A stretch of DNA of 63,254 nucleotides, the filler included, from Fonticula-like sp. SCN 57-25 (lineage: Eukaryota), in NCBI GenBank assembly GCA_001724245.1. It is 10 parts of 10 records of this genome, joined end to end, with 100 filler letters (N's around TTAATTAATTAA, not from the genome) between each part and the next. Parts side by side here need not be neighbours in the genome. Positions count along the whole stretch, not along the records: positions 46,145 to 51,791 come from MEDX01000537.1; 9 more parts are not named here. The stretch is one strand, 5' to 3'. Numbering within the stretch: the first letter of the stretch is position 1; every line of letters starts with the position of its first letter. The notes below the pieces were generated by a model. The model worked only from the letters and a program-made list of their open reading frames with translations, was not told the origin of the DNA and did not search any database. Positions 1 to 63,254 of this stretch are shown here, one piece after another. The translations under genes and the position numbers were made by a program.

Positions 1-197
1 GGAGGGCTCGCCGGACTTTATCATGAAGCGGCTTGAGCAGCTTCACTTTCTCCTCCCGCTTATGCGCCGGCGCATTGCTCAGACGCAGTGAGTGTGAAAT
101 ATGAACATGAATAGTTCTGTCAGACAATGTTTATCTCATAATTTATACAGAATTAAGTGTACAGTGACTATAAATACAGTAAATATCTACTTGAACA

Positions 198-2478
198 TTA
201 TGCTTGTTCTTCCTCCTGCTCGAATGCCGCGTCGATTCGTAGGTGTGTCGCCTGCTGCCTCCACTCGCGGTACACCGTAATGAGCTTCTGGGCCGCCGCT
301 CGCGCCTCATCCGCCGACATTGCCCCCACCGCCGCAAGCGCATCCAACTGCCGCACTGCCGCCTGCCTAGTCGCCGCCGCCGCCTGCTCGCCGCGCTCCC
401 TTTCAAGAACCGGCTGGAGCCGCGCCAAGAGAGCGTGCCGCGCGGCCATCGCGCCTCGCCACGACGCCGCAGTAACGGATATCTGAAGTCGCGCGTCGTC
501 GAGCGCGGTCAGCGCCACTTGTACGTCATCGCCACCGGCGAGTGCGAGCAAGCCCGCCTGCGACGACGAGAAGACGCCCGCATCGCCGCCCGCCGCCCGC
601 AACAGGAAGGGCAGCAGGCGCGGCCGCCAAAACTGCGCCAACCCGCGCAGCGTGATTGAAAGAGAGGCCCTGCTGGCTCCACCAATGGGGGGCGGCGCTG
701 ACTCGGAACGCGCCGTGTTCGGCCACGAAAGGGCGTCAAACTGAGTGGAAGCCAGCTTGCGCCAGAGAACGTCACCGCTTTCGGGAATGCTCGCCGAAAG
801 CCACACAGTCGCAGCGAGCGGCGGGCACGTCCGGCCCTCCATCCGCACAAGCATAGTGCTGTCAAAGGCCACGTGAGAAGCCGAAACAAAAAGAGAGAAG
901 CGCACATTGGCTGGCCAGGAGACCAATCCTGAATTGATCGCGTCACACACTGGGCCACGCAAGAGGCGTCGAACGGCGGCGTGATCACCATGCACACTGC
1001 CAATACCGTTAATAATCCATACAATAATACAAACACACGCACCTTGCCAGCTCCCAGTGAGAGTGGTACCCGAGTCGTTTGTGAGCGTCGCGGCCAGCAA
1101 AGGGACGCGCTCGCCGTCGGCCGCGTGGCCCGCGCGCGGCTCAAACAAAACGCGGAATGAATGCAGGGGCGCGCGGGCGACGTGCATGGCGGCACACAAC
1201 ACCGCCTGCTGCCGGTCGAGGCGTTGAAGCTGCAGCTCGAGGCTGCCGCTGTCCAACAGCGACCGCTCCAGCGCGAGCGTGTGCGCCTCGACGTCGTCGC
1301 TCGCCAATCCTGAGGCGGCTGCATCATCCACATGGGAAATAGTAACAAACCCATTGGCGGAGAGAGCGGCGAGGGACCCCGACGCGAGCGACATGGAGCG
1401 CGTCCCGCCGGGCTGCCGCACGATGGCCACCAGTGATGTGCCGTCAAGTATCGCTGTGCAGCGCGCGGTGAGTGAAAATGCATAAAAGACAATGGTGACG
1501 TACCAACATCGTCGCGCACGCGGACGTGGGCAGCGTACACGACGCCGTCGTCGCCCAGCGCGACGAGCGTGCATCCGCCGCCGTTCGCGCGTACAGCGGC
1601 CTGCCGCAGCGAACAAGGAAAGTGCATTGTCTGTGTCATGGGCGCGAGCTCATTCCCGATGGACGCGTATGTCAGCAGCTTGGCGCTTCCATTCCGACTG
1701 TCATTGCACTGAGCGTCAGCGTCATCCGAATGTGAGGCACGCAATCTACGTACGAAATCACGACGACGCACGAGGGGCTGGCCACAGCCGCCACGCAAAG
1801 CGCTTCCGCGTCCACCGCCACGAACGGGCTGACCACCGCAAGGCCATAGTCGTCAAACAGCCAGCGGCCCCAGAGCCGACCTGACCGCGACACCGCGAGG
1901 CAGAACTCATCGTGGCCCTCCTGCCGCGCTTTGAGCTCAGGGAACAGCACATAGAGAAACGTGGCGAGATCGTCTTTCGACAGCCGAGGCCGCTTGGGTA
2001 CGGGTACGTCACCAGCGGGCGATACAGATACAACTGACACGGCAGTGCATGCTTCAGGGACGGGCACCGCCCATGATGGCCGGCTATCCTCGCCAGGGCC
2101 GCCGACGCGCTCAACAGATTCGGCACATGCGGCGATCCACCACGGACGGGTAAAGGCGCAGCTCAGGTCGGCGACGCCAGACACGCCGCGGGCAAACTCT
2201 TCTATTGTGCCGCTCTTGGATATCCTCAACATGCGTCCGTCGGCAGTGGCGCCCATCACCGCGTCGCCGTCGGTGGCGCTCAATGCATGCAGTTGCGCGT
2301 CGAGGCGGACGACGCGATCGATCTCGCCGCTCCGGCCGTGCCAATGCAGCACGCCAGGGATGCAGTATACCGCCACACTCCCGTCCGCTGTCAGTGCAAC
2401 GAGAGGGCGCCACAGTGCGCCGTCTGCCCAAGCATCAGCAGGCCGCACCGCCGCCTCGAACTGGCGGCGCGCCTCCAT
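198..2478 (-). CDS. FAAP100-like Fanconi anemia core complex protein (spliced; exon boundaries approximate)
   Basis: Joins ORFs 1672..2556 (ATG at 2478, MEARRQ) and 198..1616. N-terminus looks like a beta-propeller, followed by a coiled coil (LQRLDRQQAVLCAAMHV). LLAATLTNDSGTTLTGSWQ and C-terminal LITVYREWR resemble recalled FAAP100 segments (LENSSSFSLDQGW; LLQVYRQLR). Confidence 0.5.
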
Positions 2479-2554
2479 CGCACTTTGCCGGCCAGTTTGC
2501 AGTCCAGTTTGCTTGTTAGTTTGCGTCTGCTGACCGCAGCTTCCAACACACACC

Positions 2555-3755
2555 ATGGACGACTACACCATGGAGGTCAAGTTTGCTGCCCTCGGCGTCA
2601 TGGCCGTCGTGCCGATCATTCTCGGCTCGTACGCGTCATTGCCAAATATGCTGAACAAGAAGCGCGAGACGGTACGCTACCGCGCGAGCGCGCATGATGG
2701 AGTCATGTTGACATGTGTTTCGATGGCTGATAGGAAAAGGTCGGCATGGACGAGGCCAAGTCGTTCCCGATCTACGGATCGGCAATGCTTTTCAGCCTCT
2801 TTCTTGTGCTAAAGTACATACCCAAGGACTGGGTCAACTTTTTCATGAACAGTGCGCTTGCCCAAGCTTAAGCAAGCTTGATTCTAACCCGTTAACCCCG
2901 CAGTTTACTTTTCCTTCCTCGGCGTGTTTGCCGTCGCCAACACTGTGCATGACCTCGTTTCCTTCCTGGCGCCGTCTCTTTTGCGCCGCGTAAAGTCCGG
3001 CCTCTTCTTCCTCAAGTACGCCGACGAAGGTGCGCTTAATATCGCACCGGCATGCGGCCGCTGATGCCTACCCCACAGAGTACTTTAACATCCCCTTTGA
3101 TACGCTCCACCTTGTCGGCCTGCTCATCGGCGTGCCCGTCGGCCTGTACTACGGCGTGACAAAGCACTGGATTTTCAACAACATTCTTGGCGAGTGCTTT
3201 TCGTATGTCGCGGTCAAGTCGCTCAACCTGGACAGCTTCCGCACCGGCATGCTTCTCCTGAGCGGCCTCTTCTTCTACGACATCTTTTGGGTGTTTGGCA
3301 CGGACGTGATGGTGAGCGTCGCCAAGGGCCTCGAAGCACCTATCAAGGTCGTCTTCCCGCTTGACTTTCAGGCGGAGACGCTAAAGTTTACGCTGCTCGG
3401 CCTCGGCGACATTGTGATCCCCGGCATCTTTATTGCGCTCGCCCTCCGTTTCGACTACCAGCAGTCGGGCGCCGGCCGCCCGCTCCGCACCATCTACTTC
3501 AAGGCCATCATGGTCGCGTACGTGCTCGGCCTCGTCGCCACGGTCACCGCCATGCGCGCGTTTAAATCGGCGCAGCCCGCGCTCCTCTACCTCAGCCCGG
3601 CCTGCATCCTCTCGGTGCTCCTTGTCGCGGCCATCCGCGGCGAGCTCAAGGCGCTCTGGAGCTTTAACGGGTACCAGCCCGACGAGGACGACGCCACGCC
3701 AAGCCCAAGCAAGGACCTCCCCGCCGACGACGCTTCAAAGTCAAAGGACGACTAG
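2555..3755 (+). CDS. HM13: Signal peptide peptidase (GxGD aspartyl intramembrane protease), 3 introns
   Basis: FFYDIFWVFGT (YD), LGLGDIVIPG (GxGD) and QPALLYL (PAL) motifs. First intron 2672-2733 (gtacgc..tag). Basic C-terminus KSKDD. Confidence 0.95.
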
Positions 3756-3836
3756 GCATACAGCATACTGTCTAATAAATTAAACGTATATTCCATATTG
3801 TACACAGAAAAGCAGACACAATGACAACAAAAAACA

Positions 3837-4967
3837 CTAGCAAACAATATCAGTGGCACGCCCGAGCTGCCGCAGGAGCTGCGCGGCAATGTCGTTAACC
3901 ATTGCCTGCTTCCTCTCCAGCTGCTGCTTGACCTCTGTTGTGCGCTGCAGGGCGAGCTGCAGCCGCGCGTTGGCCTCGAGCTCGTTCTGCCGCAGCGTTA
4001 CTTCCAGCGCCTTTAGTTCCTCTTCCCGCTTGTCCAGCGCGGCGACGCGCACAGCCTCGCGCTGCGCGGCCGCCCGTTCCAGTTCAGCCATGAATTCCCG
4101 CTCGCGTTCCTTTAGCCGCTCCTCAAAGCGCTCGCGTTCCCGCTCCTTCCACAGCGCAATCTCGAGCGCTGCCTGGTACTCGGATGACTCTTCAAACCGG
4201 TGCAGATGGTCGCCCGACGGGGCGGCACCGCCAGCAAGGTCCGTCCATTCATCTTCGCCTTCGTCCGATACGCCCGCCGCTGCACTGCGCGCCGGCCCGT
4301 CAGCGGCGGCCGCCACAACGTGCGCAAGAGGCTCGAGCACCGAAGGCGCGCGACCGGCCTCCGTGGCCACCACGGTTGGCCGGGCCTGTGACTCGTCCAG
4401 CATCACGGTGTGATCAAGCGATGTCGTTTGCGTCGCTGCCGACGAGACCGTCGTATTGTGCGCGGCCGCGGCGCCGTGCGATGGGGCCCGGACGACGTGC
4501 CGCAGCAGCCTATCCTCGGCGTAGAGACTGACGCTCACGCCTACCGAGGCAACCGTTTTCGAGGTCGACTGCGGGCCCGTCGCGAGGAGCGGGCACAGCA
4601 GATCCAGGGCGGCGCCCTGCGCCTGATGCGCACCGAGAAACAGCTGCGCGAGAGAGACGCGACAAACGGCCAAGACCTCGTCCGAATCGTCAAGCAGACT
4701 GAGTACAAGTGGGTGGTCGTCCGCGGCGGCTGTGCGCCCGAGCTCGAGCGAGTCCGCCAGGATGCGGTAAAACGTGCGCTGCGCGAGGCCCATCCCTTGT
4801 GACGGGGCAAACGGTTGTGTCGTTACGCTAACATCGAAAAAGCCCGCGCGAAGCTTGACGCGCGAGGCAGGAATTAATGATGGAACTACATTTGCAAAAA
4901 CAATCGCCGCAGAGAACAGGTGCGGGTCTGTCCCGTCCCCCAGCTGGAAGCAATCGTCCGACGCCAT
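3837..4967 (-). CDS. CEP120: CEP120-like protein, short form (one C2 domain plus start of coiled coil, ~376 aa)
   Basis: EYQAALEIALWKERERERFEERLKEREREFMAEL matches the CEP120 hallmark EYKAALELEMWKE. The N-terminal region (HLFSAAIVF...GFFDVSVTTQPF...HPLVLSLL...VLAVCRVSLAQLF) aligns by eye to the third C2 domain. First ATG at 4967. Confidence 0.75.
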   Translation of the reverse strand: MASDDCFQLGDGTDPHLFSAAIVFANVVPSLIPASRVKLRAGFFDVSVTTQPFAPSQGMGLAQRTFYRILADSLELGRTAAADDHPLVLSLLDDSDEVLAVCRVSLAQLFLGAHQAQGAALDLLCPLLATGPQSTSKTVASVGVSVSLYAEDRLLRHVVRAPSHGAAAAHNTTVSSAATQTTSLDHTVMLDESQARPTVVATEAGRAPSVLEPLAHVVAAAADGPARSAAAGVSDEGEDEWTDLAGGAAPSGDHLHRFEESSEYQAALEIALWKERERERFEERLKEREREFMAELERAAAQREAVRVAALDKREEELKALEVTLRQNELEANARLQLALQRTTEVKQQLERKQAMVNDIAAQLLRQLGRATDIVC

Positions 4968-5107
4968 CCCGCGTCGATGCTCGACACACGACGACGCGTA
5001 ACCGTCAGATTCAATGCAAACTGCAAACTGAATCAAAGTGTCAGCAAACTGCAAGCATATGATCGGCGGTGCGCAACCGGTGCGCCACCTTGCTGTCACC
5101 TGCTTGC

Positions 5108-7303
5108 ATGGCGAACAACAGCGATGTGTGCCAGGTGTGCCGGAAGCCGGGGCTTCTTCTCTGCTGCGACACCTGTTCCAACTCGTACCACTTTCATTGC
5201 GCGGGGGTAGACCAGGAGGAGGTCGAAAAGTTGCCCACCTGGTCATGCAGCGAGTGCGAGAGCTTTGAGGCGCCGCCCACACGGTCAGCGCGGGCAGGAT
5301 CGAGCAGCAGCCGCGTCACGCCGAGCCCGAGCTCATCGCGAGCCCCATCTTCACAAGGCGCTGAAGCACCACCCTCGCCGTCGCCCGTGCGTCGGCGCTC
5401 GAGGCCAGAGCCGGCCGCGGCTACCGCATCGCCACCGCGATCGGCACCCGCAGCAGCAGCGCCGAGCACGCCCGAGATCCCGCCGCAAGCCAGCCCTGCA
5501 GCGATTATTCAGTCTCCGCTGCCGGCCACTCCCCCCGCCGCCAACCCGCGCCGGACACCCGCGTCGCGCTCGGTGCGCGGACCGACTAGCGCGCTGTCGT
5601 CTTTCCTTGCCGAATACGGCATCGTCGCGCCGCACGCCGCGAGCATGTACCGGCGGGCATCGCAGCCGACCCACACGGCTCAAACGCCGCCCAATGGAGT
5701 TTCATCGCCCGTCCCCGCTGCTGAGGCGACATCGCCGCCGACACCGAACTACAGCGGCCCGCGCGTCGTCTACCGCGAAGTGTCGGACGATGACGACGAC
5801 GCCGCCTCAACGCCCAGCCGCGGCGGCCGCAAGAGCGGCAGCGGCCGCTCCAAAAAGTCGGACGGCGGAAAGGGAGAAGAAAAGGCGAAAAAGGCGGCCA
5901 AGAAGGCGGCCAAGAAGCGCAAGAAGAGCGGCAAAGGGAGCGACGACGACGGCAGCGACTACTCCGCCTCGAGTGACTCGCCCGACGAGGGCTTCCGCCG
6001 CCCCCGGCGCCGCATTGCAATGTGCGGGCGTTGCGGGACGCCCTTTGAAAACAACATGCTGCGCTGCGCGGTGTGCGCCTCAAGCGCCGCCGAGGGGAAC
6101 GGCCGCTCGCCCGCGCGCCCCAAGCGCAAAGGGCCCGAGGGCAGCATCCTCGGCGACGTCCGCGGCGTCAACCTCCGCATCGCGCGCTCTCTCCAAGAGA
6201 TTTGCGTGCAGACGATCAGCCGGCACATTGGCGAGATCCCTTCGCTCGGCGACGTTCCGCCCGAGACGCTCGTGAGCATCTGCGACCTGACGTGCCGCCT
6301 CCGCTACCTGAACAAGGACACGCTGCGGCTCTTTTTGCAGGACGACATGGAGATGCTCCGCATCATTGACTGCGCTGCGCTCGACGGCAAGGCGCTTGCT
6401 CAGATCGCGGGCGCCGGCGCGACGCTCACATACCTGGAGCTCGGCAACTGCGGCCGCATGACGGGCGACGTTTTGCACTCGGTTCTGTCGGCGATGCCAG
6501 AGCTCACAGACCTCGCACTGTCGGGCCTGTTCCTGCCCGGTGACGATCAGCTTGCCGCCGCCGTTGCGCTGCTGCCGCAGCTGCGCCGCCTCCGCATCGC
6601 CGACTCGCCGTACGTCGGCGCTGCCACGCTCGGGTACCTCGCTGCGAACGCGGCGGACCGCCTGACGAGCCTCAAGCTGCCGGCGTGCGAGGGCGTCAAG
6701 GAGGTCAACATGGGCGACATTGCGCAGCTGGGGCTGCTCGTCGAGCTGTCGCTGGAGCGTTGCTCGTCCCTGACCGATGCGGCGATGGCGCGCCTCTTTG
6801 CGACGCCCTTTGACGCGCTTCAGGTGCTCGACATTAGCGGCTGCGATCTGCTGACCGGCGATGGGTGGACGCTCTCGGGCATGCCGCTCCGCAAGCTGTA
6901 CATGGGCTCGCTGCCGCTCCTCGAGGACGAGCGCATTGCCGACATCCTCGGCGGCATCGACGCGCTCGAAGAGCTCGACCTCGGCGGGTGCGTGCTGCTA
7001 TCAGACGCGTCCGTTGCGCAGGTCGTCGGCGCCAACGCAAAGTCGCTGCGGTCGCTGCGGCTCAACAAGGTGATGCACGCGGGCGAGGGCGCGCTCGAGG
7101 CAATCCTCTCGTGCGCGCGCCTCGAGCACCTCGACGTCTCGTGGGTCCGCGCCGTCGACGGGCCGTTCCTGGAGCGGCTCATCGAGGCCGCCACGGCGCT
7201 CAAGGCCGTCCGCATCTGGGGGGATAATTTGGTGAGCGAGTTTGCGGTGCGCGCGTGCGAGAAGCGCGGCGTTGTCGTCACGGGCTTTGAGGGAAGTTAT
7301 TAG
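5108..7303 (+). CDS. RAD7: Rad7-like nucleotide excision repair LRR protein with N-terminal PHD finger
   Basis: PHD (CQVC..LLCCDTC..YHFHC..WSCSEC); Rad7 signature VRGPTSALSSFLAEYGI; CxxC..CxxC knuckle; BC-box-like SLQEICVQTI; C-terminal LRRs. Intronless. Confidence 0.8.
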   Translation: MANNSDVCQVCRKPGLLLCCDTCSNSYHFHCAGVDQEEVEKLPTWSCSECESFEAPPTRSARAGSSSSRVTPSPSSSRAPSSQGAEAPPSPSPVRRRSRPEPAAATASPPRSAPAAAAPSTPEIPPQASPAAIIQSPLPATPPAANPRRTPASRSVRGPTSALSSFLAEYGIVAPHAASMYRRASQPTHTAQTPPNGVSSPVPAAEATSPPTPNYSGPRVVYREVSDDDDDAASTPSRGGRKSGSGRSKKSDGGKGEEKAKKAAKKAAKKRKKSGKGSDDDGSDYSASSDSPDEGFRRPRRRIAMCGRCGTPFENNMLRCAVCASSAAEGNGRSPARPKRKGPEGSILGDVRGVNLRIARSLQEICVQTISRHIGEIPSLGDVPPETLVSICDLTCRLRYLNKDTLRLFLQDDMEMLRIIDCAALDGKALAQIAGAGATLTYLELGNCGRMTGDVLHSVLSAMPELTDLALSGLFLPGDDQLAAAVALLPQLRRLRIADSPYVGAATLGYLAANAADRLTSLKLPACEGVKEVNMGDIAQLGLLVELSLERCSSLTDAAMARLFATPFDALQVLDISGCDLLTGDGWTLSGMPLRKLYMGSLPLLEDERIADILGGIDALEELDLGGCVLLSDASVAQVVGANAKSLRSLRLNKVMHAGEGALEAILSCARLEHLDVSWVRAVDGPFLERLIEAATALKAVRIWGDNLVSEFAVRACEKRGVVVTGFEGSY

Positions 7304-7435
7304 CATGTGTAGATATTTGTTGCATTTTTAGACACGTTTGTAGTCATTTCGGGCGCGCGTAATTGTAGCGCAATGTCATTTGAGCAATATATTTGGAATT
7401 GAATTCCATCGGAAAGCCTACAAAATAGCTCATAT

Positions 7436-9064
7436 TCAGAGGAGCACCTCGAGAGTGCACTCTGCGATTGGCCTGTTTGCGTCGACGAGCGAGCGCATCG
7501 TGTCGCGCACCTTTGCGAGCTCGACGTCCGACGGCCCCCAGAGCCTGAGCACGGCCGACGAGTGCTGGTCGTTGCTCGGCGCAACGTGCAGCTCCTCGAC
7601 CTCAAAGTCGCACGGGCTGTCCACGGCGAGGTCGAGCAGCCTGTTGAGGAGCGCCTTGTCAAAGAGGTGTCCCTGGACGCGGAAGGCGATTGTGGGCCGC
7701 GCGTCCTCCTGGAGGTGGCTGACCTCGGCGACGGCGGCCATGGCCGCGGCGGCCTCGTACTCTGCGAGGGCGGCGCGCGCGCGCTCAGCCGCGTCCTTGA
7801 CGGTCGGGTTGTCGGTGCCCTGCACGACAAAGGTGGACGACGAGGAGCGCGGCCCGGACGCGAGGCGCATGAGGACCGAGTCGACAAGGTCCATGTTGAG
7901 CGAGCGCTTGTCGGCGAGGTTCTTGATCTTGGTCGTGGCGGCCTTGATCTGGTCCTCGGAGAGGTCGAGCCCAAGCTGCGTCGCGCGGTTCTGCATCGCG
8001 TTCCAGCCAGTGAGGCGGTGCGCGAGTTGGATGCGGCGCTCGACGCCAAAGTCGGCAGGGTCAATCACCTCGTACGACGACGGGTTCGTCATCACCGCCT
8101 TGGAGTGAACGCCGGCCTTGTGCGTAAAGGCGGCGCTCCCGGTAATGTAGTTGTTGAACGGAATGCTCACGCTCACCGCCTGCGCAACGTACTTTTCAAG
8201 GTGGCGGATCAGCGTCAGGTCGTACCGGCCCTTGATGGCCTCCTTGTCAATCGTGTACATGCGGGCAAGGAAGCCGCCCAGCGGCGTGATGCCGTTGCGC
8301 TCGCCAATGCCAAGCACGGTTGTGTCAATGTGCGTGGCGCCGCCCTCGAGCGCCATCAGCGCATTCGCAATGCAGCAGCCAGAGTCATTGTGCGTGTGGA
8401 ACTCGATCCCGGTCGACGGGCGCACAACGCTGCGCACGGCCGCTACAGTGTGCAGAACCTGAGAGGGAGTCGCAATGCCAACGGTGTCGGCGACGCCAAC
8501 GCGATCGACGCCCAGCTTGTCGACCGCCTCGTAGATCCGCAGAATGTCGTCGAGGTTGCTGCGGAAAGAGTCTTCGCACGAGAAGCGGACTTCGAGGCCA
8601 GCGTCTTGTACAAGGCCAATGGCGCGGCGCGCGTCCTCTACAACGGCGTCAATGCCCTTGCCGTGCGAGTGCTTGGCGAGCAGCGGCGACGTCGCCATAT
8701 ACATGTTAATGCCGTGAACGCCCGTCTTGATGGCGATAGAAACGTCGTGCGGATGGCACCGCGTATGCGTCAGGATCTTGGACCGCAGACCGAGCCGCGA
8801 GATCGCCTCGCACTCCTTGGTGGCCTGTTCGCTCGCCGCGGGGTTCATCAGTTCAATGTAGTCAACGCCGATCCGGTCCAGCGTCGTCGCAATGTAGAGC
8901 CGATCCTGGTATGTGAACTCGCCCGTCGCAAATTGTTCGCCTTCCCGCAGCGTAGTGTCAACAACGGCAAAAGTGGGTAGCTTGCGCGATCGAGCGGCCT
9001 CTGCCGCAGCGCGGGCAGCGCTTTGTACTGATCCTACTGTTGATGCGAGCCCTCTCCTCAACAT
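7436..9064 (-). CDS. LYS20: Homocitrate synthase with mitochondrial-type presequence and C-terminal LKR/SDH-interdomain (ACT-like) extension
   Basis: DTTLREGEQ, HTHND, GIGERNG and AFTHKAGVHSKAV..NPSSYE motifs of fungal-type HCS. Arg/Ser/Ala-rich N-terminus. Tail contains QGHLFDKALLNRLLD. Confidence 0.92.
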   Translation of the reverse strand: MLRRGLASTVGSVQSAARAAAEAARSRKLPTFAVVDTTLREGEQFATGEFTYQDRLYIATTLDRIGVDYIELMNPAASEQATKECEAISRLGLRSKILTHTRCHPHDVSIAIKTGVHGINMYMATSPLLAKHSHGKGIDAVVEDARRAIGLVQDAGLEVRFSCEDSFRSNLDDILRIYEAVDKLGVDRVGVADTVGIATPSQVLHTVAAVRSVVRPSTGIEFHTHNDSGCCIANALMALEGGATHIDTTVLGIGERNGITPLGGFLARMYTIDKEAIKGRYDLTLIRHLEKYVAQAVSVSIPFNNYITGSAAFTHKAGVHSKAVMTNPSSYEVIDPADFGVERRIQLAHRLTGWNAMQNRATQLGLDLSEDQIKAATTKIKNLADKRSLNMDLVDSVLMRLASGPRSSSSTFVVQGTDNPTVKDAAERARAALAEYEAAAAMAAVAEVSHLQEDARPTIAFRVQGHLFDKALLNRLLDLAVDSPCDFEVEELHVAPSNDQHSSAVLRLWGPSDVELAKVRDTMRSLVDANRPIAECTLEVLL

Positions 9065-9186
9065 CCCCGTAAAATGGGCGCGGCAAAACCGGGCAAAACC
9101 GTGAGTGAACGTGAAAAAGTGGTCTTACGAAGTGACAAAAATGTGATGGGTTCAAAAGATAAAAAGTTTGTGTTTGCTTTGTGATT

Positions 9187-9259
9187 GGGGACGTAGCTCA
9201 TATGGTAGAGCGCATGATTTGCATTCCTGAGGTAGGGGGATCGATACCCTCCGTCTCCA
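9187..9259 (+). tRNA. tRNA-Ala(UGC)
   Basis: Cloverleaf with acceptor GGGGACG/CGTCTCC including G3:U70, D-arm GCTC/GAGC, anticodon TGC (one T-C mismatch in the stem) and T-loop ATCGATA typical of eukaryotic Ala. A T5 Pol III terminator follows within ~10 nt. Confidence 0.93.
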
Positions 9260-9584
9260 CTTATCTTTTTGTTCTTTTGTCGCCTCCTTGCCAGGCGACA
9301 CTTTTTGCTATACACCGCAGCGTCATACTGGCGTCGCTATGCGCCGCTTCTTTCGCACATGCACGCGGCATGCACTTCGCGCGAGAGAGCGGGGCTAGCA
9401 AAGAGGAAAAGTGTGATAGGAAAGGTATGCTATGATGATGACATGAGAGCCGTTGAATCGAGGCCAGACCGTTGCCGAATTTAGTCACAGGCACGTGCTA
9501 TTGTTTGGGACAACAAGACGGTCGCCGACGGGCATCGAAGGACGCGGGAGGATCGGCTACTGCTTCCTGATCGCTACAGCCTCC

Positions 9585-22774: not shown

Positions 22775-23915
22775 ATGTCGTCCCCGAGGCGCAGCCCCAG
22801 CCCGGCGCCCGCCGCCCCCGTCGCCGATCACGCCGATCGCGACGTCGCCGCCCCCGAGTACACCAAGGACCGCTCCCGCTCCCGCTCGCGTTCGCGTTCG
22901 CGCTCGCGCTCGCCGCCGGCCCGCCGCGATGACTATCGCCGCCGTGATGACCGCGATCGCGATCGCGACCGTGACCGCGGTGATCGCCGCCGCATCTTTG
23001 TCGGCCGCCTTCCCCGCGATGCGCGCGAGAGGGACGTCGAGGACCTTTTCAGCCGCTGCGGCCGCATCCGCCGCATCGACGTCAAGGTCCGCATAATCGT
23101 TGAAAACTCATCCTTTTTGCTGACATTTCCTCCAATTTTCTTTTGCTGACATTTCCTCCAATTTTCCTCTGATCTTTTTGTGTCTTTTTCGTCACATTTT
23201 CTTTAATCATTTTGCGTCAAATTTTGCGTTATTTTGTGCCCTTTTGCTATTTTTTTGTGCCCCTTTTCGATCTTTATTTATTTCTTTCCTACTTTGTGTC
23301 TCTTTTTCCATTTAGGCCGGCTATGCCTTCATTGACTTTGATGACGAGCGCGATGCCGAAGACGCGATCCGCCGCCTCGACGGCTCCCGCTTCGAGGAGG
23401 AGCGCATCGTCGTTGAGGCCGTCCGCCCCCGCCGCGACCGCGAACGCGACCGCAACGGCGGCGATGCCAACGTGCGCTGCTTCAACTGCGGCCAGTTTGG
23501 CCACTGGGCGCGCGACTGCCGCGAACCCCCGGGTAACGGACAGCGCTCGCGCCGCTATGAGGACGGCAGGTGCTTTGAGTGCGGCCTGAGTGGACACCGT
23601 GCCCGCGACTGCCCTACGTACGCCATCGGGGGGAAGCGGGGAGAGGGAGCATGAGGAGGATAGGGAGAATCAAGAAAATTGGGCGTCTTGTGTGGGAATG
23701 TAGGGAGGCGACAAACACATATATGGTGATTGAGTGACCTGTGGTCCTTGTATCTATTACTTTCATTGCAGCACTACTTTTGGTCTCTATGGTTTGGCTG
23801 ACAAGTGGCGACTAGGTCGGGCAGGAACCGCGATGGGCCTCGCGGCGGGGACCGCTTCGAGTCGCGCGGCGCCGAGGCGCAGGGCAGCGAGCCGGCGCGC
23901 ACCGAGGACCACTAA
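22775..23915 (+). CDS. SR splicing factor: N-terminal RS/RD region, RRM, two CCHC zinc knuckles (SRSF7/RS2Z-like)
   Basis: RSRSRS, IFVGRLP..RERDVEDLF, GYAFIDF, CFNCGQFGHWARDC, CFECGLSGHRARDC. Introns ~23087-23315 and ~23618-23815. Confidence 0.85.
23115..23166 (+). repeat. Perfect 26-bp tandem duplication containing a branch-point-like GCTGAC
   Basis: TTTTGCTGACATTTCCTCCAATTTTC x2. Confidence 0.9.
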
Positions 23916-24083
23916 AAGGTGTCATTTGATTGACCGAGCTCGACGGACCTTGTCTTTTTGATTGGTCGGCTCGGACGTTTGTTGTCTTTTGGTTGGCGGC
24001 GTTCGGCGCGGTGTTTTTCGTTGGCATTTTTCATCGATATAAACTGGAAGGAGTAAAATGAGAGCGGTTGTACAGGGTGGTCT

Positions 24084-24104
24084 CGAGAGAGAGAGAGAGA
24101 GAGA
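24084..24104 (+). repeat. (GA)n microsatellite
   Basis: gagagagagagagagagag. Confidence 0.9.
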
Positions 24105-24748
24105 AGACGAGAAAAGGAGGCGAAAGGGAGAGGGGCGGGAGAGAAGCGAAGAGGGCCGCGCAGCAGCGACAAAAGGGCCGAGCAAGTTGTACTTTATGGC
24201 GTTACAGCCGTTGCTGTGCCAAGTGTGTTTTGTGTATGTATCATAGCATCGGCCTTGTCACCATTGACAGAATGAATGCCGCGCAATTTGAACTATGCCG
24301 CAAAGGGTCACAAAACGATACAGTACGTTGCCGTAATCAGGAAGCTTTTTTGAGCATGATTAGTTTAGGGACGAAAAGTTTTTTGCTTTTACAGAATCCC
24401 TCTTGAAATACGACATCATAATCAAATCGCGTTTTTGACAAGGTGTTTAGTCTTTAAGGCTGCTGTTCGGTTGCAGAAGTTCTTTTTTGCACCCATTCCA
24501 ACCGAGTAGCACAAAACCACCACCCCACACAATCTCCGGGGGCCCCCACCCCACACAGTTCCGCTTTGATCGAACAAAACGCCGATCCCACAACAAGCGT
24601 CCACGTGGATGGCTCTCGAACTCTTACCTGATTGGCTCGCTAAAATAGCGGGCTGCGGCTGGGCGGCCTGGGCGGTGCGTTCCATTCGGTTGCCGCCCTG
24701 TTTGTCCTTGACCCGCCCCCTCCCGACGACGCTCAGATCGCCGCAGGC

Positions 24749-26714
24749 ATGGACTTTGACGAGGTGCCGCAGGCCGTGGCGCCTTTTTTCGCTTACCAGC
24801 ACGTTCCTTCGCTCTCCGTTAGCTCGGTGGAAACCGAGGTAGAATGTGCGTGCATTGACCCGAAACCGGGTGGCTTGGCCCCATCCCGCCGCGTCAGCAT
24901 GTCGCTTACGAATCGATCTTGTTTGCAGCGCCGTCGCCCGACTCGCTCGCGGGGATCGTGACGGAGGATGAGCTCGCCGAGATCTCGGCGGCGACGCCCG
25001 TGCGGCGTGATGGCCTCCCGCGGCTGTCGTTTGTGCAGCAGAAGCGCCGCGAGGAGGAGCGCAAGATGGTCCGCAATCGGAGTCTTAGCGAGGCGGCCGC
25101 GCACTCTATAAAGTCGGCGCTCACGACGCTAGAGGAGGACGCTGCATCGGCGGCGACCGGCAGCACCGGCAGGGAAGGCACCGGCACGCCCATGTCACCG
25201 GTTCCGCGTCATCTCGAGTCGCTGACGATCGCACCCCGCAAGCCGCGCCGCCGCTCGCTCAACTCGATCTCCAAGGACCGCTCCGACGCGCTGGCGCTCA
25301 TCGAGCTGCACAAGACGCAGTCGCTCCCGTCCGACATCAAGCTCGGAACTTCAAAGGTCGAGCAGGGCGTGGACGCTGTTCTTGAGGGGCAGCCCGAATC
25401 GCTCACCAAGCTGCTTGCCATCGACCTCAACGTGGAGGGCGACTATGCGCTGCAGTTCCTCGCGTCGTTCCGCCTTTTCACGACCCCCGAGGCCGTCTTC
25501 ACGTCGCTCGTCGCCACTTTTGCGGACGCGCTGCGGCCATCCAACCCCAAGGACGAAGTCATTGACGATTTCAACGACGGCCGCCGCAACCGCGTGATCC
25601 AGGTGATCCGCATGTGGATCGACCACTTTTTCTTTGACTTTCGCTCCAAGCCCGACCTGCTCGCCAAGCTCGGCGCCTTCCTCGCCTCCGAGAGCGTCCA
25701 GGGCGACAACGAGAACGGCCGCGTACGCACTTTTATCGTTTTCCCGCCAAATTCTCACCCAATCACAGGCGATCGAGCTGACGCAGGACGCGCTCACCGC
25801 CGCGCTCGAGCGCAAGCACCCCGCGCTCTATGATTACGTGTACGACCCGTCGGTGCCCACGCTGGTCGGGGCGGACGACGCGGCGGCGGTGGCCTCGATG
25901 GACTTTATGAGCATGTCGTCGGTCGAGCTCACGCAGCAGCTGTGCATCATAGAGATGGAGATGTTTCAGGCTCTGTCAATCGATGGACTCGTCAATCAGG
26001 TGCGTTGATTGTGGCAATATTGTTTTTTATTATCATATTTTGTGTCTCTTTTACTTACCATTTTCCTCTTTTGCCCTTTAGCGTTGGGTGAAGCGCAACA
26101 GCGACTCTGCCCCCAGCGTGTTTGCGCACAGCATCTCCTTCTTCAACCGCATTGCCTTTTGGGTCGCCACGCAGGTCGTGACGGCCCCCCGCAACAAGCA
26201 GCGCGCCGCCCTCATCGAGCGCTTCATCAGCATGGGCCGCCTCTGCAAGGAGTGGAACAACTTTAGCACGCTTTTCCAGATCTTTTCGGGCCTCAACATG
26301 GCGCCCGTCCAGCGCCTCGAGCGCGCCTGGGCAAAGGTCAGCCAAAAGCACAAGTCTGTTTTCAACATGCTGAGCCGCTACGCGAGCGGCGAGCGCAACT
26401 TTAGCGTCTACCGCGAGGCGCTCGCCCAGACGCAGCCGCCGCTCGTCCCGTACGTCGGCATCTTTTGCAAGGACATTTCCGCCTGCGTCGACGGAATGTC
26501 GTACAGGACGTCCAATGGCGCCGTGCAGTTTTCGCGGCTTATGCCGTACGCGCACGCGATTGAGAACGCGGTGCGGCTGCAGAGGGTGTCGTACGGGTTC
26601 AAGCCCAACGAGCGCATCATGATGTGGATCGCCACGAGGCTCGAGGTGTTTGACGAGGTGCAGCTGTATGACCACGTGAAAAAGGTGCTCTCGGGCGTCA
26701 AGACGACCGAGTAG
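24749..26714 (+). CDS. RasGEF (REM + CDC25 domains)
   Basis: FLASFRLFTTP..RVIQVIRMWIDHFFFDF (REM); ELTQQL, FNRIAFWVATQV, NNFSTLFQI, RLERAW, PLVPYVG (CDC25). Confidence 0.92.
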
Positions 26715-27333
26715 GCATCAGTTGATGCGTGTGTATTCGTGTATAATTAGGATGCGGCATTTGTAGGCAGTAATGCACAAGTGGCGGCCTCGGAGGGGGA
26801 CGAGTATATATATAATTGTATCGACAACACGTTTTATAAGTGTCAATATATAAGAGTTTTAGGCTCATTTGGCGCTGTGCACTGTTTTCAGAGTCCAATT
26901 TTTACGCATTTCGGCCTTTTTATGGTGTTTTTACGGCCAGTCTTCAGTTTGTTATCAAGGCTGGTCAACATCCTGTGATCATGATTACGTCATCCATAGC
27001 TGTCTCAGGGGGCCGCAGATGCGCCTTGGCCGATCGGCGTTCTGGGCAGTGCTGCGCGGCCGCTTTCGTTGAGTAAAGGGTACGCTTTATATCAGCTATA
27101 TGCCACGAGGCTTGCGGCTGAATATGCTTGCTTGTAGGGAGCGCGCCACTTGAGATTCGGGCACCGGCATCGTTGTTTGTGCATAGTTGATGCTGCGGAG
27201 GGGTGACGTCGACACTTGCAATCGGCCTGCCGCGCCCGCCCTTTTCCTCCATTGACGCTCTTTTCTATTACATTGAGCCCTTTTCAGAGCGTTTCTCTGC
27301 CTTTTTCGTGTTGCGCGCCCGATTCTCTCGCAG

Positions 27334-28756
27334 ATGCTGTGGCCGATCGCCTTTTGCCTGCGCGCCATCCGGTGGGCACTCTGGCTCGGGGTCCGGCGCG
27401 TGCTCCGCCTCGACGAGTACATATTCACGCTCGTATACGAGCTCGGGACGTTTGTCGGCGCAAAGACGTTCAAGACTGTGAAGGAGTATGCGCGCGTGCC
27501 GTGGATGCTGGGGCACAGCATGCTCGAGATGATTTCGTTCTCTCTCCTCGTCGGGTACCCGGCCTACCGCAGCAGCCAGGTATGACCACATAAAGTAGTT
27601 TCAAGTGTCTCTATTATTTTTCTATTAATATTGTGACTCGTTTCCCGCTTTGCTTTGTCATCCCTTCCACTGATCTTCTATCTACAGCTCCTATATGAAA
27701 CGGACGCCGAGCACATCTTTAAGAACGTCTCCTACGGCCCTCTTCCCCACCAGCAGCTCGACCTCTACCCCGTCCCGCTCTCCTCCCGCACTTCCCCTTC
27801 CCCTTCCCCAGTGCTCCTCTTCATACAGGGCGGCGGGTGGACCATTTGCCGAAAAGACTTTTACCCGTCGCTCGGGCGCGCGCTCAGGCGCAGCGGAATT
27901 ATAACGGTCGTGCCGGACTACACGACGTTCCCGCGCGGCACAATGAGCAATATGGAAGATGACGTAATCATGTGTATTCAGTGGACGTTGGACCACGTGG
28001 CAGAGTATGGTGGTGATCCGCGGCGGGTGTATTTGTGCGGGCAGAGCGCGGGGGCGCACTTGTGCGCGCTGGCGATGACAAGGCACCTCGAGGCGCATAT
28101 GGCAAGCCACGTGGGTGTTCACGTGGATGATCACGTGGATAACGGTCCACGTGGTGACCACTATGACAACCATGACAAGTATCAGCGAGATCATGCCACC
28201 CATGCCACCCATGTGAATCATGTCAATCATGCAAATCGTGTCAATCATGACAATCATGACAATCATATTCCTTCCCCACGTGGCCACCCTTCCCCACGTG
28301 GCCGATTGACCCGCAAGTGTCGCTCGATGCCGTCGCTCGCCGGCCTGGACGCCTCCGCCCGCAGCTCCGCCGCTGCCCTGTGGGACGGCATCCGTCACGT
28401 GATCCTCATCAGCGGCCCCTATGATGTGCCCGCGCTGCACCGCCACTTTGAGCTCCAAGGCAAGGACCGCCTGGCCAACCTCGAAGAGATATTTGAAGGC
28501 CGCGGCAGCTACGAGCACTACTCGCCGCGGCACATTCTGCGGCGGACGATCGCCGCGCATGGCGGGAGCGCTCTGATTGGTGTGTTGCCGCCAGTCACGC
28601 TCATCTATGCGGGGGGTGATAAGACGATCTCGCTCGAGTCGACGCTCGCGTTTGATGCAGAGCTGAGGAGCGTTGATGTGAAGGGGAAGGTCATCATGTA
28701 CGAGCGGCAGTCGCACCTCGAGCCGCTCAGTGCGTGGTCTATAATATATCTGTGGG
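27334..28756 (+). CDS. Isoprenylcysteine methylesterase / carboxylesterase-like alpha/beta hydrolase with His-rich insert, 3' truncated
   Basis: NVSYG..QQLDLY, FIQGGGW, PDYTTFP, GGDPRRVYLCGQSAGAH, ISGPYD. Confidence 0.85.
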
Positions 28757-28856
28757 NNNNNNNNNNNNNNNNNNNNNNNNNNNNNNNNNNNNNNNNNNNN
28801 TTAATTAATTAANNNNNNNNNNNNNNNNNNNNNNNNNNNNNNNNNNNNNNNNNNNN

Positions 28857-29263
28857 GCCCCGCTTGTGCGCGACGTGTCGAGCATGATAGAGGCCACCAT
28901 TCGGCACCAGGTCGCCGACGGCGCCCCCGATACCCCCGCGGACCTGCCCCTTTTCCTCGATTTCGATTTGGAAGTCCTAAGCTGGGCACATTCCGGTACG
29001 TTGCGCCATGTGTTTCCCATCATAGCCCGCGCGTCTCATGTGTGCGGGGCATAGACTATGCGGCGTACTCGCGCAACATCCGCGCCGAGTACATCCACGT
29101 CCCGCTCGAGCAGTACCGCACGGGCCGCGCGGCCGTGCTGCAGGCCTTTCTCTCGCGCCCTTTTCTTTACTTTACCGAGCTCGGCCGCGCGCGCTGGGAG
29201 GCGGCGGCCCGTGTGAACGTGGTTGGGGAGATTGCGTTACTGCGCGGCGGCGCCGGCCAATGA
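28857..29263 (+). CDS. Predicted HD-superfamily metal-dependent phosphohydrolase (COG4339-like), C-terminal part
   Basis: ATIRH..FLDFDLEVL / YAAYSRNIRAEYIHVP..YRTGRAAVLQAFL..EAAARVN; one intron. Confidence 0.75.
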
Positions 29264-30034
29264 TGCGTAACAGAAGCATTTTAGAAACAATTTTTTTTCT
29301 CGCACTCGTTTCGGGAAACATTCCAATAAACCCTAACCCATCCATACTGCACCATGTTTTCCCACCGGCAAGGTGCTCAATCGGCGGCCCATTCTACGCT
29401 CATTGGCGATCGGAAAGGTTGTGCTTGTCGTTGCCACCGAGGGTTAAGAAATGCCAAGTGACTTGTAATCTGTAATTCACTTGGCATCCCGACGAGGTTC
29501 AGATCGCAAGACCGCGCAGGGCCGTTCAGGGCGAACCCTCCAGGTTTTCGCGAAAGAGTTGCGGCGGTGGTCAGATAACGTTCACAAAGAGAATAAATTA
29601 TTGCCGTGAACATGGGATATATCGATGGAGGCAAAAAGCCGAAAGAACGCGAAAAAAGAATGAGGGTTTTGAAAAGGGGGGTGAGAAGTAATTTTCGCGC
29701 GCTTTCAAAGGGAATACCAATTTTTTCTTTCCCCCGCTCGAGGAGGAGAGGAGGGTCGGGTCCGTCGGGTGGACACTTTTTTTTTTTGCCGTCGTTCTCC
29801 CTCTGTGCCGTGTACTTGCTTCTCTTGTGCGAGGGAAGTGGTAAGCGGGCGTAGACGCAGAGGCTAGACTAGGGATTACGGGTCGACAGTAGGATACCCC
29901 GCTCCCGAGATCGACGAATATCGCCGGCTCTTCCTCCTTCCGGCGACTGTATTTTTTCGTCTTACAAAAGTTCTTCGGCCAGCTCCGACACACACACCAC
30001 TGTTCATATATTGCAGTCGTCTCCTCAGGACACC

Positions 30035-31117
30035 ATGTACTCGAGCTCATCGTCGTCGCAGGCGTCGGTCGGTGAAATCGTGAGGTCAAGCGAGGTCCGG
30101 CTCGAATGCCGGGAAGAGCTTCTTCCATCGCCGATCGCGGGGTCTTTTTCAAACCCGAGCGTCATGCGAGCCTCCGTCGTGTCTTCTTCTGCAACCTCCA
30201 CGTCTCCTTACCCGGCGCCGTCCATCCGCCACATCCGCAAGGATGCCAAGGTTGCTCTCATGCCCGATCGGAAGCGCGAGTCCAAGAGCAGGAATTTTAT
30301 GAATGATGCCGACGGCCTGTGGGACCGCGACGCGCTTGCTTCCGAGCGCTCCGCCAGCAATTACCTCAAGCACATGTTTGACGAGCCCGCCGCCCGCGTC
30401 CGGCCCCTCGCAGGATCCGACGTCAAGCTCCGCAATGAGCTGTTTTACCGCATGGAAATGGTGCGCGCCCATCGCCTTTTTTTTTTCTGTGCCGCTTTCT
30501 AACGCACTTTTTTCCCGCAGAACTGCACCCGCTTCTTTCGCCAGTGCCTCCCCACGCTTTTCGCTGCGTACCGGGCGTACGATCTGATGCTCGCCTCCGC
30601 CTACAACATGACGGGCAAGGAAGCTGTCGTGGCCGCCGCCTGCTATGCCGGCGCCCAAAAGATCCACGAGTCCCAGTACGCGAGCATTCAGCAGGTCGCC
30701 ACGGCCTTTCAGGTGGACGCTGTCATGGTTTCGTACGTTTTTTTACTTTTTTTTCTTCCACGTGGCTGACCCATGTGCGCCCGCAGGACCATGGAGAACA
30801 TTGTTGCTCAGTTTGTCCCGCTGGCGGCGCCGACGTCCGCCATGGACGCGCTGTTCGAGCTGCTCTCGCTCTTCCCCGTCGCGCCCGACACGCGGGCCCG
30901 GTTTGTGCGCGAGTGCCGCATTCAGTGCCACAAGGCGGTCTACTCGATGAATGCGATGCGCGCGCGCCCCGTCACTGTTGCGCTGGCGTCCATCTACCTT
31001 TGGTTTCTTATTGAGGGCGAGTCGCAGAGGACGGCGTGGGTCGCCGGCGCGGAAGAGTTTGAGCGCATCATGGGGCGCCCAATCCCGATGCGCGAGGTGA
31101 GGTCTATTTTTGCATGA
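30035..31117 (+). CDS. TFIIB-like cyclin-fold protein lacking a zinc ribbon
   Basis: GKEAVVAAACYAG..SIQQVATAFQV and RARPVTVALASIYL resemble the two TFIIB core repeats. Ser-rich N-terminus; 2 introns. Confidence 0.5.
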
Positions 31118-31458
31118 ACTTATACTTTATGGGATTATATTTGATACGCGGGGGCCGCGTGTTTTGCGTGCCCCCACAATGAGCTTTAGCTTTGGTTGCA
31201 AATTGCGTCTTTTACCTGCTTTCAATGATTTGCCTGTAATTCCGTACCTTGTTTTGTTTGTATCGTCTGCACCAGTTTGTATCGGACGATGACTTATGGC
31301 TATGATTCTCAAGTACCATGCATATACTAATATACTTTAATTCTTGTTACTTTACAAACGACAACAGCAGCAGCAAAACTTGACAACAGGAAAAAGGAAA
31401 TACCAGGACAGCTGGCTGGCAACTATATACAGAAAGAAAACCTTGTGGCATCAATTGG

Positions 31459-32316
31459 CTAGACCCGAACTTTTTCGCGCGCAGAGCGGACCGCCTCGGC
31501 GCTCATATACTGCTTGTTATCCACTAGAAATTGCGACACTGCCGGGGCGTCCGCGAGGGCGAGTTCCCTGAGCAGCCACCCGACGCCGAGCTGCGCGAAC
31601 CGCTCGGGGTCCTTGACGGCGCTGCCGCAGATTCCCAGCGCCAGCTCCAGAAAGCCGGCAAAATTACCGTCGCCGTGCTTTGCAATGGGGACCATCGCCA
31701 CGCAGGCGGCGCGGCGCTGCCAGAGCGTCGGCGCGTGCTGCCAGGTGGCGAGGTAGCGCGCGCAGCGCTCGGCGTTGACCGTGTCGGGGGCGACGAGCTT
31801 TGACAGGATCTTGCCGCACAGAGTGTCGCACGTCGACCACTCGGCGACATGGCCCGCGTCAAAGGCGGGACCAAACATGGCGAGCAGCTCGGGATTGCCG
31901 CGAAAGTCGTCCAGCATGTACTGCTGCGCAAAGTAGATGCCAAACATCTTGGATTCGTGGTACGGGTCGGACAAGAGGGCGAGTGTAAAGGCGCCGGGCA
32001 GGCCCGCGTCGCGCGAACTGTGCAGAATCTCTGCGCACTCGGCGTGTAGCGACCGGTAAAGCGCCGTCACCTGCGGCATGTACAGGCCGTGGAACTTGAC
32101 GGCGCCCTTGAGGTACTTGAACTGCCCGGCGGCCACCTTTTCGTTCTCGGCACTGATCAGCGCGGCTTTTACGAGGCCCACGGCATGGGCTACCGGCGAG
32201 TCGTGCTCTATCCTCGCGCGCTTGAGACGCTTATAAGGGCTTGTCTCGCACGCAGTGGCATCCACCGCGCCGCTCGCCGCGCCCGATCGCGCCACGGCCG
32301 CGCTACGCCGGATCAT
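31459..32316 (-). CDS. AlkD-family (HEAT-like repeat) DNA alkylation repair glycosylase
   Basis: KYLK..FHGL, EWSTCDTLC, WQRRAACV, GVGWLLRE. Intronless, with NLS-like YKRLKRAR. Confidence 0.85.
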   Translation of the reverse strand: MIRRSAAVARSGAASGAVDATACETSPYKRLKRARIEHDSPVAHAVGLVKAALISAENEKVAAGQFKYLKGAVKFHGLYMPQVTALYRSLHAECAEILHSSRDAGLPGAFTLALLSDPYHESKMFGIYFAQQYMLDDFRGNPELLAMFGPAFDAGHVAEWSTCDTLCGKILSKLVAPDTVNAERCARYLATWQHAPTLWQRRAACVAMVPIAKHGDGNFAGFLELALGICGSAVKDPERFAQLGVGWLLRELALADAPAVSQFLVDNKQYMSAEAVRSAREKVRV

Positions 32317-32849
32317 GGTCCCGCCAAATCTCACAACCCTGTCACAGGTCGGTTTTGTTTACGCACAGGTCGGTTTGTGACGTACGCGAAACCGACCCTT
32401 TTGAGCGCGCACATCCCGGGCACAACAACGGACGGCGACACATCCGTTTGCACGTCATCCATCCGCCCCGAGGGAAACGAGCATCCAGGTCCGCCATCCA
32501 CCTTGTCTCTATGCGTGCCGTGTCTTCTCGCGAACTAGTGCAGCATCCGGCTGTGTTTTGTCTCTATATGTCTGAACGAGAACATGCCCCCGATGCGAGC
32601 CGATGATCGAACATTGCGATGGAGTGGCAGGGGCTGACATGACAATGCTATGCGTCGTTTTTGTTGTCTCGCTCGCGCTCGTGGACGGGAGGCCGCGGTT
32701 CGGGTGGGTGAAACGCATGTGGAGAGCAGGCTAGTTTGCGTCGTATTTCCTGTGTTTTCCCTCTATCCTTTCCTTCCTATACTTGCCGGAATTCGACCGT
32801 TGGTCTGGCGCCCGCCAAAACAAGTGTGCTGACGAGTATTTTTGCAGCC

Positions 32850-34406
32850 ATGGCCGATATCGATGACACTGTTGAGTATGATGAGGAGCAGGAGACCGTC
32901 GCCCCCGCCGCCGCGGACGCCACCGTCAAGAAGGGCTCGTACGTTTCGGTGCACGCCATCGGCTTCAAGGACTTTATGCTTCACGAGCCGCTGATGAAGG
33001 CGCTTACCGATGCCGCCTTTGAGCATCCCTCTGAGGGTCCGTTCCTCCGTCGCGCGCGGGACGTTGTTTGTTGACATTGCTTGCTGCCTTGCGGCCGTAT
33101 TTTTCGCCTTTTTCAGTCCAGCAGCAGGCCATCCCCCAGGCGATTCTCGGCCTCGACGTCCTTTGCCAGGCCAAGTCTGGTATGGGCAAGACCGCCGTCT
33201 TTGTGCTCTCGACCCTCCAGCAGCTCGGCGAGGAGGAGACGAAGAACAAGGACGACGTGCTCTGCCTCGTCATGACGCACACGCGCGAGCTCGCCTACCA
33301 GATCGAGAAGGAGTACAAGCGCTTTAGCAAGTACATGCCGCACATCCGCCCCGCCGTCTTCTACGGTGGCCAGCCGATCACCGAGAACCGCGCGCTCCTC
33401 AAGAAGGACAAGCCGAACGTTGTCGTCGGCACGCCCGGCCGCGTCCTCGCCCTCGTCCGCGACAAGGACCTCAAGCTCAACAACCTCCGCATCTTTGTCC
33501 TCGACGAGTGCGATCGCATGCTCGAGGCCCCCGGTTCGTTCCTTTTTTGGCGCCTTTTCCCTTGCTGACGCGAAAAAAAAAAGATATGCGCCGCGATGTG
33601 CAGGAGATCCTCGTGAACACTCCCCAGTCCAAGCAGGTGCTCATGTTCACTGCCACGCTCCCCGCCGAGATCCGCACCGTCTGCAAGAAGTTCATGCACA
33701 ATGTACGCTGTTTCTTTTTTAGTATGCTTTAAAGGCTGACATTTTGTGTTAGCCCCTCGAGATCCTCGTCGATAACGAGACCAAGCTGACCCTCCACGGT
33801 CTGCAGCAGTACTACGTCTCGCTGTCGGAGGAGCAGAAGCTCCGCCGCCTCCTCGAGGTGCTCGACAGCCTCGAGTTCAACCAGGTCGTCATCTTTGTCA
33901 AGAGCGCCGCCCGCGCCGAGAACCTCGCCAAGTTCCTCCAGACCGAGAACTTTCCCGCCGTCTTTATCCACGCGCGTCTTTCTCAGGATGAGCGGTGCGT
34001 TGAAAAAACTTGTCATGCTTGATATGGTTGCTGACAAGTGCCTTTAGTATTCTGCGGTACACCAACTTTAAGGCGTTCAAGGACCGCATCATGATTGCCA
34101 CTGACCTCTTTGGCCGCGGTATCGACATTGCCCACGTCAACATCGTCATCAATTTCGACGTGCCCGAGAGCCCCGACAGCTACCTCCACCGCGTACGCTC
34201 TTCTTGCTGCTGTTCTTTGTGCGTGTGCTCACTACTTTCTGTAGGTCGGTCGTGCCGGTCGTTTCGGTACCAAGGGTCTTGCCGTCACCTTTGTGCAGCA
34301 GACCGCCGAGGACGTCGAGATGATTGAAAAGATCCAGAAGCGCTTTGAGGTGGAGATTAAGGAGCTCCCCGCCACCATCGACAAGTCGACCTACATGATG
34401 TCGTAA
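32850..34406 (+). CDS. DDX39B: DECD-box RNA helicase UAP56/Sub2
   Basis: [57 protein letters not shown]; 5 introns. Confidence 0.96.
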
Positions 34407-34623
34407 GCCGCGACTCGATGCGACTGGTTATTTGAGCCTCTTTTCCCCTCTTTTGCTTGCTGTTCTCATTGTACTTGCTTTTAATTGTGTCGCCGGACAA
34501 CAAATAAAAAATTGGTCCGATAANNNNNNNNNNNNNNNNNNNNNNNNNNNNNNNNNNNNNNNNNNNNTTAATTAATTAANNNNNNNNNNNNNNNNNNNNN
34601 NNNNNNNNNNNNNNNNNNNNNNN

Positions 34624-34769
34624 GGGCCCGACGCCTGGCGCTCCCGCTTAAACTCTTGCTGCTGACGGAATAGCTCTGCTTTCAGGTCGACGACCGACGA
34701 CGTGCTCACCTGGATCTCCTTGCCCATGCCGAGCCGGCTGCGGATGCTCGTCAGCGGCACCGCCGACAT
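34624..34769 (-). CDS. CCDC174: CCDC174-like protein, N-terminal fragment
   Basis: VSTSSVVDLKAELFRQQQEFK matches the CCDC174 N-terminal motif. Confidence 0.75.
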
Positions 34770-34853
34770 GGTTAGGTCAGCACCGGCGGGTTCACGCGCT
34801 GCCCCTCGAGTGAATTACTGTGATTTTGAACAGGGAAATCGTAGAGTAGATAG

Positions 34854-36531
<1,678 letters not shown>

Positions 36532-36739
36532 TTATGCCGTTTTCTTTGTCCTTTTATTCATTTCGCTCCTCAACAGATCAATAAATACACAAACAGAGCA
36601 AAAGCCGCGCAAAAGCACCGCATATTGGCGTTGCAAGCGCCCTCGATCATTTTGGCCATTGCCTATTGGATGAGAATCCCACAATTTTGCAGCGAAAAAT
36701 CTGAATGACGTCGCCGCGCCAGATTGCAGTTTTCACGCC

Positions 36740-36881
36740 ATCCGTCTTTGTCAAGGGGGAAGCCGTAGATCAATGAGAGTCTATCGAGGTCTACGTTGCC
36801 GACAAACCCTATTACACAATTAAACGCCGCGTCGGCCTTGGTTGGCGCGGCAATTTTTGCGGACCCGCAAATAGTCGGGTC
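36740..36881 (+). ncRNA. U4atac-like minor spliceosomal snRNA
   Basis: 5' CCGUCUUUGUCAAGGGGG is complementary to the U6atac segment UCCCCUUGACAAGGAUGG. K-turn stem-loop CGUAGAUC-AAUGA-GAGUCUAUC-GAGGUCUACG; UUGCCGAC stem-I element; 3' hairpin 36826-36851; Sm site AAUUUUUG at 36852-36859; terminal hairpin GACCCG/CGGGUC. Ends approximate. Confidence 0.85.
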
Positions 36882-37158
36882 TCCCTTAAGGTCAAAAGAA
36901 AAGGTATAAAATAGTATTGAAGCAATGCAAGATCACACAAAAAGATGCAAGCGTGGCGTGGAACACTAGCCGGCTAGCACAAAAATGCAGAGTCAACGTA
37001 CAGTCCTGCTTTCCATTCCGCTAATATTTGTTATATAATGTGCATATTTCGTGCCCGTTTTCCCTTGTATAAGGGGGGTTTTGACACCGCGGCCCACCAG
37101 TCCATCGATTGAAAACCAAGTGCCCCTCAAGTGAGTCCGCCCTGTTTGACCGTCAGCC

Positions 37159-38666
37159 ATGCAGGAGGCGGTGGCGCTGTACAACTATACAGCGTCCGAC
37201 GAGGGCGAGCTGTCGTTCAAGGAAGGCCAACACTTTGTTGAAGGTGCGCCATCTTTTAGTCGAGTTGTTTGCGTGCTCATTGGCGTGCGTAGTGGTGCAG
37301 TCCGATGAGGAAGGCTGGTTCGTTGCCAAGTTCAAAGGCAGCATGACGACAGGGCTCATCCCTGCAAACTATATCGAAGAGGTACGCAAAGCACGCGTGA
37401 GTGAATAGAGAATGTACTAATTTGCTTGCCAGGTGAAGGTTGAAGTGGTGCAGGCGCCCCCGAAACCGACAGTGCGCCCCATGACAATTATTGTACGTTG
37501 CGCTAAACCCCCATCTGAAACAGCCTGTTTCATCGGCTCCGGCCATCACTGCCCCGCGGCCCGCGCCGACCGCTGCGGCGCCTGCGACCGCTCAGTCGAC
37601 CCCCAACATTCCGTCGCGGCCAACGAGCCTCGCCGCGCCCAATACCACGCCGTCGATCCCCTCTCGGCCAACCAGCACGGCTACGCCGTCGATCCCATCG
37701 CGCCCAACGAGCACTGCGACTCCCTCGATCCCGTCCCGGCCGACGAGCACCGCCACGCCGTCCGTTCCGTCAAGGCCAACGAGCACGGCCACGCCGTCTA
37801 TTCCCTCGCGGCCAACAAGTATTGTCGCACCCCCGGTGCCATCGTCACGGCCGACCAGTGTCGCTGCACCGCCCGTCCCTGCCGCGAGGCCCACCAGTAC
37901 CGGTGCCCCGCCCGTCCCCGCCGCGAGGCCCACCGGCACCGGCACACTGCCCGTCCCCGCTGCGCGGCCGACAAGCTCAGTCTCGCCGCCTGGCTCGCGG
38001 CCGATCTCTGGCGCCGACCCGACGCCAATCGCCCCTTCTCGGCCCGCGCCGGCCAAGCCGACGCCCGGCGTCCCCGCTCGCCCTGGTGCACCGCAAGCGA
38101 CGCAGCTGCACCTCCCACCTCGCGAGCCTCAGCTTCCGCCGCGCGAGCCTCAGCTGCCACCGCGTGAGCCTCAGCTTCCCCCACGCGAGCCGCTTTTGCC
38201 GCCGCGCGAGCCCCACCTCCCCCCCAGGTCGCCGCCGATGGGCAGCATCGGCGGACCTTCGCTACCCCCGCGCGAGCCGTCGCTGCCGCCACGCGGCGCA
38301 CCGCCGCCGACGCCCGGCCGGCCGACAATGCTGTACGCGGTGGGCGCCGGCGAAGGCGCGCCGGCTGCCGGCGACACGTGGATCGTGCCGCTCGCGCAGC
38401 AAAACTTTTTCAGGACTGATTTCGAGGCACTGGACAAGGAAAAGAATGGTTTCATCGACCCGGCGGCTGCCAAAAAGGCGTTTTCGTTGAGCGGGCTCGA
38501 CAGAAACCGCCTGGCGCACGCGTGGGACCTCAGCGACTTTCAAAAGTCGGGCTACTTTGATGCAGAGTGCTACATCCTGGCCATGTACATCATTCAGCTG
38601 TACAAGCGCGGGCTGCCCGTCCCGGACCGCCTGCCGCCGGACTGGGTGCCGCCTTCATACCGCTAA
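37159..38666 (+). CDS. SH3 - proline-rich repeats - EH domain endocytic adaptor
   Basis: ALYNYTASDEGELSFKEG..EGWF..GLIPANY (SH3); PSIPSRP and LPPREP repeats; WIVP..F..LD..SGL..LAHAWDLSD..LPVPDRLPP (EH); 3 introns. Confidence 0.85.
37640..38290 (+). repeat. Coding tandem repeats: ~36-bp (TPSIPSRPTSTA) and 21-bp (LPPREPQ) units
   Basis: Visible in both the DNA and the translation of ORF 37491..38666. Confidence 0.85.
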
Positions 38667-38833
38667 TCGCACTATTCGCTTCTGTACCAACGCTCCACTT
38701 AATGTCAATATAAAGAGTTTGAATATAGTTTAACGTCTCTAGAGGTAAACACCGCCGCGTCTAATCAATGCACCCGAAACTTGCACGCACACGTGTAAAT
38801 CGTGTCCACGTGGGAAGCGCATCGGGGGTAGCC

Positions 38834-40287
38834 ATGCTTGCGGCAACGAGGATTGCGGCACGCGCGTACGTCTCTCTTTTGTGGGCTGCACTAGAATAGG
38901 AAGGTGTGGTAGGCGTGGTCTGACATGCTTGGGCTTGGTAGGTTTGCGGTGAAGCCGCTCATGGCCGGGTGCATGCGTCCGGCGATGGTACGCTGCGAGT
39001 TGCGATAGTTGGTGGGTCTGACATGTCCTGTAGGTGGCCGGCAGCGGTGCATTCGCGCGTCACTATGCGACGAGCGAGGACCTTGTACGCTCGCTTTTGC
39101 TACCTTATTTTCTGCTTTTGCTGACCGCATTGGCTCTAGGCTCGGATCCAGAACACGCGCAACATTGGTATCTCTGCTCACATTGACTCTGGCAAGACCA
39201 CCTCGACGGAGCGCATTCTGTTCTACACTGGCCGCATTCGCGAGATTCACGAGGTGAAGGGCAAGGACGGCGTTGGCGCCAAGATGGACTCTATGGATCT
39301 TGAGCGCGAGAAGGGCATCACGATTCAGTCTGCGGCGACGTACTGCACCTGGGGCGACATTGGCATTAACATTATTGACACGCCCGGTCACGTCGACTTT
39401 ACCATCGAAGTAGAGCGCGCGCTCCGCGTCCTCGACGGCGCCGTCATGCTTGTGTGCGCCGCCAGCGGCGTTCAGAGCCAGACGAGCACCGTCGATCGCC
39501 AGATGCGCCGCTACAATGTCCCGCGCGTGTGCTTCATCAACAAGGTTGATCGCGCCGGCGCCAACCCCTTCAAGGCGATCGAGCAGATGCGCACCAAGCT
39601 CCACCTGAACTGCGGCGCCATGCAGATTCCGATGGGCCTCGAGGGCGCCTTTGAGGGCGTCATTGACCTGCTGACGCGCGAGGCCGTCTACTTTGACGGC
39701 CCGAGCGGCGAAAAGATCCGCCGCGAAAAGGTTCCCGCCGAGTACGAGGAAGAGATGGAGCGCCGCCGCAGCGAGCTTCTCGAGCGCCTCGCCGAGATCG
39801 ACGACGACGTTGCGCACTACTTTTTGAACGGCGAGGAGATGCCGCTGGCGGAGCTCAAGGCCGTTATCCGCCGCCTCACGATCCAGCTCAAGTTTGCTCC
39901 GGTCTACATGGGCTCTGCCGTCAAGAACAAGGGCGTGCAGCTCATGCTCGACGGCGTCCGCGAGTTCCTCCCGAGCCCCGCCGACGTCAAGAACATGTGC
40001 CTCGACCTGAGCAACAACGAGGCGCCCGTCGAGCTCAAGCCCGACCCGACGCTGCCGTTCTGCGGCCTCGCCTTCAAGCTCGAAGAGGGCCGCTTTGGCC
40101 AGCTGACATACTTGCGCGTGTACCAGGGAAGTATTCGCCGCGGCGACTCGATCGTCAACACAAAGACAAACAAGCGCATCAAGGTGCCGCGTGTTATTCG
40201 CATGCACTCGAACGACATGGAGGAGGTTGAGGAGCTCCGCGCGGGTGAGATTGGCGCGCTTTTCGGCGTTGACTGCAATTCGGGCGA
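38834..40287 (+). CDS. GFM1: Mitochondrial elongation factor G1, 3' truncated
   Basis: Presequence-like N-terminus, [58 protein letters not shown]. Confidence 0.95.
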
Positions 40288-41202
40288 NNNNNNNNNNNNN
40301 NNNNNNNNNNNNNNNNNNNNNNNNNNNNNNNTTAATTAATTAANNNNNNNNNNNNNNNNNNNNNNNNNNNNNNNNNNNNNNNNNNNNTGCGAATATTTTC
40401 GAGAACTAGTTTGTAGGGTCAATAAACGTAGAGTAATACAAATAATCGCTCGGCTTTGTTCCTGTTCCATACTACCGTACCCCTTCTTCCAGGTCCATAC
40501 TGCTATCAATCATGCTGATCGAAAGAGGTGGGGAATCCCCAGCCAACCGCGCATCCTGATTGGACGCGATTACTGAAAACACTCTACGATTGGGTGGCGT
40601 TCCTTCCTCGCTGGACTGTAGTCACTGACCAGTCACTGTATCGTTGCTGTGTGTCCCTCGTTGGGTATCATTGCTGCCCGTCCCTCGTCGATGTCGTCAA
40701 AGGCTGCGGCATGGGCGGCGCTTTTGCTTTCGATGCTTGCGCTGGCGTCTGGACAGGACTCGTGCGAGTACATTTATGACGGCGGCGCAATCGACCTCTC
40801 CGCTCTTGGGTATCAAAATTACCAAGTAATGCAATCAGGCAACTCCTCGCTCTACTTTCGTCCGTGCAACAGGATGACCTACGACGACATCATGCCGGAA
40901 GGAAACCCCTATTGCAATACTATGGCGTATGCGTGCCGGCTTTTGAACAATGTACCGCATGAGACTGTGGGTGAACACATGTCGGGGACGACGGATGGCG
41001 TCACGACAACAGTTAATATCACCCGCGGCGACTACTGCCCTGCATTTGACACGTACCGCACAATGACGATCGAGCTCACTTGCGGCCCCGACATCGGAGC
41101 GCCCGTGTTTGTGTCGGAGATTGGTTGCCACTATTCTGTCTCGTGGCAGTCGTCGGCGGCGTGCCCGCGCACCGCCTTTCCCAAGACGCCGTTCCCTCCG
41201 GG

Positions 41203-44200
41203 TAGGGATGAGTCCCGGGAACTTTTGGAGTCCCGCGGGACGTCCCGCGGGACCGCCCAGATCCGTCATAGTCCCGCGGGACTGCTATGGGTACTATGAG
41301 CCGTATCACCCGTATGATGAGCACTATGATGATGGCCTAATATGGAATACTGTACTGAATATATATGCATACTAGTAACCTACAGATGAATATTGGCTTA
41401 GGTGTGACGTACGTGTTAACGAAAATAGCAGTCCTTACAAGCGTATGGAATTTCACTAGTAGGATAATCATGGTTATATCAATAGAGTATCACGATTCAA
41501 GAAAACTACTTACCGGAGGATAATACAAGAGATGCCTCAGCGAGGCTCAAAGAAAGGCGGTTTCTGAGGCGACCGGTTACAAGACCGGCCGCCGAGAAGA
41601 GCCTTTCGGCGGAAGCTGATGATGCATACATACATAAAAAATGTTGAACAAGACTTCTAATAGTGGGATGTGTAAGTGATGAATTTCGAGACCACCAACA
41701 CAAGGGGTCAAACGCATCCGAGTCGGACATCTCGCGTGATGCCCCAATATGGAGGTAGTCTTCCAAAATGGACGTCGCTCGAGTTGACAGCGACGCTTCC
41801 TGATTAATTGGGGGCTCGTCGTCTCCAAAAAGGTCTCGCCATCGATTCAGCCGAGCGTCTGACAAGTCCCGCTTGCCGGCTGGCAGCGGTCGGAAATCGT
41901 TCTCTCGAGGCGGGGTGGTGCCATTTGAATGGCCCACATCCGTGCTCCGCTCGAGCTCACCGACTAGCAACAGTCGCACCGTGTCCTTGACGTTCTCGAA
42001 GAGGCCACTAACCAGCAGCTTCGGCAGAACCTTGATGTAAAGTGGACACAGCAGTGACGCACACAAATAATGGATCGCGTTGGATGAGGCTGGACTCGAA
42101 CGCCTGCCAGTGTGCGGCTCGTTGAAAATGCGAAGAGAAGTCGCTGCTTCTGGGAAGTAGTGCGCGAGGGCCTCCACCAAGCGTTCTGAAAGGGCGCCGC
42201 AATTGTTGGTCAAGCCGGCGCTCTTGAGGCGGCGCAGGCCGGAAACTAGAATGTGAATTTCCGGGATGACTTCGCCGATGCTTGTTGATGCTCTTGAGAG
42301 GACCGACGTTGATCTTTCCGCGAGCTCCAACACTTGGACAAGGTTCGTTGCGTCCTTGGCGACGGCCTCCCATTCATCATAGACTTTCTTAAAGTCGCGG
42401 CGCATTGTTTCCAGCTGGGGATCCAATCCGTCCGCGTCCGGCCGCGCTGCAACCGCGACGTGCTTAACGAGGTCCTGAAAACTCTGCAGCATATCGCTGA
42501 TTTGAGGCTGGATGAGGCGACGGAGCATAAGTAGAGAACTGTTCCACCGTGTCTGAACGTCTAAAACAAAGCCCAGCACAGGTGCTTGCTTGCCCACCAA
42601 CTTGTACTCCTGAACGAGGCGGAGATAATAGAGTCGCTTGGGACTGACGCGCGCCCAGGCGACAAGTTTTCTTGCCGCATCGATGATTGCCTCGAGCGGA
42701 GGAGAGTAGACATGTTCGGGGCGGTCCAGATCGAGGAGGTCCACGGACGATTGGTCATCCGTTAGCTCAATCTCGACCACGTCGGCATCGAGGTCCAACA
42801 GATCGGACACCTCTTCATCGTCTTCATCGGGGTTCTCCGGGTCCCTCGGGGCTATTGGAACTTCCTTGCCCGACAACGCCAACTTGATGGCGAGCTGTAA
42901 CCGGTGTGCAGCACAATAAAAAAATAGAACGTCTGGCTCGTCGATGCTTTGATCGGAATCCTTCTTTAGAAGGAGCGTAGCCTTTTTGCAGTTGGCCGCG
43001 GAATCGTGCGTAAAGGAAACCGTAGGACGAGGCGCGCCAGCTCGAACCTTGCTAAGACCACGTTCTTTCATGATTGTCTTAAGTTGTAAGGCAATTTCCG
43101 CAGCTGTGTGCGGCGGCGGGCTCAGCCTGAAAGCAAGGACGATCGGGCACAAGGTGAAGAAGGGCGTGACAAATCGAGCTGTGACACCTAGAATAGGCTG
43201 TTGGGCATCCGACGTCCAATGATCGAACGCCAGCGCCATCCCCCGAATGTCGACGGCGTCCGCACACCACCTATTGAGACTGGCATTCGCCGCCTCCCGC
43301 GTCTTGGTCTTGAGGGCCTCCGTTGAGGGTACGTCATACGTCGAATTGAGCAGGGCGAAAACAGGCACAAGATCGTTCACCAAAGTGAAAGGACGGTGCC
43401 CCTTGGCCAACATTTCCACTAGCGCATCTGTGACCGCCGCCTTGCTCGCCTCGTTGAGAATACGAGGGGTATGTTTGACTTGCGTGTCCAACGTCGATTG
43501 TTTCTTCTTGTCACTCGGCTTGGCGTCCGGCGCGGGGCTTGCGGCGGTGATACTGTGGTTATTCCGAAGATGTTTGTTGACCCCGGACGTCGACTCACTG
43601 ATGCCGAGATGAAAGGTAGCTTCGCAGTACTTGCACTTGAAAACATTGACAGTGCTGGTGCCGACGGTATGCCGCCGCCAGTGGCCGTTGCCCTCCGTTC
43701 TAGGGATTTCCTCCGTGGTTCCAGTCCCGGCGGTCAGGAGCCTTGTCCGCGACGTCGGGCTTGACGGGGAGGATAGCGAAAGAGTCGGAGATCCTACCGG
43801 CGATGCGTCTGTAAAACTCAGCCGCCTCAGAGTCGGTTGAACGGCGGCAACTGTCCCGTCTGCCGCCCGGGGTTAGTAGTGGTCTGACGCATTCAAATCA
43901 AAATGCACACCGATTTGAGTCGGCGCAGCCTCAGCAGCGGCGGGGGCGTTCCCAATGATAACCAAATCTGGCTCGTCCACCCCCTCCTGATCCAAATTGA
44001 CGACACCGGCAGAGCGCATCGGCACCGCATCGCGGTAGTTCGAGATTGACGGTGCGGAAGAGCCCGCCTGCCCTCTAGCAATGGTGTCACTGCTGTCATA
44101 CACAAAGTCCACTTTACTGTTTTGAGTCCGCTGCCGCTTCGCCGACGTAGCCATGGCGATGATGGCGTCGATGGCGTCGAAGGCGGTCGACGGCGATTCA

Positions 44201-44352
44201 CGATGGGCCAATCGGCGATCGCCAAAACAAAGACACGTGACTGCTCTTCTCTGATTGGACGTCCCGCCAGTCCCGCGGGACCGTGGGCAGTCCCGCGGGA
44301 CGCGGGTCGGAGTCGGTCCCGCGGGAAATTCGGGTCCCGGGACCAATCCCTA
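41203..44352 (-). mobile_element. Complete hAT (Ac-like) DNA transposon, 3150 bp
   Basis: TIRs TAGGGATGAGTCCCGGGA (41203-41220) and the reverse complement of 44335-44352, TAGGGATTGGTCCCGGGA, match 16/18. Perfect 8-bp TSD CCTCCGGG at 41195-41202 and 44353-44360. Subterminal GTCCCGCGGGA(C) palindromes, three at each end. Confidence 0.97.
41506..44154 (-). CDS. hAT transposase with BED zinc finger (~865 aa; intron 43860-43910)
   Basis: NLS-like KRQR; W..H..CKYC..HLRNNH (BED); FDHWT, THDSAAN, CAAH, TRWNS, ASSASAERLFS (DDE triad and dimerization domain). No stops or frameshifts. Confidence 0.93.
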
Positions 44353-45487
44353 CCTCCGGGCCAAGTGTCGTACCCCATTGACAACAGGTATGATGTGCTC
44401 ATTCGCAGAGCCGAATACGTCTTTTGGCTTGCCAATTCGCCCATTGAATCCATTTTTGTCGACATTGTGACGAGCGACAATGAGCCGGTGCTCAATATGC
44501 ATCACAACATGGAGTGCGCTCCTCGCCTAATGGATGCCTATTTCAATTGTGGCGGCGAGATTATGGGTGGCGGCGAGGACATCGCCGTCGCAATCAACGA
44601 TGTGGCGGCGATCCAGGTGTACGCCAAGCTCGACGGCGGCAGCGAGGGCAGCGAGGTGTATTTGTCGGGCGACATGGACCGAATGCCGACAGCCAACACT
44701 CTTTTCGCCAACATGACCAACGGACTTGGAACGGTCGTTCGCTCCCTATCCGGATATGTTCAAATCCTTGTCGAGCACGCCGAGAACCACTCGGTTCTGT
44801 ACGTGGCCACTAACAGCTCCACGCACGCCTTCCTAGAGATCAAGAATTACGCCCTGCAAAAGGGTCCGGATCCGGTACCGACCGCTCCCGACGGGCTCTC
44901 GCAGGGCGCCATGATTGGCATCATCGTCGCGGCCGTCTCGATCGCGGTCTCTGGCGCCACAGTGGGGATTCTCCTGCTCGTGCAAAGGCACCGCAGGAAA
45001 TCGTACACGCAGCTCGACGGCGGCGAAAACGCGACTATGCAGAATGGCCAAGGCGAGAGCGTGCCCATTCAGCAGTTACAGGGTGAGAGCTCGCCCGTTC
45101 AGCAGAACCTGGACGAAAGTACGCCCATTCGAATGGACCAGGGCGAAACGTATCAGGCGGCGACGAGCACGGTGCCGGCAGACTTTTGAGCCGTTTCTTG
45201 TTGTACATTATGTAGCGTGGATATTGATTTCCACAGTGCTGCAATCTAACCTGGTCAGTATAGTCTACATCCGCATGGCGGCATGGAAGAGAAAGCCTTT
45301 TGGGTTGACAGAGACATAATATTATACTTGTGTTAATACAAAGCAAGGTTTTTGATACTCTTACCCGCAATACTCGGCCAACCGCGCATCCTGATTGGAC
45401 GCAACGATTGCCAATCAACGATTGGGTGACCGTTGATCATCAGCCAATCACCACTCGCGAAGCAAATTGACAGCTCCTGCCGCGACG

Positions 45488-46044
45488 ATGTCGTCTCGTG
45501 CAAAGGCGGCGGCATGGGCGGCGCTCTCGCTCTCGCTGCTTGCGCTGGCGTCTGGGCAGACGTCGTGCGAGTACTTTTTTGATGACGGTGCAGTCGACCT
45601 TTCGGCTCTTGGGACCCAAAATTACCTCATGCAGGCACAGGCACCCTACTCGCTCTACTTTCGCCCGTGCAACACGCTGTCGTACGACGATATCATGCCG
45701 GAGGGAAACGGCTATTGCAGCGATTCGTCGTACGCGTGCCAGCTTAATACCAATGTACCGTCTTCGCTTGTGGGTGACGAAATCTCGGGGTCGACGGATG
45801 GCGTCACGACAACAGTTCACATCGCCGGCGGCAGCTACTGCCCTAAGGTGGACAAGTACCGCCAACTGACGATCAAGTTCACTTGCGGCCCCGACATCGG
45901 AGCGCCCGTTTACGATACGGAGGATGATTGCCACTATATTGCATCGTGGCAGTCGTCGGCGGCGTGCCCGCTCGCCATCGCTCCCGAGACGCCGTTCCCT
46001 CCGGAAGAAGCGTCGGACCCCATCGGCACCGCGTTTGATGTGCT
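45488..46044 (+). CDS. Tandem paralog of the MRH-like membrane protein, uninterrupted, 3' truncated
   Basis: High similarity to 40691-41202 (DLSALG, LYFRPCN, YDDIMPEGN, TDGVTTTV, TCGPDIGAPV, WQSSAACP, TPFPP). Upstream CAACCGCGCATCCTGATTGGACGC is shared (~40544 and ~45379). Confidence 0.85.
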
Positions 46045-46144
46045 NNNNNNNNNNNNNNNNNNNNNNNNNNNNNNNNNNNNNNNNNNNNTTAATTAATTAA
46101 NNNNNNNNNNNNNNNNNNNNNNNNNNNNNNNNNNNNNNNNNNNN

Positions 46145-49100
46145 GAGTCTCGCCGAGCCGGTGCAGGACGCCTGGCTTTGGCGCTTCACCAACATCAAGC
46201 GGTACGTCTCCTTCGCAACATATTTCATTCTAATGGGCGCCTATAGTGTTATCCGTGCCGTTCGTGACTTTGATGCTCAAGGGCGCGATGCGCTGTCGAG
46301 CGAGCAGCTCCCAAACGCGCTCGCGATCGCCAAGGACGGCGATCTCGAAGAACTGCGCAAGCTCATCTCGTTGCTGCTTTCGTGCGCGGTGCAGTGCGAC
46401 GACAAGGAAACGTTTGTTGGCCGCATCCTGGCCATGGACGACTCGCTCCAGAAGGCGCTGATGCACAGCATTGAGCAGATTCAGAACCGGCCTGCCACTG
46501 CGGCGGCCGATGCCGAGTACGCACCCCGATCGCGCTCGTGTCTTGAGGTTTAATGATTTTGTCTTTGTCAGAACTGCCTTGGTCCATCAGTTTGACCGGG
46601 AAGCCAAGGAATTGACTCTGGCGTTGAGCGCGATTCGGTCAGAGTATGATGACTTGCAGGCTCTCCACAACCGGACGTCGGATCAGAAAAGCGAACTAGA
46701 ACGTGAGGTCACACAGCTTAAGCTTCAGCTTTTGCAGCAGGGCGGCGACAACTCGGCCGATCGCGTCCTGAAGCTCGAAGTGACTCGCTTGACGCAGGAA
46801 GTGTACGTGCTAACCATTGCCGCGTTCTTAAACTGACATTCGCCAGTGAACGGATGACGAATGAGCTTGTGGAGGCTACCGAGGAGAGCCAGCGGAAAGA
46901 CATTAAACTGGCGTCGCTTTCACGCCAAGCCGAAAAGGTGGACGAAATCACTCGTCGGGCATCCGACCTCCGCGACGAGCTCGACATGGCGCTCGCCGAG
47001 AACCAGTCGCTCAAAAAGTTTGAGGCGGCATGTAGCAAGCTGCGCGCTCGCCTCGAGGTGGCCGAGGTGGCCGAGCAGCGCTTGATGACCGTTCAGGAGG
47101 AGAATGGTCGTCTGACAGCTGAAGTGGTGCGCCTCGGCGACATGGTTGCGGAAACCGTGGTGCTTCGCTCCAAGATGAAGCTGTCAGAGACCCGCGTATC
47201 TCTGCTGGAAAGCGAAAACGCGCGCATTCAGCGTGAGCGTGATGATTTAGAGATGCGGCTGCTCAAGTCGCCGACGCGCCAAAGCCACGATGGGCCGCAG
47301 GACGACATGCACAGCCTCGCGTCCCCGCTGGTCTCGGGCGAACTGCGCGAGAGCGGCAACGGCTCTGCTACAGAGTCGTGGCAGGCGGCGACGAGCTTGT
47401 CGCTGGAGATGGACAAGGACCGCATTTCGCAGCTGCTAAAGTCGGTGAACTCGCTCGAGAAGGCAAACGCTCAGCTGAAGCAGCAGAACGACGAGTTGAA
47501 AGCGCTCGGTGCTGCGAACCAAGGCTCCTCTGACCGTCCGTCAAATGGCGACTCTGCCCCGTCGGTTAACCCCGATGTCCAAGGCCTCCGCGACACCGTT
47601 GCGACACTCACGGAATCGAACCGACTGCTGCAGGCAAAGGTGGCCGAGCTGCAGGCCGATGTGAGCCGCGGCTCGCTTGACAAGGAGGAGGTTTCGCGGC
47701 TTCGCGATCGTCACCAAAAGGAAATTGCCGAATTGGAGGACGAGATCAAGAGCTGGCGCGATCAGGTTGATGCGCTGACCAGGGAGGCAAAGCAGCTTCG
47801 TCGCACTTCGGATGAGTCATCGCGCACCGTTGCTGAACTGCAGGAGGAGCTTGTTACGCGTACTGCCGACTATGAGCTCTCCGAACGCAAGCTCAAGGCC
47901 AGGCGCGATGAGCTTGCCAGTGCCAAGGCTCAGCTGCAGGAGCTGCAGCAGGAGGTTGAAAACTCGTCGCAGGAGCGCCACAAGCTTGAAACCTCGTTGG
48001 TTGATGTCCAGCTTCAATTGCGGCAGGCAAAGAGTTTGCAGCAGGCGTCCGCGGCCGTTAGCGATGCCGCGGCGACGAGCAAGGACGAAGACGCGCTTCG
48101 CGCCTTGCTTGAGGCCTCGCAGGTTTCGCTTCGTGAGCGCGAGGCGGAACTGAGCCAGCTCCGCAGCGATATTCGCCTCGAGGTGTCCTCTGCGGAAGCC
48201 GCGCAGCAGCGCATGGCGCGAGAGTTGGCCGCCGTGTCGGCAGAATTGACCAAGATCAAGGAAGAGCTCGCTGAGGCTGAGCGCGCGCGCGACGAGTTTT
48301 CGGCGACGGCGGTGCGCCTTCAGCGCGAAGCCAAGCCTCGCGCCGCGGAGCTTACGCGTCTGCGCGCTCGCGTGGACGAGCTGGAAGCGGAGCGCGACAC
48401 GCTTGCCGACGGGAAGCGCGCGCTGGAACGTTCCCTGCACGACAGCGAGCGTTTGTTGTCCCAGTCAAAGGACGACTGCGCGTCGCTTGAGCAGAGAATT
48501 GAGGTAGAGCGCCAGGCGGCGGCGAAGGAAACCGCCGCGGTCAAGGAGACAATGGAGGCCACCATGGCCGACCGGCTGGACGCCGCTGCAAAGGACGCGG
48601 CTTCTCGCCTCGAGCTCGCCGCCAAGGAACTGTCCGCCACCAAGGACGCCTCTGCTCGCGAATTGGCGGCCATCAAGGAAGCGGCCGAGCGCGAATTGGC
48701 GATTTACAAGGAGGCATCGGCCAAGGAGCTTGCCGCGGAGAAGCAAGCCTCTGAGCGTGAGATTGCAGTGTTGAGGGAGTCGGCAGAGCGCGCCGCTCGC
48801 ACCGTGGAAGAGCTGTCCGAGGCAAAGGAGGCGTTGGCAAAGGCAGCTGCGTTGGCGAGAGCCGATGCCGACACTGCCCTCGCGCGCCAGCGTTCTGCTA
48901 CGTATGTCGACAGCGAAACCCGCCCTTCTCCCACGGAAGCCGCCGCGGACTCTAGTCACGATGCTTCCTTGCTCAATGCCAAGATTTTCGACCTGCAGGT
49001 GGCGCTTAACGCTTCGCAGAAGGAGGTTGAGCAGCTCAAGCAGGAGAATGCGACGCTGCAAGCAGAGGTACGCCACGGATCGCCGCCGATTTCTTGTGCT

Positions 49101-50031
49101 AATCCGTGATTAGCTTGCCGAACTTCGCAAGGAGTTGGCGACTGCCAATGGGGCGCGTTCCCAGGTTGAGCAGCTGCTGTCCGTGTCTGAGACCGCGCTT
49201 CGCATTGAAACGGCCGCCAAGGAGAGCCTGCGCGTTCAGCACGATGCCCAGCTCGAGAGCCTGCGCGCCCAGCAGGAGGCGCAGGTCCGCATCATGCGGG
49301 CCGAGGCCGACTCGACGACGCGCCAGCAGATTGAGCAGCTCCAGAGCACCGCCGAAGCGCAGGTGCGCAGCGTTCGGGCCGAGATGGAGGAGCAGATGAA
49401 GGAGCGCATCCAGGGCATGAAGGACAAGATCGACGTTCAGGAAACGCTTCTCCGCGAGCGCGAGGAGCGGCTAGCAGACCAGCGCGCGCAGCTTGACGAA
49501 TATCGTTCCTCTGCCGCCGCTGCGGCTGCCAAGAGGCTGCGGTCCGTGAAGCGCAGCGATAGCGCGGCCGCCCTCGGGGACTCTGTCCGGTCCGCTTCCC
49601 AGAGCCAGCTGTTGGCCTCTCCGTCGACCACGTCGGAATCCGCGGCGGCGCCCGCCAGCACGGCGTCCCCCGCCCCCAAGCCGGTGTCAAAGTCGCTGCC
49701 TGCGGCTGACCTGGCTGCCGCCTCGGCAAGCGTCCAGGAGACAGAGGGCGGCGCTGATATGAGGCCACGCTCCGTGTCGGCGCGCGCGCCGCCGCCGCGC
49801 GTCATTGACTTTTTCGACCTGCTCGAGCAGGTGCAGGGACGGACGATGGATGACCAGTCGTACGTCGCGAAGCCGTTTGACGCAGCGAGCCAGGCTTCGT
49901 CGATTGAACGGCCGCCGTCAGAGGCGGAGGAGAAGAAGGGTGGCCTCTTGCGCTCGTTCAGCAAGCGGGTGCGTTCAATTCGCGTGTCCAAGAAGAAGGA
50001 GGGCGTGGATAGCGATGCGTCGTCAAAGTAG
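46145..50031 (+). CDS. Hook-domain long coiled-coil protein with C-terminal GoLoco-like motif, 5' truncated
   Basis: WLWRFTNIK..PNALAIAKD..ELRKLISLLLSCAVQCDDKETFVGRILAMDDSLQKALMHSIEQI (Hook domain); ASDLRDELD (Hook/Girdin-type); ~900-aa coiled coil; DFFDLLEQVQGRTMDDQS. Confidence 0.8.
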
Positions 50032-50245
50032 ACCACGTTCAGGATCATCTTGTACATACATGGACATAGAGATGTGATATTTGACGTGCCTTGCATGGGA
50101 ATCTTTTTTGGTATTTTTTCTTTTTTCACCCGTCTTTATTCTTTGATCACTACGCCCGCACTTTAATGGTTGCTTTTTTTGCGCTTTATTGCAAGCAACA
50201 TGCACATGACATGCCAATAATATACTTATGCATACAATACTTTAC

Positions 50246-51791
50246 TTACTGGGTAGAAATATCCCCGACAATGTACACGGGCCTGTTGTTGTACAGCTTG
50301 GACAGGGCCTTTTCGAGCTTGCCCATCAGGGCGCGTGTCGCGGTCACCTGGTCCTCGATCGCCGCCTTGGCCTCCTCGATCTGCTCGCCCAGCCGCACGC
50401 GACGCTCCTGGCTCGTCACCAAGCGCGCGTTCATGGTCGTTTGGGTCCGCTGGATCAGCTCCAGCTTGGCCGCCAGCATCGCTGCGTAGCTCGCCGAACT
50501 CCGCAGCTGAAGCAACCGCATCACTTTGTCGCTCGTCAAGGCGGCCAGGACGTCAGAGACTATTAAGCAGAGCACGGTAAGCACATCGCCGGTCAATCCA
50601 CACCGCGTACCAAGTTTGTCGTAGGACTTTACGAGCGACGACGACTCGCGCTGCACCGACACCGGGGCATTCTTCTGCATCGTCAAGGTGATGGCGTCCA
50701 TCCGCTGCTTGGCGAGCTCTCCCTGACGCTGCGTCAAAAAGGCGCGCAGCTCGGCCAGCTCGTCAAGCAACATGGCGCGGTGATCCGCGCTGTCCAGCAG
50801 GCTGCTTTGTGCCAGCTCGCCGGTATGCGCGACGACAATCTCGGGCTCGGCGTGGTCGTCCACGGACGCGCCAGCGTCAAAGTCAACGTCCCAGTTGATG
50901 GCCGCGGCGCCGTCGTCGTCCGCGGTGGGAGCGGCGTCCCAGTTGATAGCCGGCGCACTGTTGTCGTCCGCGGCGGGAGCGGCGTCCCAGTCAATTTCAA
51001 TGAGCGCATCGTCGGAAGCGGGCACCAAAGGCGCGTCGGAAACAATCGGGGCGTCTACCTCGTCGAATGTGACTTGCTGCACGCTCCAGTCCTCGGGAAT
51101 TGTAATTGACTCAATGCCAGAAGCGGCAAGCTCGTCGTTTTCTGTTCCCAGAAAACGCGAGAGCGGAGCGTTCCCATTAGCGATCACAAAAGACAGGAGC
51201 GGAAAGGCCGGGCGCTCGCTCGAGGCGTCGACGAATATCGAGTAGTCGCCGTAGTATTCTATAAGGGAGCGGAACTGGTCGCTGCGCACGAGCTCTGCAG
51301 CTTCCGAGAGAAGAGCCGGCAGCTGGTGCACAGAGCTTCGCAGCTCAGCCTGAATATCATTGCCCTGTTCGAGGGTGAGTGTTGATGTCATAGCAAAGTG
51401 AAATGGCGCACCTCGATGCCCCACTGAGAGCAGACAGACTGGAACTTTAGTTTGGCCGCAGCGGCACTCGCGCGGTAATCGTTGTCCTTGCGAGTCAAAT
51501 CCTTCAACTGCTGGTGATAATTGCTGACCTGCTTCTTGAGCGCGGGGCTAACATGGTCGCGCGTTAGACTTGAACCTTACAAGAGGGGCAGCGCACATTT
51601 GGTACATTGCCGCACGCTGGATTTCGGCCGCAGACTCGGCCAAATAAATTCCATCCTTTTCGTAAGCGCGGAGAATCTGTGCCCAGTCGCGCGCGGCCTC
51701 TGACGTAAACTGACCGAGGAACGAAGTAATGCCCGCCTTCTCGCGCACTCGGGCATGGATCCGCTCGCAAGCAAAGTAGTTGAGCGCTGCC
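50246..51791 (-). CDS. CDK5RAP3: CDK5RAP3 / C53 (UFMylation and ER-phagy adaptor), 5' truncated
   Basis: W..I..AYEKDGIYLAE, IDWD/INWD shuffled AIMs, LLDELAELRAFLTQR, LSKLYNNRPVYIVG. Confidence 0.9.
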
Positions 51792-51891
51792 NNNNNNNNN
51801 NNNNNNNNNNNNNNNNNNNNNNNNNNNNNNNNNNNTTAATTAATTAANNNNNNNNNNNNNNNNNNNNNNNNNNNNNNNNNNNNNNNNNNNN

Positions 51892-52500
51892 AAGTTCGTC
51901 AAGCGTGCGGCCAAGCAAGGACCCGCTGCGACGGCTTTGAGGCTCTTGCGCAGTCTAAGAACGGTTAGCAGGCAAGCATCGCCGAGTCAGACTACGAACC
52001 TCGCGGCGCTTGGGCTCATTCGGAAGCATCCGCAGATAGTATTGGCGCTGCGAGTCGTTCGGATCGCGCACAGAAACATAGCTGCCGCTCTCGGGGGGCG
52101 CAATAAAGATACGCGGCGGAACAACGCGCGGGCGAGATAGCAGCACCGGCGGCGGCGGCGGGGACGCCTCCGCTTCCATGTCATCGTCTCCCGGTGGCGA
52201 TGGGGCACGGTCATCATTTGAAGGAGAAACGGCATCGTCGTCGCTCGCCATCGGAAACCTATCCTGGTGCATACTTGCCCCGTCCTCTTCGTCAAGCAGC
52301 CGCAGCTCGCAGCCCAGGCGAGGACGCTTGCCCAAGGCCGCGGCCGCCGATGACATGGTGTCGCCTATCGGCCGCTTGCCAGCGGCGGGCCTCGGGTCCG
52401 CTTCCCAGTCGCCTTCGGGCTCCTCCGGCGGCTCAGGCATCTCCTCAGGCACCTCGTCGGCCATCGCCAGCATATGTGCGAACTCGGCGTCATCGTCCAT
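51892..52500 (-). CDS. CHTF18: CTF18 (alternative RFC large subunit), N-terminal fragment
   Basis: Acidic N-terminus (MDDDAEFAHML) and PP..GSYVSV.D....YYLR resembling the CTF18 N-terminal motif; the AAA region lies beyond the gap. Confidence 0.6.
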
Positions 52501-52774
52501 GATGCCGCGGTCTGTGCACAGGCGGCGATCGCTGGTTCGAGTTTCGCGCGCTAATTCAATCAATGCCCCTCCAGTGAAATAAAAAGCGCGGGCTTTTTGG
52601 TGATTGGTCTCTTTGGGCCAATCACATCCTTGCGCGCCTTTTTTCGTAGCGCTACTTTCCGCGTCCCTCAACGTTTCAGCGCAGGAATCCGCTTGCCGGG
52701 CCTGCGCTCTTGTTCTTTTTCGTTTCGTTTGCGTGTTACGCCGAGCGTGTGCTTGGTTTTTATATTTCTCGACA

Positions 52775-54322
52775 ATGTTCTTTGTCCAGGAGCTTTTTAC
52801 GCATCACCAAAAGTCGTTGAGCATTGTGTGGCTCGCGGCCCACTGGGACCCTCGCAAGCTTACGCGTGCCAAGATCGCCGGAGCGCAGATCCCCAAGACG
52901 GTGGAGGACATTACCAATAGCTCGCAAAAGCTCTTTTCTCTTCGTCTTTCGGGCACTCTCTTGCTTGGTGTAGCCCGCATCTATTCGCGCAAGGCGCAGT
53001 TTTTGCTAGATGACTGCAGCAATGTCGTGTTCAAGATGCACAATGCTTTCCGCACCGGGCCTGTCGTCGACATGCAAGAGTCGTCCGCGCATGCGAGCAG
53101 CATCACATTGCAGGACGTTTCCATGGACGCTGGTCTGTTGGGCATTGATCTGTACGATCTTCGCCTTCCTTCCTTTGCGGCGGTCGAAATCGGTCGTTCC
53201 TCGCAGCAGCACACCAGCGCTCTTCGTGACATTACAATCGACGATGTGGATCTTTCTATGCGTCGCTCAACGCAGGAGCTCAATGCCTCTTTGATGGACG
53301 ACGACGGTTTTGGTGCCGCTCATCCCGACGAGATGGCCGATCTGAGCGGCCTCGCCCCCCCCATGGATCTCGGTCGCCGCGCCATGACCCCGCCTCGCGG
53401 CGATATGCTCGATCTCGGCATGGACCCCAAGTATTCAGACATGCCGGTGGAAGAAGGCGGTTTTGGAGGCGATAATTATGAGCACGACTCGTCGCTGCTC
53501 AACAACAGTGGCCTCGGCGGCGCCGTTGGGTTTGGTAGCCCCGGTACGCCCGGCGCTCTTTTCTCCCCGCCCCGCCGCACGCTTGAGGGCGACTTTCCCG
53601 AGTCCCCCGCTGGCCAGGCCGCCCCGCCTGCGAAGCGCCGCCGCGTCGCGCAGATGGACAGCTCCCGCCAGCTTTCAAGGGCGTCCATCAAGCGTCAGCT
53701 CGAGGACACCTCTGATATTGTTCGCAAGCGCCTCATGCCCGCCACGGACGCCGAGGCCGCGCATGCCGCCCTGCAGACGCGCTCTGCCGCCGATTCGCTC
53801 CGCCTCCCCTTTTTCGTAATGCTCAACCCCGAGCTCCAGGCCGCCTTGGCCAGCGTGCTCGTGCCTCCCCCGGCATCGGCCCTGCCCGCCTCTGAGCAAG
53901 GCACCGAGCCCGCCACGCCCGCCCGCGCGACGCAGTCGCAGCGCGGCACCGCCGCCACTGGTCCGCTGTCGATGGCGAGCGCGTCGGCCGACCGTTCGTT
54001 CCGCATGGAGGATTCAATGATTGAGGAGACTGGTTTTGGCGGCGACGACGGGTACACGTACGACCCCCTCACCGAGACGCCGTCGATGGACCGCAGCGTG
54101 ATGGCTGAGGCGCCGCTTGTGGCGCTGCCCCCTGTCAGTGTCGAGTGGGTTGACGCTGCTATTGAGGAAGGGCGGGAAACGACGTTCCAAAAGATGGCGC
54201 AGGGCAAGTCGTGCGCCACTGTTGCGGCCGGATTCCACGCGCTGCTCGGCAAGCTTGCCGCGGGCGAAGCCAAGTCGTCGCAGACGGCCGCGTGGGGGGA
54301 AATTCGTGTCATCCCTGTGTAA
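52775..54322 (+). CDS. RAD21: Cohesin kleisin Rad21/Rec8 family
   Basis: MFF..LSIVWLAAHW..KLTR..SLRLSGTLLLGVARIYSRKAQFLLDDC; C-terminal winged helix (F..L..Q..WGEIRV); separase-like site VEIGR. Confidence 0.9.
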   Translation: MFFVQELFTHHQKSLSIVWLAAHWDPRKLTRAKIAGAQIPKTVEDITNSSQKLFSLRLSGTLLLGVARIYSRKAQFLLDDCSNVVFKMHNAFRTGPVVDMQESSAHASSITLQDVSMDAGLLGIDLYDLRLPSFAAVEIGRSSQQHTSALRDITIDDVDLSMRRSTQELNASLMDDDGFGAAHPDEMADLSGLAPPMDLGRRAMTPPRGDMLDLGMDPKYSDMPVEEGGFGGDNYEHDSSLLNNSGLGGAVGFGSPGTPGALFSPPRRTLEGDFPESPAGQAAPPAKRRRVAQMDSSRQLSRASIKRQLEDTSDIVRKRLMPATDAEAAHAALQTRSAADSLRLPFFVMLNPELQAALASVLVPPPASALPASEQGTEPATPARATQSQRGTAATGPLSMASASADRSFRMEDSMIEETGFGGDDGYTYDPLTETPSMDRSVMAEAPLVALPPVSVEWVDAAIEEGRETTFQKMAQGKSCATVAAGFHALLGKLAAGEAKSSQTAAWGEIRVIPV

Positions 54323-54502
54323 TTCTTTTCGTGCAGAGATATTTGCTTGTACATTATGTTATAAAACGGCCACAAATCTATATTGGTAACATTGTTTAGA
54401 TATACGGGCTTTATGCCGTTCACTCGCGACGCCAGCACAAAATTCCAAAAAACAGTCGATCAGGGTATAATGGTCGAGTCGGGAGTTGAAGCAACGCGCG
54501 TC

Positions 54503-55650
54503 TTACTGCTTCTTGGCAAAGTACTCCTTGAGCTGGTCACCGCCAAAGACCATGCAGACGGTGAGGTACACGCTCAGCGCGATGCGCGGGGTGACGCCGC
54601 GGTAGAAGCCCGCAATGCCGGCGTCCTGGTAGATAACCTTGGCCGTCCCCAGGAGGCCGTTCGGCTTGGCAGCAGCCTGGCCGTCGGCACCAGTCGCCTT
54701 CTTGGCCCACGACTGCATCTCGACGCGGACGACCTCAATCGGCTGGTTCCAGCACGCGAGGGCACCGCCGATAACGGACGCTACAGGGAGTGTCAGCTAC
54801 AACCCAGATCGAGCCGAGGGATCGTACACAGGATGCGCTCCGAGTTGGACAGCTTGCGGTTCTTATCGTCGCCCTTCATCAGCGACTCGGTCAGGCGCGC
54901 AATACCAAAGCGGGATCCCCAGTTGGTCATCTGGCGAATAGCGACGGCAGAGACACCGCGGTTGAGGCCGCGAATACCATCCTTCTTGAAGACATCGTAG
55001 GCGACCGAAAAGGTCGACTTGCTGCCACCATCCTGTCGGAGATGCTTTAGTACAATACATCAAAATGATCAAGATATACCTTGGAACGAGTGACCTCGAC
55101 GGTCTTCATGAACGTGGCAAAGCCCATGGTTGTGTACGCCTGGGCAACACCGCCAAACATGCCGCCAAACATGGACGCCAGGGAGGGGTCCATCTTCATC
55201 GCCAGGCAGCGGTACTCCACTGATCACGCAAAGCATAAGCAAGACACAGTCAACGGCAGAGCAACCGTACTCTCCGAGCTGGCGAGCATGAGCACGGCGC
55301 CCTTGGTGCTCGCCTCGATCCACGCCCAGGGGATCAGGCCCTGATAAAATCCAAACACACCGCCGCGATTCCACGTCTTGACGATGGCAGTGCGCAGATT
55401 GTCACCGCGGTGAGCTATAAAAGGAAACGAGCACAGTGTGAGCAACGGCTTGCGCGCAAGAAAGTTGCTGCGCCATGCGCTACCCCGCACCAGCCATGTG
55501 TGTCTTGAGGACCTCGAAAGGTTGCCCAAGAGTGGACACCTCAAACATCTGCATGCACGCGCCAATACCCAGGTTCACATAGGAGACGGGCTTCTTGACG
55601 GGCTCACCCGACGCGGAGATCGTGATCTGCGAGCCAGCGGTCGGCGCCAT
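54503..55650 (-). CDS. YHM2: Mitochondrial citrate/2-oxoglutarate carrier
   Basis: [59 protein letters not shown]; spliced. Confidence 0.92.
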
Positions 55651-55811
55651 TGCTGTTGGTAAGCGCCAGCTCGTTGGAGTCCTGGGGCCGGAGGAAGTCG
55701 CGTGATTTGTTTGACGAGCACGTTGCCGGATTGCAAGATTGCAGTTTGCCGATTGAGTTTGCAGAATTCTGAATTGTGAAGGGGCTGACAACAGTGTTTA
55801 CGTGTGCGGCC

Positions 55812-56444
55812 ATGGAGAGGTCGGATTTTGCGACGCTCTCAGTAGCTATTCTCACAAAAGCGCAAGCTCAATCTCAAGACATTTCATTGGATAGCTACTG
55901 CAGCACATGTTCAGCTGGCCCGTTTAGCAGCAACTTTTCGGTTTGTTCGACATGTCGGATCGTTTTGTGTTCGACTTGCTTTAGGAATCAAGCTCACCCG
56001 CACCCCAAGTGGGTTCGGGTAGTAGACGCCGCAGCTCCCGCCGTACCTCCTGTCTCTCCATTGCAACAAGTTTGTCCTCCTGCCGGTCCTCATCAGATCC
56101 CGGCGGATCCACCTCGCTGCATGGGATGCAGCCGCCTCAAGGTCGCTTTTGTTTCGTCGACTACCCCGGCACAGTATTCCTGCGAGCAGTGTTACGCGGG
56201 GATCTCGCACGCCCCAGGTGCATGGCTACCATTGAATGACGCCGGTGTAGCGACGACGGCAGATTCTAATACTGGTGCCCAGTCGTGCATCATCTGCTTT
56301 GAGCATCCAAGGACGCGCGTGTTCATTCCTTGTGGGCATGTGATCTGCTGCGACACATGCGCAGTCCGCATCTTTGGAGAAACGCAAAGGTGCCCTGCTT
56401 GCAATGGGCACATTAACCAGTCGTTTGCGGTTTTTATGCCATAA
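55812..56444 (+). CDS. RING (C3HC4, IAP/MDM2-type) E3 ligase with two ZZ-like Cys clusters
   Basis: CIICFEHPRTRVFIPCGHVICCDTC..CPAC; upstream CxxC..CxxC..CxxCF..HPH. Confidence 0.75.
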   Translation: MERSDFATLSVAILTKAQAQSQDISLDSYCSTCSAGPFSSNFSVCSTCRIVLCSTCFRNQAHPHPKWVRVVDAAAPAVPPVSPLQQVCPPAGPHQIPADPPRCMGCSRLKVAFVSSTTPAQYSCEQCYAGISHAPGAWLPLNDAGVATTADSNTGAQSCIICFEHPRTRVFIPCGHVICCDTCAVRIFGETQRCPACNGHINQSFAVFMP

Positions 56445-56555
56445 CGGTGATGCTGTATATTTTATAATTTCTGAAATCTTCATGCGCATTGTATAGAACT
56501 TTTTTAAGTGCTTATTATAAACTATATATCATACAACATAGGCCCCAAATCTCCA

Positions 56556-57353
56556 CTACATGTAGAGCGTTGTTGCCATCCTCTGCTGCGGGAACGCTGT
56601 CTTGACCGCCGCCCTGACACTCTCGTCACTGGGAATCGTCACGCCACCGAGCCCGTCGACACCCAACGACACGGCCGCATGCGCCAGCCCCAACACAGTT
56701 GCCTGCGACACCTGCGGCCACCCCGCCACCACATCCTCATAAACAACAAGCACGCGGCAGGGGGTGCCGCGCGCGCGGCATGCCGACATGATCGCAGCCG
56801 AGACGCCCCGCACCATATTAGGGGACTCGAGGAACTTCACACGCGGAGCCGGTCCGGACCATGCGCCGCTCTGCAGCAGACGCACCGTCAGCTCGTCCGC
56901 GGGCCTGTTAACAAGCGCAGACGTCGGAAGCGAGTCCAGCACAAGGCAGGCGGTCGGCACGATGGCGCCATCGAGCAGCAGGCGCGACCACCTGGCCAAG
57001 ATCGAGTCGCCGATGGCGCGCTCGGAAACGTCGGCGACAAGCACACGGCCGCCAAGCGACGCAGGGCGGTAAACGTGCGTCACTTCCTTGGAGTTTTTCC
57101 CGCGGTCAAGTCGCACGGAAAGGACAGGGGACCCGCGGCTGCTCGTGCCAAGGAGGCAATCGAGAGCGACACGGCCTGACCGGCTCGTGGCAACAATAAA
57201 AAGGTCCGACTCTAGCGGGGTTGCAGTGTCATCGCCGCTAAGCAGCACAAACCCACCAGCAGGGGGAAGAGAGTTCAGTTCCTCAAGGTCATCGTCGCTT
57301 TCGTCGGCCTGCGCGTTGCGATCACGCAGCCAATCCTCCGTGAGCTGGCTCAT
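56556..57353 (-). CDS. PSMG1: Proteasome assembly chaperone 1
   Basis: LESPNMVRGVSAAIMSAC (compare LEQPNIV..AAVLSYC) and C-terminal HbYX motif LYM. Confidence 0.75.
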   Translation of the reverse strand: MSQLTEDWLRDRNAQADESDDDLEELNSLPPAGGFVLLSGDDTATPLESDLFIVATSRSGRVALDCLLGTSSRGSPVLSVRLDRGKNSKEVTHVYRPASLGGRVLVADVSERAIGDSILARWSRLLLDGAIVPTACLVLDSLPTSALVNRPADELTVRLLQSGAWSGPAPRVKFLESPNMVRGVSAAIMSACRARGTPCRVLVVYEDVVAGWPQVSQATVLGLAHAAVSLGVDGLGGVTIPSDESVRAAVKTAFPQQRMATTLYM

Positions 57354-57855
57354 TCCCGTTGTTTGCGTACAATGGGATTGCGCACATGCAAACTGAAACA
57401 AGTTTGCATAGGTATATGTTTGTGGACCGGTATGGTCCCCCCTCCTTGGTCAGGACACTTTCCGAAAAATCAGCGTCTCAACTAATTAAAATTTCGTTCT
57501 TTCGATTTCATTTTTGTAAAATTANNNNNNNNNNNNNNNNNNNNNNNNNNNNNNNNNNNNNNNNNNNNTTAATTAATTAANNNNNNNNNNNNNNNNNNNN
57601 NNNNNNNNNNNNNNNNNNNNNNNNATCGTCGACGGCATCGCGACGACGATTTGATTCGAAAAAGTCGGTTTCGGTACGTCTCAAAATTTGGATTTTCCAA
57701 TCAACTCTTTTGGCTTGAGTGAAATGTCGTATGCTGAGTCATTGTTGTGGCCATTTGCCAACCTCTGATTGGTCAGGCCTATTTTTGGTGTTGCGAGATC
57801 CACTTTGCATCGAGCCACCACCAGCCGACGTATACTCCGTGGTGCCCCTAGGAGA

Positions 57856-60800
57856 ATGAGCTCGAGCTGGGAGCAAGCTTGCCTTAAGCTGCTTGACCAC
57901 CTCGAGTCGAATGCGGGCCACACGTCGGAAAAGGTGTGTTTTACTTTGTTGATTGCATTGAACGTCGAAAATTCACATGACTAGGTCAATGTGCTGCTCC
58001 GTACGCTAATTGCGGCCCACGAGCAAGATGCGCAGGAGACGAACCGCCAGCACCAGGCGTTGGAAGATCGTTTCAATGTTGTGGAATCGGAGAGGCTTGC
58101 TCAGATTGCGGAAATGAAGCAGCAACTTGCGGATGAAAACGCTCTTCGGGTGCGCACCGCTGGGGAGTTTGAACACAAGACCAAGCAGCTGCGCGAATGG
58201 ATTTCCACAAAGATCAGCCATTTCGAGCAGCGCAGCATCAGCGAAGCACAGCTGTTGGCAGCGTCCCAGCAGGAGGCGACCAAAGCCCTTGCCGGTGCGC
58301 CGCATAACCTTGTCACCTCCGTCGCCGCGCGTTGTACTTACGAAGCGGTAGATTTGCGGGCGCTGACGGACGAGCGCGATCGACTCAGCGCATCGCTGCG
58401 TACGCAAGAGGCGCGCGTCGCCGAGCTGGAAGCGCTGCGCGGGTCTGCTTCGGCGCCCAAGGCCCCGACTGGTCTCCCGCTCCCGCCTGCGCTGCTGCGT
58501 GCTGCGTCGACGGCAGCCTTGCCGCCGGCCTTGACCAAACCGCCGGCCGCGATCGCGCCCACCAACATGTCGACGATTCACCAGCTCACGGCCGACGTTA
58601 ACATTCTGCGCCACGAGCGCGACATGCTAAAGGACGAGTTGAAGAAGGCCAAGGAGCAGATCGGCTGGCAAGCCGAGGAGATTGAGCAGCTGCGCACTGC
58701 TCTCCTGACGGTACCGACGGACGGTGGCGAGCCGCCGGCAAGCGTTGGGGCTCATTTGCCCTCCTCGGGCTCTGGGTCGTCCGTTTTGGACAGCAACGGA
58801 TCGGCGGTGGACCGCCCGATTAAAAAGGGCGCGCACATGGTGCGCCCTTCGTCGACGAGCGTGATGGTGCATCCGGCCGCCAAGAAGAAGGACAAGAAGG
58901 CTAGCCGCGCCAGTAAGACCGTCAGCGTCTACAATGTGAACATGGCTCGCCAGCCCGTGTTGGAGCGTAGCGGCTACCTGTATAAGCAGGGTGGCAGCGT
59001 CAAGTCGTGGAAGAAGCGCTTTTTTGTCCTCAAGAATAGTAGCCTCTACTACTACAAGACGGAGGAGGACAGCCGCGAGAGCGAAGCTCTCGGCTGCATC
59101 TCGCTCCGCGGAATGGTGAAGGTGTCCAATGGTGTTCAAATGGACACCGACCCGAAACCCAACATGATTTCGATCACGACGCTCACCCGCGTCTACTACC
59201 TCAGCGCGAGCAAGGAAGAGATTATGAATGAGTGGTACGATGCCATCTCGGATTCGATCAAGCTCGCCAGCGTCTCGCCGAGCGTCGTGCAAACCGCCAA
59301 AGAGGACGGCTCTCTTGTGCAGGGTTGGCTGGTGAAGCACAAGCGCGGACTCAGCAACTCACGCTGGGCAGTGCTCAAGCCCCGCGAGCTCCTCTTTTTC
59401 AAGACGGCTATTGTACGCAGCCCCATGCCAAAATCCTGTCGTTTGTGACACTAAATTGGCGAGTTTAGGACATTGAGCCGATTGCGCGCATCCCGCTGAA
59501 GAATGTGTATGGCGTCGAGGTCGTCAATGCAGAGGATGAATCCGACAACGAAGAGTTTGCACGCTTCTCGGACCAGCTGCTGGACTCCGACGGCTCGCAG
59601 CAGTCGCTCGACTCGCACTTTGCCATATTTGCGCACATGGAGAAAGACGGCCGCCGCATGGAGAGCGCTCATTTCCTGGAGGCCCTGACTCCAGAGGACA
59701 TGGAACGTTGGGTGTTCCACTTGAACCTCATTTGCCTCGATCGTGCAAGCAAGCTAAACGACAACGAGCGCGCCATGAAGATTCTGCTCAACGAGGCGGC
59801 GTCGGGGAACACCGAGCCCCCAGTGTCCCTGTGCTTTAGCAAAACGATCTCTGCTCCGCTCACCTCCCTCTCGTCGGACGAGCTGAGGGCCGAGGCAGTG
59901 GAGCTGTTCAAATGTACGCTGGCAACCATGCCCTTTCGCTATACTAACTCTCTGCGCGATAGCCGTCTTCATCTACTCGAGCACGGTGATTGACCCGCGC
60001 GCAGTCGACTATCACATTGCGCTTGCGCAGTTGCTCTGTCGCTCGGCGCTGAGCCGCGTGGAGCTGCGCGACGAGCTCTTTATCCAGCTTGTCAAGCAGA
60101 CAACCAAGCAGCCGTACCCCAACAGCGCGATGACGTATCAGACGTGGCAGCTGATGGCCATTCTCTGCGGCGTCTTCATCCCTGTCCGCCCGATCATCCA
60201 GCAGTATGTGACTGCGCACCTGCGTCGGTTCGCCCCGCTCGACGGCGCGGTCGGCCGGTACGCCGCGTACACCCTTCGTGTTCTTGATCATGAGCTTCGC
60301 GTCGACCCCGCTGTGCTCGGACCGCGCACCCTTCCGCCGTCGCGCACCGAGATCCTGGCCATCATGAAGCTCGAGACGCTCGCGCAGGCCACGTCCACCC
60401 CGCTTCAGATTGACGTGTTCCTCCCGTCAGGCGCGTCCGTGAGCGTGGAGCTGGCTGTCTGCGACCCAGTTCATTTCCTGCTTGACCGCGCGACTCGCAG
60501 CGCCGCCATGTCGCACCGCGTCACCAAGGCGTCCCAGTTTGCCGTCTTTGCCAACGATGGTGCTCATGCAGACATCAGCGTCCGCCTCATGCCCAGCGAG
60601 CGTCTCACCGACGTGCTCTCGCGCTTTGACGTGGAGAAGCGCACGACCAACATGAACGATGGGAGCGGCAAGGACGCCGCCCGCCGCCACGCGTCCTCTC
60701 TGCGGTTTACCGTGCAGCAGTGGCAGTTTTTGCCGGAGAGCGGAGCGTTTGCCCCTGCATTGCAGCGCGCGCGCGCCGTCAATTGCCTTCCGCTTGACAT

Positions 60801-61547
60801 GGTGGACATCCAGGACGTCGGCCCGGCATCGTCGTGGTTTAGCCCCGAGAAGGCGACGGTGTTTGAGCGTGTGATGCTCTTTTCGCTCGCGAACGATGCA
60901 ATTGTGCACAAGCGCATTCCTGTTACACAGCGCGCTGCTGCCGCTCTCGCCGCGTTGCAGGCGCAGGCAGAGTTTGGTGACTACAGGGAAGGCTCGGAGA
61001 CTGTCATCCATGCGGTGCAGCGGTACTGCCCCGAGGACCTCGTAGTTGATGATATTTCAGTTGCCACCGACGGTGCTGCGGGCCCGCTCACCCAGGCCGT
61101 CCAGACAAAGTGGGCGGCGCTCAAGGGCACTGCAGCCGCCACGTGCATTACCGCGTATCTGCACGCGATGCGGAACGCGCCGCTCTTTGGCGCGACTCTC
61201 TTTGCTGTCGAGCCTCTGTCGCCCAGTAGCGAGCTGCCCTCAAAGATGTTCCTCGCAATCTCGCACGATGGCCTTGCCGTTGTCAACAGCGATATGATGA
61301 TCACGGCCGTCTTCAAGTGGAAGAACATTGTTTCGTTTGCTGACTCGGCCGACAGCACATTCGCAATCTTCATAGACATGGCGCCCATCTCCCAGACGGC
61401 GCAGAAAATGATCTTTAAGACCCCTCGTGTACGCGTGTTTTTTACACGTTTTTGGTTAATTCTAACATTCACACACAGCCGAGACAACTGTCGTCGCTTA
61501 TGCATGCATACATCAACGCAGTTATCAAGTCCAAAATGGATTCCTAG
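57856..61547 (+). CDS. Coiled coil-PH-PH-MyTH4-FERM protein (PLEKHH/MAX-1 family)
   Basis: SGYLYKQGGSVKSWKKRFFVL (PH1), GWLVK (PH2), LRDELFIQLVKQT (MyTH4), LQAQAEFGD and PLFGATLF (FERM); 4 introns. Confidence 0.9.
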
Positions 61548-61697
61548 ACTTTCCTTACAATTTATGTGGCCTATTTCGGAGCCACGTGCCTAGTTAAAGA
61601 TTGCTCGAGTCAAGCAGCCGGTTTTAGATCTCGTTCGCATTGCATATGTTGCACGAATGGTGTAAATGTTACATTATATAGAATCAATACAACAGAA

Positions 61698-63254
61698 TTA
61701 TCGAACAAAATCTTTTCTAATGTTAATGCAGGTAGGCCAGTCGAAAGGCCCCGGTGGCCTCCGGCACATGGCCCTTCCGAATATACTACACGTGTTTGGC
61801 TGCTGCTCACCTTCCTCCTCCTTCAATTTTGATCTCCTGCGCCAGTTGAGTGGCATGAAATGCGCTTGCGTAGTGAGGACGTTCTCCGCGAGCAGCTTGT
61901 CAGACACGCCTCCCGAGTGGACGTCAAACAACATATAGAGATACTTTAGTGTTTCTGAAAGAAAGAACGACTCCATCTAAAGTTGACGCTGAGAATGAAT
62001 ATCGAAACGAGAAGTGAGCGCGCACCTTGTTTTCCTTCGTTAGCGTGAGCACGTCTGCTATTGACGCAACTCCACACTCCACCTTGCAGCTGTCGGCGGA
62101 CACGCCAAAAAAGTTATGAGCGCGCGAAAATCGAACAAACAAACGAGAGTCGTACAATTCTTCGAGTCTATCGAGAATAGTAATTCCGAGCCGAAGCCAC
62201 TTTTCGTCGCCCGTTAGTATGAACGCCTGGAGGATGCTCTCGGCCAGCTCTGGCCTGAGCGGGTAGCCCGCCTGCCCCGGGACGACACCCCCGGTCTGGA
62301 GCATCATCGCCTCGGGCTGGAACTTTACCCTGTCTAGAAGAGAGGCGTACTGCCGAAGGGACCCGAGGGCTTCGCCGGCATCCCCGAGCATGATCTGCAG
62401 GCCGGGCCAAAACATCTCTAGCGAACTGAATGACGCGCGCGACACGTCCCCCGTGTGCATGTCCACCATAAGGTACCACCCAGACGGGTGTCGCGCGTGC
62501 TGCACGATGGCCTCGTACGCGTCGAGGAAAACAAAGCCTGGAATATCATCCCCAAACAGCACAAAAGACTTGAAGAGGTACTCGTAGAAACTGTCTAGAC
62601 CGCCGCCGATGGAAGCATACGGCTCGGTCCATTCGCCCGACATCACATTGACGTGCATTCCTAAAAGGTCTATGCGGGACCGCCGCGACCAGACGTTGTC
62701 CACCGCGTCCTCGGCAAGCCTCTGCAACAGGACACACAAACCGTTAGCGGCGGCACAACGGAGTTTCGGCAACGGGAGCGTACAATATACTTTGGGTTTC
62801 CGGTCAGAACGGAGAGCATTCCAAATTCAAGCACAAGCGACGTGACGCATGCCGTGCAAGAAATGGGTACCTCGCCCTTGGGCACGCCGTGCAGCAGGTT
62901 CACCGTGTTGAACGGGATCCCAGTTGGGGTATTAAACGCCACGGCCATCCGATCCACCAGATCCCCAGCCATGCCAAGAAGCGAACCGCTGTAGGAGCTG
63001 TTCAAAATGTCGGTCGCGAGAATGTGCGCCGACACGAGCCCGCCCACCGTCCGAATGGTCGACTCGAAGAGTGACACGTTGAAGTCTTTTGAAAAAGAAA
63101 CCGACTCTTCCAATAGCGAGATGCCGCGAGCCAGCTCCGCATGGTCACCAAGCACCACAAGCATATCAAGCGAGTCTATGAGAGTCACGGCGTGGCTTCC
63201 CCACGAGTCCACTCCATCGCACGTAAGGGGCCGGAGCTCGTCGTACGGGAACGC
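61698..63254 (-). CDS. EDEM-type GH47 alpha-mannosidase, 5' part outside window
   Basis: TLIDSLD, SLFESTIR..GGL, DSFYEYL, FWPGLQ, YPLRPELAES, MESFFLSETLKYLY. Confidence 0.93.

Follow-up and report, generated by a model that had tools for sequence, protein, structure and literature searches.

A homocitrate synthase with a C-terminal PF04455 module, possibly a lysine sensor, in Fonticula-like sp. SCN 57-25 and other eukaryotes

Introduction

Homocitrate synthase (HCS) opens the alpha-aminoadipate route of lysine synthesis. According to the accessible part of PMC9860122, HCS has no regulatory domain and lysine inhibits it competitively at the active site, a statement that bears out what a preliminary description of the present locus had said of this inhibition. 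The locus lies in a 63,254-nucleotide stretch of DNA from Fonticula-like sp. SCN 57-25 (the window), and its HCS-like product continues past the usual end of the enzyme into a tail that resembles the interdomain of plant LKR/SDH (lysine-ketoglutarate reductase/saccharopine dehydrogenase). That bifunctional enzyme controls lysine breakdown in cereal grain, and in 2010 the reason for the conservation of its interdomain was “not yet understood”, as stated in the portion of PMC3017810 that is accessible. The question is what such a module does at the end of an enzyme of lysine synthesis, how it came to be there, and whether the enzyme is a genuine HCS.

Results

The gene and its catalytic core

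The fused HCS is encoded on the minus strand by a single, intron-less, complete open reading frame of 542 amino acids plus stop (7436..9064), and a protein of identical sequence was found on three contigs. An HMGL-like TIM-barrel catalytic domain (residues 33-293; 8186..8968, minus strand; Pfam PF00682, E 6.5e-72) is followed by the HCS_D2 post-barrel subdomain (residues 307-387; 7904..8146, minus strand; PF22617, E 5.7e-34). With model TIGR02146 (LysS_fung_arch) the whole protein scores 431.8 bits, above the equivalog cut-off of 413.55, and its scores with the models for NifV, LeuA and citramalate synthase are far under the respective cut-offs. The HCS core is shared with Schizosaccharomyces pombe Lys4 (3ivs/3mi3; 53% identity, 457 bits) and with the Thermus thermophilus enzyme (2ztj/3a9i; 46-51% identity, 400 bits), with identities taken from the fold search. 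Residues E221, H223 and H225, which we take to be metal-binding, are identical in both aligned proteins, and across 55 sequences neither H223 nor H225 varies. Judged by its domain and TIGR02146 scores, the window gene is a true homocitrate synthase, predicted to make homocitrate from acetyl-CoA and 2-oxoglutarate.

The core is preceded by a presequence-like extension (residues 1-32; 8969..9064, minus strand) with six Arg/Lys and one Asp/Glu, in which the AlphaFold model places a helix (residues 3-25) at low pLDDT. In fused homologues the median length of the N-terminal extension is 37.5 aa, and it has 6 basic residues and 1 acidic residue (n=52); the PDB name of the S. pombe homologue is “Homocitrate synthase, mitochondrial”. 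The composition fits the mitochondrial presequence proposed in the preliminary description, and the enzyme is probably imported into mitochondria.

The C-terminal tail is a PF04455 module

Alignments of unfused homologues end near residue 400. The addition to HCS comprises approximately 140 residues, made up of an extended helical spacer and then a module of 87 residues. In the AlphaFold secondary structure, the linker (residues 388-455; 7700..7903, minus strand) contains a long Ala-rich helix (residues 420-451; 7712-7807, minus strand), in agreement with the helix proposed earlier ahead of the tail. The tail itself, described before as occupying 7436-7700, is present on the minus strand as residues 456-542 plus stop of the ORF, and the peptide quoted for it, IAFRVQGHLFDKALLNRLLDLAVDSPCDFEVEELHV...SSAVLRL, was found there.

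By Pfam, profile and fold, the tail is a PF04455 (Saccharop_dh_N, LOR/SDH conserved region) module of a subtype that we call GHLFD (residues 456-542; 7439..7699, minus strand). In a search with the whole protein, PF04455 matches residues 462-527 with 38.0 bits (gathering score 23.5; E 2.4e-9); with the last 124 aa alone the values are 41.2 bits and E 2.3e-10. Because these scores exceed the gathering threshold, the match is well beyond chance, and the earlier assignment of a PF04455 module to a true HCS stands on both sides, PF04455 being above threshold and TIGR02146 above cut-off. With E values as high as 10 allowed, the tail matches PF04455 and, below threshold, Gasdermin_C, and nothing else in Pfam; ACT-type and RAM families give zero matches.

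The predicted fold of the module is beta-alpha-beta-beta-alpha-beta, with a pLDDT of 93 for the tail-only AlphaFold model. Superposition of the model gives TM 0.78-0.82 (rmsd 2.1-2.2 A) for 3mgj, the Saccharop_dh_N domain of MJ1480, and TM 0.62-0.72 (rmsd 1.3-2.6 A) for AgrE/ArgZ chains. A profile of the tail matches the PF04455 structures of ArgZ/AgrE and ornithine cyclodeaminases with E 2.4e-10 to 2.6e-8. As modelled, the tail has the fold of solved PF04455 domains.

It should be noted that the tail had also been called ACT-like, which holds for topology, whereas membership of the ACT family is not supported. The order of strands and helices is ACT/ferredoxin-like, and the ACT domains of IlvH (2f1f) and a GTP pyrophosphokinase (3ibw) share it along with a conserved strand-1/helix-1 junction; however, none of the Pfam ACT families matches the tail. 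Similarity to 3ibw is moderate (TM 0.62 by query and 0.69 by target, E 2.3e-4), and the tail profile weakly matches IlvH, a valine-binding ACT subunit (E 0.006). After the PF04455 structures, the next matches to the tail model are M20 peptidase/carbamoylase dimerisation domains (6c0d, 4ewt, 2v8d; TM 0.59-0.76), and M20-peptidase dimerisation domains fit the model as well as the 3ibw ACT domain or better.

Residues shared with the LKR/SDH interdomain

The GHLFD motif (residues 465-469; 7658-7672, minus strand; codons read directly) lies where strand 1 passes into helix 1. This position matches the site at which ACT domains bind ligands. Across 55 fused sequences, G465, H466, D469, N474, D478 and V481 are invariant. 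For a comparison between architectures, 27 HCS tails, 8 LKR/SDH interdomains and 28 modules from other architectures were used; G465, H466, D469, D478 and S502 are kept in 27 or 28 of these 28 modules. Retention of polar residues across architectures is more in keeping with a binding site than with a spacer that plays no active part. A tie between the conserved His and the nickel-pincer cofactor of ornithine cyclodeaminases was considered and set aside, the accessible part of PMC13524815 being silent on the PF04455 domain.

Several features are common to HCS tails and LKR/SDH interdomains: F468 (26/27 and 8/8), N474 (27/27 and 8/8, versus 9/28 among PF04455 modules of other types) and C485. 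Their last strands, A-x-[CA]-T-[LM], can also be aligned. The likeness noticed in the preliminary description is thus borne out by F468, N474, C485 and the last strand, and, on these sequence features, HCS tail and LKR/SDH interdomain are one GHLFD subtype. There are also differences: position 481 is Val in 26 of the 27 HCS tails versus Glu in all eight interdomains, and position 470 is Lys in 20/27 versus Ser in 6/8. The PF04455 modules of ArgZ/AgrE and ornithine cyclodeaminases (TIGR00300; 6juy, 6lrf-h, 3mgj) share the family and fold, as well as G-H-x-x-D, D478 and S502, but have Ile for Phe468, Gly-Gly for Pro/Cys484-485, and Gly527.

In a domain tree (63 rows, 87 columns, unrooted), the LKR/SDH interdomains form a group with the sequence P0182 (support 74/76), and the grouping of HCS with LKR/SDH to the exclusion of P0182 has p-AU 0.366. 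With three groups in an unrooted tree, relative closeness is unreadable and AU tests are uninformative, and columns were therefore compared instead. The earlier idea that the module was grafted from the saccharopine enzymes is likewise not supported: the unrooted domain tree gives no direction of transfer.

Distribution and origin of the fusion

The architecture had been regarded as unusual. It recurs, however, in 56 of the best 120 HCS homologues, and public databases list it in precomputed form. Named fused proteins come from choanoflagellates (Monosiga and Salpingoeca among the organisms), the ichthyosporean Creolimax, chlorarachniophytes and Euglena, and the window HCS is colinear with 55 other fused proteins across linker and tail. 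All 56 fused proteins lie on one side of a branch of the HCS tree (SH-like 97 and 99), and in a further tree 28/28 fused proteins group together (SH-aLRT 98). The tail was found in none of 80 bacterial HCS ORFs; together with the single clade of fused proteins, this indicates that the tail was gained once. In five of the 120 homologues (euglenid HCS), the PF04455 module is doubled in tandem. A word-indexed search among longer proteins with the tail returned fused HCS only (9 proteins from 177 candidates), and a contig scan with the tail alignment gave 36 pattern matches, of which none was confirmed; at this sensitivity, prokaryotes yielded nothing close to the HCS-type tail.

Other proteins carrying PF04455

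Among 150 PF04455 matches listed, 59 were scanned for architecture. The module is C-terminal on HCS, internal in LKR/SDH and N-terminal on ornithine cyclodeaminases, and it also occurs in tandem ahead of DDAH-like and OHCU-decarboxylase domains. Its host enzymes mostly act on Lys, Orn or Arg; OHCU decarboxylase is a host without a link to basic amino acids. Named LKR/SDH proteins with the module are from diatoms and oomycetes, and Streptophyta appear in Atlas labels.

The nearest structural neighbour of the tail in the Atlas (TM 0.88) is a cluster of 53 haptophyte proteins labelled 100% DHDPS and 100% PF04455, by automatic labels only and hence to be read as a lead. Row 10 of the same search is an M20_dimer (TM 0.83 to the tail). 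An Atlas feature search with PF04455 excluded gave no usable match, and without that exclusion it gave only bacterial PF04455 clusters at 0.87 or less, likewise a lead only. No DHDPS fusion was found among the PF04455 matches collected: all 25 fragments checked had their best BLAST match to HCS, with alignments that reach the HCS linker in 12 and cover the module alone in 13; two of the 25 (P0268 and P0250) are not HCS fragments.

A neighbourhood analysis of stand-alone PF04455 genes was also considered and dropped, since many of the 42 short matches (Met start, 85-130 aa) look fragmentary. Many resemble pieces from the N-terminus of ornithine cyclodeaminases whose ends are garbled, and 5/42 are fragments of the HCS-tail type. 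By its title, 3mgj is a domain of MJ1480.

Replacements in the catalytic domain

A comparison of clades gave three derived residues in the HMGL-like domain of the window protein, A81, N120 and G219. Gly219 (codon at 8408..8410, minus strand) replaces a conserved Asp that precedes E221 by two residues and H223 by four, on the strand that bears E221 and H223/H225. This position is Gly in 54 of the 56 fused proteins, and Asp in 64/64 unfused homologues and in 76/79 bacterial relatives. Asn120 (8705..8707, minus strand) takes the place of the Asp of bacterial and fungal-type HCS: the residue is Asn in 50/56 fused proteins, Asp in 38/64 and Asn in 24/64 unfused proteins, and Asp in 79/79 bacterial relatives, so that N120 is not exclusive to the fused clade.

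The S. pombe and T. thermophilus enzymes, both crystallised with lysine (3mi3 and 3a9i), have Asp at both 120 and 219. We take the S. pombe residues to have roles in lysine and metal binding. D219G and S81A arose on the stem branch of the fused clade, the branch on which the tail was gained. It should be noted that the gain of the tail and D219G, sharing one branch, constitute a single event and not a replicated correlation.

Discussion

A possible sensor of lysine and its alternatives

We tentatively favour, at somewhat less than an even chance, a reading in which the tail is regulatory and senses a ligand, most likely lysine. The module would sense a small molecule, lysine as the pathway end product or a basic amino acid similar to it; two tails may pair in the HCS homodimer, with the helix relaying ligand binding to the catalytic domains, and the resulting allosteric feedback would supplement or replace the competitive active-site inhibition by lysine of the fungal and Thermus enzymes. 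The mobility of PF04455 across host enzymes is typical of regulatory modules and counts for a sensor. So do the conserved polar residues, the preponderance of hosts that act on Lys, Orn or Arg, the haptophyte DHDPS lead, and the arrival of D219G and S81A on the branch that gained the tail. Against it stand the negative result for ACT and RAM Pfam families, the occurrence of N120 in unfused HCS, and the M20 dimerisation domains, which do not bind ligands and are the next-best structural matches after PF04455. The M20 matches speak for the view that the module is a ligand-free oligomerisation or scaffold domain that alters the quaternary state or stability of the HCS dimer, for example, by converting dimers to tetramers. 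The AgrE/ArgZ domain is embedded in a large multi-domain enzyme, and the tandem duplication in euglenid HCS could serve pairing alone. However, the polar Gly-His-x-x-Asp, Asn, Asp and Ser are invariant across unrelated partner domains, which is rare for a structural interface, and the module sits N-terminally, internally and C-terminally on unrelated catalytic folds; we regard this view as unlikely.

Equally unlikely, in our estimate, is sensing of a metabolite other than lysine, such as 2-oxoglutarate, saccharopine, alpha-aminoadipate, ornithine/arginine or a nucleotide-type cofactor. PF04455 is found on ornithine cyclodeaminases and arginine dihydrolases, as well as on LKR/SDH, which has 2-oxoglutarate and saccharopine among its substrates, and the differences between HCS and LKR/SDH at positions 481 and 470 could mean different ligands. 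Nonetheless, end-product feedback most commonly acts on the first committed enzyme, lysine is a known inhibitor of both HCS and DHDPS (accessible part of PMC10464499), and the features confined to HCS tails and LKR/SDH speak for a ligand that the synthesis and the breakdown of lysine share. That HCS tail and LKR/SDH interdomain form one subtype, and that pairing is common among ferredoxin-like domains, could alternatively be explained by a metabolon, in which the tail would dock to the same module of saccharopine-pathway enzymes or to another partner and channel intermediates. We consider this improbable: the named organisms with module-bearing LKR/SDH and those with fused HCS do not overlap, HCS and the saccharopine enzymes act at opposite ends of the pathway, and there is no second PF04455 gene in the window, where 1 of 631 ORFs matched. 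There is a negligible chance that assembly or gene prediction created the fusion artificially, or that it is a remnant in decay. Nothing was found in its favour; the uninterrupted ORF, the identical protein on three contigs, colinearity with 55 other fused proteins, invariant key residues and a fold predicted at pLDDT 93 all argue against it.

Returning to the sensing of lysine by the tail, a broader version is conceivable, although doubtful. The GHLFD subtype of PF04455 would be a eukaryote-wide lysine sensor, joined independently to the committed enzymes of both routes of lysine synthesis (HCS in this clade, DHDPS in haptophytes) and to LKR/SDH, which degrades lysine. Its arrival on HCS would have coincided with D219G, after D120N, and feedback by lysine would have moved from competitive inhibition in the active-site pocket to an allosteric domain.

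Comparison with known systems

Like the HCS tail, the LKR/SDH interdomain is a GHLFD-subtype PF04455 module on a lysine enzyme, but it lies between two catalytic halves, its host is catabolic, and the organisms that carry it differ from the named fused-HCS organisms. ArgZ/AgrE and the ornithine cyclodeaminases are prokaryotic, with PF04455 N-terminal or internal and with ornithine and arginine as substrates. The fungal and Thermus HCS enzymes, including yeast Lys20/21, share the core with the window protein but end near residue 400 without the tail; among the homologues compared, fungal HCS lacks the module, as had been stated earlier for yeast HCS.

The Sulfolobus acidocaldarius HCS also has a small removable C-terminal domain, RAM (6ktq is the “dRAM” catalytic fragment), and this domain binds lysine. 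It is, however, an archaeal protein with a catalytic domain 32% identical to that of the window protein, the window tail has no RAM Pfam match, and a profile search of the PDB with the tail (E up to 10) returned no HCS RAM chain. The two C-terminal domains were likely acquired independently.

The closest analogy for the action of the tail is offered by LeuA and CimA, which belong to the same enzyme superfamily and, as described in the accessible part of PMC9860122, have a C-terminal allosteric domain that binds the end product and is reached via an accessory subdomain. Their regulatory domain, however, is from another family: the LeuA-type domain has no Pfam match in the window protein, and the LeuA and CimA NCBIfam alignments to it end at residues 386-402.

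Significance

A literature search returned no paper describing the HCS-PF04455 fusion, an architecture already present in databases, and no paper pairing the PF04455 domain with HCS or DHDPS; the accessible choanoflagellate aminoadipate literature does not mention the tail. A clade of eukaryotic HCS, which includes enzymes of the closest unicellular relatives of animals, departs from the description of HCS as free of regulatory domains, and controlled by lysine at the active site only, in the accessible part of PMC9860122. Should the tail prove to sense lysine, the interdomain of plant LKR/SDH would gain a function, and a compact, transferable lysine-responsive domain would become available, with possible use in biosensors and pathway engineering. 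It would also stand as a clear example of regulation by feedback that left the active site for an appended domain.

Results

Domain architecture and identity of the gene

The homocitrate synthase (HCS) gene occupies positions 7436..9064 (-) of the window as a single unbroken ORF of 542 aa. Pfam assigns HMGL-like to residues 33-293 (E 6.5e-72), HCS_D2 to residues 307-387 (E 5.7e-34) and Saccharop_dh_N (PF04455) to residues 462-527 (38.0 bits versus a gathering score of 23.5); scored alone, the last 124 residues reach 41.2 bits against PF04455 (E 2.3e-10). The whole protein passes the NCBIfam homocitrate synthase equivalog TIGR02146 (431.8 bits versus a cut-off of 413.55), and the NCBIfam models for NifV, LeuA and citramalate synthase score far under their cut-offs. 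The single ORF and the two scores above threshold confirm the preliminary description, which had placed a PF04455-like tail on HCS at 7436-7700; this interval encodes residues 456-542 and the stop codon, with the GHLFD codons at 7658-7672. Residues 1-32 include six basic residues and one acidic residue. The N-terminal extensions of homologues with the tail ("fused") are similar (median 37.5 aa, 6 basic, 1 acidic; n = 52), and such extensions also occur in many homologues without it ("unfused"). S. pombe HCS is labelled 'mitochondrial' in the PDB, and mitochondrial import of the window HCS is plausible.

It should be noted that the architecture is already in public databases, where PF04455 is precomputed and the UniRef name is simply 'homocitrate synthase'. 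No description of an HCS-PF04455 fusion was found in the literature searched, and a 2022 paper states that HCS 'lacks the regulatory domains' (PMC9860122). The archaeal HCS of S. acidocaldarius also has a removable C-terminal domain, but a different one (title of 6ktq).

Fold of the tail

Using 55 fused homologues, AlphaFold gave a full-length model (mean pLDDT 86.5) that contains the catalytic barrel and subdomain, followed by a long helix (420-451) and then a compact beta-alpha-beta-beta-alpha-beta unit with strands at 458-465, 486-493, 502-509 and 537-541 and helices at 468-482 and 513-534. The whole model matches HCS of S. pombe (3mi3, 3ivs) and T. thermophilus (2zyf, 3a9i), and a catalytic fragment of S. 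acidocaldarius HCS titled 'SaHCS(dRAM)'. For the tail-only model (pLDDT 93, pTM 0.79), the top PDB matches were the solved Saccharop_dh_N domain of MJ1480 (3mgj; TM 0.78-0.82, rmsd 2.1-2.2 A) and AgrE/ArgZ chains (TM 0.62-0.72, rmsd 1.3-2.6 A). Dimerisation domains of M20 peptidases (TM 0.59-0.76) rank after these PF04455 structures, followed by the true ACT domain 3ibw (TM 0.62 by query, 0.69 by target; E 2.3e-4). In a comparison with PDB sequences, a profile built from eleven tails matched AgrE/ArgZ (E 2.4e-10 to 3e-10) and MJ1480 (2.6e-8); IlvH, a valine-binding ACT subunit, was a weak match (E 0.006). Thus, the term "ACT-like", as used in the preliminary description, holds for the beta-alpha-beta-beta-alpha-beta fold, but it is not established that the tail belongs to the ACT family, since none of the ACT-type Pfam models matched it at E up to 10.

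Conservation and other contexts of the module

Six residues of the module (G465, H466, D469, N474, D478 and V481) are invariant in 55 fused sequences, and conservation is at least 90% at L467, F468, F487 and S502. When 1.84 billion representatives were searched by profile, 556 proteins matched at E up to 0.001; 59 of the 150 listed were scanned with Pfam. Among these 59, we found HCS fragments and one more full-length fused HCS (P0155); bifunctional lysine-ketoglutarate reductase/saccharopine dehydrogenases (LKR/SDH) with the module between their halves (P0189, P0194, P0222, P0243, P0257 and others); 14 proteins with the module ahead of an ArgZ-like ornithine cyclodeaminase domain; a 443-aa protein (P0151) with two tandem modules followed by a DDAH-like amidinotransferase domain; a 294-aa protein (P0163) with two tandem modules followed by an OHCU decarboxylase domain; and short module-alone proteins, many of which resemble fragments. 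The decarboxylase of P0163 is without obvious tie to basic amino acids. Tandem double GHLFD modules were also present in five of 120 HCS homologues, all of euglenid type (P0023 from Euglena, P0026, P0027, P0029 and P0045). The second copies of P0023 and P0026, the only two placed in the domain tree, cluster together (SH-aLRT 95), which fits one duplication. A small domain with a polar motif, found singly or doubly and in any position on unrelated catalytic folds, would be a typical regulatory ligand-binding module.

A further context came from a structure search with the Atlas resource's own model of residues 455-542. The nearest cluster (TM 0.88 over 87 residues) comprises 53 eukaryotic proteins of about 450 aa, mostly haptophyte, automatically labelled 100% PF00701 (DHDPS) and 100% PF04455. 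No such fusion was among the hits collected here, and a DHDPS-PF04455 fusion in haptophytes is a lead from automatic labels. The other lysine pathway has DHDPS as its first committed enzyme. Both DHDPS and HCS are under feedback inhibition by lysine (PMC10464499).

Distribution and a single gain of the tail

The tail is present in 56 of the 120 best homologues (PF04455 precomputed in 55; motif visible in one more, P0047). Named carriers are Monosiga brevicollis, Salpingoeca rosetta, Creolimax (CFRG), Colp12, Lotharella, Amorphochlora, Norrisiella and Euglena. Within the same 120, the tail is absent from HCS of fungi (Mucor, Cokeromyces and others), Capsaspora, Corallochytrium and Chromosphaera (Nk52). 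In the main tree, calculated from the catalytic core with tail columns left out, one branch parts the 56 fused from the 64 unfused sequences (SH-like 97, one change), and the window gene is one ordinary member of the fused clade. Adding 27 bacterial sequences leaves the fused group on one side of a branch (support 99). IQ-TREE analysis of a balanced set of 68 rows gave support of 98 for 28 fused rows and 99.7 for these plus the unfused sister group.

The scan for prokaryotic HCS confirmed 587 of 600 pattern matches, of which the best 80 were kept; the nearest belong to Chloroflexota, Acidobacteriota and Planctomycetota, at 53-58% identity for the best 80. Their alignments stop between query residues 386 and 436. 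The tail HMM matched none of these 80 ORFs and no six-frame translation of their loci, and the tail alignment, scanned against the same collection, gave no confirmed case among 36 pattern matches. Because all sequences outside the fused clade are without the tail, its gain once, on the fused stem, is the most parsimonious history.

These trees either have no root or take a single distant bacterial leaf as root, and bacteria may be present among the unnamed unfused rows; for this reason, our reading of the tail's history stops at the single gain. The trees contain two eukaryotic HCS lineages, a fungal type with Asp120 and a protist type with Asn120, with or without the tail. Bacterial HCS do not form one group (5-6 changes) and are intermingled with fungal-type rows; this may reflect bacterial sequences among the unnamed rows, or independent origins of the two eukaryotic lineages. 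One bacterial locus, L053 (2483-4813, +) of a Fimbriimonadia MAG, has a 777-aa ORF in which HCS (HMGL-like + HCS_D2) runs directly into an aconitase-family domain (E 2e-97); this is either a fusion of lysine-pathway enzymes one and two, or a missed stop or frameshift.

Core substitutions accompanying the tail

Only two core columns cleanly split fused (n = 56) from unfused (n = 64) sequences: position 81 (Ala in 52/56 versus Ser in 61/64) and position 219 (Gly in 54/56 versus Asp in 64/64). Bacterial residues were counted at 79 of the 80 loci, excluding the L053 ORF. All 79 have Ser81, Asp120 and Glu221, and 76 have Asp219 (Gly in 3), which makes Ala81 and Gly219 the derived states. At position 120, 50/56 fused sequences have Asn, and unfused ones have Asp (38/64) or Asn (24/64). 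A group of 23 unfused rows, with Capsaspora, Corallochytrium and Nk52 among them, is sister to the fused clade; it has S81 and D219, with N120 in 21 rows and Gln120 in 2. Next outward are a 3-row group (A81, N120, D219) and, beyond it, bacteria (D120, D219). From the residues of these groups, D120N was earlier, and the tail, D219G and S81A were later, together. The link between tail and D219G is a single evolutionary event, with no replicated correlation.

Aligned HCS of S. pombe and T. thermophilus have Asp at both 120 and 219. Position 219 shares a strand with H223 and H225, where E221 follows it by two residues and H223 by four, so it probably points to the same side of the strand. We take Asp123 to be the S. 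pombe counterpart of N120, H224/H226 of that enzyme to be metal ligands, and its D123N mutant to have lost lysine inhibition.

Relation to the LKR/SDH interdomain

HCS tails group together in an unrooted tree calculated from 63 modules and 87 columns, with support of 92 in a quick run and 75/86 in a careful run. A branch of the quick tree (support 95) splits HCS tails plus LKR/SDH interdomains from all other types, but in an unrooted tree this branch alone does not imply closer kinship of the two; AU tests on this tree were uninformative on the same point. Column counts are more direct. Phe468 is found in 26/27 HCS tails and 8/8 LKR/SDH (other types mostly Ile, 17/28), Asn474 in 27/27 and 8/8 (versus 9/28 of other types), and Cys485 in 21/27 and 6/8 (other types mostly Gly, 18/28); the last strand, A-x-[CA]-T-[LM], is alignable between these two types only. 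Conversely, the interdomain differs at 481 (Glu in 8/8 versus Val in 26/27 tails) and 470 (Ser in 6/8 versus Lys in 20/27). Module-bearing LKR/SDH occur in diatoms (Nitzschia, Thalassiosira, Seminavis) and oomycetes (Phytophthora, Pythium, Aphanomyces, Plasmopara), and in Streptophyta per Atlas cluster labels. The likeness noted in the preliminary description is real, because of these counts; its further proposal, a domain grafted from the saccharopine enzymes, goes beyond them, as the direction of transfer is not established.

Surroundings of the gene

The remaining window is ordinary eukaryotic nuclear DNA, as indicated by ORFs for CDK5RAP3 (50246-51424, -), a Rad21/Rec8 N-terminus (52604-54322, +) and a MyTH4-FERM tail (59986-61593, +). 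Other ORFs encode alpha/beta hydrolase, EH and PH domains. A 661-aa ORF (41506-43491, -) has a hAT-family transposase dimerisation domain (E 2.8e-10) at its end; it may represent a transposon or a transposase that has been domesticated. Judging from long unbroken ORFs and a G+C content of 51-66% per 2-kb window, introns are probably few. HCS itself is the only one of 631 window ORFs with PF04455, and no other lysine gene was found among the 14 large ORFs scanned. A 731-aa PHD + LRR gene (5108-7303, +) converges on the HCS gene; its product combines a PHD finger at the N-terminus with leucine-rich repeats (Zer-1-like) at the C-terminus, and has long stretches rich in Pro/Ala/Ser and in Lys. The two stop codons are separated by 132 comparatively AT-rich bp (7304-7435). 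The sole tRNA of the window, tRNA-Ala (anticodon TGC; 9187-9260, +), is on the strand opposite to HCS, 123 bp upstream of its start codon.

Discussion

Our observations comprise the architecture with its fold and conserved residues, a tail gained once, and the core substitutions that arose with it. For an uninterrupted ORF with this many fused homologues, an artefactual fusion has a negligible probability. Dimerisation domains are among the structural matches of the tail, behind the PF04455 structures, and an oligomerisation domain that binds no ligand is unlikely. The module also precedes ArgZ-like ornithine cyclodeaminase domains and lies within LKR/SDH; we give a similarly low probability to a sensor of some metabolite other than lysine. 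A metabolon dock is quite improbable.

ACT domains bind ligands at the junction of strand 1 and helix 1. In the tail, this junction is the site of the invariant Gly-His-x-x-Asp, and a small molecule may bind there; Asp469 and Asp478 would suit a basic ligand. Lysine would be the likeliest one, because the GHLFD subtype is found on lysine-making and lysine-breaking enzymes and HCS is the lysine-controlled step. The signal would travel via helix 420-451 to the dimeric catalytic core, a route for which leucine control of isopropylmalate synthase offers an analogy (PMC9860122). We tentatively read the tail as a small-molecule sensor, most likely of lysine, that may signal to the HCS core.

Follow-up and report, generated by a model that had tools for sequence, protein, structure and literature searches.

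The window, i.e. the whole stretch of 63,254 bases that was analysed, consists of eukaryotic DNA. Rather than one locus, it comprises unrelated contigs of falling length that are strung together; they are separated by spacers of the form N44-TTAATTAATTAA-N44, of which ten were counted, so that about 11 contigs are present. The GC content of the window varies between 51 and 66%, and the genes seen in it are spliced. A U4atac minor-spliceosome snRNA was found at 36741-36864 (58.1 bits vs a gathering score of 53). The gene families in the window include CDK5RAP3, Rad21, MyTH4-FERM, PH, hAT transposase and signal peptide peptidase, and furthermore homocitrate synthase, myotubularin, RasGEF_N and EH domain. 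In the ESM Atlas, CDK5RAP3 had matches from mixed phyla, and three of ten ORFs of the window occur as exact matches in the collection searched, as ENA or Logan records. A pattern scan of the 63,254 bases for a G-alpha signature yielded no match.

The gene studied here, which encodes a Hook-domain protein, is located on the contig at positions 46145-51791. The gene is truncated at its 5' end by the contig edge, and what remains are its last 3.9 kb with at least five exons. On the 3' side, the Hook gene is bounded by the CDK5RAP3 gene. The features of the locus are as follows; the evidence is given in brackets.

46045 to 46144, no strand: contig spacer, N44-TTAATTAATTAA-N44; the DNA left of it comes from another contig
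46146 to 46201, plus strand: exon 1, partial, cut by the contig edge (frame joining)
46202 to 46246, plus strand: intron 1, 45 nt, GTACGT...TCTAATG...TAG (sequence signals)
46247 to 46516, plus strand: exon 2, coding for the C-terminal Hook-domain half (Pfam HOOK_N, PDB matches)
46404 to 46484, plus strand: counterpart of Hook3 helix H, predicted LIC-binding surface (alignment of exon 2 with Hook3)
46517 to 46571, plus strand: intron 2, 55 nt, GTACGC...CAG (sequence signals)
46572 to 46802, plus strand: exon 3, in which the helical rod starts (frame joining, Pfam)
46803 to 46846, plus strand: intron 3, 44 nt, GTACGT, GCTAACC, CAG (sequence signals)
46847 to 49067, plus strand: exon 4, 740 residues, segmented rod (frame joining, AlphaFold2)
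49068 to 49113, plus strand: intron 4, 46 nt, GTACGC, GCTAATC, TAG, connecting the rod with the tail exon (sequence signals)
49114 to 50031, plus strand: exon 5, including the stop codon TAG at 50029-50031 (305-codon open frame)
49807 to 49860, plus strand: GoLoco-like peptide DFFDLLEQVQGRTMDDQS, spliced residues 1158-1175 (last exon, in frame)
49924 to 49989, plus strand: predicted basic amphipathic helix, exon-5 residues 271-292 (AlphaFold2, block pLDDT 64-77)
50246 to 51547, minus strand: convergent neighbour gene CDK5RAP3 (PF05600, 161 bits)

The five plus-strand frames of the Hook gene were joined to one coding sequence of 3,696 bases, which encodes 1,231 residues and the stop codon. All four introns start with GTACG, have a length of 44-55 nt, and restore a single frame on joining. 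Most of them possess a CTAAC- or CTAAT-like site shortly upstream of the AG, and their GC content (0.44-0.54) is below that of the exons. The resulting splice pattern is a prediction from sequence logic. The initial annotation had placed an intron at ~49068-49123 that links the Hook part of the gene with its 3' part. Between the 795-codon frame and the last exon there is indeed a GT..AG intron that joins them, but it ends at 49113 and comprises 46 nt. The GC3 value is 0.77-0.83 in frame through the tail and drops to 0.44 past the stop codon. Two ORF products of ENA assemblies (P0003 and P0004) match exon 4 at 99.9-100% identity. P0003 was the sole match in a search for close relatives with exon 4, and its cluster has P0004 as the only other member.

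Over the initial 135 codons of the contig, the Pfam profile HOOK_N (PF19047) scores 55.3 bits vs a cut-off of 23.5 (E 8e-15). Of the 146 positions of the profile, 69-145 are covered; the N-terminal half of the domain is located off the contig. With respect to the earlier claim that the gene begins with a Hook domain, the C-terminal half is therefore a solid match, whereas the start is extrapolated from half a domain. In the PDB, the 89 residues of exon 2 matched Hook3 (6b9h and 5j8e, E ~3e-8) and Hook1 (1wix, E 5e-8). According to the PDB alignment, Q147, M151, and I154 of Hook3 correspond to Q, M, and I in the protein, and I136, I139, and M142 correspond to V, I, and M. The papers that are cited here by their PMC number are represented by excerpts of their text. 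In the excerpt of PMC4970328, Schroeder and Vale describe Q147 and I154 of Hook3 helix H as each being essential for LIC1 binding and motility; the patch I136/I139/M142 is likewise of importance. The predicted binding surface for the dynein light intermediate chain (LIC) is preserved in this protein.

Homologues of exon 2 were searched in a collection of 5.8 billion proteins, where 270 word-sharing candidates were scored with a threshold of E 0.001. Thirty-six of the 270 candidates passed, and those among them that were listed are fish Daple/CCDC88C or unnamed Hook-domain proteins, with an identity of 37-40%. All 36 carry PF19047, and a precomputed PF02188 (GoLoco) assignment exists for none of the 36. 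These matches do not make the protein an orthologue of Daple, because it depends on the word filter which families are able to turn up. A BLAST comparison with three Daple proteins aligned residues 13-97 to Daple positions 74-162 with 36-37% identity. In two of the three cases the alignment was confined to this span; with the third (P0005), it extended over residues 13-272, with 27% identity over 290 residues. Past approximately the first 270 residues, BLAST detected no similarity to the three Daple proteins. Since the Hook residues align from Daple position 74 onwards, about 60-70 N-terminal residues are presumably missing. Judged by its domain matches and by the conserved helix H residues, the protein is very probably a dynein adaptor of the Hook family.

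The Hook domain is followed by a rod of ~950 residues, for which AlphaFold2 (applied to single sequences) predicts a segmented alpha-helical structure. Exon 4 contributes seven long predicted helices (residues 2-139, 175-221, 243-273, 279-408, 414-565, 576-686, and 695-739), which are separated by breaks of low confidence. Residues 2-155 of exon 5 form one predicted helix with pLDDT >90, and the rod runs on across the junction of exons 4 and 5. The long coiled coil that had been proposed agrees with these models in length and helicity; we infer that the rod packs as a dimeric coiled coil. In length, the predicted rod suffices to span dynactin. Pfam yielded only weak matches of coiled-coil type for the rod. 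At E up to 1, PF05622, which represents the Hook coiled-coil/cargo region, matched neither exon 4 nor exon 5; with a limit of E 10, it had no match in exon 3 or in the 94-aa tail.

Past exon-5 residue 155, the AlphaFold2 model is disordered except for two short helices. The C-terminal tail has 161 residues, 30 of which are Ser, 26 Ala, and 13 Pro. Exon-5 residues 233-242 (FFDLLEQVQG) are predicted to be helical, with a mean pLDDT of 64 for the block 231-240. An acidic stretch accompanies this GoLoco-like helix, and the basic amphipathic helix, a candidate membrane or regulatory element, follows ~20 residues further on. The last 45 residues contain 12 K/R vs 7 D/E, in agreement with the polybasic tail described before. 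Bases 49807-49860 on the plus strand indeed encode DFFDLLEQVQGRTMDDQS in frame inside the 305-codon open frame 49114-50031. According to the predicted gene structure, the GoLoco-like peptide and the basic tail are part of the same polypeptide as the Hook domain, as the initial annotation had stated.

In the six-frame translation of the whole window, a loose regular expression for the GoLoco core matched once, namely at bases 49807-49860. The peptide matches the conserved GoLoco positions FF.LL, the central Gln (motif position 9), and MDDQ, that is, all except the arginine. The arginine position of the DQR triad is occupied by Ser, whose codon was read as TCG (49858-49860), so that the replacement noted at the outset stands.

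The linkage of this peptide to the Hook domain depends on the gene model. If the model were wrong, the tail exon might belong to another transcript, or splicing at 49860 might remove the basic tail. The Hook gene contains five GTACG sequences; four of these are the intron donors, and the fifth, at 49860, directly adjoins the motif Ser codon, which speaks for such an additional splice event. Past 49860, however, GC3 in the tail frame remains at 0.77, and its codon log-odds amount to +0.40 per codon, as opposed to -0.75 and -0.89 in the other frames. The fifth GTACG was rejected as a splice donor, as the frame remains coding until the TAG at 50029-50031, and it is read as a coincidence. Moreover, the motif codon (TC plus any base) specifies Ser whether or not a splice occurs at this site. 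A separate transcript for the tail exon is opposed by the distance of only 46 nt between exons 4 and 5, by the intron with its shared donor, CTAAT branch-like site, and AG acceptor, and by the predicted helical rod, which is uninterrupted over the junction. We thus regard an erroneous gene model as very improbable and consider in the following one polypeptide with an N-terminal Hook domain and a GoLoco-like peptide in its tail.

The Pfam profile GoLoco (PF02188) scored 15.8 bits on the 305-aa exon (E 0.0094) and 18.8 bits on the 94-aa tail (E 0.0011), where it was the sole family reported at E up to 10; both E-values were taken against the complete set of 24,736 models. Both scores are below the gathering cut-off of 25.1 bits. 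The match to the GoLoco consensus that had been claimed was thus obtained with the profile, but it is sub-threshold and lacks the arginine. A protein with multiple true GoLoco motifs (P0002) reached 198.9 bits over 11 stretches in Pfam, which amounts to ~18 bits per motif. Because of this value, a single genuine GoLoco may fall below the whole-protein cut-off of 25.1 bits. In the PDB, a phmmer search with the tail had the GoLoco region of LGN/GPSM2 (4jhr) as its only match at E up to 10 (E 0.57); the alignment pairs DFFDILVKCQGSRLDDQR with DFFDLLEQVQGRTMDDQS. In the ESM Atlas, the top three clusters for the tail were all PF02188, with scores of 0.77-0.79 and 170-182 shared features; scores below 0.9 are to be taken as a lead only. 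GoLoco was consequently the sole family that Pfam, PDB phmmer, and the ESM Atlas returned for the tail.

Additionally, a local profile was built from 12 repeats of P0002; it is narrow and a poor stand-in for that of Pfam. The tail scored 9.1 bits with this profile. When the 161-aa tail was shuffled 20,000 times with its composition preserved, 2 of the shuffled versions reached this value. Among the six-frame translations of the window (1,423 pieces with 105,523 residues), the motif ranked second with 8.0 bits (E 0.16) and was outscored by an 8-residue fragment elsewhere in the window. An in-silico change of the Ser to Arg added 6 bits in the local profile. Therefore, the arginine alone would probably not bring the Pfam score above the threshold.

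An exhaustive phmmer search with the tail against 1.84 billion representatives gave two matches and no orthologue of the tail. One of these (P0001) was rejected as a relative, being a junk repeat. The other one was P0002 (E 2e-5, six stretches), which was rejected as independent proof; its score is inflated by the repeats. No relatives of the tail exon, longer proteins included, were found among 8,000 scored candidates. Scans of JGI metagenomes gave 0 relatives among 593 pattern matches for the tail and 0 among 294 for the Hook exon, and a scan of GTDB contigs with exon 4 gave 0 relatives among 525.

As judged by these comparisons, the GoLoco resemblance is real but not statistically decisive, and the GoLoco call on the tail peptide is weak. 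One has to consider that the protein is a Hook adaptor with a chance look-alike of a GoLoco motif in a disordered tail of low complexity; attachment would then occur via the basic amphipathic helix or an unrecognised partner. The sub-threshold Pfam score, the missing DQR arginine, and the second rank among 1,423 pieces, behind an 8-residue fragment, are in line with such a coincidence. The searches for a tail orthologue in 1.84 billion representatives, JGI, and GTDB gave none that would show conservation, and scanning many windows should yield a few matches of this strength. Furthermore, according to the excerpt of PMC3971589, Pfam-based surveys reported GoLoco only from metazoans and choanoflagellates. 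Against coincidence, the Pfam E-value of 0.0094 corresponds to ~4e-7 for one model, and by simple arithmetic ~1e-4 matches would be expected over all six frames of the window. With the sole exception of the Arg, all conserved positions (FF.LL, the central Q, and MDDQ) are matched, and three methods return GoLoco alone. The predicted layout, a helix followed by an extended segment, fits GoLoco, and the helix is a lone short one in a disordered stretch. With regard to the survey data, a 2025 survey of choanoflagellates used PF02188 with a cut-off of 1e-5 (excerpt of PMC12716839); a motif of 16-19 bits would escape both this survey and those of PMC3971589. Weighing both sides, we consider a coincidental resemblance a serious possibility, to which we give somewhat less than an even chance.

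Another option is that the peptide works as a short linear motif but binds a partner other than a G-alpha subunit; it might act as an intramolecular latch for the N-terminus, or bind another GTPase or a scaffold. Dynein adaptors are commonly autoinhibited by contacts between N- and C-terminus, which is stated for NuMA in the excerpt of PMC11623564. Moreover, the GoLoco motifs of LGN bind the protein's own TPR domain, and the only PDB match of the tail, 4jhr, is this autoinhibited TPR-GoLoco structure, judging by the title as cited in PMC11623564. The absence of the nucleotide-contacting arginine from the motif points in the same direction. On the other hand, Pfam recognised no TPR or other receptor domain in the 1,231 residues, and nothing positive favours any specific alternative, which makes a partner of this kind improbable.

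If the peptide is in fact a GoLoco-type motif, a plausible mode of action can be formulated for the Hook protein. At the N-terminus, the Hook domain together with the coiled coil that comes first would recruit dynein-dynactin via the light intermediate chain, and the rod would dimerise. The tail would fix the dynein complex at the membrane or cortex: the basic amphipathic helix might bind acidic lipids or membranes, and the FFDLL helix might dock, like the helices of GoLoco motifs, in the groove between switch II and alpha3 of a lipid-anchored, GDP-bound G-alpha. The DQR arginine has been proposed to stabilise the beta-phosphate of GDP (excerpts of PMC4660580 and PMC12329598). Because this arginine is missing, the peptide should be a tether and not an effective GDI; with Ser in place of the residue that contacts the beta-phosphate, little or no GDI activity would be expected. 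In the excerpts of PMC4760084 and PMC11623564, the two Hook systems described as tied to G-alpha-i use either a motif in the tail (Girdin/Daple) or a GoLoco partner (NuMA-LGN), which we counted in favour of docking on G-alpha. The docking step itself, for which the peptide is the candidate site, is tentative and a little less probable than its absence. The working model as a whole, a Hook adaptor whose tail docks on G-alpha-GDP, comes close to an even chance without reaching it. The stricter statement that a single polypeptide combines a dynein-activating Hook domain with a GoLoco-type docking peptide for G-alpha is rather unlikely.

We put this forward as a hypothesis that is well formed and depends on a single sub-threshold motif from one uncultured organism. 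In animals, the cortical pulling of the spindle and G-protein-guided transport use multi-protein bridges from membrane-bound G-alpha to dynein. If the proposal is true, the chain of G-alpha-i, LGN, and NuMA found in animals would be collapsed into one protein, in parallel to Girdin/Daple but with a different motif, and the one-chain bridge would offer a minimal system for reconstitution. Rods with a Hook domain would have gained handles for G-alpha more than once, namely GBA in Girdin/Daple and a GoLoco-like motif here. The dating of GoLoco, whose origin is placed at the choanoflagellate-animal ancestor by surveys with Pfam thresholds, would be reopened. Provided that the host is outside the animals and choanoflagellates, this would be the first GoLoco-type motif there, and it would indicate either that the motif has an older origin or that it was invented convergently on a scaffold of the same type. 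If the resemblance is due to chance, the gene simply encodes a long Hook-family adaptor of an uncultured eukaryote. A search of full-text literature that paired both terms returned, in the text excerpts covered, no report of a Hook-domain protein with its own GoLoco motif. It turned up five papers; going by title and abstract, four deal with NuMA, LGN or oriented cell division, and one surveys transcripts in Parkinson's disease.

A comparison with known systems puts the protein into perspective. The canonical GoLoco motifs (RGS12/14, AGS3/LGN, Pcp2, Rap1GAP1b) share with the tail peptide the FF.LL helix, the central Gln, and M-D-D-Q, as well as, according to the structural model, the disordered setting and a short helix that precedes an extended segment. 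They differ in that the Arg of DQR is replaced by Ser and the Pfam score is below gathering here; besides, canonical motifs are known only from choanozoans according to the excerpt of PMC3971589.

With HOOK1-3 and fungal HookA, the protein has in common the LIC-binding residues of helix H and a coiled coil that directly follows the Hook domain. In contrast, it has no PF05622 match, its rod is ~2x as long, and its tail is unrelated.

The proposed function resembles that of the system composed of G-alpha-i, LGN (Pins, GPSM2), NuMA (Mud), and dynein, where a coiled-coil protein with a Hook domain likewise engages dynein; NuMA was compared by its description in the excerpt of PMC11623564. There, NuMA engages the LIC with its Hook domain, while LGN and G-alpha-i bring it to the cortex. 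In LGN, G-alpha-GDP is held at the cortex by a GoLoco peptide, and 4jhr, which is the closest solved sequence to the tail, belongs to this protein. However, two proteins are joined there by NuMA's binding to the TPR domain, whereas both functions would share one chain here. Moreover, the LGN motifs occur in tandem and possess the DQR arginine; the motif studied here is single and contains Ser.

The architecture is likewise similar to that of Girdin/Daple (CCDC88A/C), which, according to the excerpt of PMC4760084, combine a Hook domain with a coiled coil of great length and carry a GBA motif in a divergent tail. This is consistent with the initial annotation, which had assigned a different G-alpha motif to these proteins. 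The common elements are the N-terminal Hook domain, the very long coiled coil, and a short motif in the C-terminal tail that binds G-alpha or, here, resembles such a motif. With at least 1,231 residues plus the about 60-70 missing ones, the protein is shorter; Girdin/Daple comprise 1,220-1,997 residues. The search expression [LIMV]-[TS]-[LIMV]-x-[DEQ]-F-[LIMV], taken from the methods excerpt of PMC4760084, was used to look for a GBA motif, which was rejected with 0 matches in 1,231 residues; all three Daple controls were positive (VTLEEFL or VTLEQFL). Thus, the motif of Girdin/Daple is of GBA type and has GEF activity, whereas that of the protein described here is GoLoco-like. If real, the arrangement would be a variant of two known themes, Hook adaptors with handles for G-alpha and GoLoco peptides, and not a new category.

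The word GTACG opens all four introns of the Hook gene, the 5'-truncated gene for a Hook-family dynein adaptor, and occurs a fifth time at 49860-49864 (+), immediately 3' of the last codon of the GoLoco-like motif. Codon statistics argue that this fifth occurrence is not used as an intron start; an alternative isoform that lacks the basic C-terminal tail as a result of its use is possible. The open reading frame 46854-49109, which matches exon 4 (the rod) of the gene, is present in two ENA assemblies. Its products (P0003 and P0004) are identical in 750 of 751 residues, the single difference being a Val/Ala exchange. One of the copies sits on a contig of 11,452 nt, where one would expect to find the absent 5' end of the Hook gene. 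Convergent with the latter is a CDK5RAP3 gene of the UFMylation pathway (50246-51547, minus strand); the two stop codons are 214 bases apart.

The window consists of contigs that are chained end to end, longest first, such that their length falls along it. Adjacency across a spacer is meaningless.

Spacers at the contig joints, each of the form N44-TTAATTAATTAA-N44
10809-10908
16618-16717
22415-22514
28757-28856
34524-34623
40288-40387
46045-46144
51792-51891
57525-57624

Further features were found on the contigs.

41506-43872, minus strand, open frame of 788 codons with a hAT-family dimerisation domain at its end (40 bits)
57985-59448, plus strand, PH-domain open frame on the last contig
59887-61593, plus strand, MyTH4-FERM open frame on the last contig
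36741-36864, plus strand, U4atac minor-spliceosome snRNA gene (58.1 bits; gathering score 53)
9187-9260, plus strand, tRNA-Ala (TGC), the sole tRNA in the window
7436-9124, minus strand, homocitrate synthase (HMGL-like and HCS_D2)

The hAT-type frame, whose product has an exact copy on three ENA contigs, is probably a DNA transposon. The PH-domain and MyTH4-FERM frames are possibly parts of a single motor or scaffold gene. Judging by the U4atac gene, U12-type splicing is retained in the organism. The top PDB match of the homocitrate synthase is the S. pombe enzyme 3ivs (457 bits), and a C-terminal stretch matches the LOR/SDH N-terminal region (PF04455), which points to lysine synthesis via the aminoadipate pathway with an unusual extra domain.
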